Source: Opitutia bacterium | GTDB lineage: Bacteria > Verrucomicrobiota > Verrucomicrobiia > Opitutales > Opitutaceae | Assembly (NCBI GenBank): GCA_947478395.1 | Contig: CANJVR010000002.1 | Span: forward strand, 608,001 to 672,000 | Reading direction: 5' to 3' | DNA: 64,000 nt | Shown: piece after piece, positions 1 to 64,000 of the stretch | Layout of the letters: each line of letters begins with the position of its first letter | Position numbering within the stretch: position 1 is the first letter of the stretch | Position numbers and translations under genes: made by a program | Notes under the pieces: model-generated | The model's database searches: none | Seen by the model: only the letters and a program-made list of their open reading frames with translations | What the model was told of the DNA's origin: nothing

Positions 1-1183
1 TGAGCTCCGCGGGACGGGCGACCATCGCCAGGCCCAAACCGATTGCCACCCACGTGACGGCTTGTGGCCGGTACCGGCCGACGCCTTCGATGAGGGCGGC
101 CGCGCCCATCCCGGCGAGCACGAAAAAAAGCGGAAGCACGTGGCTGAGGTTGCGCTCAAAGAAGACCGACCTCGTCGCAAAATAGCCGGCGAAAAGTACC
201 ACCGGCCCAGCGAGCACCAACCATTCCGACCACTTGCGTCGCACGAGCAAGATCGCGGCGCCGCCGAGTCCCGCCAACACGGTTGGCCAACCGAGCGTTG
301 AGCGGAAATATCCCGCCATCATGTCGGCCACGGGCCCGCCCGCCCAATGACTGTAAGGTGGGTGCAGCCCCGCGTACTGATGGGTGAGGCGCTCGACTCC
401 GTTCCAGAAGGCCGCGGGGTGCAGCACGGCCCCCGGCGCACCCAAGCAAAATCCCAGGCTCGCGCCACCGAGGGTCGCCAGCCCGGCCCAAGCGGCGCGC
501 GCTCCGAACTTTCCCGGCGGCCCATCGCCGAACGTCGCCGCTACGGACACGAGCGGGAGCCAGATCAGGGCCAACATCGAGATTTTGCAGGCCACGAGCA
601 CGCCCACGAGCACGGCGGCTCCGAAGATTTCAGCGAAGCGCAGCTGCCGCCGCGTTGGCAGACATAAACTCACAGCCGCGAGCGTGAGGACGGTCACAAA
701 GGACTCCGCCCTCATGTAGTGGGCGTCCTGGATCATCAAGAGCGAGAAAACCATGGGTATCGCGGCCATCCACGCCGCAAGTTCACCCCCCACCCGCCGG
801 GCCAGACGCCACGTTTGCCAGACGGCAACCGTGGCCAGCAGCACGGAGAAAAAGCGGTAAACCCAAAAACCCTCGTTGAGCGAACGCCAGTCCGCGAGGC
901 CCGGGATCAGTTTTACGCAACGATAGAAAAAATAGGTAGCGTAGAGGTGGGACGAAAAATTGTACTGATCGTAGCGCAGTCCCGGCTCGAGATTGGCCTT
1001 GGCCCAATTGGTGTCCAAGTCCCCCGTGCGGCGCATGGCGTTGACGACTTCAAACGTGATCGTCTCATCCGGGTGCCCGTAGTTTTCGTGGTAATAAGCC
1101 GCGCGCAGAAAAAATCCGATCGCGACAAGCAGCAACGGCGCCCACCAGCTTCGCAGCTTAAAAATCTTCGGGGAGAATATCAC
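1..1183 (-). CDS. Polytopic membrane glycosyltransferase, GT-C fold (ArnT/PMT_2-like); 3' end runs off the window
   Basis: Absent from the ORF track (no stop in window). Hand translation from GTG 1183: MIFSPKIFKLRSWWAPLLLVAIGFFLRAAYYHENYGHPDETITF...RFFSVLLATVAVWQTWRLA...QDAHYMRAESF...GVLVACKISMLAL...FFERNLSHVLPLFF, with no stop to base 1. HPDE motif after TM1 and many hydrophobic segments are typical of GT-C enzymes. Confidence 0.8.
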   Translation of the reverse strand, partial: MIFSPKIFKLRSWWAPLLLVAIGFFLRAAYYHENYGHPDETITFEVVNAMRRTGDLDTNWAKANLEPGLRYDQYNFSSHLYATYFFYRCVKLIPGLADWRSLNEGFWVYRFFSVLLATVAVWQTWRLARRVGGELAAWMAAIPMVFSLLMIQDAHYMRAESFVTVLTLAAVSLCLPTRRQLRFAEIFGAAVLVGVLVACKISMLALIWLPLVSVAATFGDGPPGKFGARAAWAGLATLGGASLGFCLGAPGAVLHPAAFWNGVERLTHQYAGLHPPYSHWAGGPVADMMAGYFRSTLGWPTVLAGLGGAAILLVRRKWSEWLVLAGPVVLFAGYFATRSVFFERNLSHVLPLFFVLAGMGAAALIEGVGRYRPQAVTWVAIGLGLAMVARPAEL

Positions 1184-1311
1184 GCGTCGAATCGCGAGTC
1201 CCCCCGCTTGCGGCAAGGGTAGCAACCCGAAAAAGATATTTAGTACCGCGAACGCTGCCGGCCTGCGACTCAGCGCAGACGTTATAACCGACCGGCGCCT
1301 TAGGACCCGGC

Positions 1312-2748
1312 CTACTTATGATCCCAGGGTAACTTCACGTCCATGCGGGCGTGCTTCCAGACTTCGAACACCTCGAACATTTTCCCCGGATTGAAGATCC
1401 CGTTTGGATCGAGCGCGTGCTTCACCGCCTGCATGGCCTTCACCTGCGCTGGCGAATGCTGTAGCCGCAAGAACGGCGTCTTCGCGAGCCCGATACCGTG
1501 CTCGCCCGAGATCGCTCCGCCGAGCGCCACCACCGTCTCCATCAATTTCTGCACCGCCTTTTCCGCCGCGCGGACCTCGATCGGGTTCGCTTTGTGATAC
1601 ATGATGTTCACGTGAAGATTTCCGTCGCCGAGATGCCCAAACGTCGGAATCGAAAGCTTCGATTCTTTCCGCAATGCCTCCAGAAAACGCGCGAATTTTT
1701 CGTAGTTCCGCAGCGGCACCACGATGTCTTCGTTCAACTTCGCGTCGCCCAGTTCAAACATCGCGCCTGAACATTTCCGGCGAACCGTCCAGAGCGCCTC
1801 GGCTTCATCGCGATTTTTAGCCGCCCGGTGCGCCAGCGCATGCTTCGCCGCCCAGGCCAGCACGGTTTTTTTCACCTCGCGCACTTCACTCGCCGCTCCG
1901 GCGAGTTCGATCAACAGCACCGGCCGCCCCGGCTGTCCTTCAAAAATCGTCACGCCCGTCGCCCGCTCCGCACACTGCACGGAATATCGATCGAGAAATT
2001 CACAGATCGCCGGCTGCACCCGCTCGCGAAAGAGCGCGCGCACCGCGCGAAACGCATCGGGCTCCGTCTTGAATGCCGCCAGCAACGTCCAGCGCGCCGC
2101 CGGCAAAGGAATCAGTTTCAACGTCGCGGCCGTCACCAGCCCGAGCATCCCTTCGCTCCCGATCCATAGGTCGCGCAAATTGAAACCCGACGAGAATTTT
2201 TTTGTCGGCGTGCCCCACTTCACGAATTCGCCGGTCGGCAAAAAGCCTTCAAGCGCCAACACAAAATCCCGCGTCACCCCGTACTTGCCGCCGTGCATGC
2301 CGCCGGCGTTGCACGCGATGTTGCCGCCGATCGTGCAGTACTCGCGCGATGAGGGATCAGGCGGATAAAACCAACCCACGGCTTCCGTCGCCCGCTGGAT
2401 ATCGGCGACTTTCGCGCCCGCCTGCACGTGTGCCATGCCGGCTTCCGCGTCGACGGTGATTTTGTCCCAGCCGAGCATGTCGATCACCCAACCGCCCTGT
2501 CGCGGTGCTGCGGCACCCGTCAGGGTCGTTCCCCGTCCGCGCACCGTCACGGGAATTTTCCGCTCGTTGGCGAGGGCCAGCGCGATCGCAATATCTGCTT
2601 CTTGGCGCGGAAAAATGACGGCTTCCGGCATGAAGCGCAGTTTGCTGCTGTCGAACGAGGCCGCCGCGCAGGCCACGTCGTCGGTGCGCACGACTTTCTG
2701 GCCGAGCTTTCGTTGCAACTGCGCCGTGGCTTCCGCAAATGACTTCAT
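1312..2748 (-). CDS. FAD-linked oxidase, GlcD/D-lactate dehydrogenase-like
   Basis: Motifs RGRGTTLTG, YPPDPSS, TIGGNIACNAGG, GSEGMLG, GHLGDGNLHVN, SGEHGIG, DPNGIFNPGK. Start moved to ATG 2748 (MKSFAEA). Confidence 0.88.
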   Translation of the reverse strand: MKSFAEATAQLQRKLGQKVVRTDDVACAAASFDSSKLRFMPEAVIFPRQEADIAIALALANERKIPVTVRGRGTTLTGAAAPRQGGWVIDMLGWDKITVDAEAGMAHVQAGAKVADIQRATEAVGWFYPPDPSSREYCTIGGNIACNAGGMHGGKYGVTRDFVLALEGFLPTGEFVKWGTPTKKFSSGFNLRDLWIGSEGMLGLVTAATLKLIPLPAARWTLLAAFKTEPDAFRAVRALFRERVQPAICEFLDRYSVQCAERATGVTIFEGQPGRPVLLIELAGAASEVREVKKTVLAWAAKHALAHRAAKNRDEAEALWTVRRKCSGAMFELGDAKLNEDIVVPLRNYEKFARFLEALRKESKLSIPTFGHLGDGNLHVNIMYHKANPIEVRAAEKAVQKLMETVVALGGAISGEHGIGLAKTPFLRLQHSPAQVKAMQAVKHALDPNGIFNPGKMFEVFEVWKHARMDVKLPWDHK

Positions 2749-2755
2749 CGCCCCC

Positions 2756-2941
2756 AGACAAAGCGGGCCCCGGGCTCGGGCAATACGATTCAGGGTCCCG
2801 GCCGATTCGCGCAACGTGGATTCGGAGACGCCGTCAGTACCATTTATAGTCAAGACGTGGAGGCTAAGTAACGTGGCGGTGCGACGACACTGAAGGCTGG
2901 TATCCGGACAAGGCCGCACTGCGATCTCCGGGCCCACGTCT
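2756..2941. ncRNA. Candidate structured RNA (long imperfect rod, possibly 6S-like)
   Basis: Intergenic region between divergent genes, with nested complementary arms: GGGTCCCGG/CCGGGCCC, GATTCGC/GCGATC, TTCGGA/TCCGGA, GCC-TCAGT/ACTGA-GGC (2793-2935). An alternative ~186-nt fold uses AGAC...GTCT and GGGCCC/GGGCCC. Folded by eye only. Confidence 0.3.
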
Positions 2942-3013
2942 CGCGGACACGCGTCCGCAACTTTTGCTTTCCCTCGGACGGCGATTGGCTCTTATCGTTT
3001 TCCTTCCTTTGCC

Positions 3014-3973
3014 ATGACCCGCGTTCTCCTCACGACCACTTCGTTCCAAGATACTCCCGGCATCCACCATGAGATGCTGGCGCAAACCGGATTCGAAATC
3101 GTGCGCGAACGCGGCCCGCTCCCCGAGAGCCGCATGCTCGAACTCGCCGGCCAGTTCGACGCCTACCTCTGCGGCGATGACGCCCTCACGCGCGCCGTTA
3201 TCCAAAAATCCCTACCGCGCCTCAAAGTCATTTCCAAGTACGGGATCGGGCTCGACAAGATCGACGTCCCGGCCGCCACCGACCTCAAAGTTCCCGTCCT
3301 CTTCACCCCCGGCGTCAATCACACCACGGTCGCCGAACACACGTTTTGCCTCCTGCTCGCCGCGGTGCGCAATCTGGTCGTCGAGGCCAATCACACCGCC
3401 GCCGGGCGTTGGACACGCATCACCGGCAACGAGGTCTGCGGCAAAACGCTCGCGATCGTCGGCTTCGGCCGCATCGGCAAGGAAGTCGCCATCCGCGCCA
3501 AAGCTTTTGGGCTGAATGTCATCGGCTATGGCAACTACTGGGACGAAGATTTCGCCCGCTGGTACGACATCAAGCGCGTGGAAAATTTCGACGACGTCCT
3601 CCGGCAGGCCGACATCATTTCGCTCCACACCAAACTCACGGCCGCCACGAAAGGCCTGATCAACGCAAAAAATTTCCCGCTCATCAAAAAGGGCGCCGTC
3701 ATCGTCAACACGGGCCGCGGCGAACTTGTCGAACTCGCCGCGCTCGTGGCCGCGTTGAAATCGAAACACCTACTGGCCTACGCCGCCGACGTGCTCGACC
3801 AGGAACCGCCGCCCGCCGATCACCCGCTGCTTGGCCTGCCCAACGTCATCATCACGCCGCACATCGGCTCGCGCACCCACGAGAGCGTCCAGCGCCAGGC
3901 CAGCTGCGCCGTCGAGAATCTGACCCGCTACCTCGCCGGAAAAACCCCGATCGCGCAGGCGAACCAAATCTGA
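3014..3973 (+). CDS. D-isomer-specific 2-hydroxyacid dehydrogenase (phosphoglycerate dehydrogenase-like, no ACT domain)
   Basis: GIGLDKID, VAEH, Rossmann GFGRIG, NTGRG, DVLDQEP, TPHIGS; catalytic Arg/Glu/His present; 319 aa. Confidence 0.88.
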   Translation: MTRVLLTTTSFQDTPGIHHEMLAQTGFEIVRERGPLPESRMLELAGQFDAYLCGDDALTRAVIQKSLPRLKVISKYGIGLDKIDVPAATDLKVPVLFTPGVNHTTVAEHTFCLLLAAVRNLVVEANHTAAGRWTRITGNEVCGKTLAIVGFGRIGKEVAIRAKAFGLNVIGYGNYWDEDFARWYDIKRVENFDDVLRQADIISLHTKLTAATKGLINAKNFPLIKKGAVIVNTGRGELVELAALVAALKSKHLLAYAADVLDQEPPPADHPLLGLPNVIITPHIGSRTHESVQRQASCAVENLTRYLAGKTPIAQANQI

Positions 3974-4013
3974 GCCCGGCCGCGCACGCCGCTTTCCACT
4001 GTTTTTCCGACTT

Positions 4014-4045
4014 AACTCGAAACCCGAAACTCAAAACCCAAAACC
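4014..4045 (+). repeat. Heptamer tandem repeat AAC(T/C)C(G/A)A x4+
   Basis: aactcga aacccga aactcaa aacccaa aacc; a related copy lies at 58875-58892. Confidence 0.7.
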
Positions 4046-4073
4046 TTCAAAAACGCGTTCCGCGTTTTCTCCC

Positions 4074-5171
4074 ATGTCCGAAATTTTCTACGTCGTCCCC
4101 GAATCACAGCACAACGCCCTGATTGCCGCCGCTTACCAGCATCGCGGTTTCCTCGCCGACGAAGCCGCCGAGGGTGCGCGCTTCTGCGCCGAGGCATCGC
4201 GCCACGGGATCCGCACGCACAACGGCCTCAAAGCTCTCCACCTCGATCATCTCTTCGGCTCCGGCTCGAAGGGCTGCGTGCCCGGCGCACAGATCGAAGT
4301 TAAACCGTCGAAGTTCGAAGCCGCAAAAATTTGGAACGCCAACAAAAAGCTCGGCCAGTCGACCGCCTATCGCGCCATGGACGAAGCCATGCGTCTCGCG
4401 GACAAATACGGCGTGGGCACGGTCTCGGTCGACAACGCCTTCCACTATCTCTGGGGCGGCGGCTACGTGATGGATGCCGCGAAGAAGGGCTACATCGCGT
4501 ACACGAATTGCACCGCGGCCCTCGCCGAAGTAGTCCCGTTCGGCGGAAAATTTCCCACGCTCGGCACCAATCCGCACTCGTGGGGTTTCCCGACGACCGC
4601 GGCCGTGGGCTATCCGATCGTGATCGACTGGGCCACGTCGGTTGTGGCGATGGGCCGGGTTCAACAACTCAAGCGCGAGGGCAAACAACTGCCGCCACTC
4701 GCCGCCGTGGACAAAGACGGCAATCCGACCATCGATCCGAATCTCGCCGCCTCGCTCCTGCCCTTCGGCGCCCACAAGGGCTACGGCCTCTCGCTCATCA
4801 ACGAGATCGTCGGCGGCTTCATCGGCGGCTCGCTCCCGACCATCCGCAACCGCTGGGACCAGGTCGGCGCCGGCGACAAGGGCACCTGCGTGTTCTTCTT
4901 CCAAGTTATCCACCCGGACGCCATCAGCAGCGGCGCCTTCGCCAAGGGCCGCAGCCAGTCGCAAAACGTGAAGGCCGTCATCGAAGACGTCCTCGGCCAC
5001 GGCAACGAGAAATCCATGCTCCCCGGCCAACTTGAAGCCGCGGCCGCGGCCCGCTCCGTGCAGAACGGTGGTCTGCTCTTCTCCGCAGCCGAGGTCGCCG
5101 CGTTCAACGAGATCGCGACCGAGTGCAGCCTGCCGCTCTGGAAACTCAGCGACCTCAAGGTCGCCGTCTAA
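4074..5171 (+). CDS. Ldh_2-family NAD(P)-dependent oxidoreductase (YiaK/DlgD-like)
   Basis: GIRTHN, HYLWGGGY, GTNP, IDWATS, GAHKGYGLSL, LPG motifs of the type-2 malate/L-lactate dehydrogenase family. Confidence 0.82.
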   Translation: MSEIFYVVPESQHNALIAAAYQHRGFLADEAAEGARFCAEASRHGIRTHNGLKALHLDHLFGSGSKGCVPGAQIEVKPSKFEAAKIWNANKKLGQSTAYRAMDEAMRLADKYGVGTVSVDNAFHYLWGGGYVMDAAKKGYIAYTNCTAALAEVVPFGGKFPTLGTNPHSWGFPTTAAVGYPIVIDWATSVVAMGRVQQLKREGKQLPPLAAVDKDGNPTIDPNLAASLLPFGAHKGYGLSLINEIVGGFIGGSLPTIRNRWDQVGAGDKGTCVFFFQVIHPDAISSGAFAKGRSQSQNVKAVIEDVLGHGNEKSMLPGQLEAAAAARSVQNGGLLFSAAEVAAFNEIATECSLPLWKLSDLKVAV

Positions 5172-5317
5172 GCTCAACCGGAAGCATCCGCTTTCCCCCT
5201 CGCGCGCGCCACAGACTTTGCCGCCGCAAGCAAAGTCGCCGCTTCTCATTCAACCATCTCTTCAACTCCATTCCTGATTTTCTGCGTTCCAGATAAAAAT
5301 CTCTTTCTCGTCCGCCC

Positions 5318-6412
5318 ATGAGCCTCCAAATCAAACCCGCCAAGTCCTGCGCCTTTGACCAAATCTCCCTCGGCGAAGTCATGCTTCGTCTCGATCCCGG
5401 CGAGGGCCGCATTCGCACCGCCCGCGAATTCAAAGTCTGGGAAGGCGGCGGCGAATACAACACGTCGCGCGGCCTCCGCAAATGCTTCGGCTACAAAACC
5501 GCCGTCGTCACCGCGTTCGTTGACAACGAAATCGGGCACCTCGTCGAAGACTTCATCATGCAGGGCGGCGTCGCCACCGATTTCATCAAGTGGCGCGACG
5601 ACGACGGCATCGGCCGCACCGTCCGCAACGGCCTCAACTTCACCGAGCGCGGTTTCGGCGTTCGTGGCGCCGTCGGCAATCCCGACCGTGGCAACACCGC
5701 CGCCTCGCAACTCAAGCCCGGCGACATCGATTGGGATCACATTTTCGGCACCCTCGGCGTGCGCTGGTTCCACACCGGCGGCATCTTCGCCGCCCTCTCC
5801 TCCTCGACTGCGGAACTGACGGTCGAAGCCGTCAAGGCCGCCAACAAGCACGGTACCATCGTGTCCTACGATCTTAACTACCGTCCCTCGCTTTGGAAAA
5901 CCATCGGCGGCCTCAAAAAAGCCCAGGAGGTCAACCGCGAGATTGCCAAATATGTCGATGTCATGATCGGCAACGAAGAGGACTTCACCGCCTCCCTCGG
6001 CTTCGCCGTCAAGGGCGCGGAAAGCCTCGGCCACATCGAAACCGATGCGTTCAAGGCGATGATTGAAACCGCCGTGAAGGAATTCCCCAATTTCAAGGTG
6101 GCCGCCACCACGCTGCGCCACGTCATCACCGCGACGAAGAACGACTGGTCGGCCATCCTCTGGCACGCCGGAAAATTCCACGAGAGCCGCTCATACCCCG
6201 GCCTCGAAATCCTCGATCGCGTCGGCGGCGGCGACTCCTTCGCGTCCGGCGTGCAGTTCGGCTTCATGGAATTCAACGACGCCCAGAAGGCCGTCGAATA
6301 CGGCGCCGCCCACGGAGCGCTCGCCTCGACGACCCCCGGCGACACGTCCATGGCCACGCGCAAGGAAGTCGAGAAACAGATTTCCGGCGGCGGCGCCCGG
6401 GTCGTGCGGTAA
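5318..6412 (+). CDS. kdgK: PfkB sugar kinase, 2-keto-3-deoxygluconate kinase-like
   Basis: GEVMLRL, GGGEYN, YDLNYRPSLW, GNEED, DRVGGGDSF. Confidence 0.8.
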   Translation: MSLQIKPAKSCAFDQISLGEVMLRLDPGEGRIRTAREFKVWEGGGEYNTSRGLRKCFGYKTAVVTAFVDNEIGHLVEDFIMQGGVATDFIKWRDDDGIGRTVRNGLNFTERGFGVRGAVGNPDRGNTAASQLKPGDIDWDHIFGTLGVRWFHTGGIFAALSSSTAELTVEAVKAANKHGTIVSYDLNYRPSLWKTIGGLKKAQEVNREIAKYVDVMIGNEEDFTASLGFAVKGAESLGHIETDAFKAMIETAVKEFPNFKVAATTLRHVITATKNDWSAILWHAGKFHESRSYPGLEILDRVGGGDSFASGVQFGFMEFNDAQKAVEYGAAHGALASTTPGDTSMATRKEVEKQISGGGARVVR

Positions 6413-6454
6413 CGCCGCGAACAGCCAGTTACGCGCACGGTCAGGGCCGAGAGG

Positions 6455-6485
6455 GCGGGCGGATTACCAGTCAATCCACCGCTAC
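6455..6485 (-). repeat. GTAG-type REP-like palindrome
   Basis: Reverse complement reads GTAGCGGTGGATTG-ACTGG-TAATCCGCCCGC (GTAG followed by a hairpin). Confidence 0.5.
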
Positions 6486-6513
6486 GACTCGGCCTCACCC
6501 CGCGAATCGCTAC

Positions 6514-6536
6514 ACCGGCGCGTGAGGAATAACGCG
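6514..6536 (+). repeat. Dispersed palindromic repeat (copy 1 of 2; copy 2 at 13568-13590)
   Basis: accggcgcgtgagGAataacgcg versus accggcgcgtgagCGataacgcg, 21/23 identical; both lie between convergent genes. Confidence 0.6.
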
Positions 6537-6987
6537 CCGCTTTCATCATCTGCGGGAAGGCTGCGCTTGAGAGGCGCGCCCCACCGTCGACAGAGCTCGC
6601 CGTGAACTGGAGTTTGCAATCTCAGAAGCCCTTCGCGCTCCCCGGGACCTCCCGGTACCACGCCACCTTAAAGCGCAAACTCATTTGAACCGCGGTATTC
6701 GCGAGCATCGGCATGAGTTCGATTTGGTAGCCAGGATGAGAGTAAATTCCGATCAGCCGATGCCACGGTCGGTCCCTCCGACCGGCCTGGGTCGAGCCAA
6801 CGGACTCAACCGCCTCGGGTCGGAGTAATGGTCCACTTTGTTTAAAAAAGGGCCCGCTAATCCTGCCTGACGCCGATCCGGTTGATCCCTGCAACCAAGC
6901 AATATTGCCTCACTCCCCTTTCGCCCCCCGCTTTTTCCATGACCAAGGTTAGCACCTTGTGCGCCCAAGTCCGTCGTGAAAATTCCC

Positions 6988-7584
6988 CTACGAGCAACAC
7001 TCGCGGGATCGGAGATAATCGACAATGCGGGCCACATTTTCAATGGGCGCTGTTTGATCAGTCTCCAGCACGATTTCAGGAAACTCCGGCGGCTCATAGG
7101 GAGAAGAAATTCCGGTAAACTCGGCGATTTCACCCCGGTCCGCCCGGGCGTATAGCCCTTTCGGATCGCGCCGGCGACAAACCTCAATTGGCGTCGCAAC
7201 GTAGACCTCGATAAACCGGCTCGGAATCACCGCGCGGCGCGCAGCCTCGCGGTCCGCACGAAACGGGGAGATGAGGGCCACGATCGCGATAAATCCGGCG
7301 TCGGCGGACGCCGCCGCCCACGCCGCTGCGCGGCGGACGTTCTCTGAACGATCGGCCGCGGAATAGCCGAGATCCGCACAAAGGCCGCGCCGAAGCTCGT
7401 CACCATCGATTCGAGCAATCCGCCGCCCGGCTTCCTCGAGCGCTCGCTCCAGCTCAACGGCAATCGTCGTTTTTCCAGATGCCGATAGCCCGGTGAGCCA
7501 GATGACCCACCCAGATTGCGCCCCATGCGCAGCAAGTTTTAGCGGTGCGCCAAGCCCAGCGGGTCCTCCTTGCGTTGTTTGCAT
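6988..7584 (-). CDS. cysC: Adenylyl-sulfate (APS) kinase
   Basis: IWLTGLSASGKTT P-loop, DGDELRRGL..DLGYS..DRSENVRR, ISPF, DPKGLY, FTGISSPYEPP. Start ATG 7584 or TTG 7599. Confidence 0.93.
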   Translation of the reverse strand: MQTTQGGPAGLGAPLKLAAHGAQSGWVIWLTGLSASGKTTIAVELERALEEAGRRIARIDGDELRRGLCADLGYSAADRSENVRRAAAWAAASADAGFIAIVALISPFRADREAARRAVIPSRFIEVYVATPIEVCRRRDPKGLYARADRGEIAEFTGISSPYEPPEFPEIVLETDQTAPIENVARIVDYLRSRECCS

Positions 7585-7899
7585 CAATAAAGCCGACAAG
7601 ACTCAGCAGTTCTGGCGCCGGATCAAGAAGTACAATTAAAACGGCCGCACTGATCGTTCCGAAGCGATCCGGGTTTCAGCAGACTAACACGATAATGCGA
7701 ATCCGGCGCAAAGCCGCGCCCTCAAAACAAGGCCGCGTCTGCCGTCACGCCCGACGAAAAACCGGTGAAAACATCGGGGGGCCCGCCAGGTGTCATTATT
7801 TTCCAGAAACGATGATCTTGTGGAAACCCGACCCAACGATTCGCGTCTTCGTAAAATCTTGACGACGATCGGACAGTAAAATGCTGTCAGTTCGTCCCC

Positions 7900-9648
7900 T
7901 TGGAATCAGACAATAATTTTCCTATCAAATCTGTGCATAAACCATTCGCTGACAGCGAGCTGCTCGTCGACTCGCCACTGTCGCTTCAAACCGAGTCGAT
8001 CGCGACTAGGTCGGTCCACCGCGCAGCTAAGAACGTGAACTCGAAACCCGAACGCGACATCGGAGTACTGAAAATATTAATCGTGGGCACCCCGAAAACG
8101 GGGAATACTTGGCTGAAGTATTTATGTGCGGCGATCTATGACCTTCCGATGGTTCGCCTCGGGACCGTATTTTCGGTCGCGGAAGCAGAGTTAGCTGGTC
8201 CGCGTTGGGTCGCGCACCAGCATCTGCTTCCAACCCAGGAATTGATCGATTGGGGTCTACACAACCACGTGGTCTTTCTGAGCGCCGTTCGCCATCCGGG
8301 AGACGTGCTGGTTTCACTGTGGCACCACATTCGCAACAAAAAGCGAAAGGTCGCGACCGTTGATTTCACCGAGGCCTCGTCGATGGGATTAGACGAGGAA
8401 AATATCGCGGGCGAACATACCAGACAATTTCTTGAAGAAGGGTTTCATCTTTATCTGAACCTTTCCGTGGCTTGGCTGCGGTGCCCTCTCGCCAGGATGG
8501 TGCGATACGAATCGCTGTGGGATCGCCCGCTCGAGACATTACGCTCGCTGACCGACGCAATCCTTCCGGTCACGGATGAGCGTATTCATATGGCCATTTG
8601 TTCCTGCGAGCTGGCGCTCATGCAATCCTTGCTCGATCCTGAGAAGAAATTTTTGCGTCAGGGCGGAGTCGGCGCATGGCGATTGGCACTCCCGGACGAC
8701 TTGAAGCAAACGCTGACAAAGCTTGAGCCTTATCCGCAACAATTCCGGGCTCTTGGGTACACGATGGACGAAGACGATCAGGCCAACGCACTTCGGCCCA
8801 CGGCGGTTTCGGCACCCAGTCCCTTCGGCGCGAATAGAACGTTCAACAACGGGGTTCCGATCGTTCCGCTCCTGATGAAAGCCTACTTTGACGCGCCCCA
8901 ATCGTTGCGCTCACGCTGGCCGGACCCCCTTTCGACCGCGGATGATTCGTTTTACGCGTGGCTCAATCGTCCCGCCGCCGCCGTGTCGCAAGGTTCCAGC
9001 GCCGGGCCGGTAATCACAGAGTTGGCTTACTATATTCGTTCGGTGCGGCCTGACGTGCGCGAGGCGTTTCCGGATATTTCCACCACTGAACGCGGCCGGT
9101 TTAACGAATGGTTCTTGTTCGATGCGCGGAAAGAATACGGTCTTCCCCGCGCTTTTCTCAGCTCAAATCCGTTCTCGGACGAGAATCGATTCTCCGATGG
9201 CACGCCCGTAGCCCGCGTTGTATTGAGAGCATGGCTCGATCTTCCCGACGCGTTACGCCGAAACTGGCGCGATCCAGCTGAGGCCGGCGCAGGCTCGTTT
9301 TTGTCCTGGCTCAATTCACCCGCCAAGGCCGATCCAATCGCCGGAAAGATCGCCCCGATCGTTTCCGAACTTGGAGCCTACCTTTATAGCATCCGACCCG
9401 ACGTGGCGGCGGCGATGCCCGATATTTACGGCCAACACCGGGTCAGCTTCGCGCATTGGTTTCTTTACAGCGCACGGAAAGAATACGCCCTCGACCGTGC
9501 GTTCACGCTGCCGGTCATCCGCGCATGGGCGGAGTTGGCCGGTCAAATACCGACCTATTCTTTCGAACCAGCGCCGTCGGCCCGTGACTTTGAATCACAC
9601 GGTTCTCGCACCGCTACCCGCGCGGGCGGGGGGGGGGGGGGGGCTTGA
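7900..9648 (+). CDS. PAPS-dependent sulfotransferase domain fused to two ~114-aa tandem repeats
   Basis: 5'-PSB GTPKTGNTWLK, 3'-PB VRHPGDVLVSLWHH, RYE, and FLRQGGVGAWR (cf. RKGxxGDWK). C-terminal repeats at 8818-9159 and 9166-9507. True start may be GTG 8035. Confidence 0.8.
   Translation: MESDNNFPIKSVHKPFADSELLVDSPLSLQTESIATRSVHRAAKNVNSKPERDIGVLKILIVGTPKTGNTWLKYLCAAIYDLPMVRLGTVFSVAEAELAGPRWVAHQHLLPTQELIDWGLHNHVVFLSAVRHPGDVLVSLWHHIRNKKRKVATVDFTEASSMGLDEENIAGEHTRQFLEEGFHLYLNLSVAWLRCPLARMVRYESLWDRPLETLRSLTDAILPVTDERIHMAICSCELALMQSLLDPEKKFLRQGGVGAWRLALPDDLKQTLTKLEPYPQQFRALGYTMDEDDQANALRPTAVSAPSPFGANRTFNNGVPIVPLLMKAYFDAPQSLRSRWPDPLSTADDSFYAWLNRPAAAVSQGSSAGPVITELAYYIRSVRPDVREAFPDISTTERGRFNEWFLFDARKEYGLPRAFLSSNPFSDENRFSDGTPVARVVLRAWLDLPDALRRNWRDPAEAGAGSFLSWLNSPAKADPIAGKIAPIVSELGAYLYSIRPDVAAAMPDIYGQHRVSFAHWFLYSARKEYALDRAFTLPVIRAWAELAGQIPTYSFEPAPSARDFESHGSRTATRAGGGGGGA
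9628..9643 (+). repeat. G16 homopolymer at the 3' end of the sulfotransferase gene
   Basis: 16 consecutive G read directly from the sequence. Confidence 0.95.
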
Positions 9649-9652
9649 ACTT

Positions 9653-9685
9653 CGCGCCGGTTAACTAAAACCGCCGCGTTTTTTT
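9653..9685 (+). terminator. Possible intrinsic terminator
   Basis: CGCG-CC-GGTT aactaa AACC-GC-CGCG followed by T7, just after the stop codon. Confidence 0.4.
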
Positions 9686-9853
9686 CGCTTCATTGCCGTG
9701 GTTAGAACAAGTTTCCTGCGGGCGCGTTCGCGGGATTGAAGCCGGAAGAAACCTTTCTTTGGCCTCCTGACCTAGTGCCCGCGGTGACGGCGGGCTCGCA
9801 ACGGAGAGTACCGAACTTCGAGAGTGGTTTAAATTTTCCCCTGGCCGTTTTGC

Positions 9854-9922
9854 GTAGCGGCAGGCGTCGCTGCCTGCCGGGTTCGTCCCCTCCTTTTGGC
9901 CGGCAGGAACGCCTGCCGCTAC
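9854..9922. repeat. Inverted doublet of GTAG REP-like elements (GTAGCGGCAGGCGT family)
   Basis: GTAGCGGCAGGCGTCGCTGCCTGCCGG ... CCGGCAGGAACGCCTGCCGCTAC. Confidence 0.75.
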
Positions 9923-10132
9923 TTGGTTAGCGCCTACACTTTTGGTGATACTGCTCCTAGCTTTTCGTTGGAAAGGCTAAGGCGTCGGTTTTCAAAAATC
10001 CGCTTTGTGGCTGGCAACCGGCGTTAAAATCACCTGCCAGCGGTCGCCTCCGCTTGAGCGGACGCACCGGCGATTGAGACCTCCCGCCCTGCTTGACCCC
10101 GCCATCCGCGTCTCTAAAAAATTCTCCATCTC

Positions 10133-11632
10133 ATGAAGCATTCCACGCACGTCGAAAACCCCGACGTCATCCTCATCGGCAGCGGTGTCATGTCGGCCAA
10201 TCTCGGCACGCTGCTCAAACGGCTTGAGCCCAAGCTCACCATCCAGGTTTACGAGGGGACCGAGGATCTCGCCCAGGAAAGCTCGCACGGCTGGAACAAC
10301 GCGGGGACCGGCCACGCGGGGATTTGCGAGTTGAGCTACACCCCCCATCAAAATCCTGACGGCACCGTGGATGTTGAGAACGCGATCAAGATCTTCGAGC
10401 AGTTCGAGCGTTCCCGTCAGTTTTGGGCCTACGCCGTGGCCAGCGGGATGATCACGCGTCCCAAAGACTTCATCAATCCCGTGGCGCACGTCAGCTTCGT
10501 ACACGGCCAAAAGTGGGTCGACTATCTCCGCGCGCGCCACACCGCGATGGCGGCGCATCATTTTTTCCGCGACATGGAATTCTCCACCGATCGCGCGACG
10601 ATTGCCGGCTGGTCTCCGCTGCTGACCGAAGGCCGGGGCGAAGTGCCGATCGCTGCGACCAAGATGGATTCCGGGACCGATGTGAACTTCGGCGAGATTT
10701 CCCGCAAACTGCTCGGCTGGCTCGGCCAGCAGCCCGGCTGCGGCATCGCGTCGAGTCACCGCGTGGTCGATCTCGATCGAACCAGCGGCGGCTGGGACGT
10801 CACGATCCGCGATCTTTCGACCGGCGCGACCCGTCGCAATCGCGCCAAATTCGTGTTCGTTGGCGCGGGCGGCGGCAGCCTTAAACTCCTTCAGAAATCA
10901 GGCATTCCGGAAAGCAAGGGTATCGGCGGCTTCCCCATCGGAGGGCAATGGCTCGTGTGCGACGACCCGGCCATCGTGAACCGCCATCAGGCGAAGGTTT
11001 ACGGCCAGCCCCTCGACGCGGCGCCGACCATGGCCGTGCCGCATCTCGACACGCGGATTCTCGACGGGAAAAAAACGCTGCTGTTCGGGCCGTTTGCCGC
11101 GTGGACCACGAAATTCCTCCATCGCAAAGGCAGTGTTTGGGATCTCCCCGGCTCCATCAAACCGCACAATCTCGCCACGTTGCTCAAGATCGGCGCAACC
11201 AACATTCCCCTCGTCCGCTACCTCGTACAACAAGGCACCCAGAGCATGGATGATCGCATGGAGGTCCTGCATGTTTTCTATCCCGCGGCCAAAAAATCCG
11301 ACTGGAAACTAATCGACGCCGGCATTCGCGTGCAGGCGATCAAGAAGACCGACGGCGAGGCCGGCATCGTGCACTACGGCACCGAAGTGATCACCAACTC
11401 GGATCGCTCGATCTCCGCGCTGCTCGGGGCATCGCCGGGCGCGTCGGTGTCGGTGCACATTGTCCTCGAAGTTTTGAAGCTTTGTTTCCCGCAAATCCTC
11501 GAGAGCGCCGCAGGCAAGGCGCGCATGAAGGAAATGATTCCGACGTACGACACCGACATCAAACTCCCGGAGAACGCCGCGCGCTTCAGCGAACTGAGCC
11601 ACGAAGCCAGTGTGAATCTCCAGCTGGCATGA
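10133..11632 (+). CDS. mqo: Malate:quinone oxidoreductase
   Basis: LIGSGVMSANLG, ESSHGWNNAGTGHAGICELSYTP, FVGAGGGSL, VPHLDTR, LLGASPGAS. Confidence 0.96.
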   Translation: MKHSTHVENPDVILIGSGVMSANLGTLLKRLEPKLTIQVYEGTEDLAQESSHGWNNAGTGHAGICELSYTPHQNPDGTVDVENAIKIFEQFERSRQFWAYAVASGMITRPKDFINPVAHVSFVHGQKWVDYLRARHTAMAAHHFFRDMEFSTDRATIAGWSPLLTEGRGEVPIAATKMDSGTDVNFGEISRKLLGWLGQQPGCGIASSHRVVDLDRTSGGWDVTIRDLSTGATRRNRAKFVFVGAGGGSLKLLQKSGIPESKGIGGFPIGGQWLVCDDPAIVNRHQAKVYGQPLDAAPTMAVPHLDTRILDGKKTLLFGPFAAWTTKFLHRKGSVWDLPGSIKPHNLATLLKIGATNIPLVRYLVQQGTQSMDDRMEVLHVFYPAAKKSDWKLIDAGIRVQAIKKTDGEAGIVHYGTEVITNSDRSISALLGASPGASVSVHIVLEVLKLCFPQILESAAGKARMKEMIPTYDTDIKLPENAARFSELSHEASVNLQLA

Positions 11633-11846
11633 ATGAACCGGAAAAGGACTGCAGCGTGACGCACCGAGGAAAGGGAGCGCAGCGACGGCGATAGGAAGGG
11701 GCTGAAAGCCTTCTCGCGTCCGCCTCCTCACGGCGCCTTTTTTAAGAATGAAAAATCCGATTTACGGCCTCCTTTCTCCATGCCCGCTGGGTCGGCCTAC
11801 CGTGATCTCGGTGTAACCCGTCCGGCTTCCCCTTCCCCATCCTCCC

Positions 11847-13286
11847 ATGGCCACCCCTAAAACCATCTACGCCGCGGCGATCGATCTCGGCGCCACCAGC
11901 GGCCGCGTCATTCTCGGCATCTGGGCAAAAAACAAACTCTCGCTCAACGAGGTACATCGCTTCCCGAACACGTTCCGCTCCCTCGGCCCGAACGACTACT
12001 GGGACATCGGTACGCTCTGGCACGAGGTGCAGACCGGTTTGCGCAAAGCCGCCGCCACTCTGCCTCGTGGCGCGAGCCTCGCTTCGGTCGGCGTCGACAC
12101 GTGGGGCGTCGACTATGCCCTCGTCAACGACGCGGGCCGGCTGGTGTTTCCCGTTCACGCCTACCGCGACGCCCGTACGCAGCCCGGTCTGAAACATCTC
12201 GGCCATACGCGGGCGGCGCTCGATCGCGTCTACGCCGCGACCGGCATGCCGAACTCCTTTTATAACTCTTCGCTCCAACTCGCCGAGGCCGTCGCCACCT
12301 GCCCCGCGATCGAGGACCTCGCCACGCGTTGCCTGTTTCTACCCGACTATTTCAACTTCCTCCTTTCCGGCCGGATGGCGAACGAGCTGTCGATCGCCAG
12401 CACCTCGCAACTGATCGATGTCCACGCCCCCGATTGGTCGCGCACCACCCTCGATTATTTTCGCGTCCCACCCCAGTGGTTTTCAAAACCCGTAATCGCG
12501 GGGACCAAGCTGGGGCGGGTTAAAAAAATTCCCGGCCTCGAATCCGCGCAGGTCATCGCTGTGCCGGGCCACGATACCGCGTGCGCCTATGCGGCGATGC
12601 CCGCGGCTGAGGACGGCTCGGATCTTTTTCTCAGCTCCGGCACCTGGTCACTGGTCGGTTTTGAGAGCGACACTCCGGTGCTCGGCGCTGAAGCCCTCGC
12701 CGCGCGCATTTCCAACCAACGGCTCGGCGACGGTCGGTATTGTCCGATCACAAACGTCATCGGCCTCTGGCTGCTCGAGGGCACGATGAAGGATTTCGCC
12801 TCGCGCCCGTCCAACGACCGCGAGTGGGCCGCTCTCATCACGGCGGCCGAAAAACTGCCCGCACCCGCGACGCTGCTCGACGTTACTGATCCCACGTTTG
12901 CAAATCCTGTTTCAATGAAGGCGGCAATCGATGCGCAGTTGAAACGCCGTAAACTTGCGGCACCCAAAAATCTCGCCGCTTACACCCGGCTCATCTGCGA
13001 CTCGCTGGGCCGCGGTCATGCGGACGCCAAGGCGGTCTTTGAGCGCCTGACCAGACGGAAATTCAACCGCGTCCTCATGGTCGGCGGCGGCTCGAAAAAC
13101 CGGCTGCTGTGCCAGGCCACCGCGAACGCGACGGGCCTGCCCGTCGTGTCGTTCAACCTCGAGGGCACCGCCGTGGGCAATCTCGCCAGCCAGCTCATCG
13201 CCCTCGGCGCCGTGAAAGACCTCCGGACCTTTCGCCGGCTTTTGGGCGCGACCCTAAAACGGAAAATCTACGAACCAGTAAAGTGA
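11847..13286 (+). CDS. rhaB: Rhamnulokinase-family FGGY kinase
   Basis: AIDLGATSGRV, EVHRFPN, GVDTWGVDY, YRD.RT, GHDTACA, SSGTWSLVG, VGGGSKN. Confidence 0.85.
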   Translation: MATPKTIYAAAIDLGATSGRVILGIWAKNKLSLNEVHRFPNTFRSLGPNDYWDIGTLWHEVQTGLRKAAATLPRGASLASVGVDTWGVDYALVNDAGRLVFPVHAYRDARTQPGLKHLGHTRAALDRVYAATGMPNSFYNSSLQLAEAVATCPAIEDLATRCLFLPDYFNFLLSGRMANELSIASTSQLIDVHAPDWSRTTLDYFRVPPQWFSKPVIAGTKLGRVKKIPGLESAQVIAVPGHDTACAYAAMPAAEDGSDLFLSSGTWSLVGFESDTPVLGAEALAARISNQRLGDGRYCPITNVIGLWLLEGTMKDFASRPSNDREWAALITAAEKLPAPATLLDVTDPTFANPVSMKAAIDAQLKRRKLAAPKNLAAYTRLICDSLGRGHADAKAVFERLTRRKFNRVLMVGGGSKNRLLCQATANATGLPVVSFNLEGTAVGNLASQLIALGAVKDLRTFRRLLGATLKRKIYEPVK

Positions 13287-13567
13287 TCCAGGTAACTTTG
13301 CGGCGCTGCTCACACCGGTGATTACCGGACTCAGCGGAAGCGGGGTTCGCGGTACTCCGTCCTAATTTTGGGGAGCCGTATTCCCGAGATTTCTTTGGCG
13401 GTAAATAAACCGAATGGCGCAGTTTTACCGCCGACGCGGATAAGATCACACGCCGGCCCCGGCCAGCGTGAGGATGAATAAATCCCACCAAGGTTGGCGT
13501 CGGTCGGAAACGACCTCGGGCCGATCACCCGCGGCTGCGGCTCGCCTCACCGAGCAAGCGATACCGA

Positions 13568-13590
13568 ACCGGCGCGTGAGCGATAACGCG
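13568..13590 (+). repeat. Dispersed palindromic repeat (copy 2; copy 1 at 6514-6536)
   Basis: 21/23 identity to 6514-6536. Confidence 0.6.
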
Positions 13591-13610
13591 GCCTTCCTTT
13601 TCAGCGCGAG

Positions 13611-15635
13611 CTACCAAATGTTCACGCGCTCAGTCGCGGGCCGGCGCATGGGAGCGCCCTCCGGGACGGCAAACGCCTTGGCGAATTCATCGAGGTTCGA
13701 GAGCGGGCCGTTGGCGCGAAATTCCGACGGAGAATGGGGATCGGTGTTCACCAGCAGACGCTGCCGTTCGGGGCGCATATTGTTGCGCCAGACCGTGGCC
13801 CAACTCAGGAAAAAGCGCTGCTCCGGAGTGAAACCGTCAATCGGCACGCGAGGTTTGTCCGCGAGCGCTTTCTCCAGCGCATAATATGCGATCTTCGCCC
13901 CGCCGAGATCCGCGATATTTTCGCCCTGCGTGAGCTCGCCGTTGACGTGCAGCCCGGGCAACGGTTCGTACGCGGCAAACTGCTGCACGACCGCGGAGGT
14001 GCGGGCCTTGAATTTATTCGTACTTTCTTCGCTCCACCAATTATTGAGATTCCCTTTCGCGTCGTAGAGGCTGCCCTTGTCGTCGAAGCCGTGGGTCATC
14101 TCGTGCCCGATCACGGCTCCGATGCCGCCGTAGTTTACGGCGTCGTCCGCTTTGAAATCGAAGAACGGCGGTTGCAAAATGCCCGCCGGAAAAACGATCT
14201 CGTTATTGGTGGGACGATAGTAGGCGTTGACGGTTGGCGGCGTCATACCCCATTCGGTGCGATCGACGGCCTGGCCGATCCGGGCGAGCCGGCGCGAGAC
14301 ATCGAAGGCATCGGTGCGCATGACGTTGCCGAAATAATCGTCGCGGGATATTTTCATCCCGCTGTAGTCGATCCATTTTTCGGGATAACCGATTTTTACC
14401 CCGAACGCGGCCAGCTTCTCCCGCGCTTTGACCTTGGTCGGCGCATCCATCCAGTCGAGCGCAGTGAGGCGTTCGCCGAGCGAAGCCCGCAGATCCTCGA
14501 TCAGCTTGGCCATACGTTTCTTCGCTTCGGGTGGAAAATACTCGGCGACGTAGAGCTGGCCGAGCCCTTCGCCAAGCCCGCCGCCTCCGCGACCGCCATC
14601 GATCGCGGCGAGGACGCGTTTCCAGCGTGGCCGCATTTCCGACACGCCGTTGAGCACCGTGCTATTAAAGGCAAAACTCTCGCGCACAAAAGCCTCGCTC
14701 AAATGGGGCGCGGCGTAGCGCACGAGGTGCCAGCGCAAATAAGCCTGCCAGTCGGCGACCGGGGTCGTGATTAGAACGGTTTCGAACGCCTTGATAAATT
14801 CCGGATGAGCCAGGTTTACTTCGTCAAACGGCGGAGCGCCGCGCTCGGTCAGAAAAAGCTGAAAGTCGATTCCGGGCGTGCGCGCGGCCGCGTCGCTCAG
14901 CTTCATTTTGTGATAGCTGCGATACGGATCGCGCAGTTGAACCGCCGAGAGCGCGGCAAACGCGAGTTTGGTTTCCAGCGCCATCGTCGCCTGCGCGGAA
15001 TTGCTCGCGGCATCGCGCGGTTCCCCGAGCAACACGAACAAATTGACGATATGCGCGAGGTACTGCTGACGAATTTTCAGGGACTTTTCGTCGTCGTTAA
15101 AATAGTAGCCCCGTTCCGGCAGTCCAAGTCCGCCCTGGCCAAGCCTCGCGATTTCACGATCGCTCTGCTTCTGGTCGGAAACACTGCCGAACGAAAACCC
15201 GCAGGAAACTCCGAACGATTGAAGATGCGCAATGGCCTTCAGGACGTCGGTGGGCGACTGCAACGCGGCGATTCGATCGAGTTCCAGTTGAAGCGGGCGC
15301 ATCCCGGCGGCGTTGATCGCGGCCTCGTCGATTCCGCTCGCGTAGAAATCGCCGACCATTTTCTCCACCGGCGTTGCACCCGCGGTTTTGGCCGCGACGC
15401 GCTCGCAGATCGCCCGGAGATTCATTTGGTTGCGCTCCGCCAGTTCGCTGAAACTCCCCCAGCTCGCCTGGTCGCCGGGAATGGGATTATTCTTCAGCCA
15501 GTTCCCGTTGGCGTACCGATAGAAATCATCCTGCGGTTTGGTCTCCGGCGCGAAATTCTTGAGCTCAATTTCGGCCTTCGCCGCGAGCGCGAGAACGAAT
15601 AAAATGGCGAACCCGGTCGTGGTCCTTCGATTCAT
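13611..15635 (-). CDS. Secreted M13-family (neprilysin/PepO) zinc metallopeptidase
   Basis: Signal peptide, PQDDFYRYANG, VNAYY, GHEMTHGFDD, GENIADLGG, DPHSP; start ATG 15635. Confidence 0.93.
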   Translation of the reverse strand: MNRRTTTGFAILFVLALAAKAEIELKNFAPETKPQDDFYRYANGNWLKNNPIPGDQASWGSFSELAERNQMNLRAICERVAAKTAGATPVEKMVGDFYASGIDEAAINAAGMRPLQLELDRIAALQSPTDVLKAIAHLQSFGVSCGFSFGSVSDQKQSDREIARLGQGGLGLPERGYYFNDDEKSLKIRQQYLAHIVNLFVLLGEPRDAASNSAQATMALETKLAFAALSAVQLRDPYRSYHKMKLSDAAARTPGIDFQLFLTERGAPPFDEVNLAHPEFIKAFETVLITTPVADWQAYLRWHLVRYAAPHLSEAFVRESFAFNSTVLNGVSEMRPRWKRVLAAIDGGRGGGGLGEGLGQLYVAEYFPPEAKKRMAKLIEDLRASLGERLTALDWMDAPTKVKAREKLAAFGVKIGYPEKWIDYSGMKISRDDYFGNVMRTDAFDVSRRLARIGQAVDRTEWGMTPPTVNAYYRPTNNEIVFPAGILQPPFFDFKADDAVNYGGIGAVIGHEMTHGFDDKGSLYDAKGNLNNWWSEESTNKFKARTSAVVQQFAAYEPLPGLHVNGELTQGENIADLGGAKIAYYALEKALADKPRVPIDGFTPEQRFFLSWATVWRNNMRPERQRLLVNTDPHSPSEFRANGPLSNLDEFAKAFAVPEGAPMRRPATERVNIW

Positions 15636-15752
15636 GATGGGACGATTCCCGATCGCCCACCCCAAGCAAGCGCGCTTTTTTTAGCGATCGTGGGTGCAGC
15701 GCCGCCGCCCGGTTTCAGGGATCCTGCACCGCTGCATTCAACTGCGATTTGA

Positions 15753-16688
15753 TCAGTTCCGTCCGGACAGTTTAGCCCGGATCTGCCCATAGATTTTTTC
15801 AAGTTCGGGCATCGGCACGCCGAGCTGCTTGGCGCGCAACAACGGCTCACCCCAGATGGCTTCAAGCTCAACCGCCCGGCCCGCGAGAAAATCGACGAGG
15901 CTGGACGGCTGGTAGGCGCCCATCGGGGGCGTAACGTCGAGCTGCGACTGGATGAATTGTTCTGGGACCGAAAAACCAAAGGCGCGGGCCGCCATTGCGA
16001 CCTCGTCCATCAGAGTGCGAGCGCGTTGCCGCAGGATGGGATCCGCCATGATCCGGTCGGTCGTAATGCCCCCGGCCGCGATCGCGAGGCCGTTGAACGG
16101 CACATTCCAGATCAATTTCCGCCAGCGGGCCTCGGCTAGATTCTCGACGGCGAGGCAGTTGACGCCTGCCGCCTTAAACCATGCGGCGATGGCCCGGCTG
16201 CGATCCGACGCGGGCCGGCCGAATTCGCCGAGAGTGATCGACCCCGGCGTGTGAAAGCCGCGGAGTTCGCCGGGGGCGACCCGATTCACCGCGATGAAAC
16301 AAAGACCGCCGAGTACGCGCTCTGCGCCCACAAGCGCGGCAAGAAATTCCTCGTTGCCAAGGCCGTTCTGCAACGTAACGACCACCGTCTGCGGGCCCAG
16401 CAAGGGCGGCAGCATCCGCGCGAGTTCGGCATTGGCCGTGGTCTTCAGCGTGATGATGACGATATCCACGGGACCGATCTCCCCGGTCGTAGCGAACGCG
16501 GCGACATCCGCGAGGTGACGCGTGCCGTCCTTTTCGTGCAACGTCAGCCCACGCTCGCGCACCGCACTGAGTTCACCGCGCAGGAGAAAACGCACGTCGT
16601 TGCCCGCGAGCGCCAGCCGCGCTCCGTAGTAGCTGCCGAGCGCACCGGCACCAACGATTGCGAATGATGGAGATGAATTCCGGACCAC
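15753..16688 (-). CDS. panE: 2-dehydropantoate 2-reductase (ApbA/PanE family)
   Basis: AIVGAGALGSYYG, LQNGLG, WRKLIWNVPFN, SSLVD, ELEAIWG; start uncertain (GTG 16688). Confidence 0.85.
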   Translation of the reverse strand: MVRNSSPSFAIVGAGALGSYYGARLALAGNDVRFLLRGELSAVRERGLTLHEKDGTRHLADVAAFATTGEIGPVDIVIITLKTTANAELARMLPPLLGPQTVVVTLQNGLGNEEFLAALVGAERVLGGLCFIAVNRVAPGELRGFHTPGSITLGEFGRPASDRSRAIAAWFKAAGVNCLAVENLAEARWRKLIWNVPFNGLAIAAGGITTDRIMADPILRQRARTLMDEVAMAARAFGFSVPEQFIQSQLDVTPPMGAYQPSSLVDFLAGRAVELEAIWGEPLLRAKQLGVPMPELEKIYGQIRAKLSGRN

Positions 16689-16754
16689 AGGACACAAGGG
16701 ACACAGGGGGCTTCGGCGAGACAACCCCGTCTTTTTCCCCGTCGGCGCGATACC

Positions 16755-16776
16755 GTAGGTCAGCGCACTGACCTAC
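16755..16776. repeat. GTAG...CTAC palindrome (REP-like)
   Basis: GTAGGTCAG-CGCA-CTGACCTAC, a perfect 9-bp stem. Confidence 0.6.
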
Positions 16777-16814
16777 GGGCGAAGGTTACGCGGAACGGCG
16801 CGTGGCCCCTCTCG

Positions 16815-19007
16815 TCAGCGCAGGAACGCTTCGTGCAAACCGCCGTCGACCGTGATGACCTGACCGGTGGTTTTACTGAGGCGCTGGGTCACGAGGAGGA
16901 AATAGGCCTCGGCCTGATCGGCCGGCGTGATTGGCGCCTTTGTGAGCGTGCGGTCCGCGTAGAACTGCGCGAGCTTGGTCACAAGCGACTCCGTCGCCTC
17001 GTCGTCCTTGTAGGGAATGGCGTACTTCGCGAGCGAGCCGATGACGCGATCGCGCGGGAACATCGCCGAGCCCTGCACGACCGTCGCCGGCGCGACGCCG
17101 TTCACCCGGACGAGCGGCGAGAGTTCGATGGCGAGCTCGCGCACGAGGTGATTGGCGGCGGCCTTCGACGTGTCGTAGGCCAGCGAACCTTTCTTCGCGA
17201 CGGCGGCGTTGGCCGATGTCGTGAGCACGAGATTCCCACGAAGCCCCTGCTCTTTCCAGGTTTTGAAAGCTTCGTCGGCGACAAAATAACTGCCCGTGAC
17301 GTTGATGTTGAACGTGAGCGCCCACTTGTCGTCGGGGATATGCCCGGAGGTGTCGCTTGGGACGAAAATGCCGGCGGTGACACAGATCGAGTCGAAGCCA
17401 CCGTAGGCCATCGCGACGTCATCGAGCATGCGGCGAATCGAAGCGCGGTCGGTGATATTACAAGCGAGTCCGAGCGCTGGACCGCAGGCGGAAAGACCCG
17501 TGCCCGCGACGCCGATGCCGACACCATATTTATCGGTGATCTCCTTGGCGGTGCCTTGCGCAGCGGCTTCGTTGAGGTCGACGCACACGATGTGCGCGCC
17601 TTCCTTCACGAGGCGGTGCGCGGTTTCCTTGCCGATGCCCGAGCCAGCGCCGATCACGATGATCACCTGGCGGGCGAGTTCCTTTTCCGCGGGCATGCGC
17701 TTCAACTTCGCCTCCTCGAGCAGCCAGTACTCGATATCGAACGCCTCCTGCTGGGGCAGGGAAATATATTTATCGATCGCCTCGGCTCCGCGCATGACCT
17801 CCACCGCGCAGTTGTAGAACTCGGCGGTGACGCGGCTCTCGGACTTATCTTTGCCCCACGCGATCAGGCCGACACCGGGGATGAGAACCACCGTCGGATT
17901 CGGGTCACGCATCGCGGGCGAGTTGGCGTGTTTGCACTTCGCGTAGTAGGCGCCGTAGTCCTTGCGGTAGGCTTCGAGGCCAGCGGCGAGTTTTTTCTTC
18001 AACGTCGCGGCGTCTTCGCTCTGCGGATTCCAATCGACGTAGAGCGGCTTGATTTTGGTCCGGAGGAAATGGTCCGGGCAGCTCGTGCCAAGTTCGGCGA
18101 GACGGGCGGCGTCCTTCGAGTTCACGAAGCGCAGGATTTTTTCGTCGTCCTGCACCGTGCCGACGAAACGTTTCTCCTTGGAAACCTGGCCGCGGAGCCA
18201 GGGCAGGATCGCGGCAAACGTCGCGCGGCGCTGCTCGGGCGTGAGCGTCTGATATTTCGCGCCGCCGAAGGCCGCGGCGTCGCCGCCCTTGGCCGTATAC
18301 TTCGCCTCGATGTAAGCCGCGGCTTTCTCGATGCAGTCGAGCGTGTAAGTGTAACAGGCCTTTTCGTTGTCGTCCCACGAGATGAAGCCGTGCTGGCCCA
18401 TCATGATGGACTTCACCTTCGGATTTTTCTGCACGATGGACTGCATGGCGAGGCCGAGTTCGAAGCCCGGACGCATCCACGTGACGTAGGCCATTTCCCC
18501 GCCGAAGATTTCCTGCGTGAGTTGCTCGCAGTTGGCCGAGGCGGCGATTGCGATGATCGCATTGGGGTGCATGTGATCGACGAACTTCGCCGGGATGAAG
18601 CTGTGCAGCGGCGTGTCGATCGAGGAAGCGCGCGGGTTCAGGTTAAACGTCGCGTGCGTGTACATGCCGACCATCTCGTCTTCGGCTGGCGACTTCAGAC
18701 CTTTGTCGGTGCGCGCGCCGTAGAGTTGCTGAAGATCGATCAACTTCTGCTGGTACAACGACGAGAAATTTTCGCGCGTGCTGGTGCGCAAATCGCCACC
18801 CGAGCCCTTGACCCAAAGCACCTCGACCGGCCGGCCAGTGAGCGGATCTTTTTCCGCGACCTTGGAAGACGTGTTACCGCCGCCGGTATTGGTGATGCGT
18901 TGATCGCTACCCAGCAGATTTGAGCGATAGGCGAGGCGGCCAACGAAATCGAGGGAAGCGGCTTTCGCATCGTCCCAGACAAAATTCACGAATTTGTAGG
19001 TAGGCAT
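16815..19007 (-). CDS. rhaEW: Bifunctional rhamnulose-1-phosphate aldolase/short-chain dehydrogenase (RhaEW)
   Basis: N-terminal class II aldolase (GGGNTSSK, VKGSGGDL, SIDTPLH, DHMHP, CPDHFLRTK, EYWLLEEAKL) plus C-terminal SDR (GAGSGIG, YDTSK, VDGG); start ATG 19007. Confidence 0.93.
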   Translation of the reverse strand: MPTYKFVNFVWDDAKAASLDFVGRLAYRSNLLGSDQRITNTGGGNTSSKVAEKDPLTGRPVEVLWVKGSGGDLRTSTRENFSSLYQQKLIDLQQLYGARTDKGLKSPAEDEMVGMYTHATFNLNPRASSIDTPLHSFIPAKFVDHMHPNAIIAIAASANCEQLTQEIFGGEMAYVTWMRPGFELGLAMQSIVQKNPKVKSIMMGQHGFISWDDNEKACYTYTLDCIEKAAAYIEAKYTAKGGDAAAFGGAKYQTLTPEQRRATFAAILPWLRGQVSKEKRFVGTVQDDEKILRFVNSKDAARLAELGTSCPDHFLRTKIKPLYVDWNPQSEDAATLKKKLAAGLEAYRKDYGAYYAKCKHANSPAMRDPNPTVVLIPGVGLIAWGKDKSESRVTAEFYNCAVEVMRGAEAIDKYISLPQQEAFDIEYWLLEEAKLKRMPAEKELARQVIIVIGAGSGIGKETAHRLVKEGAHIVCVDLNEAAAQGTAKEITDKYGVGIGVAGTGLSACGPALGLACNITDRASIRRMLDDVAMAYGGFDSICVTAGIFVPSDTSGHIPDDKWALTFNINVTGSYFVADEAFKTWKEQGLRGNLVLTTSANAAVAKKGSLAYDTSKAAANHLVRELAIELSPLVRVNGVAPATVVQGSAMFPRDRVIGSLAKYAIPYKDDEATESLVTKLAQFYADRTLTKAPITPADQAEAYFLLVTQRLSKTTGQVITVDGGLHEAFLR

Positions 19008-19223
19008 GGTGAGAAAAGGATTGGTCGGTTTTTGAGGGGGTGAACGATCATCCCATGACAGATTCTGAAAGATTTCCACCGTAAACTCGCACGCGCGGAT
19101 TTTTCCGAACGATCGTCCCGGGCGGTGGTTTTGTTTTGCGAGGTGCGCGCCGCGCGCCTCGACGATCCACTAGATAGATTCCTCGCGCGGTAAATCGCGA
19201 TGAAATGGCGGGGACTCCCGGAA

Positions 19224-20066
19224 TCAGAGCACCACGTTATCAATCAGCCGCGCCTCGTCGACCCAGGCCGCGATGGCCAGCATGCTCTTGCCGGGCACGA
19301 CCTCGCGCATGGCTTCGATCGTGAGACGATCGACGATCGCCACGTAGATCACGCGCACGCGCCGATGCTGACCAAGGATGTGCGTCGCCTCCGCGATCAA
19401 CCGATCAGGGCTGCGCACGCCGCTATCGGCCATTTCCTTCGCGCGCGTCAGCGCTTTGTACAAAGCCAGCGCCTCCTGTCTCTGGCTGGCGGTGAAATCG
19501 CGGTTGCGCACGCCGGCGGCCAGCCCGTCGGCTTCGCGCGCCGTGGGCACCACGATGACCTCGACGCCAAAACAAAATTCGTCGGACATGCGCCGCACCA
19601 CCGCCGCCCGTTGCGCGGTTTTCTGGCCAAAGAACGCGTACTGCGGGCGCACGATGTTGAACAATTTCGCCATCACCGTGGTGATTCCGCGAAAATGTCC
19701 GGGGCGCGACGCTCCGCAGAGCGGCTTGCTGGTCGACTCCTCGATCACAAACGAGGCATACCCGCGGGGAAACATGACTTCGACCGGCGGGCAAAACACC
19801 GCTTGCACGCCACACGCTTCGCACAACGCCAGATCCAGCTTCAAACTGCGCGGATAATTCGCCACGACCTGATTCTGACTGAACTGCAGCGGATTCACGA
19901 AAATGGAAACGACCACGATATCGGCCCGCGCCACAGCCGCGCGAATCAACGTTTCCTGGCCCGCGTGCAACGCGCCCATCGTGGCCACCAGCGCCACGGT
20001 CTGGCCCGCCGTTCGCCACTCGGCTGCTACTGCGGTCATTTCAACCACCGATTCGATTTTCTTCAT
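19224..20066 (-). CDS. panC: Pantoate--beta-alanine ligase homolog with degenerate active-site motifs
   Basis: TMGALH, SIFVNPLQF, YPR, GASRPGHFRG, KLFNIV, RLIDN are present, but HAGQ replaces HxGH, FGQKTAQR replaces FGxKDxQQ and LAAGVRN replaces LAMSSRN. Confidence 0.8.
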   Translation of the reverse strand: MKKIESVVEMTAVAAEWRTAGQTVALVATMGALHAGQETLIRAAVARADIVVVSIFVNPLQFSQNQVVANYPRSLKLDLALCEACGVQAVFCPPVEVMFPRGYASFVIEESTSKPLCGASRPGHFRGITTVMAKLFNIVRPQYAFFGQKTAQRAAVVRRMSDEFCFGVEVIVVPTAREADGLAAGVRNRDFTASQRQEALALYKALTRAKEMADSGVRSPDRLIAEATHILGQHRRVRVIYVAIVDRLTIEAMREVVPGKSMLAIAAWVDEARLIDNVVL

Positions 20067-20184
20067 GGAGGGTGTGCGGTTTGGGGGTAACGTCGGGCTT
20101 GAACAAACCCGGCCCGTTGCGTTTGTTCAAGTTTTTCGCCCGGCCTCCCGGCACTTTGCACCTCCTTAATCGCATCTCTCTTCC

Positions 20185-21414
20185 ATGATCCGCATCAACG
20201 AAAATTACACCAAGCTCAAGGCCTCCTATCTTTTCGCCGACATCGCCAAGCGGGTCAGCGCCTACGTCGCGGCCAATCCGACCAAGCCGGTCATCCGCCT
20301 CGGCATCGGCGACGTCACCGAGCCCCTCCCCGCTGTCTGCACCGCTGCGCTCCATGCGGCGACCGACGAGATGGCGGTACGTTCTACGTTCAAAGGCTAT
20401 GGTCCCGAACAAGGCTACGCGTTCCTCCGCGAGGCCGTGGCCCAAAATGATTACGCCGCCCGCGGGTGCGCGATCGAGCCCGATGAAATTTTCATCTCCG
20501 ACGGCTCGAAGTGCGATTGCGCGAACATCCAGGAAATCTTCGCGACCGAAGGCCTCCGCCTGGCGATCCCCGATCCGGTTTATCCCGTCTACATCGACAC
20601 CAACGTCATGGCCGGTCGCACCGGGCCCAACCTCGACGGCCGTTACGCCGGTATAACGTATCTCGATTGCACGCCCGCCAACGGCTACGTGCCGGCGATA
20701 CCGGCCACCGCGACCGACCTCATCTATCTTTGTTTTCCCAACAACCCCACCGGCGCCGTCGCCACCCGCGAACAGCTCGCCGCTTGGGTTGCCTACGCCA
20801 AATCCAACAACGCGATCATCCTTTTCGACTCCGCCTACGAGGCCTACATCCGCGACCCGGCCATCCCCCATTCGATCTACGAAATACCCGGCGCGCGTGA
20901 TGTCGCGATCGAGTTTCGCAGTTTCTCCAAGACGGCGGGCTTCACCGGTACGCGTTGCGCGTACACCGTGATCCCCAAGACCCTCGTCGCCTACGATCTC
21001 GCCGGCAAAACCCACTCGGTCCATGCACTCTGGAATCGCCGGCATACGACGAAATTCAATGGCGTCGCCTACCCGATTCAAAAAGCCGCTGCCGCCATCT
21101 TCACCGACGCCGGCAAACAACAGGTGCGCGCCATGACCGATTTCTATCTCGCGAACGCCGCCCTCATTCGCACCGCGGTCAACAATCTCGGCCTAAGCTG
21201 CGTCGGCGGCGACAACGCCCCCTATATCTGGATCAATACGGGCCGCGACTCATGGGAATTTTTCGATCTCCTGCTGAACAAGGCCCAAGTCGTCTGCACG
21301 CCCGGCGCCGGCTTCGGCAAATGCGGCGAGGGCCACGTGCGCATCAGCGCTTTCAATTCCCGCGAAAACGTCGAGACCGCTCTCAAGCGCATCGCGGCCG
21401 CGCTGAAGCCATGA
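20185..21414 (+). CDS. dapL: LL-diaminopimelate aminotransferase
   Basis: [53 protein letters not shown]. Confidence 0.96.
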
Positions 21415-21483
21415 AATCGAGGCCCGTGTGACGCGCGGCCCGGATCGATGCGACCCGCATCGGTCCGGTCGGTTTGAACGGGT

Positions 21484-22203
21484 CTACCGCTCCAGCAGAA
21501 TGATCAACACGCCGAGCGCGGTAAATAATAGCCCGAGCAGGGCCGACTCGTAGCGTTCGAGCGTTTTCACTTCGAATTTCTCCAGTCCGACAAGCGTCAG
21601 CCAAGTAAACAAAAGCATCCCGAGCAGCGCTCCAGCCGCCAGAATCACGCTGAGCACGATGAAGCCGTGCCAGCCAAACTGCACCCCGGACAAATAGACC
21701 GGCAAAAATCCTTCGCACGGCGACAGCGTCAGCATGAGGAAGAGGCCGCCGATCACCGCCCAGTCGCTCTTCCGCTCCGAAACCAGCGGACTTTCTTCCA
21801 GCTCCTCGTGCCAGTGACTGTGCTCCTTTTCCTCCCCGCAATGCTCGTCGGCCTGATGCTGCCCGCCCGGCACGGCGTGATGGCAAATGCCAGCCCCACG
21901 CCATTGGCGCCAAAAATAATAGAGCCCGATCGCGCCCAATCCACCGCCAATCACCCACGGGAACGCCGCACCGATCTTCGCATCGAGCTGAAAGCCGAAC
22001 CAAGCGATCGCGAGACCAAGCAAACTCGTCACCGCCACATGCCCCAGCCCCGCCAGTAGCGTCACGCCAAGCGTCTTCGTCCGACTCCAGCCGCGCGCCC
22101 GTGACACCAAAACAAACGGCAACCAGTGCGTCGGAATCGCCGCGTGAAAAAATGCGACGGAAAATCCGGTGACGGCAATGGTGTTGAGAACAGCGGAATT
22201 CAT
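21484..22203 (-). CDS. Membrane protein, Ni/Co/heavy-metal transporter-like (NicO/RcnA/DsbD_2-like) with His-rich loop
   Basis: FFHAAIPTHWLP, GLGHV, His-rich loop CHHAVPGGQHQADEHCGEEKEHSHWHEE, SPCEG, about 6 hydrophobic segments. Confidence 0.65.
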   Translation of the reverse strand: MNSAVLNTIAVTGFSVAFFHAAIPTHWLPFVLVSRARGWSRTKTLGVTLLAGLGHVAVTSLLGLAIAWFGFQLDAKIGAAFPWVIGGGLGAIGLYYFWRQWRGAGICHHAVPGGQHQADEHCGEEKEHSHWHEELEESPLVSERKSDWAVIGGLFLMLTLSPCEGFLPVYLSGVQFGWHGFIVLSVILAAGALLGMLLFTWLTLVGLEKFEVKTLERYESALLGLLFTALGVLIILLER

Positions 22204-22287
22204 CAGGCTAAAGCGACGGAGGTTCAGCTATCGCGAGTGGCGCAATCGCTGTCGAACGCGAACTCTAGCAAAGTCGTCAAGCGCATC

Positions 22288-23283
22288 CTAATCTCCCGGA
22301 CCGGATGCCATCCACACATCCCGCACACAGCGAAACCCGAGGTTCGTCGTGCTGCTGTCGGGCGTGTTGCTGGAACGCGCATCCGTCCGGTAACGGTTGC
22401 AATAGCTGGCGTGACACAAATAGCTCCCGCCGCGCATCACGCGCCGCGCCAGCGGTGAGCCGGTCGAATCCGCGCCGGTCGCAGGGCCGAGCGGATTATC
22501 GTCCGGCGACACGCGATAGAAACCGGGGTCGAACCAGTCCCAGCACCATTCCCAGACATTTCCCGTCATTTGATAGAGCCCGAAGCCGTTCGCCTTGAAA
22601 CTGCGCGCGGGCGCCGGACCGTAGTGGCCATCGGCACAGGTGTTGCGCGTCGGGAAATCGCCCTGCCACACGTTCATGACGTGGCGGCCGCCCGGCTCAA
22701 GGTCGTCGCCCCAGGGAAATCGCTTCTGCGCCAGTCCGCCGCGCGCCGCGCATTCCCACTCGGCTTCCGTCGGCAACCGCTTACCGGCCCACGCGGCGTA
22801 GGCGCGCGCATCGTTCCACGAGACATGCACCACGGGAAATTCCCAGCGCTGCTTGATGTTCGTGCCCGGACCCTCGGGATGCCGCCAGTTCGCGCCCTCG
22901 ACGCGACACCACCACTCGCTGCCGAGCACGCGCAAGCGCACGGCCGTCTCCTGCTGCTTGGCCGTGAGATGTCCGTAAAACACAAAACTCCAGCCGAATT
23001 TTTCCGCCTCGGTCTTGAAACGCGCCGCATTCACAAACGCGTTAAACTGCTCGTTCGTCACCACCGTCTCGTCGATGAAGAACGGGGCCAGCTTCACCCG
23101 ATGCACCGGCCCTTCTCCGTCCGCGGCGAAACCATAGGCGGCGTCATTGCCCATCAGGAATTCGCCCCCGGCAATCAATTTCATGCCCACCGTCGCCCCG
23201 GCCACGACGCGTTTGAAATCCTGAGCTCCACTCGCCGTCGCTTCCGACCGCCGGCCGGGCGCGCAACAACTGTCACCGTCCAT
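22288..23283 (-). CDS. Formylglycine-generating enzyme (sulfatase maturase, SUMF1-type)
   Basis: FLMG, GEGP, WRHPEGP, PVVHVSWNDA, RLPTEAEWE, GNVWEW, and RGGSYLCHASYCNRYR with the catalytic Cys pair; start ATG 23283. Confidence 0.93.
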   Translation of the reverse strand: MDGDSCCAPGRRSEATASGAQDFKRVVAGATVGMKLIAGGEFLMGNDAAYGFAADGEGPVHRVKLAPFFIDETVVTNEQFNAFVNAARFKTEAEKFGWSFVFYGHLTAKQQETAVRLRVLGSEWWCRVEGANWRHPEGPGTNIKQRWEFPVVHVSWNDARAYAAWAGKRLPTEAEWECAARGGLAQKRFPWGDDLEPGGRHVMNVWQGDFPTRNTCADGHYGPAPARSFKANGFGLYQMTGNVWEWCWDWFDPGFYRVSPDDNPLGPATGADSTGSPLARRVMRGGSYLCHASYCNRYRTDARSSNTPDSSTTNLGFRCVRDVWMASGPGD

Positions 23284-23288
23284 CGGGC

Positions 23289-25942
<2,654 letters not shown>

Positions 25943-25967
25943 GTTAAGGCGGTCGAAAAGAACTGAG

Positions 25968-26020
25968 GCTCACAAAAACAAACCCTTCTCTTTTTGTGAC
26001 TTTTGGCGCCTTTTTGTGGC
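25968..26020. repeat. Purine/pyrimidine-skewed imperfect inverted repeat (intercistronic family)
   Basis: CACAAAAA...TTTTTGTGACTTTTGGCGCCTTTTTGTGGC; similar elements at 27115-27195, 28620-28732, 58800-58856, 60077-60160 and 61209-61285. Confidence 0.55.
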
Positions 26021-26030
26021 CCTCTATCCG

Positions 26031-27062
26031 ATGACTTCTCGTGAACGCTTTCTCGCCGCCTGCGCCTGCACCCCGCTGGACCGCCCACCGCTTTGGGTCA
26101 TGCGCCAAGCCGGCCGCTATCTGCCCGAGTACCGCGCGCTGAAGGAAAAATCGTCCTTCCTCCAGATGGTGCGCACGCCCGCGCTCGCCGCGGAAGTTAC
26201 CCTCCAGCCGTTACGGCGCTTCGCGGGCCTCGACGCCGCGATTTTATTTTCGGACATTCTCGTGATCCCCGAAGCGCTCGGCCAACCGTACTCGTTTCGC
26301 GACACCGGCGGCATCGGCATGGCCTTCCGCCTTGAAACCCGCGCCCAAATTGACGCGCTCGCGCCGGCCTCGGCGGTCCCGGAAAGACTTTCCTACGTTG
26401 CCGACGCGCTCGCGCTCCTGAAAAAAGAGCTCGCCGGGTCGAAGGCTTTGCTTGGATTCGGCGGATCGCCGTGGACGCTCGCCACCTACATGGTCGAAGG
26501 CGGAAGCTCCGACGAATTCGAGCGCATCAAAACTCTTTTCTACACGGAACGTGCGACCTTTGACGCCCTCCTTGAAAAGCTCACGGCGGCGCTGATCGTT
26601 TATTTTCAGATGCAGATTCGCGCCGGGGCGGATGCGATTCAGATCTTCGACAGTTGGGGCGGGCTCATCGCGGGCTGCGACTACGAAGCCGCTTCGCTGC
26701 GTTGGATTCGCGAAATTATCGCGGCGCTCCCGCGCGATTTTCCCGTGATCCTGTACGCTAAAGGTACGGCGCCGCATCTCACCGATCAGGCTTTCACCGG
26801 CGCCCGGGTGATTAGCGTCGATTGGACCACCGACATTGCGATCGCGCGTCGTATCTTGCCCGCCAACGTCGCCGTGCAAGGAAACCTCGATCCGATCCTG
26901 CTCAACACCACGCCCGAGATCGTCGGCCGCGAGACCACCCGCCTGCTCGAATCCATGCGCGGCACCGCCGGCCACATTTTCAACCTCGGCCACGGCATCA
27001 CGCCGCGCGCCAAGATCGAATGCATGCAGACCCTCGTCGATACCGTGACGACTTGGCGCTGA
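26031..27062 (+). CDS. hemE: Uroporphyrinogen decarboxylase
   Basis: WVMRQAGRYLPEYR, DAAILFSDIL, GSPWTLATY, QIFDSWG, VQGNLDP, IFNLGHGI. Confidence 0.96.
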   Translation: MTSRERFLAACACTPLDRPPLWVMRQAGRYLPEYRALKEKSSFLQMVRTPALAAEVTLQPLRRFAGLDAAILFSDILVIPEALGQPYSFRDTGGIGMAFRLETRAQIDALAPASAVPERLSYVADALALLKKELAGSKALLGFGGSPWTLATYMVEGGSSDEFERIKTLFYTERATFDALLEKLTAALIVYFQMQIRAGADAIQIFDSWGGLIAGCDYEAASLRWIREIIAALPRDFPVILYAKGTAPHLTDQAFTGARVISVDWTTDIAIARRILPANVAVQGNLDPILLNTTPEIVGRETTRLLESMRGTAGHIFNLGHGITPRAKIECMQTLVDTVTTWR

Positions 27063-27225
27063 CCGCCAAACTGTAGTTAGTCGGTCCCCACCCCGCTCGA
27101 CGCCGACCGACCATGCCACGAAAAGGTCCAAAGAGGCCCGAGAAACAAAAACTATTCCCCTGCTCTTTTGGTCCATTTTCGGGCCTCCTCGCGGCCCATA
27201 ATCCTTCGGCTTGAAGTCCCTCTTC

Positions 27226-28605
27226 GTGGCCCATCCCATTTCCAAATCGATCGCCATCCTCGGTGGCGGCATCACCGGCCTGACCGCTGCATATCGTCTC
27301 ACGCAGCGGGGTCACCGCGTCCGCCTGTTCGAACAGTCTTCGCGCGTCGGAGGAGCAATTGGCACCGAGCGCACAAACGATGGCTGGCTGATCGAAGGCG
27401 GCCCAAACTCCCTGCAGCAAACGCCCGGCGTCCACGCGCTGATCACCGAACTGAATTTGGAGCCAGAGCTCGTCAGCGCGGCGCCGGCCGCTAAAAATCG
27501 TTACCTAGTCCGTGCGGGCCGGCTCGTCGCGCTCCCGGGCTCGCCGCCCGCCTTCCTGAAGTCGCCACTTTTTTCCCTTGGCGCCAAAGCCCGCGTCCTC
27601 CGCGAACTTCTCCGTCGACCGAACTCCACGTCCGCTCACCGCGACCTCAGCTTCGCCGCCTTCATCCGCGATCACTTTGGTCCCGAGCTGCTCGCCAACG
27701 CCGCGCAGCCTTTCGTGAGCGGAATCTACGCCGGCGATCCGGAAAAACTTTCCGCACGCCACGCGTTTCCCACCCTTTGGCAGCTGGCGCAAAAACATGG
27801 TTCGGTCCTGCGCGGACAAATCGCCACGGCCAAGGCCCGTCGCGGCCGCGGCGAACCCGCGACCCCGCGGCTCGTTTCGTTCCGCGCCGGATTGCAAACG
27901 CTGACCGATACCCTCGCCCACCGCTTGCCCGCGGACACCCTTGTGCTTAACGCGCGCGCCGAATTGTTGCGCGCCGGCTCTCCGTGGCAGTTGGTCTGGC
28001 GAAACCTGGCGACGTCCACGCCACAAACGGAAACGTTCGACATCGTCCTCAGCGCGCTGCCCGCCGCCAGCCTCGAAACCCTCACGGTCGATTCGACCCG
28101 GCCATTTGCCTCCCTTTCGAACATCGAGCATCCGCCCGTCTCCGCGCTTTTCCTCGGCTACCGCCGCGAACACGTCGCACATGCCCTCGATGGTTTTGGT
28201 CTCCTCGTACCGTCGACCGAGAAACGGCCGATTCTTGGCGTGATCTTTAACTCCACGCTCTTTCCAGGTCGCGCTCCCGCCGAACACGTCGCGATCAATG
28301 TCATGGTCGGTGGCGCGCTCCAGCCGAACCTGGCTCGGCTGCCCACCGCCGAGTTGATGGCGGCCATCGCACCCGATCTTCGCGACCTTCTCGGCGTTAC
28401 CGGAGAACCTGTGTTTCAACGCCACACCTTTTGGCCGCGCGCCATTCCGCAATACAACCTCGGCTACGAAGCTCACCTGACCACGATCGCCGACGCCGAG
28501 CGCGCGCACGCAGGGCTGTTCGTCGGCGGTCAGGTCTGCGATGGTATTTCCCTCCCATCCTGCGTCGCCGCCGGCGAAAAACTAGCCGCCCGCGCCACAA
28601 GTTAA
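27226..28605 (+). CDS. hemY: Protoporphyrinogen oxidase (HemY/HemG FAD type)
   Basis: ILGGGITGLTAAY, EGGPNS, PFVSGIYAGD, GFGLLVP, LFPGRAP, WPRAIPQY; start uncertain (GTG 27226 or TTG 27211). Confidence 0.9.
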   Translation: MAHPISKSIAILGGGITGLTAAYRLTQRGHRVRLFEQSSRVGGAIGTERTNDGWLIEGGPNSLQQTPGVHALITELNLEPELVSAAPAAKNRYLVRAGRLVALPGSPPAFLKSPLFSLGAKARVLRELLRRPNSTSAHRDLSFAAFIRDHFGPELLANAAQPFVSGIYAGDPEKLSARHAFPTLWQLAQKHGSVLRGQIATAKARRGRGEPATPRLVSFRAGLQTLTDTLAHRLPADTLVLNARAELLRAGSPWQLVWRNLATSTPQTETFDIVLSALPAASLETLTVDSTRPFASLSNIEHPPVSALFLGYRREHVAHALDGFGLLVPSTEKRPILGVIFNSTLFPGRAPAEHVAINVMVGGALQPNLARLPTAELMAAIAPDLRDLLGVTGEPVFQRHTFWPRAIPQYNLGYEAHLTTIADAERAHAGLFVGGQVCDGISLPSCVAAGEKLAARATS

Positions 28606-28835
28606 GGCATCACTAAGGTTGGTCGCGAAAAACCCAAAGGCCTCCACCGCTCCGGACGGAGCGCGACTGTGCCTGCCGGCACGTGGAGGTGGTCAACAAA
28701 GCCAACCGGGATTTTCGTGTTTTTCGTGGCTAAAATTTCGGCCTACGGAAGCCGATCCCGCACTCGCGTCGCCGCCGACCGTCTCCCCCCTTGACTCCCC
28801 TCTGGGCGAACGTAGTTTCCGCCCCTTTTCCCGGT

Positions 28836-31688
28836 ATGGCGCAAGACCTGAAAGACACTCTCCAGCTTCCCAAGACAGACTTCTCCATGCGCGCCGGGCT
28901 CGCGCAACGGGAACCCGGCCGCGTCGCCCATTGGGAGAAAATCGATCTCTACGCCGCGATTCAAAAAAATCGCGCCGGCGCCCCGCCCTTCGTGCTCCAC
29001 GACGGTCCGCCATTCACCAACGGCGACGTCCATATCGGCACCGCGCTTAACAAGACGCTCAAGGACATCACGCTCCGCTACAAAACCCTGCGTGGCTTTC
29101 GCACGCCCTACGTACCCGGTTGGGACTGCCACGGACTGCCTATCGAGCAAAAAGTATCCCTCGAAATCCGGGAGAAGAACGAAACGCTGACGACCGCCGA
29201 GCTACGCGCACGCTGCGACGCGTTCTCCGAGACGTGGATCGCAAAGCAGACCGCGCAGTTCAAGCGCCTTGGCATTCTCGCCGATTGGAAAAACGAGTAT
29301 AAAACCAAAGCGCCCGCGTTCGAAGCTGACATCCTTCGCACCTTCGCGGCGTTTGTGGAAAAAGGTCTGATTTATCGCAGCAAAAAGCCGGTTTACTGGA
29401 GCATCCCGTTTGAAACCGCGCTCGCCGAGGCCGAGATCGAGTACAAGGACCACACCTCGATCGCGATCTGGGTGAAGTTCGCCGTGCCGACAAGCGAAGC
29501 CGAAAAGTTCGGCCTGCCGACCGACAAACCGCTCTTCGTCGTCATCTGGACGACGACGCCGTGGACGATCCCCGCCAACCTCGCGATCGCACTGCACCCC
29601 GACGTCGATTACGTCGTCGCCGACATCGGAACCGAGCGCATCGTGGTCGCCGAGGCCCTGCTCAATCCCGTCCTCGCCGCCGCGAAGATCGAAACGCCGA
29701 CGAGCGTCGTCGCGAAACGTAAAGGCTCCGAACTCGAGAAACTCGCCGCGCGCCATCCCTTTATTGACCGCGCCTCGCCGATCGTGCTCGCGGACTACGT
29801 CACGACCGACAGCGGCACCGGCGCCGTTCACACCGCGCCCGGCCACGGCGCGGAGGATTACCTCACGGGCCTGAAATACAAACTCGCGATCTACAATCCC
29901 GTCGGCGACGACGGCCGTTATCTCGACGACGGCCAGATTCCGGCCGACCTCATCGGCGTCACAACGCTCGAAACCGTCGAGGATCTCGCCGCCAAGAAGC
30001 CATCGCCCGCGAATCTCGTTGTCCTTAAAAAGCTCGCGGCCGCCAACGCGCTGCTGGCGAAGGCGAAATATCTGCACAGCTACCCCCATTGCTGGCGATC
30101 CAAGACCCCCATCATTTTCCGCGCCGTCGACCAGTGGTTCGTCTCGCTCGATAAAAACGACACGCGCCAGACCGCACTCAACGAGATCAAGAAAATCGCC
30201 GCGGCGCAGGGTTGGATTCCGGCCTGGGGCGAAGCCCGCATCCGTGGCGCCGTCGAGTCCCGGCCCGACTGGTGTATCAGCCGCCAGCGTTCGTGGGGCG
30301 TTCCCATTCCCGCTTTCTTCGACGCACATAAAAATGCGTTTATCGACGGTGGCGTGGCCCGGGCGATCGCAACGAAGATCGCCACGCGTGGCACGAATTT
30401 CTGGTACGAAGCAACCGCCGCCGAGATTCTCGACGGCATCGCACTGCCCGCGCACTGGCCAGTTCCGGCCGCGCTGACTTGCGGTCGCGACACGCTCGAT
30501 GTGTGGATCGACTCCGGCTCCTCGCACGCCGCGGTCCTCCGCCATCACCAAGGCGGCACGCAGTGGCCCGCGGATCTTTATCTCGAGGGCAGCGACCAGC
30601 ATCGTGGCTGGTTCCAATCCTCGCTCTGGACGAGCGTCATCGCGTTCGGCGCTGCGCCGTACAAGGCCGTCCTGACCCACGGCTTCATCGTCGACAAGGC
30701 CCGCCAGAAAATTTCCAAGAGCAGTTCCTATCAGAAGCCGCAGACGAGCGATGCCTACATCGCGACGCACGGCGCGGATGTTATTCGGCTCTGGATCGCT
30801 TCGCAGGATTTCCGCGATGACATTCCGGTCGACGACGAAATCCTGAAAAACGTCGGCGAATCGTACCGGCTTTTTCGCAACAGCCTCCGCTTCCAGCTCT
30901 CGAATCTCTTCGATTTCAACGCCGCGAAGGACACGGTGCCCTACGAGCGGCTCGACGTGCTCGACCGTTGGGCGCTCCACCAGACCGCCGCGCTCCTGCG
31001 CGAGTGCACCGCGGCGTACGACGCCTACGAGTTCCACCGCGTGTACCAACTCTGCAACCAGTTCTGCGCCGTCACGCTGTCCGCGACGTATCACGACATC
31101 CTGAAGGACCGGCTCTACACGCTCGGCACAAACACGCCGTTGCGCCGTTCATCTCAGACCACGCTGAAACACATCTTTGAAACGCTGGTTAAGATTCTCT
31201 CCCCGATTCTGATTTTCACGACGGACGAAGCCTGGGCCTTCGCCGTTTCGAACGCCGAGTATTCATCCGATTCCATTCATCTTCAAAATTGGCCTGACGC
31301 TCCGGCGGCTTGGACCGATGCCGCGCTCGCGAGCGATTTCGCCACGCTCCTCGCCGTCCGCGCGCAAGTCACCGAGGCCATCGAGCCGCACCGCGCCGCG
31401 GGCAAGTTAGGCAAATCGCTCGACGCCGCTCTCACGCTGACGGCGGTCGCGGGCGACCCGGCACTCCGCGTGCTCGAGCAGCAACGTGATTTCCTGCCGG
31501 AGCTTTTCATCGTGTCACACGTGTCTCTCGCGGCAGCGCCCGCTGGCGGCAGCCTTGGCGTCACCGTGCAACCGTGCAGCGAACACGGCCTCGTCCGGTG
31601 CCCCCGCTGCTGGCGCTGGGTTCCGTCGCTCGCCAGCTCGGCGGCCGGCGAAATTTGTCCGCGTTGCGTTGAGGCGCTATCCTCCTGA
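28836..31688 (+). CDS. ileS: Isoleucine--tRNA ligase (type 1)
   Basis: LHDGPPF, HIGT, PGWDCHGLP, WTTTPWT, GTGAVHTAPGHG, WCISRQR, EGSDQHRGWF, KISKS, C-terminal CPRC..CPRC; start ATG 28836. Confidence 0.97.
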   Translation: MAQDLKDTLQLPKTDFSMRAGLAQREPGRVAHWEKIDLYAAIQKNRAGAPPFVLHDGPPFTNGDVHIGTALNKTLKDITLRYKTLRGFRTPYVPGWDCHGLPIEQKVSLEIREKNETLTTAELRARCDAFSETWIAKQTAQFKRLGILADWKNEYKTKAPAFEADILRTFAAFVEKGLIYRSKKPVYWSIPFETALAEAEIEYKDHTSIAIWVKFAVPTSEAEKFGLPTDKPLFVVIWTTTPWTIPANLAIALHPDVDYVVADIGTERIVVAEALLNPVLAAAKIETPTSVVAKRKGSELEKLAARHPFIDRASPIVLADYVTTDSGTGAVHTAPGHGAEDYLTGLKYKLAIYNPVGDDGRYLDDGQIPADLIGVTTLETVEDLAAKKPSPANLVVLKKLAAANALLAKAKYLHSYPHCWRSKTPIIFRAVDQWFVSLDKNDTRQTALNEIKKIAAAQGWIPAWGEARIRGAVESRPDWCISRQRSWGVPIPAFFDAHKNAFIDGGVARAIATKIATRGTNFWYEATAAEILDGIALPAHWPVPAALTCGRDTLDVWIDSGSSHAAVLRHHQGGTQWPADLYLEGSDQHRGWFQSSLWTSVIAFGAAPYKAVLTHGFIVDKARQKISKSSSYQKPQTSDAYIATHGADVIRLWIASQDFRDDIPVDDEILKNVGESYRLFRNSLRFQLSNLFDFNAAKDTVPYERLDVLDRWALHQTAALLRECTAAYDAYEFHRVYQLCNQFCAVTLSATYHDILKDRLYTLGTNTPLRRSSQTTLKHIFETLVKILSPILIFTTDEAWAFAVSNAEYSSDSIHLQNWPDAPAAWTDAALASDFATLLAVRAQVTEAIEPHRAAGKLGKSLDAALTLTAVAGDPALRVLEQQRDFLPELFIVSHVSLAAAPAGGSLGVTVQPCSEHGLVRCPRCWRWVPSLASSAAGEICPRCVEALSS

Positions 31689-31715
31689 TCCTTTCTTCGT
31701 TCCTCCAATCCTCCC

Positions 31716-32663
31716 ATGGCTAAGAAACCCACCAAACCTGCCAAGAAGTCTGCCGCTCGGTTCGTCAAGGCGAAGGCCAAACCCAAGGCCAAACGCGTGA
31801 ACAAACCAGCGCCCCGCAAAACTCCTCCGGCAAAATCTAAACCGGTGAAACGGGTCGTGATCAAATCGCGGCCGAAAGTGTCCCCTCCGGACAAAAAGAA
31901 ATCTCCCATGGAAAAACCTTCGAAGAAAAACGCCCTGCGCGACAGTATCCTGAAGCGCAAGGTCGCTAGCAAACCCATCGCCTTCAGTCTAGACGAGGTC
32001 CAGGCCATCGCGAAAACCGCCACCGTCAAAGCCGAATCCGCCGCCAAGCACGCGAAGGCCACCGCCAAGCCGACCGCCGCGAAGCAGGCTCTCACGCTCC
32101 AAAAGGCCAAGCCCATGCACGTGAAGGCGGCCTCCCTCGCCGACATCCTCGGATTCAATCCGAAGAAGGCCAAGTCCGTCGAGGCCCTAGCCGAGGCCGA
32201 CGTCCCAGAGAAATTCAAACGTTACTATAAATTGCTGATCAACCTCCGCACGCATCTCACGGCCGGCATCGAGCTGCACTCCGAAGAAACGTTGAAACGC
32301 TCCTCCAAAGACGACGCGGGCGATCTTTCCTCCTACGGCCAGCACATGGCCGATTCCGGCACCGACACGTTTGACCGCGATTTCGCACTCAGTCTCGTGT
32401 CGAGCGAACAGGAAGCGCTTGGCGAAATCGACGCCGCGATCAAACGCATCAAGGACGGCAGCTACGGCGTCTGTGAAATCAACCAAACTCCGATCGCCCG
32501 GGACCGCCTACTCGCCGTGCCGTTCACGCGTTACTCCGCAGAAGCGCAAAAAGAACTCGAACGCAACCGCCACCGTTCCCGCTCGCAAGCCGGCATTCTC
32601 GGCGAACTCGGCGAGGACGGCGGCAGCACCCCGCGCGATGACAACGGCGGCGGCGAAGAGTAA
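31716..32663 (+). CDS. DksA/TraR-family protein with long Lys/Ala/Pro-rich N-terminus
   Basis: C-terminal HMADSGTD coiled-coil tip, EIDAAIKRI.DGSYGVCE...RLLAVP; located between ileS and lspA. Confidence 0.82.
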   Translation: MAKKPTKPAKKSAARFVKAKAKPKAKRVNKPAPRKTPPAKSKPVKRVVIKSRPKVSPPDKKKSPMEKPSKKNALRDSILKRKVASKPIAFSLDEVQAIAKTATVKAESAAKHAKATAKPTAAKQALTLQKAKPMHVKAASLADILGFNPKKAKSVEALAEADVPEKFKRYYKLLINLRTHLTAGIELHSEETLKRSSKDDAGDLSSYGQHMADSGTDTFDRDFALSLVSSEQEALGEIDAAIKRIKDGSYGVCEINQTPIARDRLLAVPFTRYSAEAQKELERNRHRSRSQAGILGELGEDGGSTPRDDNGGGEE

Positions 32664-32708
32664 TCAAATTTTTGAATTCGGATTTTCGGCGGGACCCGGC
32701 CCTTTAAG

Positions 32709-33272
32709 TTGAACTCTCCCGAGTCCAACTCACGTCGCGAACCGGTTGAGGCCGTGACGGCGCCGCCAAAGTCGATCGGCGATCGCCTGCTCGCTTATCG
32801 GCGTTTGCTAACGGTTGCCATCATCGTTCTGGCCGGGGACCAGCTGACGAAGGCTTTGGTTTCAGCGCGCCTGCCGTACCCCACTTACGGGGAGGGCCAC
32901 GGAGCAATTGTAGTGATCCGCAATTTCTTTTACCTCGTTCATGTCGGCAATACGGGGGCGGCGTGGAGCATTTTCACCGGGCAGAGCGTGATGTTGGCGG
33001 CTCTCGCGCTCGTCACCTTAGTGGGAATTTTTATTTGGCGTCGCACGCTGGGACTGCGCGACCGAGGGACTCAACTCTGCTTTGGGCTGCTGTGCGGGGG
33101 CATACTGGGAAACGTGGTAGACCGCCTGCGCTACGGCCACGTGATTGATTTCCTCGATTTTCATTTCGGCAGCTACGTTTACCCCACGTTCAATATCGCC
33201 GATTCGGGCATTTGCGTGGGCGTGATGCTCTATCTTTTCCAATCGCTGCGGGAGCCAAAGCCGGAAGCCTAA
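32709..33272 (+). CDS. lspA: Lipoprotein signal peptidase II
   Basis: DQLTK, NTGAAWS, GGILGNVVDR, VIDF, FNIADS. Confidence 0.95.
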   Translation: MNSPESNSRREPVEAVTAPPKSIGDRLLAYRRLLTVAIIVLAGDQLTKALVSARLPYPTYGEGHGAIVVIRNFFYLVHVGNTGAAWSIFTGQSVMLAALALVTLVGIFIWRRTLGLRDRGTQLCFGLLCGGILGNVVDRLRYGHVIDFLDFHFGSYVYPTFNIADSGICVGVMLYLFQSLREPKPEA

Positions 33273-33413
33273 GGCCTAACCGCAAAGCAGCGATGGCCGG
33301 CAAAATTTCGCGCGGAGCTTTTGTAATGTCGGGCTTAAGCGGCCGCAAAACGCCCTGAGCTGACTCGGGCATGATCGACGCCTTCGCGTCTAATCCGACG
33401 CCCGTTTCTATCT

Positions 33414-34286
33414 CTACTCCACGTTGGCGATCTGTTCGCGAATCCGCTCCAGCTCGTTCTTGAGTTCAATCACCGCACGGGAAATCGTGAGATCGTTTGC
33501 CTTGCTCCCGATGGTATTCACCTCGCGGCCGATTTCCTGCAGGATAAATTCGGATTTGCGACCGATCTCGCCCCCGGATTTGAGCAGCGTCTCGAACTGC
33601 CCCAGATGGCTGCCGAGACGCGTGAGTTCTTCCGTCACATCGCAACGATCCGCGAAAAGCGCGATCTCCTTGAGCACGCGCTCGTCTTCGACGTTTAACT
33701 CGAGCCCGGCCGTGCGTAGGCGTTGCAACAACTGCTCGCGATAAAGCGCCGGTACCGCAGGCGCGCGCGTCGCCACGGTGTCGACCTGCTTTTTCAGAAT
33801 CGCGATCCGCGCGAGGAAATCGCCCAGCAACGTTTCGCCTTCCTTGGCCCGCATGGCCGCAAACGCCTGCAAGGCCGTCTCGAGCGTTGCGAACACCACG
33901 GGCTGCGCCATCTCAGCGGAGGGAAAGTCATCCGCTTTGCGCTGCGACCGCGCGATGTCCCAAAGCAGCTCGGGCGTGGGCGCAAACGCGACCCCTTGAG
34001 CGCCGGCAAAAGCCGCCAGTCGGCGGACGGCTTCAGCCGCGCCGGCTTCGTCCCAAACGTCCTGGCGCGTGCCGGGGGCGCCGGTTAGCTCGATGTCGAC
34101 GTGAACCTTGCCGCGGGACGCGTGACGTCGCGCGATTTCACCGATGGCGGGCTCAAGACTTTCCCAGGCATCGGGCAGCTTCATCGTGAGATCGAGTGTT
34201 TTCCGATTCACCGAACTCACCTGAATGGTGAGCGAGTCGTTGCCGATCGTCGCCGTTGCGCGGCCGTAGCCTGTCATGCTTCGCAT
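33414..34286 (-). CDS. yicC: YicC/YloC-family endoribonuclease
   Basis: MRSMTGYG, SVNR, RGKV, DVTEELTRL, GRKSEFILQE.GREVNTIGSK, REQIANVE. Confidence 0.93.
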   Translation of the reverse strand: MRSMTGYGRATATIGNDSLTIQVSSVNRKTLDLTMKLPDAWESLEPAIGEIARRHASRGKVHVDIELTGAPGTRQDVWDEAGAAEAVRRLAAFAGAQGVAFAPTPELLWDIARSQRKADDFPSAEMAQPVVFATLETALQAFAAMRAKEGETLLGDFLARIAILKKQVDTVATRAPAVPALYREQLLQRLRTAGLELNVEDERVLKEIALFADRCDVTEELTRLGSHLGQFETLLKSGGEIGRKSEFILQEIGREVNTIGSKANDLTISRAVIELKNELERIREQIANVE

Positions 34287-34468
34287 GACAGAAATTCCAA
34301 ACGCCCAACCGCCAAAGGCCAAACAAATCTCCGGCGGGAATCACTCGGGTTTGCTCCCGATGCTGAAGAAATAAGTTTCAACCCATGGGCTTGTTGTCGC
34401 CGAGCGGCCCGAAGCCCGGGGGCCAAGGCGAATGGAGTTTAGACTTTGGGGACTGGTGATTTCTCCGC

Positions 34469-35698
34469 TCAGTTGAGTTTCACCCCGAGGATTTTCGCTA
34501 CTTGGTTCACATCCTTGTCTCCGCGGCCGGACAAGTTGATGACCAAAATCTCATCCTTCCGCATTTCCTTCGCGCGCTTCAAGCCGTGCACCAATGCATG
34601 CGTGCTCTCGAGCGCGGGAATGATGCCCTCAAGCCGCGATACCAGTTGGAACGTTTCCAGCACCTCGTCGTCGCACGCATAAGCAAAGTCGATCCGCTTG
34701 CGCTCGCGGTAAAACGCGTGCTCGGGGCCGATCGCCGCGTAGTCGAGTCCTGCACTCACCGAGTGCGTCAGCTCGATCTGCCCGTCCCCATCCTGCAAAA
34801 TAAACGTCTTCGCGCCCTGCAACACGCCAAGTTTTCCGCCCTCGAAACGTGCGGCGTGCTCACCGCGCGTGATCCCGCGGCCGCCAGCTTCAACGCCGAT
34901 CATCCTGACGTTGGTATCCTCCAGGAAATCGAAAAAGAACCCGATCGCATTCGAGCCGCCACCCACGCAAGCGATCATCTCGTCCGGCAGACGTCCCTCG
35001 CGGGCGAGCAATTGCTCCTTTGTCTCACGCCCGATCACGCGGTGAAAATCGCGTACCATCATCGGATAGGGGTGCGAGCCTAGCGCCGACCCCAGAATGT
35101 AATGCGTGCCGCGCACATTAGTCACCCAGTCGCGCATCGCTTCGTTGACCGCATCCTTCAAAGTCTTTTGTCCCGACGTCACCGGGCGAACTTCGGCGCC
35201 CATCAGCCGCATGCGGAAAACATTCAGTGCCTGGCGTTCCATGTCGACTGCGCCCATGTACACGACGCATTCGAGACCGAATTTCGCGCACACGGCTGCC
35301 GTGGCTACGCCGTGTTGTCCGGCGCCGGTTTCGGCGATGATGCGCTTCTTGCCCATCCGCCGCGCGAGCAGCGCCTGGCCGAGGGCATTGTTGATTTTGT
35401 GCGCACCGGTGTGCAGCAGATCTTCGCGCTTCAGATAAATTTTTGCGCCGCCGCAATGCTGCGTGAGCCGCTCGGCAAAATAAAGTTCTGTCGGCCGACC
35501 CGCGAACTCCTTCAAGTGATGCTTCAGTTCTGCTTGGAACGCTGCCTCGCTCCGCGCCACGTCGTACACCGAGCCGAGTTCCTGCAACGCCGTCATCAGC
35601 GTCTCCGGCACGAACACCCCACCGTAGCGCCCAAAGTGGCCGCCCTGATCGGGCACGGAAAAGCGGTCGAAGGATGCGGGAGCGTTGGCAGTCGGCAT
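34469..35698 (-). CDS. trpB: Tryptophan synthase beta chain
   Basis: [49 protein letters not shown]; start ATG 35698. Confidence 0.97.
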
Positions 35699-35890
35699 AG
35701 CGTTATAAATGAGGCGAGAGTCCCGTACCGAAGCAAAAGATTTTATACGTTTCCGAGCCGCCTCGCCATTGATCGGAGCGGGCCAGCGCGAGCAAGGACG
35801 CTGGCCTGCGGCCGGAGGACTACTCAGTCCCTCCTGACGCCGCATTTCAAAAATCAGCTCTTTGCCGGGGGTTCGACGCGCTGCCCACCC

Positions 35891-36403
35891 TCACGGTTGT
35901 TCGACGCGGCCTTTCAAAAACGTCAGCACATCTTGAAATTTAGCCCGGTTGCTTTCGTCGATCGACACCAGGTTTTCATGCGCTTCGAGCACCAACCGCG
36001 CGTGTTCGGTTTCGGTGCGATCGGCGCATTTCAAAGCGGTATCGCATTGCTCGAAGGTCGCCGGCACCGCTTCCCCCGCCACGATCAAAATTCGGTGCAA
36101 TCCCAGGTTCCGAATCAGCTCGAGGTTACGCACCCCGACGCGCGCCAACACCAAACTGCCGCCCGGCGCCGCTTTCTTCAGCTCCAGCGCCGCTCCCGCC
36201 AGTACGCCGAGAAACGTGCTGTCGATGCTGGCACATTGTTGAAAATCGAGCACGAACCGGGTCTTACCCTGACGGCGCGTCTCCGTGAAAAAATCCCGCA
36301 AACACGCGCTGTTTTGAAAGCTCGCCCGCCCGTTGATGCGCACCAGGACAGGATCCGAGTAGGCATCGACAAGGTAGACAGAGGAAAGAGCGGGCTCAGA
36401 CAT
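35891..36403 (-). CDS. STAS-domain protein (anti-sigma-factor antagonist-like)
   Basis: VRINGRA, LDFQQCASIDSTFLG (phosphorylatable Ser motif), plus a C-terminal AHENL extension. Confidence 0.82.
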   Translation of the reverse strand: MSEPALSSVYLVDAYSDPVLVRINGRASFQNSACLRDFFTETRRQGKTRFVLDFQQCASIDSTFLGVLAGAALELKKAAPGGSLVLARVGVRNLELIRNLGLHRILIVAGEAVPATFEQCDTALKCADRTETEHARLVLEAHENLVSIDESNRAKFQDVLTFLKGRVEQP

Positions 36404-36551
36404 GGAGGGCAGGCTGGATTTGGAACGATCCGGAAAAAATTATTCCGGGCAAACGTGGCGGATTGGTGGACGACAGCAAGTGGCCAAAACCCGTCGGTTC
36501 TTTTGTCACAAACAAATCCGCGCCGGTCATACCGGACGCGGAGCCATCGGG

Positions 36552-39239
36552 CTAGCCTTGCGCGATGATCTGGCGCAGGACGTAAGGCAGGATGCCTCCG
36601 TGCTGGTAGTAATCGATCTCGATGGGCGTATCGATGCGGCAAGTTACATTAACGAATTCAGCTGCAGCCCCTTTCCGCGTGATCTTGAGCTTGAGGTCCT
36701 GTTGCGGCTTGAGGCCGGTATCCAAGCCCACCACGTCGTACGTCTCGGTGCCGTCCAACTTCAAGGTCTGCGCGGTAACACCTTCCTTGAATTGCAGGGG
36801 CAGCACGCCCATGCCGACGAGATTGGAGCGGTGAATACGCTCGAAACTCTGAGCGACGACCACCTTCACGCCGAGCAGCGAGGTGCCTTTCGCGGCCCAG
36901 TCACGCGAAGAGCCGGTGCCATATTCCTGACCGGCCAAGATGATGAGTGGCGTACCGGCTTTTTGATAAGCCATCGAGGCGTCGTAAATCGACGTCTTCA
37001 CCCCATCGGCGCCGATCGTATTGCCGCCCTCTTCGCCGCCCAGCATGAGATTCTTGATGCGGACGTTCGCGAAGGTGCCGCGGGTCATGATGCGGTCGTT
37101 GCCGCGCCGCGAACCGTAGGAGTTGAAATCCTCAAACGTGACGCCGTTCTCGAGTAAGAAACGGCCCGCCGGGGAACTCTTCTTGATCGCGCCCGCCGGC
37201 GAGATGTGGTCGGTCGTGACGGAATCGCCAAAAATCCCGAGTGCGCGGGCGCCTTTGATTTCGGCGATCGCTCCGGGTTGCAGCGTGAAGTTGGTGAAGA
37301 ACGGCGGCTCTTGGATGTACGTCGATTTCGCGTCGAAGGCGTACACGTTGCCGGTGGTCGACGGGATTTCGTTCCACTTGGGATTCTGCGCGGCGAAATT
37401 ACTGTAGAGCCTGCGGAAAACTTCGGGCTTCAGCGCGGCCTGCATTTGATCGCGCACTTCCTGCAACGTGGGCCAGATGTCCTTCAAGTAGACCGGCGCA
37501 CCGTCGTTTCCGGTGCCGAGCGGCTCGGAGGAAAGATCGATGTCGGCGCGGCCCGCGAGCGCGAAGGCGACGACCAAGGGCGGCGACATCAGGAAGTTCG
37601 CCTTGATGTTCTGGTGCACGCGCGCCTCGAAATTCCGGTTGCCGGACAGCACCGAGGCGGCGACGAGATCGTTCTTCACGACGGCTTCCTCGATGGGACC
37701 GGCGAGTGGACCCGAATTGCCGATACAGGTCGTGCAACCGTAGCCGACGGTCTGGAATCCGAGCTGGTCAAGATACGGCGCGAGCCCGGTCTTTTCGAGG
37801 TAGGCGGTAACCACGCGTGAACCCGGCGCGAGCGACGATTTCACGAGCGGATTGACCTTGAGTCCCTTCGCCACGGCCTTCTTCGCAAGCAGACCGGCCG
37901 CGAGCATCACGCTCGGATTGGAGGTGTTCGTGCAACTGGTGATTGCCGCGATCAAGACTGAGCCGTGGCCGATACGCGTGCCGCCAACTTGGGCTGATAC
38001 GGTCGTGAGCTCCTCAGCCTTTTTGCCAAAGCCATTTTCGGTGACCGGCTTCGAAAACGCAGCCGTGAACTCCTGCTTCATCTTCGGCAGCTCGATACGG
38101 TCCTGCGGACGCTTTGGGCCCGCAACGCTGGGCACCACCGTTGCAAGGTCGAGTGCTAGATCCGTGGAATACTCGATCTCGCCCTTTTGCGGAATGCCCC
38201 AAAGTCCCTGGGCCTTGTAGTACGCTTCGTACAACGCGACGGCACTTTCCTCGCGGCCGGTCGCGCGGAGGTAGTTCGTGCACTCGCCGTCGATCGGAAA
38301 AAAGCCCATCGTGGCACCGTATTCGGGCGCCATGTTGGCGATCATCGCGCGGTCGACGACCGGGAGCGCAGCCGCGCCGGGACCGTAAAACTCGACAAAT
38401 TTGCCGACGACCTTCGCCTTGCGCAGTGTCTGCGTGAGCGTCAGTGCGAGATCGGTCGCCGTCACTCCTTCTTTGAGCGCGCCCGTGAGGTACACGCCCA
38501 CGACATCCGGCGTGAGGAAATAAACCGGCTGCCCGAGCATGCCGGCTTCGGCTTCGATGCCGCCGACGCCCCAGCCCACAATGCCGAGGCCGTTGATCAT
38601 CGTCGTATGGGAATCGGTGCCAACGAGCGTGTCCGGATAATAGACGCCGTTTGCGTCACTGAGCACACCTTTCGCCAGAAATTCCAGGTTCACCTGGTGC
38701 ACAATGCCGATGCCGGGCGGCACGACTTTGAAAGTATCGAAAGCCTGCATGCCCCATTTCAGGAATTGGTAACGCTCACGATTGCGCGAGAATTCAAGAT
38801 CGAGATTCTTGGCGAGCGCGTCCGAACTCCCGGCGAAATCGACTTGCACGGAGTGGTCGACCACAAGATCGACGGGGACCAGCGGCTCGATGATCTTCGG
38901 ATTTTTGCCGAGTTTCGTCACCGCGGAACGCATGGCCGCGAGATCGACGAGCAAAGGCACGCCGGTGAAATCCTGCAGCACGATGCGCGCGACAACGAAG
39001 GGAATCTCATCGGTCCGTACGGCCTTCGCCGCCCACGTCGCAAGGGCCTTCACGGCCGGCTCCGCCACCCGCTTGCCGTCGCAATTGCGCAGCAGTGACT
39101 CCAGCACGAGGCGGATCGAAACCGGGAGCTTCTTCACGTTGAAGCCGGCGGCCTCGAGTGCGGGCAGCGAATAGAATTGATGCGTCGTACCGTTCGCGGT
39201 GAACGACTGCAACGTGTTGAACGGATTGGGAAGGCTCAT
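36552..39239 (-). CDS. acnA: Aconitate hydratase A
   Basis: [75 protein letters not shown]; start ATG 39239. Confidence 0.97.
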
Positions 39240-39261
39240 GGAGTTGAAATCTGAAAATGGT

Positions 39262-39735
39262 TTACCCCGCCAGCGCGACCTTGATCGCGGCGAAGTTGGG
39301 GAGGTCTTTCGGGGTGGCGGTTTGCTCGGCGTACGTGATCCGGCCGTCCAAGCCGATGACAAAGGCCGCGCGCGCCGAGGCGTCACCGATGCCGCCAATC
39401 ATGGGGAAAAGCACGCCGTAGGCCTTCGTCGTTTCCTTGTTCAAATCGCTGACCAAGGTCGTCGTAATCTGATTCGCCTGCGCCCAAGCGGCTTGGGCGT
39501 GCGGGCTGTCGACGCTAATCCCGATGACGGCCACGGAGGGATTTTCGATCAGCCCGAATTCGGTGGAAAGGCCGCACATTTCCCGCGTGCACACCCCGGT
39601 AAAGGCGAAGGGAAAAAAGAGCAGCACCGTCTGCTTTTTGCCGAAATTGTCGCTCAGTTTAATGTCCTTCATGCCCGTCGCGGTCATGGTCTTGAGCGTA
39701 AAATCGGGGGCGGGTGAACCGGGGGCTAAAGGCAT
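39262..39735 (-). CDS. Peroxiredoxin (AhpE/BCP-like)
   Basis: [21 protein letters not shown] (PxxxTxxC), ISVDS, SD.N, R.AFVI; start ATG 39735. Confidence 0.88.
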
Positions 39736-39925
39736 GGAAGGGATTGAGTTTGTAGGGCGACCGCGGCAACTGGCTCGGATCGAAGAAAAAAAGGTAGAGC
39801 CCGCGCCGGGGCGCCGGCAAATGGTTTTTCCCCATACCCGTGGCATTTCTATTTTCGCACCGGCCACCATTAGAAACGCTCTTGCGCGCCGCGACACCCA
39901 GGCCGTTTACTTTTCCGCTCCCGCA

Positions 39926-41203
39926 ATGACCTTGATCGAAGACCTCCAATGGCGCGGCCTCCTCGCCGATTGCACCGACCTCCCCGCCCTCGCAAAGCGC
40001 CTGAGCGAGGGGCCCGTGACGGTGTATTGTGGCTTCGACCCCACGGGCGATTCGCTGCACGTCGGCCACCTTATGGGCCAGCTCACGTTGAAGCGCTTTC
40101 AGCTCGCCGGCCATCACGTGCTGCCCCTGGCCGGCGGCGCCACCGGCATGATCGGCGACCCCTCCGGCAAATCCGCCGAGCGCAACCTGCTCACGCGCGA
40201 ACAGCTCGATCACAATCTCAACCGCATCAAGGCGCAGTTGTCGCGCCTCCTCGACTTTCAAGGCTCGGACAATCCCGCGCGTCTGGTCGACAACGCCACG
40301 TGGACGGCTCCCTTGGCTTACCTGGATTTTCTCCGCGACATCGGAAAATATTTTTCGCTCAACGTCATGCTCGCCAAAGATTCCGTGAAATCGCGCATGG
40401 AGGGCGACCACGGGATCAGCTACACCGAATTCAGCTACCAGCTACTGCAGGCCCACGATTTCTATCACCTGCGGAAAACCCACCACTGCGAGCTGCAGAT
40501 CGGCGGCAGCGACCAATGGGGCAACATCACCGCCGGCACTGACCTCATCCGGAAGAAGCTCGGCGTGCCGGCCTGGGGCTGGACGTTCCCACTCATCACG
40601 AAAAGCGACGGCTCGAAGTTCGGCAAAACCGAAGGCGGCGCGGTCTGGCTAGATGCGGAAAAGACGAGCCCGTATAAATTCTATCAGTTCTTTGTGAACA
40701 CCGAGGACGCCAAGGTCGGCGAATACCTCCGCAAGTTTACCCTCCTGCCCCGCGCGGAAATCGAGGAGCTTGAAACCAAACACGCCGCCAATCCGGGCGC
40801 GCGCGAAGCGCACCGGGCCCTGGCGCGCGCAGTCACGACGCTGGTCCATGGCCGCGCCGCTTATGATGCCGCCGTGAAAGCGAGCGAAATTCTCTTCGGC
40901 GCCGAGATCGGCGACACATCGGAGGAAACGTTCCGCGATGTCGTGGGCGAAGTCCCCACCCAGGATCTCGAACGGGCCAAAATCGAAGGTCCCGGAACGG
41001 CGTTGACGGAACTCCTGCTCCACGCCGGCCTCGCGCCGTCAAAAGGTCAGGCCCGCAAAGACATCGAGGGCGGCGGTATCTACCTCAACAACGTTCGGGT
41101 TGCGGAGGCCACGCGAGCGGTCACGACCGCCGACCTGCTCTTCGGAAAGTATCTTCTGCTCCGCAAAGGAAAGCGCTCCTACGCCGTGTTGCAGTCGCGC
41201 TGA
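39926..41203 (+). CDS. tyrS: Tyrosine--tRNA ligase
   Basis: YCGFDPTGDSLHVGH, GDPSG, EFSYQLLQ, QIGGSDQWGN, KFGKT, C-terminal S4 domain; start ATG 39926. Confidence 0.97.
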   Translation: MTLIEDLQWRGLLADCTDLPALAKRLSEGPVTVYCGFDPTGDSLHVGHLMGQLTLKRFQLAGHHVLPLAGGATGMIGDPSGKSAERNLLTREQLDHNLNRIKAQLSRLLDFQGSDNPARLVDNATWTAPLAYLDFLRDIGKYFSLNVMLAKDSVKSRMEGDHGISYTEFSYQLLQAHDFYHLRKTHHCELQIGGSDQWGNITAGTDLIRKKLGVPAWGWTFPLITKSDGSKFGKTEGGAVWLDAEKTSPYKFYQFFVNTEDAKVGEYLRKFTLLPRAEIEELETKHAANPGAREAHRALARAVTTLVHGRAAYDAAVKASEILFGAEIGDTSEETFRDVVGEVPTQDLERAKIEGPGTALTELLLHAGLAPSKGQARKDIEGGGIYLNNVRVAEATRAVTTADLLFGKYLLLRKGKRSYAVLQSR

Positions 41204-41275
41204 CGTCAGTTCCGCGACCACGAATCAGCTCTTATTTCATCGGAAACCGGGCGGACTCCCCGTGCTCTGTGTAAC

Positions 41276-42433
41276 ATGACCGGCGTCAATTCTGCTGCTT
41301 ACGAACTCACGTCAGGGCATTGGCTGCCGACGGGGGAAGCCGCCTACCGCCGGATCCTCGGAGCGATCGGTGAGGCGAAAAAGACGCTGCGATTTGAAAT
41401 GTATATTTTTCGCGCCGACGACACCGGACGGCGTTTTCTGGCCGCCCTCCAATCCGCGGCGCACCGGGGAGTGCAGGTGCAGGTCTTGATCGACGGATTC
41501 GGTTCCCATCAGTTGCCGGCGGATTTTTGGGCCACCCTGCGCGCGAACGGTGGCGAGGTCCGGGTGTTCAATCCATTTACGTGGAGCAGTTTTTCGTTTC
41601 GCGATCATCGCAAGCTCGTGATCGTCGACGACGCCATCGCCTTTGTGGGCGGCTTCAACATCGGTGACGAGTACCACGGCGACGGCATCGCGCGCGGCTG
41701 GCGTGACCTCGGCGCCGAAGTACGAGATAGCGCCCGGGTGATCCCACTCGCCGCCGCCTTCGACGCGATGTACCGCGCCTACGATCTGCGTCACCGGCTC
41801 CTGCACCGCATCCATCACCCCTTGCGGCCGGCCGGCCCGGCCACGCCACCGACCCGGCCCACGGTGCTGCTGACCAGTCCACGGCTGATCGGAAATCAAT
41901 TTCGCCGCGAGTTGCTGCACGCGCTGGGTCAGGCGCAGAACGTCCAACTTATGTTCGGTTATTTTCTCCCCGATTTTCGCCTGCGGCGGGCCTTGCATCG
42001 CGTCGTGCGTCAAGGCGGTCGCGTCGAGCTGATGCTGGCGGGAAGAACCGATGTACCCCTGGCGCAGGTCGCCGCCCGTGCGCTGTACGGTTCGCTGCTA
42101 AAACGCGGCATCAAAATCTGGGAATACCAGCCGCAGATCCTCCACGCCAAACTGGCGATCGTCGATGACGCCGCCTTTGTCGGCTCCTCAAATCTCGACA
42201 CGCGCTCGTTCGGTATAAATTACGAGTTGATGGTCCGGAGCGAAGGCGCCGCCACCGTCAGTGATGCGAGGAAAATATTCGCGAGCGACCGCACCCGCTG
42301 CGTGGAAATCACGCTGCCGGAATGGCGGCGCAGCCAGACGTGGTTAACGCGTTTGCGCGGGCTTGGGGCGCGCATCCTCATCACGCGGATCGATCCGTGG
42401 CTCGCGCGACGCCAGCTCCGCTCGTTTTCGTGA
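41276..42433 (+). CDS. Phospholipase D-family cardiolipin synthase (ClsB-like)
   Basis: Two HKD motifs (HRKLVIVD, HAKLAIVD), GGFNIG, GSSNLD; no N-terminal TM segments. Confidence 0.85.
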   Translation: MTGVNSAAYELTSGHWLPTGEAAYRRILGAIGEAKKTLRFEMYIFRADDTGRRFLAALQSAAHRGVQVQVLIDGFGSHQLPADFWATLRANGGEVRVFNPFTWSSFSFRDHRKLVIVDDAIAFVGGFNIGDEYHGDGIARGWRDLGAEVRDSARVIPLAAAFDAMYRAYDLRHRLLHRIHHPLRPAGPATPPTRPTVLLTSPRLIGNQFRRELLHALGQAQNVQLMFGYFLPDFRLRRALHRVVRQGGRVELMLAGRTDVPLAQVAARALYGSLLKRGIKIWEYQPQILHAKLAIVDDAAFVGSSNLDTRSFGINYELMVRSEGAATVSDARKIFASDRTRCVEITLPEWRRSQTWLTRLRGLGARILITRIDPWLARRQLRSFS

Positions 42434-42438
42434 CGAAT

Positions 42439-42499
42439 TAGCGCGACGCTTCAGTCCGCGTTCCGAAAATAAAAACCGCGGGCTAAAGCACCGCGCTAC
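42439..42499. repeat. Inverted doublet of GTAG REP-like elements (GTAGCGCG family)
   Basis: TAGCGCGACGCTTCAGTCCGCG ... CCGCGGGCTAAAGCACCGCGCTAC between convergent cls and opcA. Confidence 0.6.
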
Positions 42500-42505
42500 T
42501 TCTTT

Positions 42506-43489
42506 TCAGAAAAACATCGCCTCGCTCAGCGCTGCTTCGGGCGGGAGCAGGCTAAGAGCGGTGCTCAACTCAGCCCGGCCGGAGCCAAAATCGGCGGCAA
42601 AGGCGGCGTGGCCCGCGCGGAAATCCCCTTTCCATGAAAACTTTTTTTGTCCGTCGTAGGTGAATTCGAGCGCGAGTACGCCGGGTGAAATCCCTGCCGG
42701 CGCGATACACGAAAAATTGGCCCGCGTATCGCCACAGTTGTCGAGTCGTTCCTTCACCCAAGCCAGCAGGACGCGCGCCTCGGCTTTCTCCTCCGCACCG
42801 TGGGACACGATCACCGATTTCAAACCAGAATTCAGCACGTCCATCGGGTAGCGGCTCAAAAATTGCCCGAGTGACTGGCGAACCGGAAGCAGGCGCGCGT
42901 AAACCAGATCGCGCACCGCTTCGCGTCTGGGCCACGCATAGGTCAGCGCATCCGCCGGAGCCGTCGCACTGTCGAGCAAGACGCGCCGTGCCCGCGTGAG
43001 TAAATAGCGGTAGTCGGCCAGCCGCGCGGTATCGGTGAAGCGATGCGCCCAGTAATAAAGCGGCAGATCCGTGGAGAGACAGATCGAAACCTGGTTTTCC
43101 AAAAACTCGCGCGCCGCCAGCGGGTAACTCAGCATCACGAATTCGACGCAACGCGTGTCGCCCTTCGATTTGCCCAGGAAACACTCCCCATAAACCTTCG
43201 AGCGTAATTCCGTCGCGCCCGCGTCGTCGCCCAGCGGACAAAGCACCACGACCCGGCTGGGATAGCGGCGGGAAAACTCCACCGCGGTATAAAACTGCGC
43301 GGCTGCATCCTCCGGCGTGCAACTCAGGCCGAGGTGCAGGACAAAATTCACCTGCGTGGCTTTCGCATCGTCGTTGGCGGGAGCCGGTCCGCCTTTGGCC
43401 GCCGTGTCGCTCCACATTTTCGCGAGACTTTTTGAAATCGCGCCCACCGGCACTTCAAGGCCGGGAAGTGCGTTAAAAATGGCGGGCAT
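42506..43489 (-). CDS. opcA: Glucose-6-phosphate dehydrogenase assembly protein OpcA-like
   Basis: Directly downstream of zwf; P.R.VVL, DLPLYYW, LLDS, DLVYARL..R..L motifs; start ATG 43489. Confidence 0.75.
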   Translation of the reverse strand: MPAIFNALPGLEVPVGAISKSLAKMWSDTAAKGGPAPANDDAKATQVNFVLHLGLSCTPEDAAAQFYTAVEFSRRYPSRVVVLCPLGDDAGATELRSKVYGECFLGKSKGDTRCVEFVMLSYPLAAREFLENQVSICLSTDLPLYYWAHRFTDTARLADYRYLLTRARRVLLDSATAPADALTYAWPRREAVRDLVYARLLPVRQSLGQFLSRYPMDVLNSGLKSVIVSHGAEEKAEARVLLAWVKERLDNCGDTRANFSCIAPAGISPGVLALEFTYDGQKKFSWKGDFRAGHAAFAADFGSGRAELSTALSLLPPEAALSEAMFF

Positions 43490-43632
43490 CGGGGAAGAAA
43501 AAATTAAAATTTCCAGCACTCAAAAATCCCAGCAATTTTAAAAAGCCAAGGTTCGCGGCCGGCGATGGGAGCGGAATCGAGCTTCCTGGCGGTTTGACCA
43601 ATGTCATGGAGATTTGCCGCGTGGCCGCGGCG

Positions 43633-45171
43633 TCACGGCTGCCGCCACTGGTGGCCGGACTTCATCAGCAGCGCATCCCCACTCGGCGGGCCCCACGAGC
43701 CGGCGGCATAGCTGTCCATGCCCTTGCGGCCTTCGGCCTTCCAGTGATCGAGGACCGGGGTGTAAAGGCCCCAGGAGGTTTCCGCCTCATCGCCGCGGAT
43801 GAAAAGCGTGCCGTCGCCAATCATCGCATCCAGCACGAGTCGTTCATACGCCTCGGGGGTATTCGAACCAAACGTCGTCGCATAGCGGAAACTCATTTTC
43901 ACCGGCTGCGTGCGCGTTTCGAGGCCCGGAATCTTCGTGTTCACGATCAGGCTCAACCCCTCGTCGGGCTGGATTTGAAACGAGAGCGTGTTGGCCGCGA
44001 GGTCGAAGCCGCCGTCCTTCGAAAAGAGCGTGCCCGGCGGACGTTTGAAATTAATCGCGATCTCCGAAACGCGGCGCGCCATGCGTTTGCCGGAACGCAG
44101 GTAGAACGGCACACCTTGCCACCGCCAGTTATTGATCGAGAGCCGGATCGCGGCGTAGGTCTCGGTCCCAGACTCGGGCGCGATTCCGCCCTCTTGCAGG
44201 TAACCCGGGACGGACTTTCCGGCCATCATACCCGCGGCATACTGGGCGCGGGCTACGTCGCCGTTCGGCCCTAGCACGAGCGGTTGGATGGCCTTGAGCA
44301 CTTTGACTTTTTCGTCACGCACCGCCTCGGCATCCATGGACACGGGCGGCTCCATCGCGGTGAGCGCGAGCAATTGCATCGTGTGATTTTGAATCATGTC
44401 GCGCAGACATCCGCTCTGCTCGTAGTAACCGCCGCGCGTGCCGACGCCGACTTCCTCGGCCACCGTGATCTGCACGCTGTCGATGAAATTGCGGTTCCAA
44501 AGCGGCTCGAAAATCGCGTTCGCGAAACGCTGCACCAACAAATCCTGCACGGTTTCTTTGCCGAGATAGTGATCGATACGGTAAACTTGGTACTCCTCAA
44601 ATACCGAACGAATCGTGACGTTGAGTTCGCGGGCGGAGGTCAGGTCTTTGCCGAAAGGTTTTTCGATGATGACTTTCGCGTGATGGCTTTTCCCGAGATG
44701 TTTTCCCGCGAGACCGCTGGCGCCGAGGTTCAATAGAATCGGGGCGAAGACCGAAGGCGGCGTCGAGATGTAGAACAAGACCTGCACCTCGCGGCCGATT
44801 TTCTTTTCGATATCTGCGATGTGCGCCGCGAGCCGGTCGAAAGCGGGTTTATCGTCATAGCCACCGGCCACGTACGAAGTACGCGGCGCAATCCGCGCCC
44901 AGACCTCGGGACTCATTTCACGCCGGGAAAATTCCTTGATCGCATCCGTCGCGAGCGTCCGAAATTCGTCGTCGGGGATCGGTTTGCGGCCGTAACCGAC
45001 CAGATAGAAGTCGGCGGGCAACAGGTTATCATGCGCGAGATTGTAAACCGCCGGGATGAGTTTGCGCGCCGTGAGATCGCCCGATGCACCGAAAATCACG
45101 ACAACCGTGGGCGGTGCCCCGCGATGTTTACTGAGACCCTGAAGGAATGGATGACGCAGGGATTCGGCCAT
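43633..45171 (-). CDS. zwf: Glucose-6-phosphate 1-dehydrogenase
   Basis: FGASGDL, IIEKPFG, RIDHYLGKETV, RDMIQNH, WQGVPFYLRSGK, YAAGSWGP; start ATG 45171. Confidence 0.97.
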   Translation of the reverse strand: MAESLRHPFLQGLSKHRGAPPTVVVIFGASGDLTARKLIPAVYNLAHDNLLPADFYLVGYGRKPIPDDEFRTLATDAIKEFSRREMSPEVWARIAPRTSYVAGGYDDKPAFDRLAAHIADIEKKIGREVQVLFYISTPPSVFAPILLNLGASGLAGKHLGKSHHAKVIIEKPFGKDLTSARELNVTIRSVFEEYQVYRIDHYLGKETVQDLLVQRFANAIFEPLWNRNFIDSVQITVAEEVGVGTRGGYYEQSGCLRDMIQNHTMQLLALTAMEPPVSMDAEAVRDEKVKVLKAIQPLVLGPNGDVARAQYAAGMMAGKSVPGYLQEGGIAPESGTETYAAIRLSINNWRWQGVPFYLRSGKRMARRVSEIAINFKRPPGTLFSKDGGFDLAANTLSFQIQPDEGLSLIVNTKIPGLETRTQPVKMSFRYATTFGSNTPEAYERLVLDAMIGDGTLFIRGDEAETSWGLYTPVLDHWKAEGRKGMDSYAAGSWGPPSGDALLMKSGHQWRQP

Positions 45172-45417
45172 GGCGGAGAAATTTCTCCGCATCCCACGGA
45201 CGTGAGGCAAGGGAAATGGGGCCCGGGCTGAACGACGACGAGGCCCCACCGCGGGATGAAGCCTCAGGCGCCAGGATGCATGCTGGAAAAAAGGAGTGCG
45301 ACGTCCACGACTCGCGTTGCACGATTCGCGAAGGGAGGCCGAAGCCCCGCCCTGCGCTCAAAACCGGCGAGCGATCGCGCGCCCCGAGCGGTTTAATTTT
45401 TTCCGTTGCCGGGTTGA

Positions 45418-45447
45418 GTCGCGGCAGGCGTCTCAGCCTGCCGCTAC
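45418..45447. repeat. REP-like palindrome (GTAGCGGCAGGC family)
   Basis: GTCGCGGCAGGC-GTCTCA-GCCTGCCGCTAC; same core as 9854-9922. Confidence 0.7.
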
Positions 45448-45495
45448 GTTTTTAGCGGCTACGCTTTGGGTTAAACCGCGCTAGCCCTACCCTGA

Positions 45496-48400
45496 TCACG
45501 GATCGACGTCGTAAACTTCCACCAAGGCGATACCGGTGTTGTTGGTGGAGCCCACGCCGCTGAGTTGCGCGGTGTAGGCGCCGGGGGCCAGCATGATGAT
45601 GATCGCCGAATCTTTGCTGCCGTTCGCCAGCGGAAACGCTCCGGCCGCCGTCGAGGCCGCCGCGATCACGGCAGCGTCGTCGCCGGCCGCCCAGTTGTCG
45701 TTAGTCGCGAGGGTCACGCCCGCACCATTGAGCAACTTGAGTTGCGGATCGGGCAACAGACTCGCCGCGGGCAAACCGAAATTCGCCAGGGTCAGACCCA
45801 CGCCGCGAATCAAGAGGCGACGCGAAACCGTCCCGTTCACCACGAAGCCCGCGATCAGAATATTTTCACCGGTGCCGACATTGCCGCGGGTCGAAACGTT
45901 GATCGCTTTCGGTCCGGTCAAGGTCGTACTCGCATCATAAACCTCAATGAGCGCCACCCCGGTGCTCGTACCGGCGCCGCGGGCCTGCACGGTGTAGCTG
46001 CCCGGGTTGAGCGTCGCGAGAATCACGGAATCCAGCGAGTTGTTCGCGAGATTAAACGCGCCGAGCCGGTTCGTCGCCTGCTGGATCGCAGAAACCAGCG
46101 TGGTGTTGGTCGCGGCCACGGTGCTCTGTGTGCCCCAATTGTCATTTGTCTGCACGCTCACGCCCGCAGAGTTGAGCAGAGTGAGATTCGGGTCAGGCAA
46201 CACTCCGGCCACGCCGAAACCCGACAGGCTCGGTCCGATCACGCGAATCAGCATCTGCTTTGTGGCGGTGCCGGTGACAACAAATCCGGCTGTCAGTACA
46301 TTGGCTCCGGTGCCCGCGACGCCGCGGGTCGAGATATTCCCGAGGCGCGTGGGTTGAACGGACAGCGTCAGCAACGCAGGGTCGCTCGTCGTCGACGCGA
46401 CCGCACTCGTCACGACCGCCGAGTAGCTGCCGGTTTTTGTGGTATCGACGTTGGTGACGCTGAGCAGCGGATTGGTCGCGCCGGCAATCGGCGCGCCGTT
46501 GAAGAGCCATTGGTAAGCGAGCGGCGGCTGGCCGACGGCGGCCACGCGGAACAACGCACCGGAACGCGCCGAGACCGTGAGCGCGACGGGCTGCGTCGTG
46601 ATCGTCACGTAACGATACGTGTAGAGCGAACTGCCGAGCAACGAGCTCGCGATGGCCGTGGTGTCGGCCAATGCCGCGAGGGCCGTGACTTGCGCGGCCG
46701 TCGGCTGGGCTTTCAAGAGCTGATAGTAAAGCGCGGCGGAACGGGCGAGATTAAGGAAAGTGGTGTTGGTCGAGTTTTTGACCGTGATAAACTCGGCGAT
46801 GGCCGTGTTCAGGCCGGCAACGGTGTAGCCACGACCGATCGGACCGATCGGTGGCGCCAGCACGACGGTATCGTTGTCGTGGAATTGCACGAGCTCCAGC
46901 GCCGTGGGAGCCCGGCCAAATGCCGACTGCCAGAGGCGCGTCGCGAAGGGCGTATAGGCGTTAGCGTAGCTCGCATTGAGCGTCGCGGCGGTGGTCGAGC
47001 CGTACTTAAAAATATATTCCGGCGATCCGAGGATGAGGCCGATGACCGTCGCGAGATTATTGCGGCTCGCATAGAGCGTCTGGTAGTTCGTGTACGTCGG
47101 CCATTCGTTCATCAACAGGTAGTACACCGCGCACAGGTTCACGTTGTTGTTGAACGCCGGATCGGCGGCCAACGCGGCCGCCAACTGCGCGCGAGTCGTC
47201 GTGCCCGCGGCGATTTGCGCCGAGGAGTTGGCCAGCTCGATCGCGTTGGGATTGCGCACGAGAATGTCCTGGTACGTCTGCAAAATGAAGGCGTCGTCGT
47301 CGATGATTGGGTTGTTGCGCTTGACCGTGACGGTGAACGGCGCGGCGATCGCGGTATTGCCGGTGTTGTCGGTGGCCAGCGCATAGACGCTGAAGGTGCC
47401 CGACGCCGTCGCGGTCCAGTTCAGCAAATAACTCGGCGCGACCGTGCTTGTGCCGACACTCACGCCGTTGGCGAAATATTGGACGGAGCTCACGGTGCCA
47501 TCGGCGTCAAAAGCATTCGCGCTGAGTTGCACCGGCTGGCTGAAGGCGACCGTAGTCTTGTCGGCCGCGATGTTGATCGTCGGCGCCGCACTCGTGGAAT
47601 TGACGACGTTGATGTTCGTCGTGCCCGAAGCGGCGAGATTGCCCGAAGTGTCGCTCGCGATCGCGACAACTTCCGTAGCGCCCGTGGGCAGGCCGGCAAA
47701 AGAGGTATTGATCCGCCAGATGTTGCTCGTCTGGTCGCGCACGGCCTGGCCGATGCTGGAACGGTTCACGAAAAATTCGACGGCAGTCACGATACCATCG
47801 GCGTCGGTCGCGGTGGCGTTGAAGTTCACCGTCGAGTTGGTGGTCACGGTGCCGGGGACGTTGATGGTCACTACCGGAGCGAGGCCGACAAGATTGTTGA
47901 CGACGACATTGCGCGAGGCCGTGGAAACGGTTTGCGCTCCTGCAGAGTCGCTGCTTCGCGCAGTGACGGCATACGTGTTCGCGATCGTGGGCGTCCAGAC
48001 CGCGCGGTACGTATTGGTCGTTCCCACACGTTGGCCGGCGGCGATCTGGGTGCCGTTGCCCAGAAAGACAACGGTGAGCGTCTGCCCAGCGTCGGCGTCC
48101 GCGGCGGTCGCTTCAAGGAAGACCGGGGCGTTGGTGTTCGTCACGGTCGCGTTGTCCGACGGACGAACCAGGATCGCGGTCGGGGCGGTATTGCCGGTGA
48201 CGTTGATCACCACCGAGGCGGAAACGGCGGTATTGCCGGTGTCGTCAGTCGCAACGCCGTAGACGTTGAAGCGCCCGGCGGTCGTAGGCGTGTAGTTTAC
48301 GGTGTACAACGGTCCGGTGGTGGACGTCGCGATGGCGGTGCCGTTCGCGAAATATTGCACCGATGCAATGGTGCCGTCGGGGTCGATCGCGTTGCCGACC

Positions 48401-50643
48401 AATTGCAGCGCGGTTCCGGCTGTCACGGTCGCAATACTGGATGTGATCGTGACGCTCGGCGCGGAGCTTTGCGATGGATTGGCCGTGAGATTTACCGTCG
48501 TGGAGATCGACTGGTTGCCGCTGTTGTCGCGGGCGATCGCATAGAGCGGAATAATATACCGGCCGTTCGCGTCGGGCGTAAGGGCGGCGTAGTTGACGTT
48601 GGAAAAATTGTAGACGAGACGGTAGACGTTGCTCGTCTGCTCGCGTGCGGCGAGGCCGACGGACGTATCGGCGAGGAAGAACTCGACCGACGCGATCGTG
48701 CCGTCGGTGTCGAAAGCGTTGGCCACGAGATTCACCGACGAAAGCGTCTGAATCGTCGTCGCCGCATTACCGGTCGGCGCGCTGATCGCGACCGTGGGTG
48801 GAGACCCCGTGACACTAGCCACGGTGACCGCGATGACATTGGACGTGGCGGTGAGGGAATTGGCGTCCGTGACCCGTGCGGTGAGCTGATGCGCGCCGAG
48901 TTGCGAGGTATCCGGCGTCCAAGCGATGGAGTAAGGTGCGGTCGAATCAACGCCGAGCGAAGCGCCATCGATGAAAAATTCCACGAGCGTAATCGCGGCG
49001 CCACTGCCGCCGACCGCCGTGGCGGTGAGTGTGACGGGGACGCCCGGAGTGACGCGTGTGCCGTCGCGCGGAGCGGTGAGCGAAACCGTCGGCGTGCCGA
49101 AGGCGGCGGTGATATTCACGGTCGAGGACACGGCGGTGTTGCCGCGGTCGTCGGTGGCGATCGCCTCGATGGCGTAGGCTCCGGGTGCGGCCGGCGTGAA
49201 GTTCGCGACGAATGGCGTGGCGACCACCGGATTTCCGATGGCGATACCGTTTTGATAAAACTGCACGCCGGTGATGGTGCCGCCAGCGGACGAGGCCGCG
49301 GTGGCGGCGAGATTGACGGCGACGTTCGGCACCACGCTCGCGTTGTTGCTGGGAGCGAGCAGCGCCACGATCGGGGGGGCGCCCACGGCGCTGACGACGT
49401 TGAGCGTGAGTTGGGTATCGCGGGAAGCGCCGGCGTTGTCCGTCGCACGAGCGACGACATTATAAATACCCGGCGCGGCTGGGGCCGTATATTTAAAAGT
49501 GAAATTGGAAGTGGTCGTCCCGGCTCCAGCGTTGGTGGCCAACGCTGACGCGGCGGTCTTCTCGCCGATCTTCGTCCCGTTCACGAAAAATTCCACGCGC
49601 ACCGGGGCTCGTCCGGCCATCGGCGTAACCGCGGCATTGAGATAACGCGTGGCGCCAGCCGGCAAGGTCATCGCGCTATTGGTCGTGGAGCCCGGCGAAG
49701 CGGTCAGCACCACCGCCGGCGAAGAGCTATCCGTGACCGTCACCATGCTCGCGGGCGAAATGATCGCGTTGCCCCTGTCGTCGGTCGCGAGCGCCGTGAT
49801 TGCGACTGCACCCGAAGCGGATGGCGTCCAGTTAAACGACCATACCCCGCCCGCTGGGGTGACCGTACCCAGCGATTCACCGTTACCGAAGATCTGCACG
49901 GAGTTGACGACGCCATCGCTGTCGCTCGCCGTACCACTGATGGTGCTGGCCACACCTACCGGCACGAACGCGCCGTTGAAAGGCGCGCTGATCCCGACCG
50001 TCGGCGGTACGCCGATGGCGTTGGCAATCTCGATGTTTACCACCGGCGAGTTTACCTGAAGGGAAACGTTGTCGACGGCGACAGCCATGAGCGTGTGCAA
50101 ACCGGGCAATGCTGGCGCCGTGAAGAGAAAGTTGTAGGGCGCGCCAGTTTTGGTCGCGACGACGGTCGAGCCGTCCAGGTAAAGATGGATGTAATCGATG
50201 GAACCATCGTCCGTCGCCGTGACTTTAACGTAGCGCGAGGAGCCAACCGGGATCGAAGTTCCGCCGCCCGCAACGGTAACGGACACGGTGGGATAAATTC
50301 CGGTAACTGAAATGGATGTCGTGACCGCTGTGCCCGTGACACTCGACAAGGTAGGCGTCGCGCGGATCGTGTACGTCCCAACGACCGTCGGCGTCCAGCC
50401 GGAGAAGCTCCACGACGTTCCGGTAACGACACCGGATCCCGAGGCGACGGTGGCGCCCGACGTATTGATCACCGCCACGGCGACCGTCGTCGAACTTGTG
50501 CCGACGGTGCCCGAGATCGTCACGACGCCGGCCGCGACCACACTGCCGGACGGGCTGCCGATCGTGGCGACCTGAGAACGAGCAATCGTCCCTGCGAACG
50601 AGAGCGCCATGATCGCACAACCCAAGCGGCGCAGAAATGACAT
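45496..50643 (-). CDS. Large secreted surface protein: 11 bacterial Ig-like repeats, DUF4214-like helical repeats, I-set Ig and tandem Verrucomicrobia-type C-terminal domains
   Basis: Signal peptide MSFLRRLGCAIMALSFAGTIARS; ~95-aa repeats (P.V....P...A.D.DG....V.F..NG....TP...G.Y...A.ATD..GN); F....Y...L.R.P helical repeats; ITTQP..YQW..NG Ig domain; two domains beginning RLGNISTRG and KAINVSTRG, each ending LxEVYD. Confidence 0.88.
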   Translation of the reverse strand: MSFLRRLGCAIMALSFAGTIARSQVATIGSPSGSVVAAGVVTISGTVGTSSTTVAVAVINTSGATVASGSGVVTGTSWSFSGWTPTVVGTYTIRATPTLSSVTGTAVTTSISVTGIYPTVSVTVAGGGTSIPVGSSRYVKVTATDDGSIDYIHLYLDGSTVVATKTGAPYNFLFTAPALPGLHTLMAVAVDNVSLQVNSPVVNIEIANAIGVPPTVGISAPFNGAFVPVGVASTISGTASDSDGVVNSVQIFGNGESLGTVTPAGGVWSFNWTPSASGAVAITALATDDRGNAIISPASMVTVTDSSSPAVVLTASPGSTTNSAMTLPAGATRYLNAAVTPMAGRAPVRVEFFVNGTKIGEKTAASALATNAGAGTTTSNFTFKYTAPAAPGIYNVVARATDNAGASRDTQLTLNVVSAVGAPPIVALLAPSNNASVVPNVAVNLAATAASSAGGTITGVQFYQNGIAIGNPVVATPFVANFTPAAPGAYAIEAIATDDRGNTAVSSTVNITAAFGTPTVSLTAPRDGTRVTPGVPVTLTATAVGGSGAAITLVEFFIDGASLGVDSTAPYSIAWTPDTSQLGAHQLTARVTDANSLTATSNVIAVTVASVTGSPPTVAISAPTGNAATTIQTLSSVNLVANAFDTDGTIASVEFFLADTSVGLAAREQTSNVYRLVYNFSNVNYAALTPDANGRYIIPLYAIARDNSGNQSISTTVNLTANPSQSSAPSVTITSSIATVTAGTALQLVGNAIDPDGTIASVQYFANGTAIATSTTGPLYTVNYTPTTAGRFNVYGVATDDTGNTAVSASVVINVTGNTAPTAILVRPSDNATVTNTNAPVFLEATAADADAGQTLTVVFLGNGTQIAAGQRVGTTNTYRAVWTPTIANTYAVTARSSDSAGAQTVSTASRNVVVNNLVGLAPVVTINVPGTVTTNSTVNFNATATDADGIVTAVEFFVNRSSIGQAVRDQTSNIWRINTSFAGLPTGATEVVAIASDTSGNLAASGTTNINVVNSTSAAPTINIAADKTTVAFSQPVQLSANAFDADGTVSSVQYFANGVSVGTSTVAPSYLLNWTATASGTFSVYALATDNTGNTAIAAPFTVTVKRNNPIIDDDAFILQTYQDILVRNPNAIELANSSAQIAAGTTTRAQLAAALAADPAFNNNVNLCAVYYLLMNEWPTYTNYQTLYASRNNLATVIGLILGSPEYIFKYGSTTAATLNASYANAYTPFATRLWQSAFGRAPTALELVQFHDNDTVVLAPPIGPIGRGYTVAGLNTAIAEFITVKNSTNTTFLNLARSAALYYQLLKAQPTAAQVTALAALADTTAIASSLLGSSLYTYRYVTITTQPVALTVSARSGALFRVAAVGQPPLAYQWLFNGAPIAGATNPLLSVTNVDTTKTGSYSAVVTSAVASTTSDPALLTLSVQPTRLGNISTRGVAGTGANVLTAGFVVTGTATKQMLIRVIGPSLSGFGVAGVLPDPNLTLLNSAGVSVQTNDNWGTQSTVAATNTTLVSAIQQATNRLGAFNLANNSLDSVILATLNPGSYTVQARGAGTSTGVALIEVYDASTTLTGPKAINVSTRGNVGTGENILIAGFVVNGTVSRRLLIRGVGLTLANFGLPAASLLPDPQLKLLNGAGVTLATNDNWAAGDDAAVIAAASTAAGAFPLANGSKDSAIIIMLAPGAYTAQLSGVGSTNNTGIALVEVYDVDP

Positions 50644-50730
50644 CAAGCGTGTGGGCGAGTGGGGTTCAAGGCGCCCCACCCCGCAGAAACGGAAAAAATT
50701 CATGGCGGTATTTCCAGTGAGGGCTGCGGG

Positions 50731-53547
50731 TTACTTGTTACCGTCGTTGCCGCCGCGCGTGCGGGCCTCGGCGCTGGCCGGAGTGACGATCGTCGGATTC
50801 TGAAAGAGTGAATTCGCCGGCGTGCTCTTCAGGTTCTGCTTCTTTGGCGAACCGCCCGGACTCACGAGATTCGCTGTAACAAAGATCAGCAAATTGCGCT
50901 TCTGCGAACTCTCGCCCTTCGAGCGGAAAAGCCGGCCGACGAGCGGGAGGTCGCCGAAGAACGGCACTTTATCGTTCACCTTCTTCACTTCCTCACGCGT
51001 GAGCCCGCCCATGACGAGCGTGGCGCCGTCCCAGATCGTGACCTTCGTCGTGATTTCGCGAACCGAGAAAATCGGCTGATAAAAGCCGGGGGGCACCGTG
51101 ACCGTCGTGCCGGAGGAAATCGCGACGCTCGGGCCACCGTATTCCACGAAGCCTTCGAACTCGGTGACCTTTGGGTTCAAATCCAAGCTGATGGAGTAAC
51201 CGTCTTCCTCAACGGTGGGTGTGACTTTCATTTCCACGCCGACGTTGCGGCTCGTGAATTCCTGCGGCGTGCCTGCGGTGATCGTGACGCCCGCGCTGCC
51301 CGTGCCGGTGCCGCTGGAAGAACCGACTTGGCTCTGGATTTCTCCGTAGCTCTGCGGATAACGCAGCTCCTGCGCGATCGTGATGTTCGCCGGATTACCT
51401 GAGAGCACCGTGACTTTCGGCGAACTCAGCAGATCGCTACCCTGCTTTTGCGAAAGCGCGCGGACCACGGCCGAGACGTCGAACTCGCCGACGAAACCCG
51501 TGATACTGGCAAGCGCACTGGCTGTGCTGGCTAGGGACACACCGCCAGGAATTAAACTTGGAGCAACGGGTATGGAAAGACTGGTGGCCGGGGATGCACT
51601 TACTCCGGTAGTCGAATTGGCCGCAATTGCCGCGGTATTGATGTTAAGGCTATTGCCATTCGAACTGCTAGGAAAAGCACCCGATAGCGAACGATTCACC
51701 CCATCCGTACCGTACGTTTCCTGCGGGGTGAAGACCTGGCGTCCGTTGCTATCGAGCACCGGTGCGCCGGTGGTCGGATTGACCTGCGGCACGCCACGGC
51801 GGGAAAGATTCCATTTCACGCCGAGTTCCTCGAGCGCGCCTTCCTGGACCTCCATGAACTTCGATTCGATCTCGACCTGGCGAACGTCGTTGTAGCGATT
51901 CAGAATGTTGCGGATGCGCTCCACGTTGCGCGCCGTCTGCGTGACGATGATCGCCGATCCGTCATACGCGAGGCTGCTGCCCTCGGGCGAAAAACTCACG
52001 CCCGCCTGCTGCAAAAATCCCCGCATCGAGGCGGCTTCACCCACCGTCGACGATGACTCCGCCGCGCCACTCGAGGCGTCGGGCTTGCCGCCGCCGATCC
52101 CCGTCATGCGCAGGACCGTCGCGCGCGTGATCGGGAAAAACGCCGTCTCCAACGTGCTGGTCTCGCCGCCGGGACGCACAATCACCGCGTCGGCCTGGAC
52201 CTCATACTGGTAGCCGGCCGCCTCGGTCACGAAATCGAGCACGCGTTTCAACGAAGCGTTACGCAGCGTCAGCGTGACCGTCGGATTTTTATTCGTGGGA
52301 TCGAGCAGCACGATATTGACGCCCTTGGGCGTGGAACCCGTGCGATCGTACTCTTCAGACGATGCACTCAGGGCCGCCACGACCTGACCGATCTCGGCGC
52401 GGGTGAAGCTCACGCTGGGGAGCACGATGTCGTTAAGTTTCTTCGCGAGCGGCGCGACGGCGGCGGAAGCGTCGGTTTCGCGCGCGCGCTCCTGATAGAT
52501 ACCAGGACGCTGCCAGCCCTTCGCCACTTCCTCGAGCAGTTGCGTGCGGGTCTTCTCGCGGTTCAACGCGCCCGTCTCCGCTTTTTCGCCCGCAATGCGG
52601 AGCAGAAATCCCTTCGCAACGGTGTTGTCGGGGGCCTGCGCCTCGACCGCCCGAAACGTCTCCTGCGCGCCGTCGATGTCGCCGGACACATATTGCGCGC
52701 GACCTTTCGCGATGAGTTGTTCCGTCGCAGCACGCTCGGCGAGAAACGTGGCGTCCGCGCCGTCGCGGGACGGGGTCGCCCCGCCTCCACTATTGCTGGA
52801 TGCCGGGCGCGCGAGCTGCCGGGAAATCCCGGCGGCGCGGCTGCTGTTGGGTTCCAAAGCGGTGGCCGCGGCCAGCGTGGCGCGAGCGCCATCCGCATCG
52901 CCCTGCGAGAGCTGGGCCTGCGCTTGGTCGTAAAGATAGGACGCTTTGTCGCGCTTCAAATCGGCGATGGATTTTTGCGTGAGCGAATTGGACGGGAGCG
53001 AGGCCAGGGCGACATCGATTCTCGCGAGTGCGAGATCGAGCTGTCCCTTGCGCGCTTCGGCGCGGGCGGCGTCTTGCTGGGGTTTCACGTCGGCGATCAA
53101 GCCGTTGATCCGGCGAGTCTCACCCGCGGCCAAGGCGTCGGCTTCGGCCTCGGCATTCATGACCGGCTGACCCGGCTCCGGGATCTTGACGTCAATCATC
53201 ACCGGCGCCGCCGCCGTGGACGCTGGCGCGGGCGGCGGATTAAAGGGCGCCTCGGCCGCACGGGCCACGGCGGCCTCGCGCTTTTTTTCCAAGGCGGCGA
53301 TCTCGGCGCGCAGGCGCCCGACTGAGGGATCGGTGGGCGCGAGGGCCGCGACCTGATCAAGTGCGCGGTTCGCGCCCGGAAAGTCACCCGCGTCACGGGC
53401 GCGCAGCACCTCGGCCATGAGCCTGATTTTCTTATCCGCCGTCGCGTCTTGCGCGGCGAGGCGAACACCCGGCAGAGCCAAGGCCGCGACGAACGTGAGC
53501 GCGGCGAGCAGGGCAAAAAGCGACTTGGGCAACAGGATTTTTTTCAT
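50731..53547 (-). CDS. Outer-membrane secretin (GspD/PilQ family, Amuc_1098-like) with N-terminal TPR-like extension
   Basis: Signal peptide; TPR-like helices; N-domain (LRNASLKRVLDFV); secretin domain QVEIESKFMEV, LSSPKVT, VGVEMKVTP, GATLVMGGL, DKVPFFGDLPLVGRLF, LLIFVTA. Confidence 0.92.
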   Translation of the reverse strand: MKKILLPKSLFALLAALTFVAALALPGVRLAAQDATADKKIRLMAEVLRARDAGDFPGANRALDQVAALAPTDPSVGRLRAEIAALEKKREAAVARAAEAPFNPPPAPASTAAAPVMIDVKIPEPGQPVMNAEAEADALAAGETRRINGLIADVKPQQDAARAEARKGQLDLALARIDVALASLPSNSLTQKSIADLKRDKASYLYDQAQAQLSQGDADGARATLAAATALEPNSSRAAGISRQLARPASSNSGGGATPSRDGADATFLAERAATEQLIAKGRAQYVSGDIDGAQETFRAVEAQAPDNTVAKGFLLRIAGEKAETGALNREKTRTQLLEEVAKGWQRPGIYQERARETDASAAVAPLAKKLNDIVLPSVSFTRAEIGQVVAALSASSEEYDRTGSTPKGVNIVLLDPTNKNPTVTLTLRNASLKRVLDFVTEAAGYQYEVQADAVIVRPGGETSTLETAFFPITRATVLRMTGIGGGKPDASSGAAESSSTVGEAASMRGFLQQAGVSFSPEGSSLAYDGSAIIVTQTARNVERIRNILNRYNDVRQVEIESKFMEVQEGALEELGVKWNLSRRGVPQVNPTTGAPVLDSNGRQVFTPQETYGTDGVNRSLSGAFPSSSNGNSLNINTAAIAANSTTGVSASPATSLSIPVAPSLIPGGVSLASTASALASITGFVGEFDVSAVVRALSQKQGSDLLSSPKVTVLSGNPANITIAQELRYPQSYGEIQSQVGSSSGTGTGSAGVTITAGTPQEFTSRNVGVEMKVTPTVEEDGYSISLDLNPKVTEFEGFVEYGGPSVAISSGTTVTVPPGFYQPIFSVREITTKVTIWDGATLVMGGLTREEVKKVNDKVPFFGDLPLVGRLFRSKGESSQKRNLLIFVTANLVSPGGSPKKQNLKSTPANSLFQNPTIVTPASAEARTRGGNDGNK

Positions 53548-54395
53548 GGCGAAGAGGAAGCGGGAGATTCGGTGGGATCGAAGCGGACCGGCAACGTGCG
53601 CCGTTCCGGCAACTCGAGCGTAGGCGCGGTCTTGGTGATTTCGATGGCGGCGGGATCAAGCACGATTTTTTCGATCCGGTAGTTCGCATCGCCAATTTTA
53701 AACACGTCGCCGACCCGCACTTCGCGAGTCGCGGTTTCACCCGTGGACGCAACGAGCGCGAACATATTGCCGGAAAAATGCCGCTCGCGTTGCGTGAGCG
53801 TTACGTCCTGCCGCGACTGTTCGTCGTGAATCACTGCGGTCGCGACGCGTTGGTTCACCGTCATGCTTTCGGGCAGCGTGATGCCCTCGCGGCGCACGCC
53901 GAAAGCTTTCACGGTCAGCGCGAGATTCGGCACGCGCCGGCCGGCGGCCGCGAGAAAGATTTCACCGCTCATCCGGTTTTCAAACACGCCCCGCGCATCG
54001 GCGTCTTCGCCGACGTAGCCGATGAGTTGCAGGCGGAACGGATCGCGTTTCACCGCGACCAGCTCGACGCCGAAGGGCAACTCCGGCGTGTCGTCTCCGA
54101 CGCCGAGAGGGGGCTTTACCGCGAATTGGCGCGTGCGGGGACTATAGAAGATTTCCGGCGGGGTGAAAACGTCGTACACCCATTCGCGACCGCGGGCCAG
54201 CGGCGCCGGCGCATCCCAAACCTCGGCCTTCACCGCCGGTGCATCGACCGCCACCGGCACGTAGATGGGGCCGCTCAACACCGGTCGTCCCACGGGACCA
54301 ACAGACCGCTCGCGCCAAGCCTGCACCCCGCACACCGCCGCGGACGCCAACAGCAAACCGGCGGCAGCTAAGAGAATTTTTTTCGCGGAAGACAT
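53544..54395 (-). CDS. Hypothetical membrane-anchored operon protein (positional Amuc_1099 equivalent)
   Basis: N-terminal hydrophobic anchor, beta-rich body (FTPP.I.Y, QLIGYVG); ATGA overlap with the secretin start. Confidence 0.7.
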   Translation of the reverse strand: MSSAKKILLAAAGLLLASAAVCGVQAWRERSVGPVGRPVLSGPIYVPVAVDAPAVKAEVWDAPAPLARGREWVYDVFTPPEIFYSPRTRQFAVKPPLGVGDDTPELPFGVELVAVKRDPFRLQLIGYVGEDADARGVFENRMSGEIFLAAAGRRVPNLALTVKAFGVRREGITLPESMTVNQRVATAVIHDEQSRQDVTLTQRERHFSGNMFALVASTGETATREVRVGDVFKIGDANYRIEKIVLDPAAIEITKTAPTLELPERRTLPVRFDPTESPASSSP

Positions 54396-54401
54396 CGCGG
54401 A

Positions 54402-55460
54402 TCAGGAGGTGGCAGGCGCGGTAGCAGGCGCGGCCGGCGGCGGCAGGAGATCGATGAATTCGACCACCACCGTAAATTTCGAAAGCGCCTTCGGCACGAG
54501 TGGATTTACCGTGGGTGGCTTCGCTTTGGGCGGGACCGTGACGCTAAGTACAACGGAAGACGGCGCGGGCACCGCAGCCTCTTCGGCCGCTGCAGCCGTT
54601 GCGGCTTCTTCGCCGGTCGCGGGCTCGACCTCGACGGCACGCACGATCACCGGCAACTCGAACCCTGCGAGTTTATTGAGGAAAGCGCGCAACGCCGCTG
54701 TCTGCCCCGTGAACACCAGCCGAAACGCCGTGACTTCTACGATGCCAGGTGCGTTGGCGCTCAAGCGCGGGTCGAGAGAGAAGTAGTCGGTCGAGAGTGA
54801 GACGAAGTCTTCGGTCCGAGCGGCAGCCCCCCCCGCCCCATTTTCCGTCGGAGCGGCGGCCGCCGCCGCGAGGGCCTCGGCGCGGGCTTTGCGTTCGTCG
54901 TCCGTGAGCGGGCGTTCGCGCTGGAGGCTCAGCAGCGCCCGCGGCCGCGCGTCGAGGAGCGCATCAACGAGGTACTGCACCACGAGCCGCTGATGAAACA
55001 CCGGAGCGATCAGCGCCGTTTCGGGACCTTCGTTGGCGTAGAGAGAAAAGCCGAAGTGGGCGGCCGCCGGCTGGACGTCGACGCCGAGCCGTTTCGCGCG
55101 ATTGCGGGAATTTTCGATGAACGTCGCCAGGTCGAAAAACGCGTCCGTGCGCGCGGCGGGCGGTTTGGCGGATTTAAATCGCTCCGCGGCCGCGCCCCGA
55201 CCCTGAAGTTCCGCCTGCATCGCGGCGAGCGCGCGATGCGCGCGAGCTAGATCGGCCTCAATTTGGGCGGCGGTTTCGCGCGAAGGTACGGGTCCAACGG
55301 CGGCGAGCTCGGCGAGCGCCGCACGTTTCTGCACCAATTTCTTTTCCGCCGCGCGCATGTCCGAAATCCGCTGCACCATCAGCCCTACCTCACCGACCGC
55401 GACCAGCCCGAGCAGCAGCAGTGCGACCACAAACAGAGGACTTTTTTTCAAGGCAGGCAT
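54402..55460 (-). CDS. Amuc_1100/PilO-like protein
   Basis: N-terminal TM, coiled coil, FGFSLY motif, PilO-like FTGQTAALRAFLNKL...VIVRAVEV, terminal VVEFIDL; position in the operon. Confidence 0.72.
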   Translation of the reverse strand: MPALKKSPLFVVALLLLGLVAVGEVGLMVQRISDMRAAEKKLVQKRAALAELAAVGPVPSRETAAQIEADLARAHRALAAMQAELQGRGAAAERFKSAKPPAARTDAFFDLATFIENSRNRAKRLGVDVQPAAAHFGFSLYANEGPETALIAPVFHQRLVVQYLVDALLDARPRALLSLQRERPLTDDERKARAEALAAAAAAPTENGAGGAAARTEDFVSLSTDYFSLDPRLSANAPGIVEVTAFRLVFTGQTAALRAFLNKLAGFELPVIVRAVEVEPATGEEAATAAAAEEAAVPAPSSVVLSVTVPPKAKPPTVNPLVPKALSKFTVVVEFIDLLPPPAAPATAPATS

Positions 55461-55468
55461 GCGATCAT

Positions 55469-57169
55469 TTACAGCGGACGCTTCGGACTCACGACCAGCG
55501 TGAAATCGAAGCGCAGCAGGCCGGGTTGGGTGTTATCGAAATGCTCGTTCTCGACGGCGGCGACGAAGGCCGAGCCGGTGAAGCTCGCGAGCAGTTTCTT
55601 GACCCGTTCATTCGATTCCGGGCTCACGTTGGACACCGGATTAGCCACGTCGAGCAGTCGGCCGCTCAAGGTCAGCCTTAATGGCGGAGCCTCGACGGCG
55701 GGTGCCGTACCGGCGGCAGCGTCAGGGGCCGCCGCGGGGACGCTGTCGGAGGAAGGAACAACGATTGAAATTTTCTCGAGCCAGACGTCGCCCACTTTGG
55801 CGAGGCGGCTTTGGAGATCGCCGAGGAAATTGATCCAATTCGCCTTGGTCGCGACGAGGCCATCGATGGCGGCGATCTGCTTTTTGGCTTCTTCGATCCG
55901 GGCAAGATGATCCGCGTTACGCGCTTCGACTGATCGCAGGGGCATCAATTGCGAGTCAGCCTGCGAAATGAACGACTGCACCGCCGCGACGCGTTGGTTA
56001 AAATAAAGGACGGGGGGCAACAGGGCAGCGACCGCGAGGACCGCGGCCGCGAGCAGGACCGGCTGCTGCTTGCGGAAGGCCAGCGTCGCCGTGAGGGCGG
56101 GCGGAAGGAGGCTCGCGTCAGCTACCTCCGAATCGATCAGCGGCACGGCCAGGCCGACGAGATCAGCCAGTAGCGCGGAGACACTCTCCGCGCCCGCGGC
56201 GCGGGCATCGGCGGAGACATCGATGGTCTTGAGTGGCTGGTAACGTTCGACCGGGAGTTTGAGCCGTTCGGCCAGCACCGCGGGCAGTTCGGCGATGAGC
56301 GAACCGCCGCCCGTGAGATAAAGTGTCGCGGGCTGGCCGGTGCCGCTCTGGCGGCGGTGGTTGATCGTGGAGCGATTGATCTCCAGATGCAGGCGCCCGA
56401 TGAATCCGGCCGCGGCCCGTTGCACGGCGGCGCGGGCGGGCGAGGCGTCGGACAAATCGGAGCGCCCGGACAAGACCGAAACCTTCAACCCCTCGGCCTG
56501 CGCGAAATCGATCGCGAGTTCATCGGCGATCGCCTGCGTGACCTGATTGCCGCCGAGCGCGAGGGTGCGGTTGGTAAAACGCTCGCCGTCGAGAAACAAT
56601 AGACTGGTCGAGCGCGCGCCGATGTTGACGAGCACCACGCTGGCGGCCGCGCCGGGCGTGTTGAGCCGGAAGGCCGCGCGCATCGCGAGACAGGCAGGCG
56701 TGGCCCGGTTCACCGCGAAACCGGCCGCGTCGAGGCCAGTGCAGAGCGCGTCCATCGCGTCGAGTTTCACCGCCGCCAGCATGACCTCGAGGTCGAAGCC
56801 ATCGTCCGCAATCACGACGTTATTCCAAACGACCTCGGCCAGCGGGTAGGGAATGTTCTGCGAGGCCTCGAATCGGATGGCCTGCTCCCGCTTGCTGCGA
56901 TCGAGCGCGGGCGCCTTGATGAATTTCGTGAGAGCGAGATGGCCCGGTATCGCCAGCGCCGCGGCGCCCTTGATTTTTTCACGCGCGGCGATGGCTACAA
57001 GCGCCTGCGCCACCTGATCGTTCCACCGCGCTTCGTGCGCCGGATCGGAATCGATGAACTCGAGGGCGAACCGTTGCAGGACGATGCGACCGGTCGCGCC
57101 GAGCCCAAACACGCCGCAGGCGACGTGACCCGCCCCTAAATCAAACGCGAGAATTCGTGAGGAACGCAT
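55469..57169 (-). CDS. PilM-PilN fusion (Amuc_1101-like)
   Basis: Actin-like PilM domain (FDLGAG, FEASQNIPYPL, NIGARST, GGNQVT, YLTGGGS), then SLLP + TM + coiled coil + VWLEKI PilN-like domain; start ATG 57169. Confidence 0.85.
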   Translation of the reverse strand: MRSSRILAFDLGAGHVACGVFGLGATGRIVLQRFALEFIDSDPAHEARWNDQVAQALVAIAAREKIKGAAALAIPGHLALTKFIKAPALDRSKREQAIRFEASQNIPYPLAEVVWNNVVIADDGFDLEVMLAAVKLDAMDALCTGLDAAGFAVNRATPACLAMRAAFRLNTPGAAASVVLVNIGARSTSLLFLDGERFTNRTLALGGNQVTQAIADELAIDFAQAEGLKVSVLSGRSDLSDASPARAAVQRAAAGFIGRLHLEINRSTINHRRQSGTGQPATLYLTGGGSLIAELPAVLAERLKLPVERYQPLKTIDVSADARAAGAESVSALLADLVGLAVPLIDSEVADASLLPPALTATLAFRKQQPVLLAAAVLAVAALLPPVLYFNQRVAAVQSFISQADSQLMPLRSVEARNADHLARIEEAKKQIAAIDGLVATKANWINFLGDLQSRLAKVGDVWLEKISIVVPSSDSVPAAAPDAAAGTAPAVEAPPLRLTLSGRLLDVANPVSNVSPESNERVKKLLASFTGSAFVAAVENEHFDNTQPGLLRFDFTLVVSPKRPL

Positions 57170-57479
57170 GCGGGGTGCTGGAAAACGATTTAACTTGAGC
57201 CCTCGCAGCAAGCGGAAACTAGGGGGCGCACTGAGAATGTGGTTGTCATGCTTAACGACGGTTCCGCCGGGCATGATCGCGATTCCCTTTAAAATGGGGC
57301 CCTCAAGGCAGAGCACCTCCTCTCTTTTGAACCATCCCTCACTCATTTTATCCGCTTAACCTCAATAATCTTGAGCGCGACCGCACGCTTAGGCCCATCC
57401 GAATAAACAACGAGAAAAATTGCCCCAGGACCGCGCGCGGCCTGCAGCCCCATGGGGTTTCGCCTCGGCGCTCAACCTC

Positions 57480-58136
57480 TCACCTTGGAGCTACGGCTTC
57501 CCGCCGCACAAACGACGGCGTGGTCCGCGGATATTCCAGCGCGAACGGCGTGAGGTATTGCGGCTGAAACAAGCCATCGTTGGCCGGCGCAGCCGCGAGC
57601 GCTGAGGCTTGAAAACCTTTGCGGGCGGCATCGTCCGCGAGTGCGATGGCCCAGTTGGCTCGTCCCGCGGCAACCGGCTTACCGCCGACCGCCAGCGCCA
57701 CGCTCCAGAACTTAGGATCGCCGTGGAGTTGATCGCGTTTCACGAGTTCCGGCGGCAGGTAAAAGCGGACCCCAGTCCGACCTGATTCCAACGCCACGCA
57801 CTCGGCCGCGGCCCGGTAGTAATCGACCCGTTTTTCGGACGAGCCGGCCGGCGTCGCTGCGCCGGGTAATTCAAAACCGACGGTCAATTCAACCCCCACC
57901 CGATTAACGGTGCGCCCCGCCACGGGCGTGGCCGCGAGCATGACTTCGGCTTCGAGCCAGGACCCGGAATTTCTAGCCACCGGCGTGACCGTGCGAAACC
58001 GGACCGCGCTGACACTTATATCCTCGGATGCAACGGCAACGCCCGCGAAAACGATCCATGCCAGCAGCCGACCGAGGTTTCGCAGTGAGGAAGGGCGCAC
58101 GGAAAAAATGGTTGTCGGAGCTTTTCCCGGCGTCAC
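57480..58136 (-). CDS. Exported hypothetical protein (Amuc_1102-like)
   Basis: Signal-like LLAWIVFAGVAVA, WLEAEV, FYLPP, YLTPF; upstream of and co-oriented with the pilM-like gene; start uncertain. Confidence 0.6.
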   Translation of the reverse strand: MTPGKAPTTIFSVRPSSLRNLGRLLAWIVFAGVAVASEDISVSAVRFRTVTPVARNSGSWLEAEVMLAATPVAGRTVNRVGVELTVGFELPGAATPAGSSEKRVDYYRAAAECVALESGRTGVRFYLPPELVKRDQLHGDPKFWSVALAVGGKPVAAGRANWAIALADDAARKGFQASALAAAPANDGLFQPQYLTPFALEYPRTTPSFVRREAVAPR

Positions 58137-58167
58137 GTTAATTTCCCTCGCTCGCGTCCTTCACCGC

Positions 58168-58701
58168 ATGATTTCGCCCGCCGCCCCCCTGCTCTCCTAC
58201 AAGATCGCCGTTCTGGTTTTTCTCGAGAACGCCGCAGGCGAACATCTGCTCCTGCTCCGCGCCAAGCCGCCGAATCTCGGCGTGTGGAGCCCTATCGGTG
58301 GAAAATTAGAGACCGCGATCGGCGAATCCCCATTCGAATGCGCCGTGCGTGAAACGGCGGAAGAAACCGGTTTCACCGTAACGGCCGACGACCTGCATCT
58401 CTTCGCGATGATCGCGGAAAAAGACTACGAAGGTCAGTCGCACTGGCTGATGTTTCTGTTTCGATGCAAGCGGCCGATCCCGCATCTTCCTGCAGATATG
58501 GAGGAAGGGAAATTCGGCTTTTTCTCCCGCGCCGCGATCGCCACATTGCCGATTCCCGAGACGGATCGCAGCGCGCTTTGGCCGATCTATGACCAGTACC
58601 GCGACAAGTTTGTCGCGCTGAAAGCCGACTGCGCCCCGGGCCAGCCGGTGAAAGTCGACATCGAGGAAATAACGCCGCGGCCACCGGCGTCGGCCGATTA
58701 G
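58168..58701 (+). CDS. NUDIX hydrolase
   Basis: GGKLE...GESPFECAVRETAEETG Nudix box; start ATG 58168. Confidence 0.9.
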   Translation: MISPAAPLLSYKIAVLVFLENAAGEHLLLLRAKPPNLGVWSPIGGKLETAIGESPFECAVRETAEETGFTVTADDLHLFAMIAEKDYEGQSHWLMFLFRCKRPIPHLPADMEEGKFGFFSRAAIATLPIPETDRSALWPIYDQYRDKFVALKADCAPGQPVKVDIEEITPRPPASAD

Positions 58702-58966
58702 AGTTTTTTGGGGGTGGCATTTCGCGTTGTGCGCGATGGGCGGGTCGAAGTCGCCGTCGTGCTCGATGCGACACCTGGAACTCAAGATATTTTTGCCCCG
58801 GAACGCGGGGAGGACACAAAAAAGAGAATCCATTTTCCCGTGGTCGCCGTGGTTTCAGCGAGATCAGAACGGCAAACTCGAAACCCCAAACTGGGGCCGA
58901 ATCCACGCTTGATTTCCCTACCTTCCGACGAAGACTGTTCCACTTTTAACCGCGAAACTATCTCCC

Positions 58967-60064
58967 GTGAGCAAGAAAACGAGCGCCACCATCGAGCCCA
59001 AATCCACCGGAACCACCGCCGGCGTTAACCACGCGCTCGCGCCTGCCAACGCCGCGCTTTCCCGCGAACAAAGGATCGAACTTTTTCGCCAAATGGTCCG
59101 CATCCGCCGTTTCGAAGAGCGCTCACTCCGCGCTTACCAAGGCAAAAAGATCGGAGGCTTTCTCCATCTCTACATCGGCCAGGAAGCTGTCGCCGTCGGC
59201 TGCTGCTCGCTCATGGGCAAAGACGACCACGTCATCACCGCCTACCGCGATCACGGCCACGCCATCGCCGTCGGTATGGATACGAAACCGCTCATGGCCG
59301 AGCTCTACGGCAAAGTCACCGGTTGCTCCAAGGGTAAGGGCGGTTCGATGCATTACTTCGACCCTTCGCGTAATTACTGGGGCGGCCACGGTATCGTCGG
59401 CGGCCAGATCCCCCTCGGCGTCGGCCTCGCGTACGGAGTCAAATACAAGGGCCTCAAAGGCTCCGCGATGGCGTTTATGGGCGACGGAGCGGTCAATCAG
59501 GGCGCCGTCCACGAGGCCTATAATCTAGCCGCACTGTGGAATCTTCCGTGCGTGTTTGTCATCGAGAACAACGGTTACTCGATGGGCACGAGCCAGGCTC
59601 GTTCCTCCGCAGGCGAACTCGCCAAACGCGCCGAAGGCTACGGCATGGCGTGGGGCATGTGCGACGGTCACGACGTTTACGAAGTGCGCGCCACCATGGA
59701 TCATTTTCTGAAACGCGCCCGCGAGGAATCGAAACCCGCGGTGGTCGAGATCCGCACGTACCGCTATCGCGGTCACTCGGTCGCCGACCCGGACGACACC
59801 TACCGCAGCAAAACCGAGATCGAAGAATACCGCCGCACGAAAGATCCGATTCAGGTATTTCAGGCCATCCTGCTCGCGGAGGGTGTGCTCACGCCCGAGA
59901 GCGCCGAGCAGATCGATGCCGCCGCGCGCGCCGAGGCCGATACGGCCGCGGATTTTGCCGAGGCCAGTCCCTACCCGACGGTCGACGATATCCAGAAAGA
60001 TGTTTACTGGGAGTCCGACAATCCCTCGGAGCGCAAATCCGAAGGCCGGCTGTTTTTCAACTAA
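58967..60064 (+). CDS. pdhA: Pyruvate dehydrogenase E1 alpha
   Basis: GFLHLYIGQEA, YRDHG, GKGGSMH, GDGAVNQG, ENN, YRYRGHS. Confidence 0.96.
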   Translation: MSKKTSATIEPKSTGTTAGVNHALAPANAALSREQRIELFRQMVRIRRFEERSLRAYQGKKIGGFLHLYIGQEAVAVGCCSLMGKDDHVITAYRDHGHAIAVGMDTKPLMAELYGKVTGCSKGKGGSMHYFDPSRNYWGGHGIVGGQIPLGVGLAYGVKYKGLKGSAMAFMGDGAVNQGAVHEAYNLAALWNLPCVFVIENNGYSMGTSQARSSAGELAKRAEGYGMAWGMCDGHDVYEVRATMDHFLKRAREESKPAVVEIRTYRYRGHSVADPDDTYRSKTEIEEYRRTKDPIQVFQAILLAEGVLTPESAEQIDAAARAEADTAADFAEASPYPTVDDIQKDVYWESDNPSERKSEGRLFFN

Positions 60065-60201
60065 GCTTTCAAGCCCTAGGCGCAAAAATGCGAATTTTCG
60101 CAAGCAAACGCTAAGTCAGAATTCACACTTTGCGTCAGCTGCGCGCTCCTTTGCGTTCCCGAGCTTAATCCGACTCCGATTTCCAAATTCAATTTTTACC
60201 G

Positions 60202-61179
60202 ATGCCACTGATCACTTACCGCGAAGCCATCCGCCACGCCCTCGCCGAGGAACTCACGCGCGACGCCAACGTCGTCGTCATGGGCGAGGAGGTCGGCCAG
60301 TTCAACGGCGCCTACAAGGTCACCCAGGGCCTGCTCGAAAAATTCGGGCCGAAACGCATCGCCGACACGCCGATCAGCGAAGCGGGCTTCATCGGCATGG
60401 GCATCGGTGCCTCGATGCTCGGCATTCGCCCAGTCATGGAGCTAATGTTCTGGTCCTTCTACTCGGTCGCGTTCGACCAGATTCTAAACAACGCGGCCAA
60501 CGTCCGCTACATGTCCGGCGGCCAGATCAATTGCCCGATCGTCATTCGCGGCCCGGCCAACGGCGGCACCAACGTCGGCGCCACGCACTCACACACGCCG
60601 GAAAACGTCCTCGCGAATCACCCAGGCGTTAAAGTCGTCGTGCCGTCCACGGCCTACGACGCCAAAGGCCTGCTCAAGTCTTCGATCCGCGACAACGATC
60701 CCGTTTTCTTCATCGAGAACACGATTCTTTACGGCGATAAGGGTGAAGTGCCCGACGAGGAATACGTGATCCCACTCGGCAAGGCCGACGTGAAGCGCGA
60801 AGGCAAGGATCTCACCATTGTCACCTACGGCCGGCCGGTGATTCAGTCGCTCGCCGCCGCCGAATTGTTGGCCAAGGAACACGACATCTCAGTTGAAATT
60901 GTCGATTTACGCACGATTCGTCCCCTCGATATCGAGACCGTATTGAAGTCCGTCGCAAAGACGCACCGCGTGCTCATCGTCGAGGAGCAGAAACCGTTCT
61001 GCGGCGTCGGCGCGCAGATTTCGCACATGATTCAGTCCGAGGCTTTCGACGAACTCGACGCCCCCATCGCCCGCCTCTGCACGATCGACGCGCCGGCGAT
61101 CTACAGCCCCGCGGTTGAATCCGAGCAACTGCCCAACCCCCAGCGCATCCTCAAAGCCGCCCTAGCCCTTCTCGACTGA
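60202..61179 (+). CDS. pdhB: Pyruvate dehydrogenase E1 beta
   Basis: GEEV...GAYKVT, DTPISE, DQI.N.AA, HS, DAKGLL, DLRTIRPLD. Confidence 0.95.
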   Translation: MPLITYREAIRHALAEELTRDANVVVMGEEVGQFNGAYKVTQGLLEKFGPKRIADTPISEAGFIGMGIGASMLGIRPVMELMFWSFYSVAFDQILNNAANVRYMSGGQINCPIVIRGPANGGTNVGATHSHTPENVLANHPGVKVVVPSTAYDAKGLLKSSIRDNDPVFFIENTILYGDKGEVPDEEYVIPLGKADVKREGKDLTIVTYGRPVIQSLAAAELLAKEHDISVEIVDLRTIRPLDIETVLKSVAKTHRVLIVEEQKPFCGVGAQISHMIQSEAFDELDAPIARLCTIDAPAIYSPAVESEQLPNPQRILKAALALLD

Positions 61180-61321
61180 ACTCGTTCGCATCCTGAATAA
61201 GAGCAACGACGCCAAGGCTCGCAAAGATTCGCCAAGATTAAATTCTTCGCCCTGAACTTTGCCCCTCTGCGTCTGGGCGCTTACACCTCTTAACTCTCTT
61301 AGTCCTCTCCCACTCCACTCC

Positions 61322-62641
61322 ATGGCCAACATCATCGAAATGCCGAAACTCAGCGACACCATGACGGTGGGCACGCTGCTCAAGTGGCTCAAAAAAGAGG
61401 GCGATGTCGTCAAGTCCGGCGACATGCTCGCCGAAGTCGAGACCGACAAGGCCACGATGGAGCTCGAGAGCTTTTTCGACGGCACAATCCTGAAAATTTT
61501 CTCGCCTGCCGGCTCCCAGGTTCCGCTCGGTGCCGCGCTCTGTGCCATCGGCAAGCCCGGAGAGAAATTCGATACCCCAGCGCCCAAAGCCGCGCCCGCC
61601 CCCGCCGCTCCGGCGACTCCGGCCGCCACTCCCGCGCCCGCTCCAGCTCCTGTGGCCGCCGCGCCCGCTGCCGTATCTGTTGAAACGAAATCCTCGTCGC
61701 ATGCCTCCGCCGACCGAGCGGTGGCCGCGCCAACTTCGGCCCGCGTTAAGATCTCGCCCCTCGCCCGCAAACTCGCCGAGGAAAAGAAAATCGATTTCAG
61801 CCGCGTCAAAGGCTCCGGCCCGGGCGGCCGCATCGTGCGCGCCGACATCCTAGCCGCGGAAAAAAATCCGCCGGCCGCCGCGGCGAAATCCACCAAACCC
61901 GCCGGCGTCGATGTCTGGCCCTGGCGTTCCGTTCAGGACAAGTCGGCCGTCCAAGCCGAGACATTTGTCCCGGCGTCCAACATGCGCGCGACCATCGCGC
62001 GCCGTCTGCTGGAAGCCAAGACGACCATTCCTCATTTCTACCTCGATCTGGAAATCGATGCCGGACCGTTGCTGATTCTGCGCGCCCAACTCAACGCGGG
62101 TCTCGCCAAGGACGGCGTGAAACTTTCCGTCAATGATTTCGTGCTCAAAGCCGCCGCCGCCGCGCTCCGCGCCGTTCCCGGCGTGAACACCTCCTGGACT
62201 GGCGCCGGTATCCAACACCACGGCGCCGTGCACGTTTCCTTCGCGGTCGCGATCGAAGACGGCCTGATCACACCGGTGATTCGCAACACCGACACGAAGA
62301 CTCTCTTTCAAATCAGCAGCGAAGCGAAAGCGCTGGGTGGGCGTGCAAAGGACAAAAAGCTGCAGCCCGCCGAATTCACCGGCGGCACGTTCTGTGTCTC
62401 GAATCTCGGCATGGCCGGGATTGACCGCTTCTGCGCAATCATCAATCCGCCCAACGCCGCGATCCTCGCGGTCGGCGCGACGGTCAAGAAGCCGGTGGTG
62501 AAGGACGATGCGATCGTGATTGGCGAACGCATGACACTCACGCTCTCCGGCGATCACCGCGTAGTCGACGGCTTGCTCGGCGCCAAATTTCTTAACGCCG
62601 TCAAAGCCCACCTCGAGACGCCCGCGTTGCTGCTGCTCTAA
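61322..62641 (+). CDS. pdhC: Pyruvate dehydrogenase E2 (dihydrolipoamide acetyltransferase), single lipoyl domain
   Basis: MPKLSDTM, ETDKAT lipoyl motif, Ala/Pro linker, SPLARKLA..GSGPGGRI, DHRVVDG; start ATG 61322. Confidence 0.95.
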   Translation: MANIIEMPKLSDTMTVGTLLKWLKKEGDVVKSGDMLAEVETDKATMELESFFDGTILKIFSPAGSQVPLGAALCAIGKPGEKFDTPAPKAAPAPAAPATPAATPAPAPAPVAAAPAAVSVETKSSSHASADRAVAAPTSARVKISPLARKLAEEKKIDFSRVKGSGPGGRIVRADILAAEKNPPAAAAKSTKPAGVDVWPWRSVQDKSAVQAETFVPASNMRATIARRLLEAKTTIPHFYLDLEIDAGPLLILRAQLNAGLAKDGVKLSVNDFVLKAAAAALRAVPGVNTSWTGAGIQHHGAVHVSFAVAIEDGLITPVIRNTDTKTLFQISSEAKALGGRAKDKKLQPAEFTGGTFCVSNLGMAGIDRFCAIINPPNAAILAVGATVKKPVVKDDAIVIGERMTLTLSGDHRVVDGLLGAKFLNAVKAHLETPALLLL

Positions 62642-62683
62642 GCGGAAATTCGGATTCAACCCGAGCCGGTGCGATCGACGTTT

Positions 62684-62749
62684 CGGCAGGCGTACCTGCC
62701 GGCCGAAACGATCGCGCCGAACCCGGCAGGCAGAGACGCCCGCCGCTAC
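62684..62749. repeat. Degenerate doublet of GTAGCGGCAGGC-family REP-like elements
   Basis: CGGCAGGCGTACCTGCCGG ... CCGGCAGGCAGAGACGCCCGCCGCTAC. Confidence 0.65.
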
Positions 62750-62930
62750 TCAAAACGGCCGCGGGCGACTTTAATCCGCTCTCCCGCGCCCTCCCGCCCA
62801 TTTCTGGCTGGAGTGCCCGGGCGGCTGTCGTTGCGTGCGGGCTCGCGCGGACGCTTTCGGAAAGCGGCGGCATGTCGGCTCACTCCAAACGGCACCAGTG
62901 CGTGCGCTACCTGCCGATTTCTACCCGCCT

Positions 62931-64000
62931 TCAGCGCTTGCGCCCCACGACCTTGGCTTTTTCCGCCGCGCGGCCCCGCGCTCGACTCGGATATTCCTTC
63001 GACGGCGCCATCCCGACCTTACGGAAATCACCCGTGCGCAAAGCAGTGATTTGATCGCGCAACAACGCCGCCCGCTCAAATTCCAATTTCGCCGACGCTG
63101 TCTGCATTTCCTCTTCCAGCTCAGCGATCACCGCCGCGACGTCATCGACGCTTTCCGCAACTATTGAGTCCTCCGTTTTCCGGCCCGAACCATCGTACAG
63201 ATGCAGGCTCGATTGCGCGGAGCGTTTTACGCCGTACGGCGTGATCCCGTGCTCGGTGTTATACGCGAGTTGCTTGGCCCGGCGTGCACTTGTCACGGCG
63301 ATCGTGCGTTTAATCGAAGCCGTTTCTTTATCGGCGTAAAAAATCACCCGGCCTTTTTCGTGCCGCGCCGCCCGGCCGGAAGTCTGGATCAAGCTGGTTT
63401 CGCTGCGCAGAAATCCCTCCTTGTCCGCATCCAGAATCGCGACGAGCGCCACCTCTGGCAGGTCGAGTCCTTCGCGGAGGAGGTTGATGCCGATCAACAC
63501 GTCGAAGTTTCCCAACCGCAGATTGCGTAAAATCTCCACGCGCTCGATCGCGTCGATATCGGAATGCAGATACTCCACGCGGATATTCGACTCGCGCATG
63601 TAACTCGTGAGATCCTCCGAGAGCCGCTTGGTCAGCGTCGTGACGAGCACACGTTCGCCGGCCAACACCGCCAGCTTGATCTCCGAAATCAAATTCTCCA
63701 CCTGCCCCTTCGTGGAGCGCACCGTGATCACCGGATCGAGCAGACCGGTCGGCCGGATCACCTGCTCCGCTATGACGGTAGAAGCCTTGAGTTCGTACTC
63801 CGCCGGCGTGGCCGAAACGTAAAGCGTCTGGCCGGTGATTTGGCGAAACTCCGCGAAGCTTTGCGGCCGGTTGTCGAGCGCCGACGGCAGGCGGAAACCA
63901 AAATTCACCAACGTGGTTTTGCGCGCGAGGTCGCCGTTGTACATCCCGCCGATCTGGGAAACGGTGGCGTGGCTCTCGTCGATCATCACGATTAAATCTT
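62931..64000 (-). CDS. uvrB: Excinuclease ABC subunit B (5' part outside the window)
   Basis: [58 protein letters not shown]-terminal UVR domain (FERAALLRD). Confidence 0.97.

Follow-up and report, generated by a model that had tools for sequence, protein, structure and literature searches.

Six open reading frames (ORFs), all co-oriented on the minus strand, lie within positions 45496-58136 of the window, the 64-kb stretch of DNA in which ORFs were called and which was analysed as a whole. Their coordinates confirm the arrangement described in an earlier note on this DNA, with gaps of 8 and 6 bp in the core and an ATGA overlap into the secretin gene. The genes and the features of the last product, a giant secreted protein, are as follows.

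57480..58136, minus strand: Amuc_1102 (MUL2A)-like gene, 218 aa, the first gene of the cluster
55469..57346, minus strand: PilM-like, Amuc_1101-like ORF, 625 aa; from the conserved start at 57169 (55469..57169), 566 aa
54402..55460, minus strand: Amuc_1100-like (PilO/PilN-like) gene for a membrane-anchored protein, 352 aa
53544..54395, minus strand: Amuc_1099-like gene in the PilP position, 283 aa
50731..53547, minus strand: Amuc_1098-like secretin gene, 938 aa
50704..50730, minus strand: spacer from secretin stop to giant start, 27 bp
45496..50703, minus strand: gene for the giant secreted protein, 1,735 aa
47317..50298, minus strand: ten tandem Big_7-type Ig repeats of the giant, aa 136-1129 (PF17957 and a repeat profile)
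46648..47310, minus strand: DUF4214-like helical domain, aa 1132-1352, predicted to anchor on LPS O-antigen; present once in the genome
46360..46611, minus strand: I-set/Ig_3-type Ig domain, aa 1365-1448 (PF13927, 30.8 bits)
45499..46359, minus strand: tandem pair of ~140-aa PPC-like jelly-roll units, the "NISTRG" domain of the earlier note

The giant had been placed 28-88 bp after the secretin stop with a length of ~1,715 aa; the two candidate starts lie 27 bp (ATG 50703) and 87 bp (ATG 50643) behind it. Because the spacers measure 18-28 bp in 20/20 ortholog loci, we prefer the start at 50703, which makes 1,735 aa the likelier length. A promoter and terminator scan, whose counts were at chance level (2 vs 2.8; 20 vs 20.2), listed no terminator-like site within the 27-bp spacer, and this spacing is compatible with a single secretin-giant transcript. 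In one freshwater metatranscriptome (word share 0.14; 40 contigs) the listed matches include pieces 98-100% identical to the giant, secretin, Amuc_1099-like and pdhA genes; none of the eight pieces among the matches listed, beside which there are 39 further pieces, spans the secretin-giant spacer. The two genes are likely co-transcribed. At the other end of the cluster, the Amuc_1102-like gene stands 310 bp from the conserved PilM start, compared with 49-92 bp in 14/15 measured relatives, and is attached less tightly here than among them. Conservation also extends to other neighbours of the operon, among them the 5'-3' exonuclease and pdh genes, which have no evident tie to it.

Profile matches and synteny bear out the proposal that the five front genes correspond in order and homology to Amuc_1102, 1101 (PilM), 1100, 1099 and 1098 (secretin). 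Direct NCBIfam scores were 420 against a cut-off of 750 for the secretin (NF042912), 322 against 650 for the PilM-like protein (NF045709) and 68 against 180 for the Amuc_1100-like protein (NF038287); given that all three fall below the cut-offs, we regard the five genes as Amuc homologs rather than equivalog members. The window's own Amuc_1099- and Amuc_1102-like sequences gave no direct NCBIfam match, and PDB sequence searches with either returned nothing at E<0.09. Among aligned family members, 3/24 Amuc_1099-like proteins match NF042425 weakly (best E 1.5e-3), a placement also supported by synteny, and 8/22 Amuc_1102-like proteins match NF042424 (Amuc_1102_rel) weakly (best E 3.6e-5). The Amuc_1099 and Amuc_1102 assignments, drawn from weak homology together with synteny, are tentative; the product of the first gene has a hydrophobic, signal-like N-terminus and no type IV prepilin motif. 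The PilM-like protein matches PF11104 (82.6 bits, cut-off 27) and, counted in the 625-aa ORF, has a hydrophobic, membrane-type segment at aa 428; its C-terminal extension may be PilN-like. The Amuc_1100-like family profile matches the Amuc_1100 structure (6kny, E 4.5e-8). The secretin, with an N-terminal TPR region and an STN/N0 domain, matches PF00263 at 125 bits. Scores on the TIGR models for PilM (116 of a cut-off of 133) and PilQ (126 of 284) were both under the cut-off, as was that of the secretin on the GspD model TIGR02517 (144, cut-off 351), and the alignment genes are PilM-type rather than GspC/L/M.

The earlier note had also remarked on the lack of an ATPase, platform protein, prepilin and prepilin peptidase. 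This holds for the locus, where 16 ORFs were scanned (36552-63989), but not genome-wide, as a search of the genome found all four at loci outside the cluster. A pilB-pilT-pilB-pilC cluster encoding two PilB paralogs and a Verru_Chthon-like pilin cassette are both unlinked to the secretin operon, with the giant gene outside the cassette. PilM, secretin, PilB, PilC and PilD are all encoded in the genome and pass Pfam cut-offs. The PilB paralogs score 616 and 623 on the TIGR PilB model, under its cut-off of 676, and PilB2 reaches 637 on the GspE model, just above the cut-off of 630; PilT, whose gene lies between the two pilB genes, scores 452 on TIGR01420 (cut-off 319). Thirteen ORFs of the genome carry a prepilin motif and there is a single PilD; no clear major pilin or PilY1 was recognised in it.

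We evaluated the co-occurrence of these parts in 201 genomes of the family, 149 of which match the secretin. Counts for both, secretin only, other only and neither were 140/9/2/50 with PilM, 117/32/4/48 with PilB2 at a strict cut-off and 120/29/2/50 with the Verru_Chthon-like cassette gene. Hence 117/121 PilB2 genomes and 120/122 cassette genomes are secretin-positive, and 32 secretin-positive genomes have no PilB2 match at the strict cut-off. Of the four PilB2-only genomes, G024 has a pilB2 interrupted by a stop and its pilC is split; the other three reach 68-77% completeness. The operon-less genomes G007, G067 and G003 retain coaE-rho-pilT and have lost both pilB genes and pilC. PilT, present in 174/201 genomes, was rejected as a marker of the machine, since it does not track the operon and is retained in operon-less genomes. 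The operon, pilB/pilC and the cassette are present together and lost together. In G193 one strand carries, in order, secretin, giant, one ORF, zwf, opcA, coaE, rho, pilB, pilT, pilB and pilC, and G076 has the same order from the giant onward. Among 20 loci of other families, pilin-pilB-pilC directly follow the secretin in L178 and pilB-pilC stand two ORFs later in L176. The idea that the missing ATPase, platform and pilin genes make this locus unusual was therefore not borne out, as these genes sit at other loci, are lost jointly with the operon and stand behind the secretin in 2/20 other-family loci. This pattern of loss suggests that pilB/pilC and the Verru_Chthon-like cassette supply what a MUL2-type machine has so far lacked, and the locus is likely part of a split type IV filament machine rather than a machine that stands alone.

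The giant begins with a signal-like N-terminus, as judged by eye in the window's protein and in orthologs, and is the genome's only ORF with this Big_7-type repeat, which numbers 9 to 23 in complete close-clade orthologs and 7 in L061. Its C-terminal 600 aa are under purifying selection (dN/dS 0.06-0.31 in 4/4 pairs). Taken in isolation, the helical domain matches PF13946 at 27.9 bits (cut-off 23.2), a family matched in 5/16 members; on the whole giant the score is 21.1 bits, under the cut-off. In an atlas search 27/30 matches were DUF4214. Horticoccus luteus, a cultured species, has a homolog (K0B96_05190) with 33% identity over this domain. The top VIA fold match to its structural model (pLDDT 78) is the LPS-bound RsaA N-terminal domain (7peo; rmsd 6.2, 177 aligned) at Z 7.8, which is below the tool's safe level for helical folds, and the next row reaches only 4.9. 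Foldseek returned nothing at E<=0.001, giving only phycobilisome-linker matches at E 0.45 or worse, with RsaA not found. The helical domain is thus predicted, from a modelled fold, to anchor the giant on LPS O-antigen.

An LPS-anchored giant must cross the outer membrane. A sequence scan found no GGxGxD (RTX) repeats (0) and no C-terminal membrane segment, and a family profile search gave no autotransporter or propeller match. We counted the lack of RTX and autotransporter matches in favour of exit via the secretin, and infer that the giant is exported through the adjacent one. A TpsB search (PF03865) had no match and was uninformative, its controls being silent too; a complex prediction between secretin aa 130-465 and giant aa 1132-1735 scored 0.01, which is no evidence either way.

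Conservation of the Ig gene beside the secretin, which the earlier note had asked to be surveyed in relatives, was seen: an ortholog follows in 20/58 loci, other giants of Big_7 type in 6/58 and no giant in 32/58 (23 genus labels). A machine dedicated to this cargo is not borne out by the 32 loci with the operon alone; judged by gene content, the giant is optional and most genera would run the machine without it. At E<1e-30 the helical domain occurs in 24/201 genomes, once each and always with the secretin; in 19 it is adjacent and in 5 contig ends interrupt the locus. The operon-less G007 and G067 lack it; in their genus 3/4 operon-bearing members give a strong match, and the fourth is truncated at the end of a contig. 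The adjacency is kept across 9 genus labels, although these relatives are not independent and the ortholog set amounts to one or two events. Given the 9 genus labels, the single Big_7-type repeat ORF of the genome and the giant's place as one of seven ORFs of at least 1,100 aa with the PPC-like unit, we regard the adjacency as more than chance. That the giant gene landed by chance downstream of a strong promoter and was passed on within one clade, functionally unrelated to the machine, would suit genomes rich in large surface genes (seven PPC-pair ORFs of at least 1,100 aa in the window's genome, G000), and the exonuclease and pdh genes are likewise conserved neighbours. We consider it very unlikely, as four or more giants, unrelated or only distantly related to one another, take this position, both at two operon types and in loci of other families, and the short ortholog spacers persist over the 9 genus labels.

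The second operon type, a compact pilMNOPQ operon, has a giant in the same position in 21/43 loci (Ig 16, RCC1-type 5), and PPC or unknown giants follow the secretin in 3/20 loci of other families. A search for one domain shared by all these slot proteins came up empty: type-B giants lack the helical domain, and the Big_7-type repeat does not occur in RCC1 giants. PilY1 has a C-terminal beta-propeller, and its gene lies among minor pilins. That several slot proteins bear PD40 or RCC1 propellers, and that the giant is single copy and lost with the operon, would fit a PilY1-like structural accessory bound to the secretin or pilus tip rather than a passenger. For the window's giant this is unlikely; it has no propeller match, its gene is apart from the pilins and it is absent in 32/58 loci.

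The C-terminal PPC-like pair had been suggested as a mark of the secretin's cargo. The unit occurs in 15 ORFs of the genome, the seven of at least 1,100 aa including the giant. The pair scores 26.5 bits on NF038127 (DVUA0089; cut-off 29), matched in 7/9 members, and its model (pLDDT 80) resembles Tk-SP, PliG and collagenase PPC/collagen-binding domains (Z 8.3-9.4). A PDB sequence search found nothing at E<0.09, and the best 30 matches of an atlas search were only unnamed Verrucomicrobiota clusters; Por_Secre_tail matched weakly in 1/9 pairs, not the window's. The pair is found in 26/52 secretin-negative genomes and missing from 59/149 secretin-positive ones, and we reject it as this secretin's sorting signal (90/59/26/26 for both, secretin only, pair only and neither), as the ortholog L043 and type-B giants L137 and L148, which have no pair, also contradict this role. 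Nor does it mark T2SS-1, whose secretin is matched in 22/24 genomes without and 22/24 with the pair. PPC pairs from the two operon types fall into separate supported groups (17/18 rows, 100/99; 11/12 rows, 99/95).

In secretin-negative genomes the many PPC-pair proteins have to be exported some other way. Two complete T2SS-like clusters are present in the window's genome, and with the T2SS-1 secretin in 44/48 genomes such a route is nearly always at hand; PPC-pair genes even lie inside the T2SS-1 cluster in G000 (C4:40695-44729) and G007. The general T2SS could export the giant, whose only tie to the pilus would then be the shared promoter: regulated together with the pilus, it would act as an LPS-anchored adhesin or coat next to it, much like a tapirin; unrelated giants in the slot suit co-regulation as well as cargo. 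However, G039 and G063 are rich in PPC-pair matches with no T2SS-1 secretin match, and export by T2SS does not account for the constant place of the gene immediately after the secretin gene in both operon types. We regard it as possible but doubtful.

These data allow us to propose a type IV filament machine encoded at split loci, whose operon optionally carries a co-transcribed adhesin gene; the adhesin would be anchored on LPS and would leave through the machine. We hold this model to be an even call. The five front genes would supply the secretin, together with the alignment frame, of a machine of the Akkermansia MUL2 type. Beneath this secretin, PilB and PilC may assemble PilD-processed cassette pilins into a short pilus or pseudopilus. 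The giant would cross the inner membrane by Sec and fold into a chain of Ig domains in the periplasm. In what is the weakest step, the filament may then push it through the secretin, like a T2SS piston or a pilus carrying an adhesin. Outside, the DUF4214/RsaA-like domain is predicted to hold it on O-antigen, with the variable-length stalk projecting outward and the PPC-like pair adding a binding surface. More broadly, and more doubtfully, verrucomicrobial pilMNOPQ-type operons may be export-and-display machines with an exchangeable cargo slot behind the secretin, MUL2- and compact-type each pushing its own giant (Ig with LPS anchor, Ig with propeller, RCC1 or PPC type) by a Verru_Chthon-type or other pseudopilus. 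If so, they would add another independent example of a type IV pilus apparatus turned to secretion, and would give RsaA-like LPS-anchored proteins a way out that depends on Sec; if the link is co-regulation only, the locus is a pilus operon of the ordinary kind to which an adhesin gene has been added. Akkermansia MUL2 is heavily studied, yet the portions of that literature consulted leave open pilus building, glycan import and protein export. With the giant there is a specific candidate for a passenger, and mutants could be scored for its display on the surface. In the literature searched, supplements aside (the MUL2 synteny figures of PMC13174399 may bear on this), we came across no report of a giant gene that follows a secretin gene in Verrucomicrobiota.

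Among known systems, T2SS resembles the proposed order of Sec, periplasmic folding and secretin exit, and PilB2 is just over the GspE cut-off; in contrast to T2SS, the locus has PilM-type instead of GspL/M/C genes and a secretin far under the GspD cut-off, and two separate T2SS clusters stand elsewhere. The type IVa pilus of Pseudomonas and Myxococcus has a separate pilMNOPQ operon, with pilB, pilT, pilC, pilD and pilins at other loci. Here, too, PilM, PilO-like, PilP-position and secretin genes share one operon, with motor and pilins elsewhere; the differences are the extra Amuc_1102-like gene, the long PilM with its membrane segment, two PilB paralogs, the Verru_Chthon-like cassette, the PilT retained when the rest is lost and the lack of a clear major pilin or PilY1. 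Unlike PilY1 adhesins, the giant has no propeller family match and its gene lies outside the cassette. Caldicellulosiruptor has a Gram-positive-type envelope. Its tapirins are adhesins whose genes adjoin a type IV pilus locus, and the sections consulted describe the physical link as unsettled (10.1101/359786); they have a beta-helix fold, and we claim a likeness of gene setting, not homology. T1SS (RTX) giant adhesins, marked by GGxGxD repeats and the lack of an N-terminal signal peptide, differ from the giant, which has 0 GGxGxD repeats and a signal-like N-terminus. RsaA is exported by T1SS and carries RTX repeats. The N-terminal domain of Caulobacter RsaA binds LPS (PDB 7peo; PMC6978808, in part), and Pseudomonas putida Psh (RTX-DUF4214) binds O-antigen and leaves by T1SS with RTX repeats (10.64898/2026.09.02.748959, in part). 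The giant shares with both a helical domain of DUF4214 type; unlike them it has a signal-like N-terminus, no RTX and a helical domain that is internal, after the Ig stalk. Unlike Akkermansia MUL2, the locus has a giant Ig gene after the secretin and NCBIfam scores below cut-off, and the portions of the MUL2 literature consulted describe no cargo, motor or pilin partner. The likeness to Akkermansia muciniphila Amuc_1098-1102 (MUL2 and PilQ secretin) lies in the layout: the same five genes in the same order, a TPR-bearing secretin (PMC4960237, in part) and, as near MUL2 in Akkermansiaceae (PMC13174399, in part), coaE and rho near the operon in 6/20 outside-family loci.

An ORF check of the window confirmed the layout of the earlier note: six co-oriented ORFs on the minus strand, with gaps of 8 and 6 bp and an ATGA overlap. 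The large Ig-repeat protein (the giant) lies directly behind the secretin gene as claimed, but the spacer is 27 bp rather than 28-88 bp, and the protein has 1,735 residues from its first ATG rather than ~1,715. In 20/20 ortholog loci this spacer is 18-28 bp. The locus is flanked by housekeeping genes, divergent pdhABC upstream and zwf and opcA downstream, in a 3.31 Mb genome that is 98.8% complete (G000).

50731-53547 (-), Amuc_1098-like secretin gene
45496-50703 (-), giant
45421-45444, 9-bp hairpin, 51 bp past the giant's stop, T run on the plus strand

Three of the five front genes match their Akkermansia NCBIfam models, each with a score under the cut-off (secretin, 420 against 750; PilM-like, 322 against 650; Amuc_1100-like, 68 against 180). 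The Amuc_1100-like alignment matches structure 6kny (E 4.5e-8), and the Amuc_1102- and Amuc_1099-like genes were assigned by position and weak matches in 8/22 and 3/24 relatives, respectively. The accessible parts of the cited sources describe Amuc_1098 as a TPR-bearing outer-membrane secretin and proposed PilQ (PMC4960237), and the Amuc_1098-1102 proteins as enriched in the envelope fraction (PMC5332112). They also identify the cluster as the MUL2 locus, linked to mucin acquisition (10.64898/2025.12.30.696933; PMC12418764), and show that aquatic Akkermansiaceae conserve it, coaE and rho being close by (PMC13174399). At L184 the operon ends in two tandem Amuc_1098-like secretin genes.

The locus holds no motor or pilin genes, as previously remarked; a genome search located such genes at unlinked G000 loci. 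The inventory comprises 4 secretins, 7 ATPases above the T2SSE cut-off, 4 platform genes and 1 prepilin peptidase. Two T2SS-like clusters and one island each include a secretin, and two loci have none:

G000 C1:212146-220653, motor cluster coaE-rho-pilB-pilT-pilB-pilC, no secretin
G000 C6:756-7911, pilin cassette, four larger genes weakly matching Verru_Chthon A-D models, no secretin

The island-like fourth secretin system (G000 C2:304620-324042) encodes PilT-like and PilB-like ATPases, a platform and pilins of its own, and two large secreted ORFs immediately precede its secretin; L125 and L129 hold similar clusters. In the second T2SS-like cluster the secretin spans two consecutive ORFs of 416 and 392 aa (G000 C4:97013-99465).

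We evaluated co-occurrence (both/secretin only/other only/neither) across 201 genomes of the family, which sample a larger group whose members are not independent, so that the counts are tallies rather than statistics. These were 140/9/2/50 for PilM, 117/32/4/48 for PilB2 (one of the two pilB paralogs, at E<=1e-170) and 120/29/2/50 for one cassette gene. Among five operon-less genomes, three keep coaE-rho-pilT with pilB and pilC gone, in the fourth pilT stands alone and in the fifth the cluster is decaying; PF11104 (PilM) had no match in any. In G193 the giant and the motor cluster share a strand and are ~10 kb apart, the giant coming first, and pilB and pilC stand close behind the secretin in 2/20 loci from other families. 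Retention of PilT in 174/201 genomes and the 32 secretin-positive genomes without a PilB2 match at E<=1e-170 count against a simple joint-loss picture. Judged from gene content, the machine is of a known kind, with likely motor and pilin partners picked out by joint loss. Internal stops in pilB2 or pilM (L119 in G024, G161, G157, G143, G173) suggest that it is decaying now in several lineages.

To survey synteny, 58 of 148 family matches were fetched, comprising 40 top-ranked loci, for which several with a contig end near the gene were passed over, and 18 across further genera. The expectation that relatives keep the Ig gene behind the secretin held only in part. An ortholog occupies this slot in 20/58 loci (9 genus labels; three cut by contig ends, one split into two ORFs, one lacking the C-terminal PPC-like pair), differently built Big_7 giants in 6/58 (2 labels), and no giant in 32/58 (23 labels); in this last set the secretin usually has a 5'-3' exonuclease gene next to it. 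With 11 candidates scored per genome, the giant's helical-domain region was matched at E<1e-30 in 24/201 genomes, once in each and all secretin-positive; 19 matches were seen adjacent to the secretin and 5 were broken by contig ends. Horticoccus luteus is a named species with a homolog, from which the window most likely belongs to Opitutaceae; atlas taxa assign it to Verrucomicrobiota. For the giant, dN/dS over the C-terminal 600 aa was 0.06-0.31 in 4/4 pairs. Beside L093, a 1,489-aa open frame (G004:C1:647790-648701), convergent to that genome's slot gene, weakly matches the helical-plus-Ig region. At L095:10713-11462, the slot between secretin and exonuclease is taken by a secreted protein of 249 aa that carries a single PPC-like unit.

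The slot recurs behind a compact five-gene operon with a terminal secretin, matched in 146/201 genomes and not in G000. It is pilMNOPQ-like by gene size and order; Pfam at E<=1e-4 matched its secretins and none of its first four genes. Where pilT is retained by itself next to rho, its product may work with this operon. Of 44 such loci fetched, 43 were informative, with a Big_7 giant in 16/43 and an RCC1-type giant in 5/43 (Pfam run on 2/5) directly behind the secretin, within ~180 bp. Giants of yet other types occur in 3/20 loci from other families.

L128:5785-10333, L123:6384-11127, L126, L130, L131-L170, compact pilMNOPQ-like operon
L156:6118-12435, L158, L160, L169, L170, RCC1-repeat giants, 2,100 to >4,500 aa, behind the compact-type secretin

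In a tree built from 48 PPC pairs, two supported groups correspond to the two operon types; the tree does not settle how these groups relate to each other. No domain common to all slot proteins was found. The same position is held by no fewer than four proteins that are unrelated or distantly related, which argues for a functional tie. A literature search of partial coverage found no description of this slot.

The earlier note had also proposed to ask whether 'NISTRG'-domain proteins follow the secretin; in the giant this domain forms a C-terminal pair. The model of the pair consists of two jelly rolls resembling collagenase PPC domains. This unnamed tandem domain is present in 116/201 genomes and on 15 G000 ORFs (window 45499-46359 and 14 others); most carriers have it at the C-terminus, two at the N-terminus. 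Co-occurrence with the Amuc_1098-like secretin was 90/59/26/26 (both/secretin only/pair only/neither), and the pair was rejected as its signal. Nor does it track the general T2SS (T2SS-1), whose secretin was matched in 22/24 genomes with the pair and 22/24 without it; in two genomes the T2SS-1 cluster itself contains PPC-pair genes (G000 C4:40695-44729; L124:3406-5415).

The giant begins with what looks by eye like a Sec signal, followed by ten Big_7-type repeats (aa 136-1129), a helical domain (aa 1132-1352), one Ig domain and the two PPC-like units. Searches of the giant for RTX repeats and a C-terminal membrane segment found neither. In isolation the helical domain exceeds the DUF4214 cut-off, and DUF4214 clusters make up 27/30 atlas matches listed. 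Of 48,161 chains compared with its model, the RsaA N-terminal domain in complex with LPS ranked first, with rmsd 6.2 over 177 aligned residues. The Z of this match, 7.8 (runner-up 4.9), is moderate by the standard of helical folds, and Foldseek returned phycobilisome linkers only. Psh, a DUF4214 protein, binds O-antigen, according to the accessible part of its report (10.64898/2026.09.02.748959). Together the DUF4214 match, the RsaA fold match and Psh support the prediction of an LPS anchor. We conclude that the giant is an optional companion of the machine, with a predicted LPS anchor.

Such an anchor implies that the giant would cross the outer membrane. Exit through the adjacent secretin has about an even chance of being correct; exit via the general T2SS, with the giant sharing regulation with the pilus operon, is possible but less likely. 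With T2SS-1 on offer in nearly every case, gene order by itself does not decide between the two routes. Tapirins offer a precedent for adhesins encoded beside a pilus locus, a system in which the physical link is itself unsettled in the portion of the source available (10.1101/359786).
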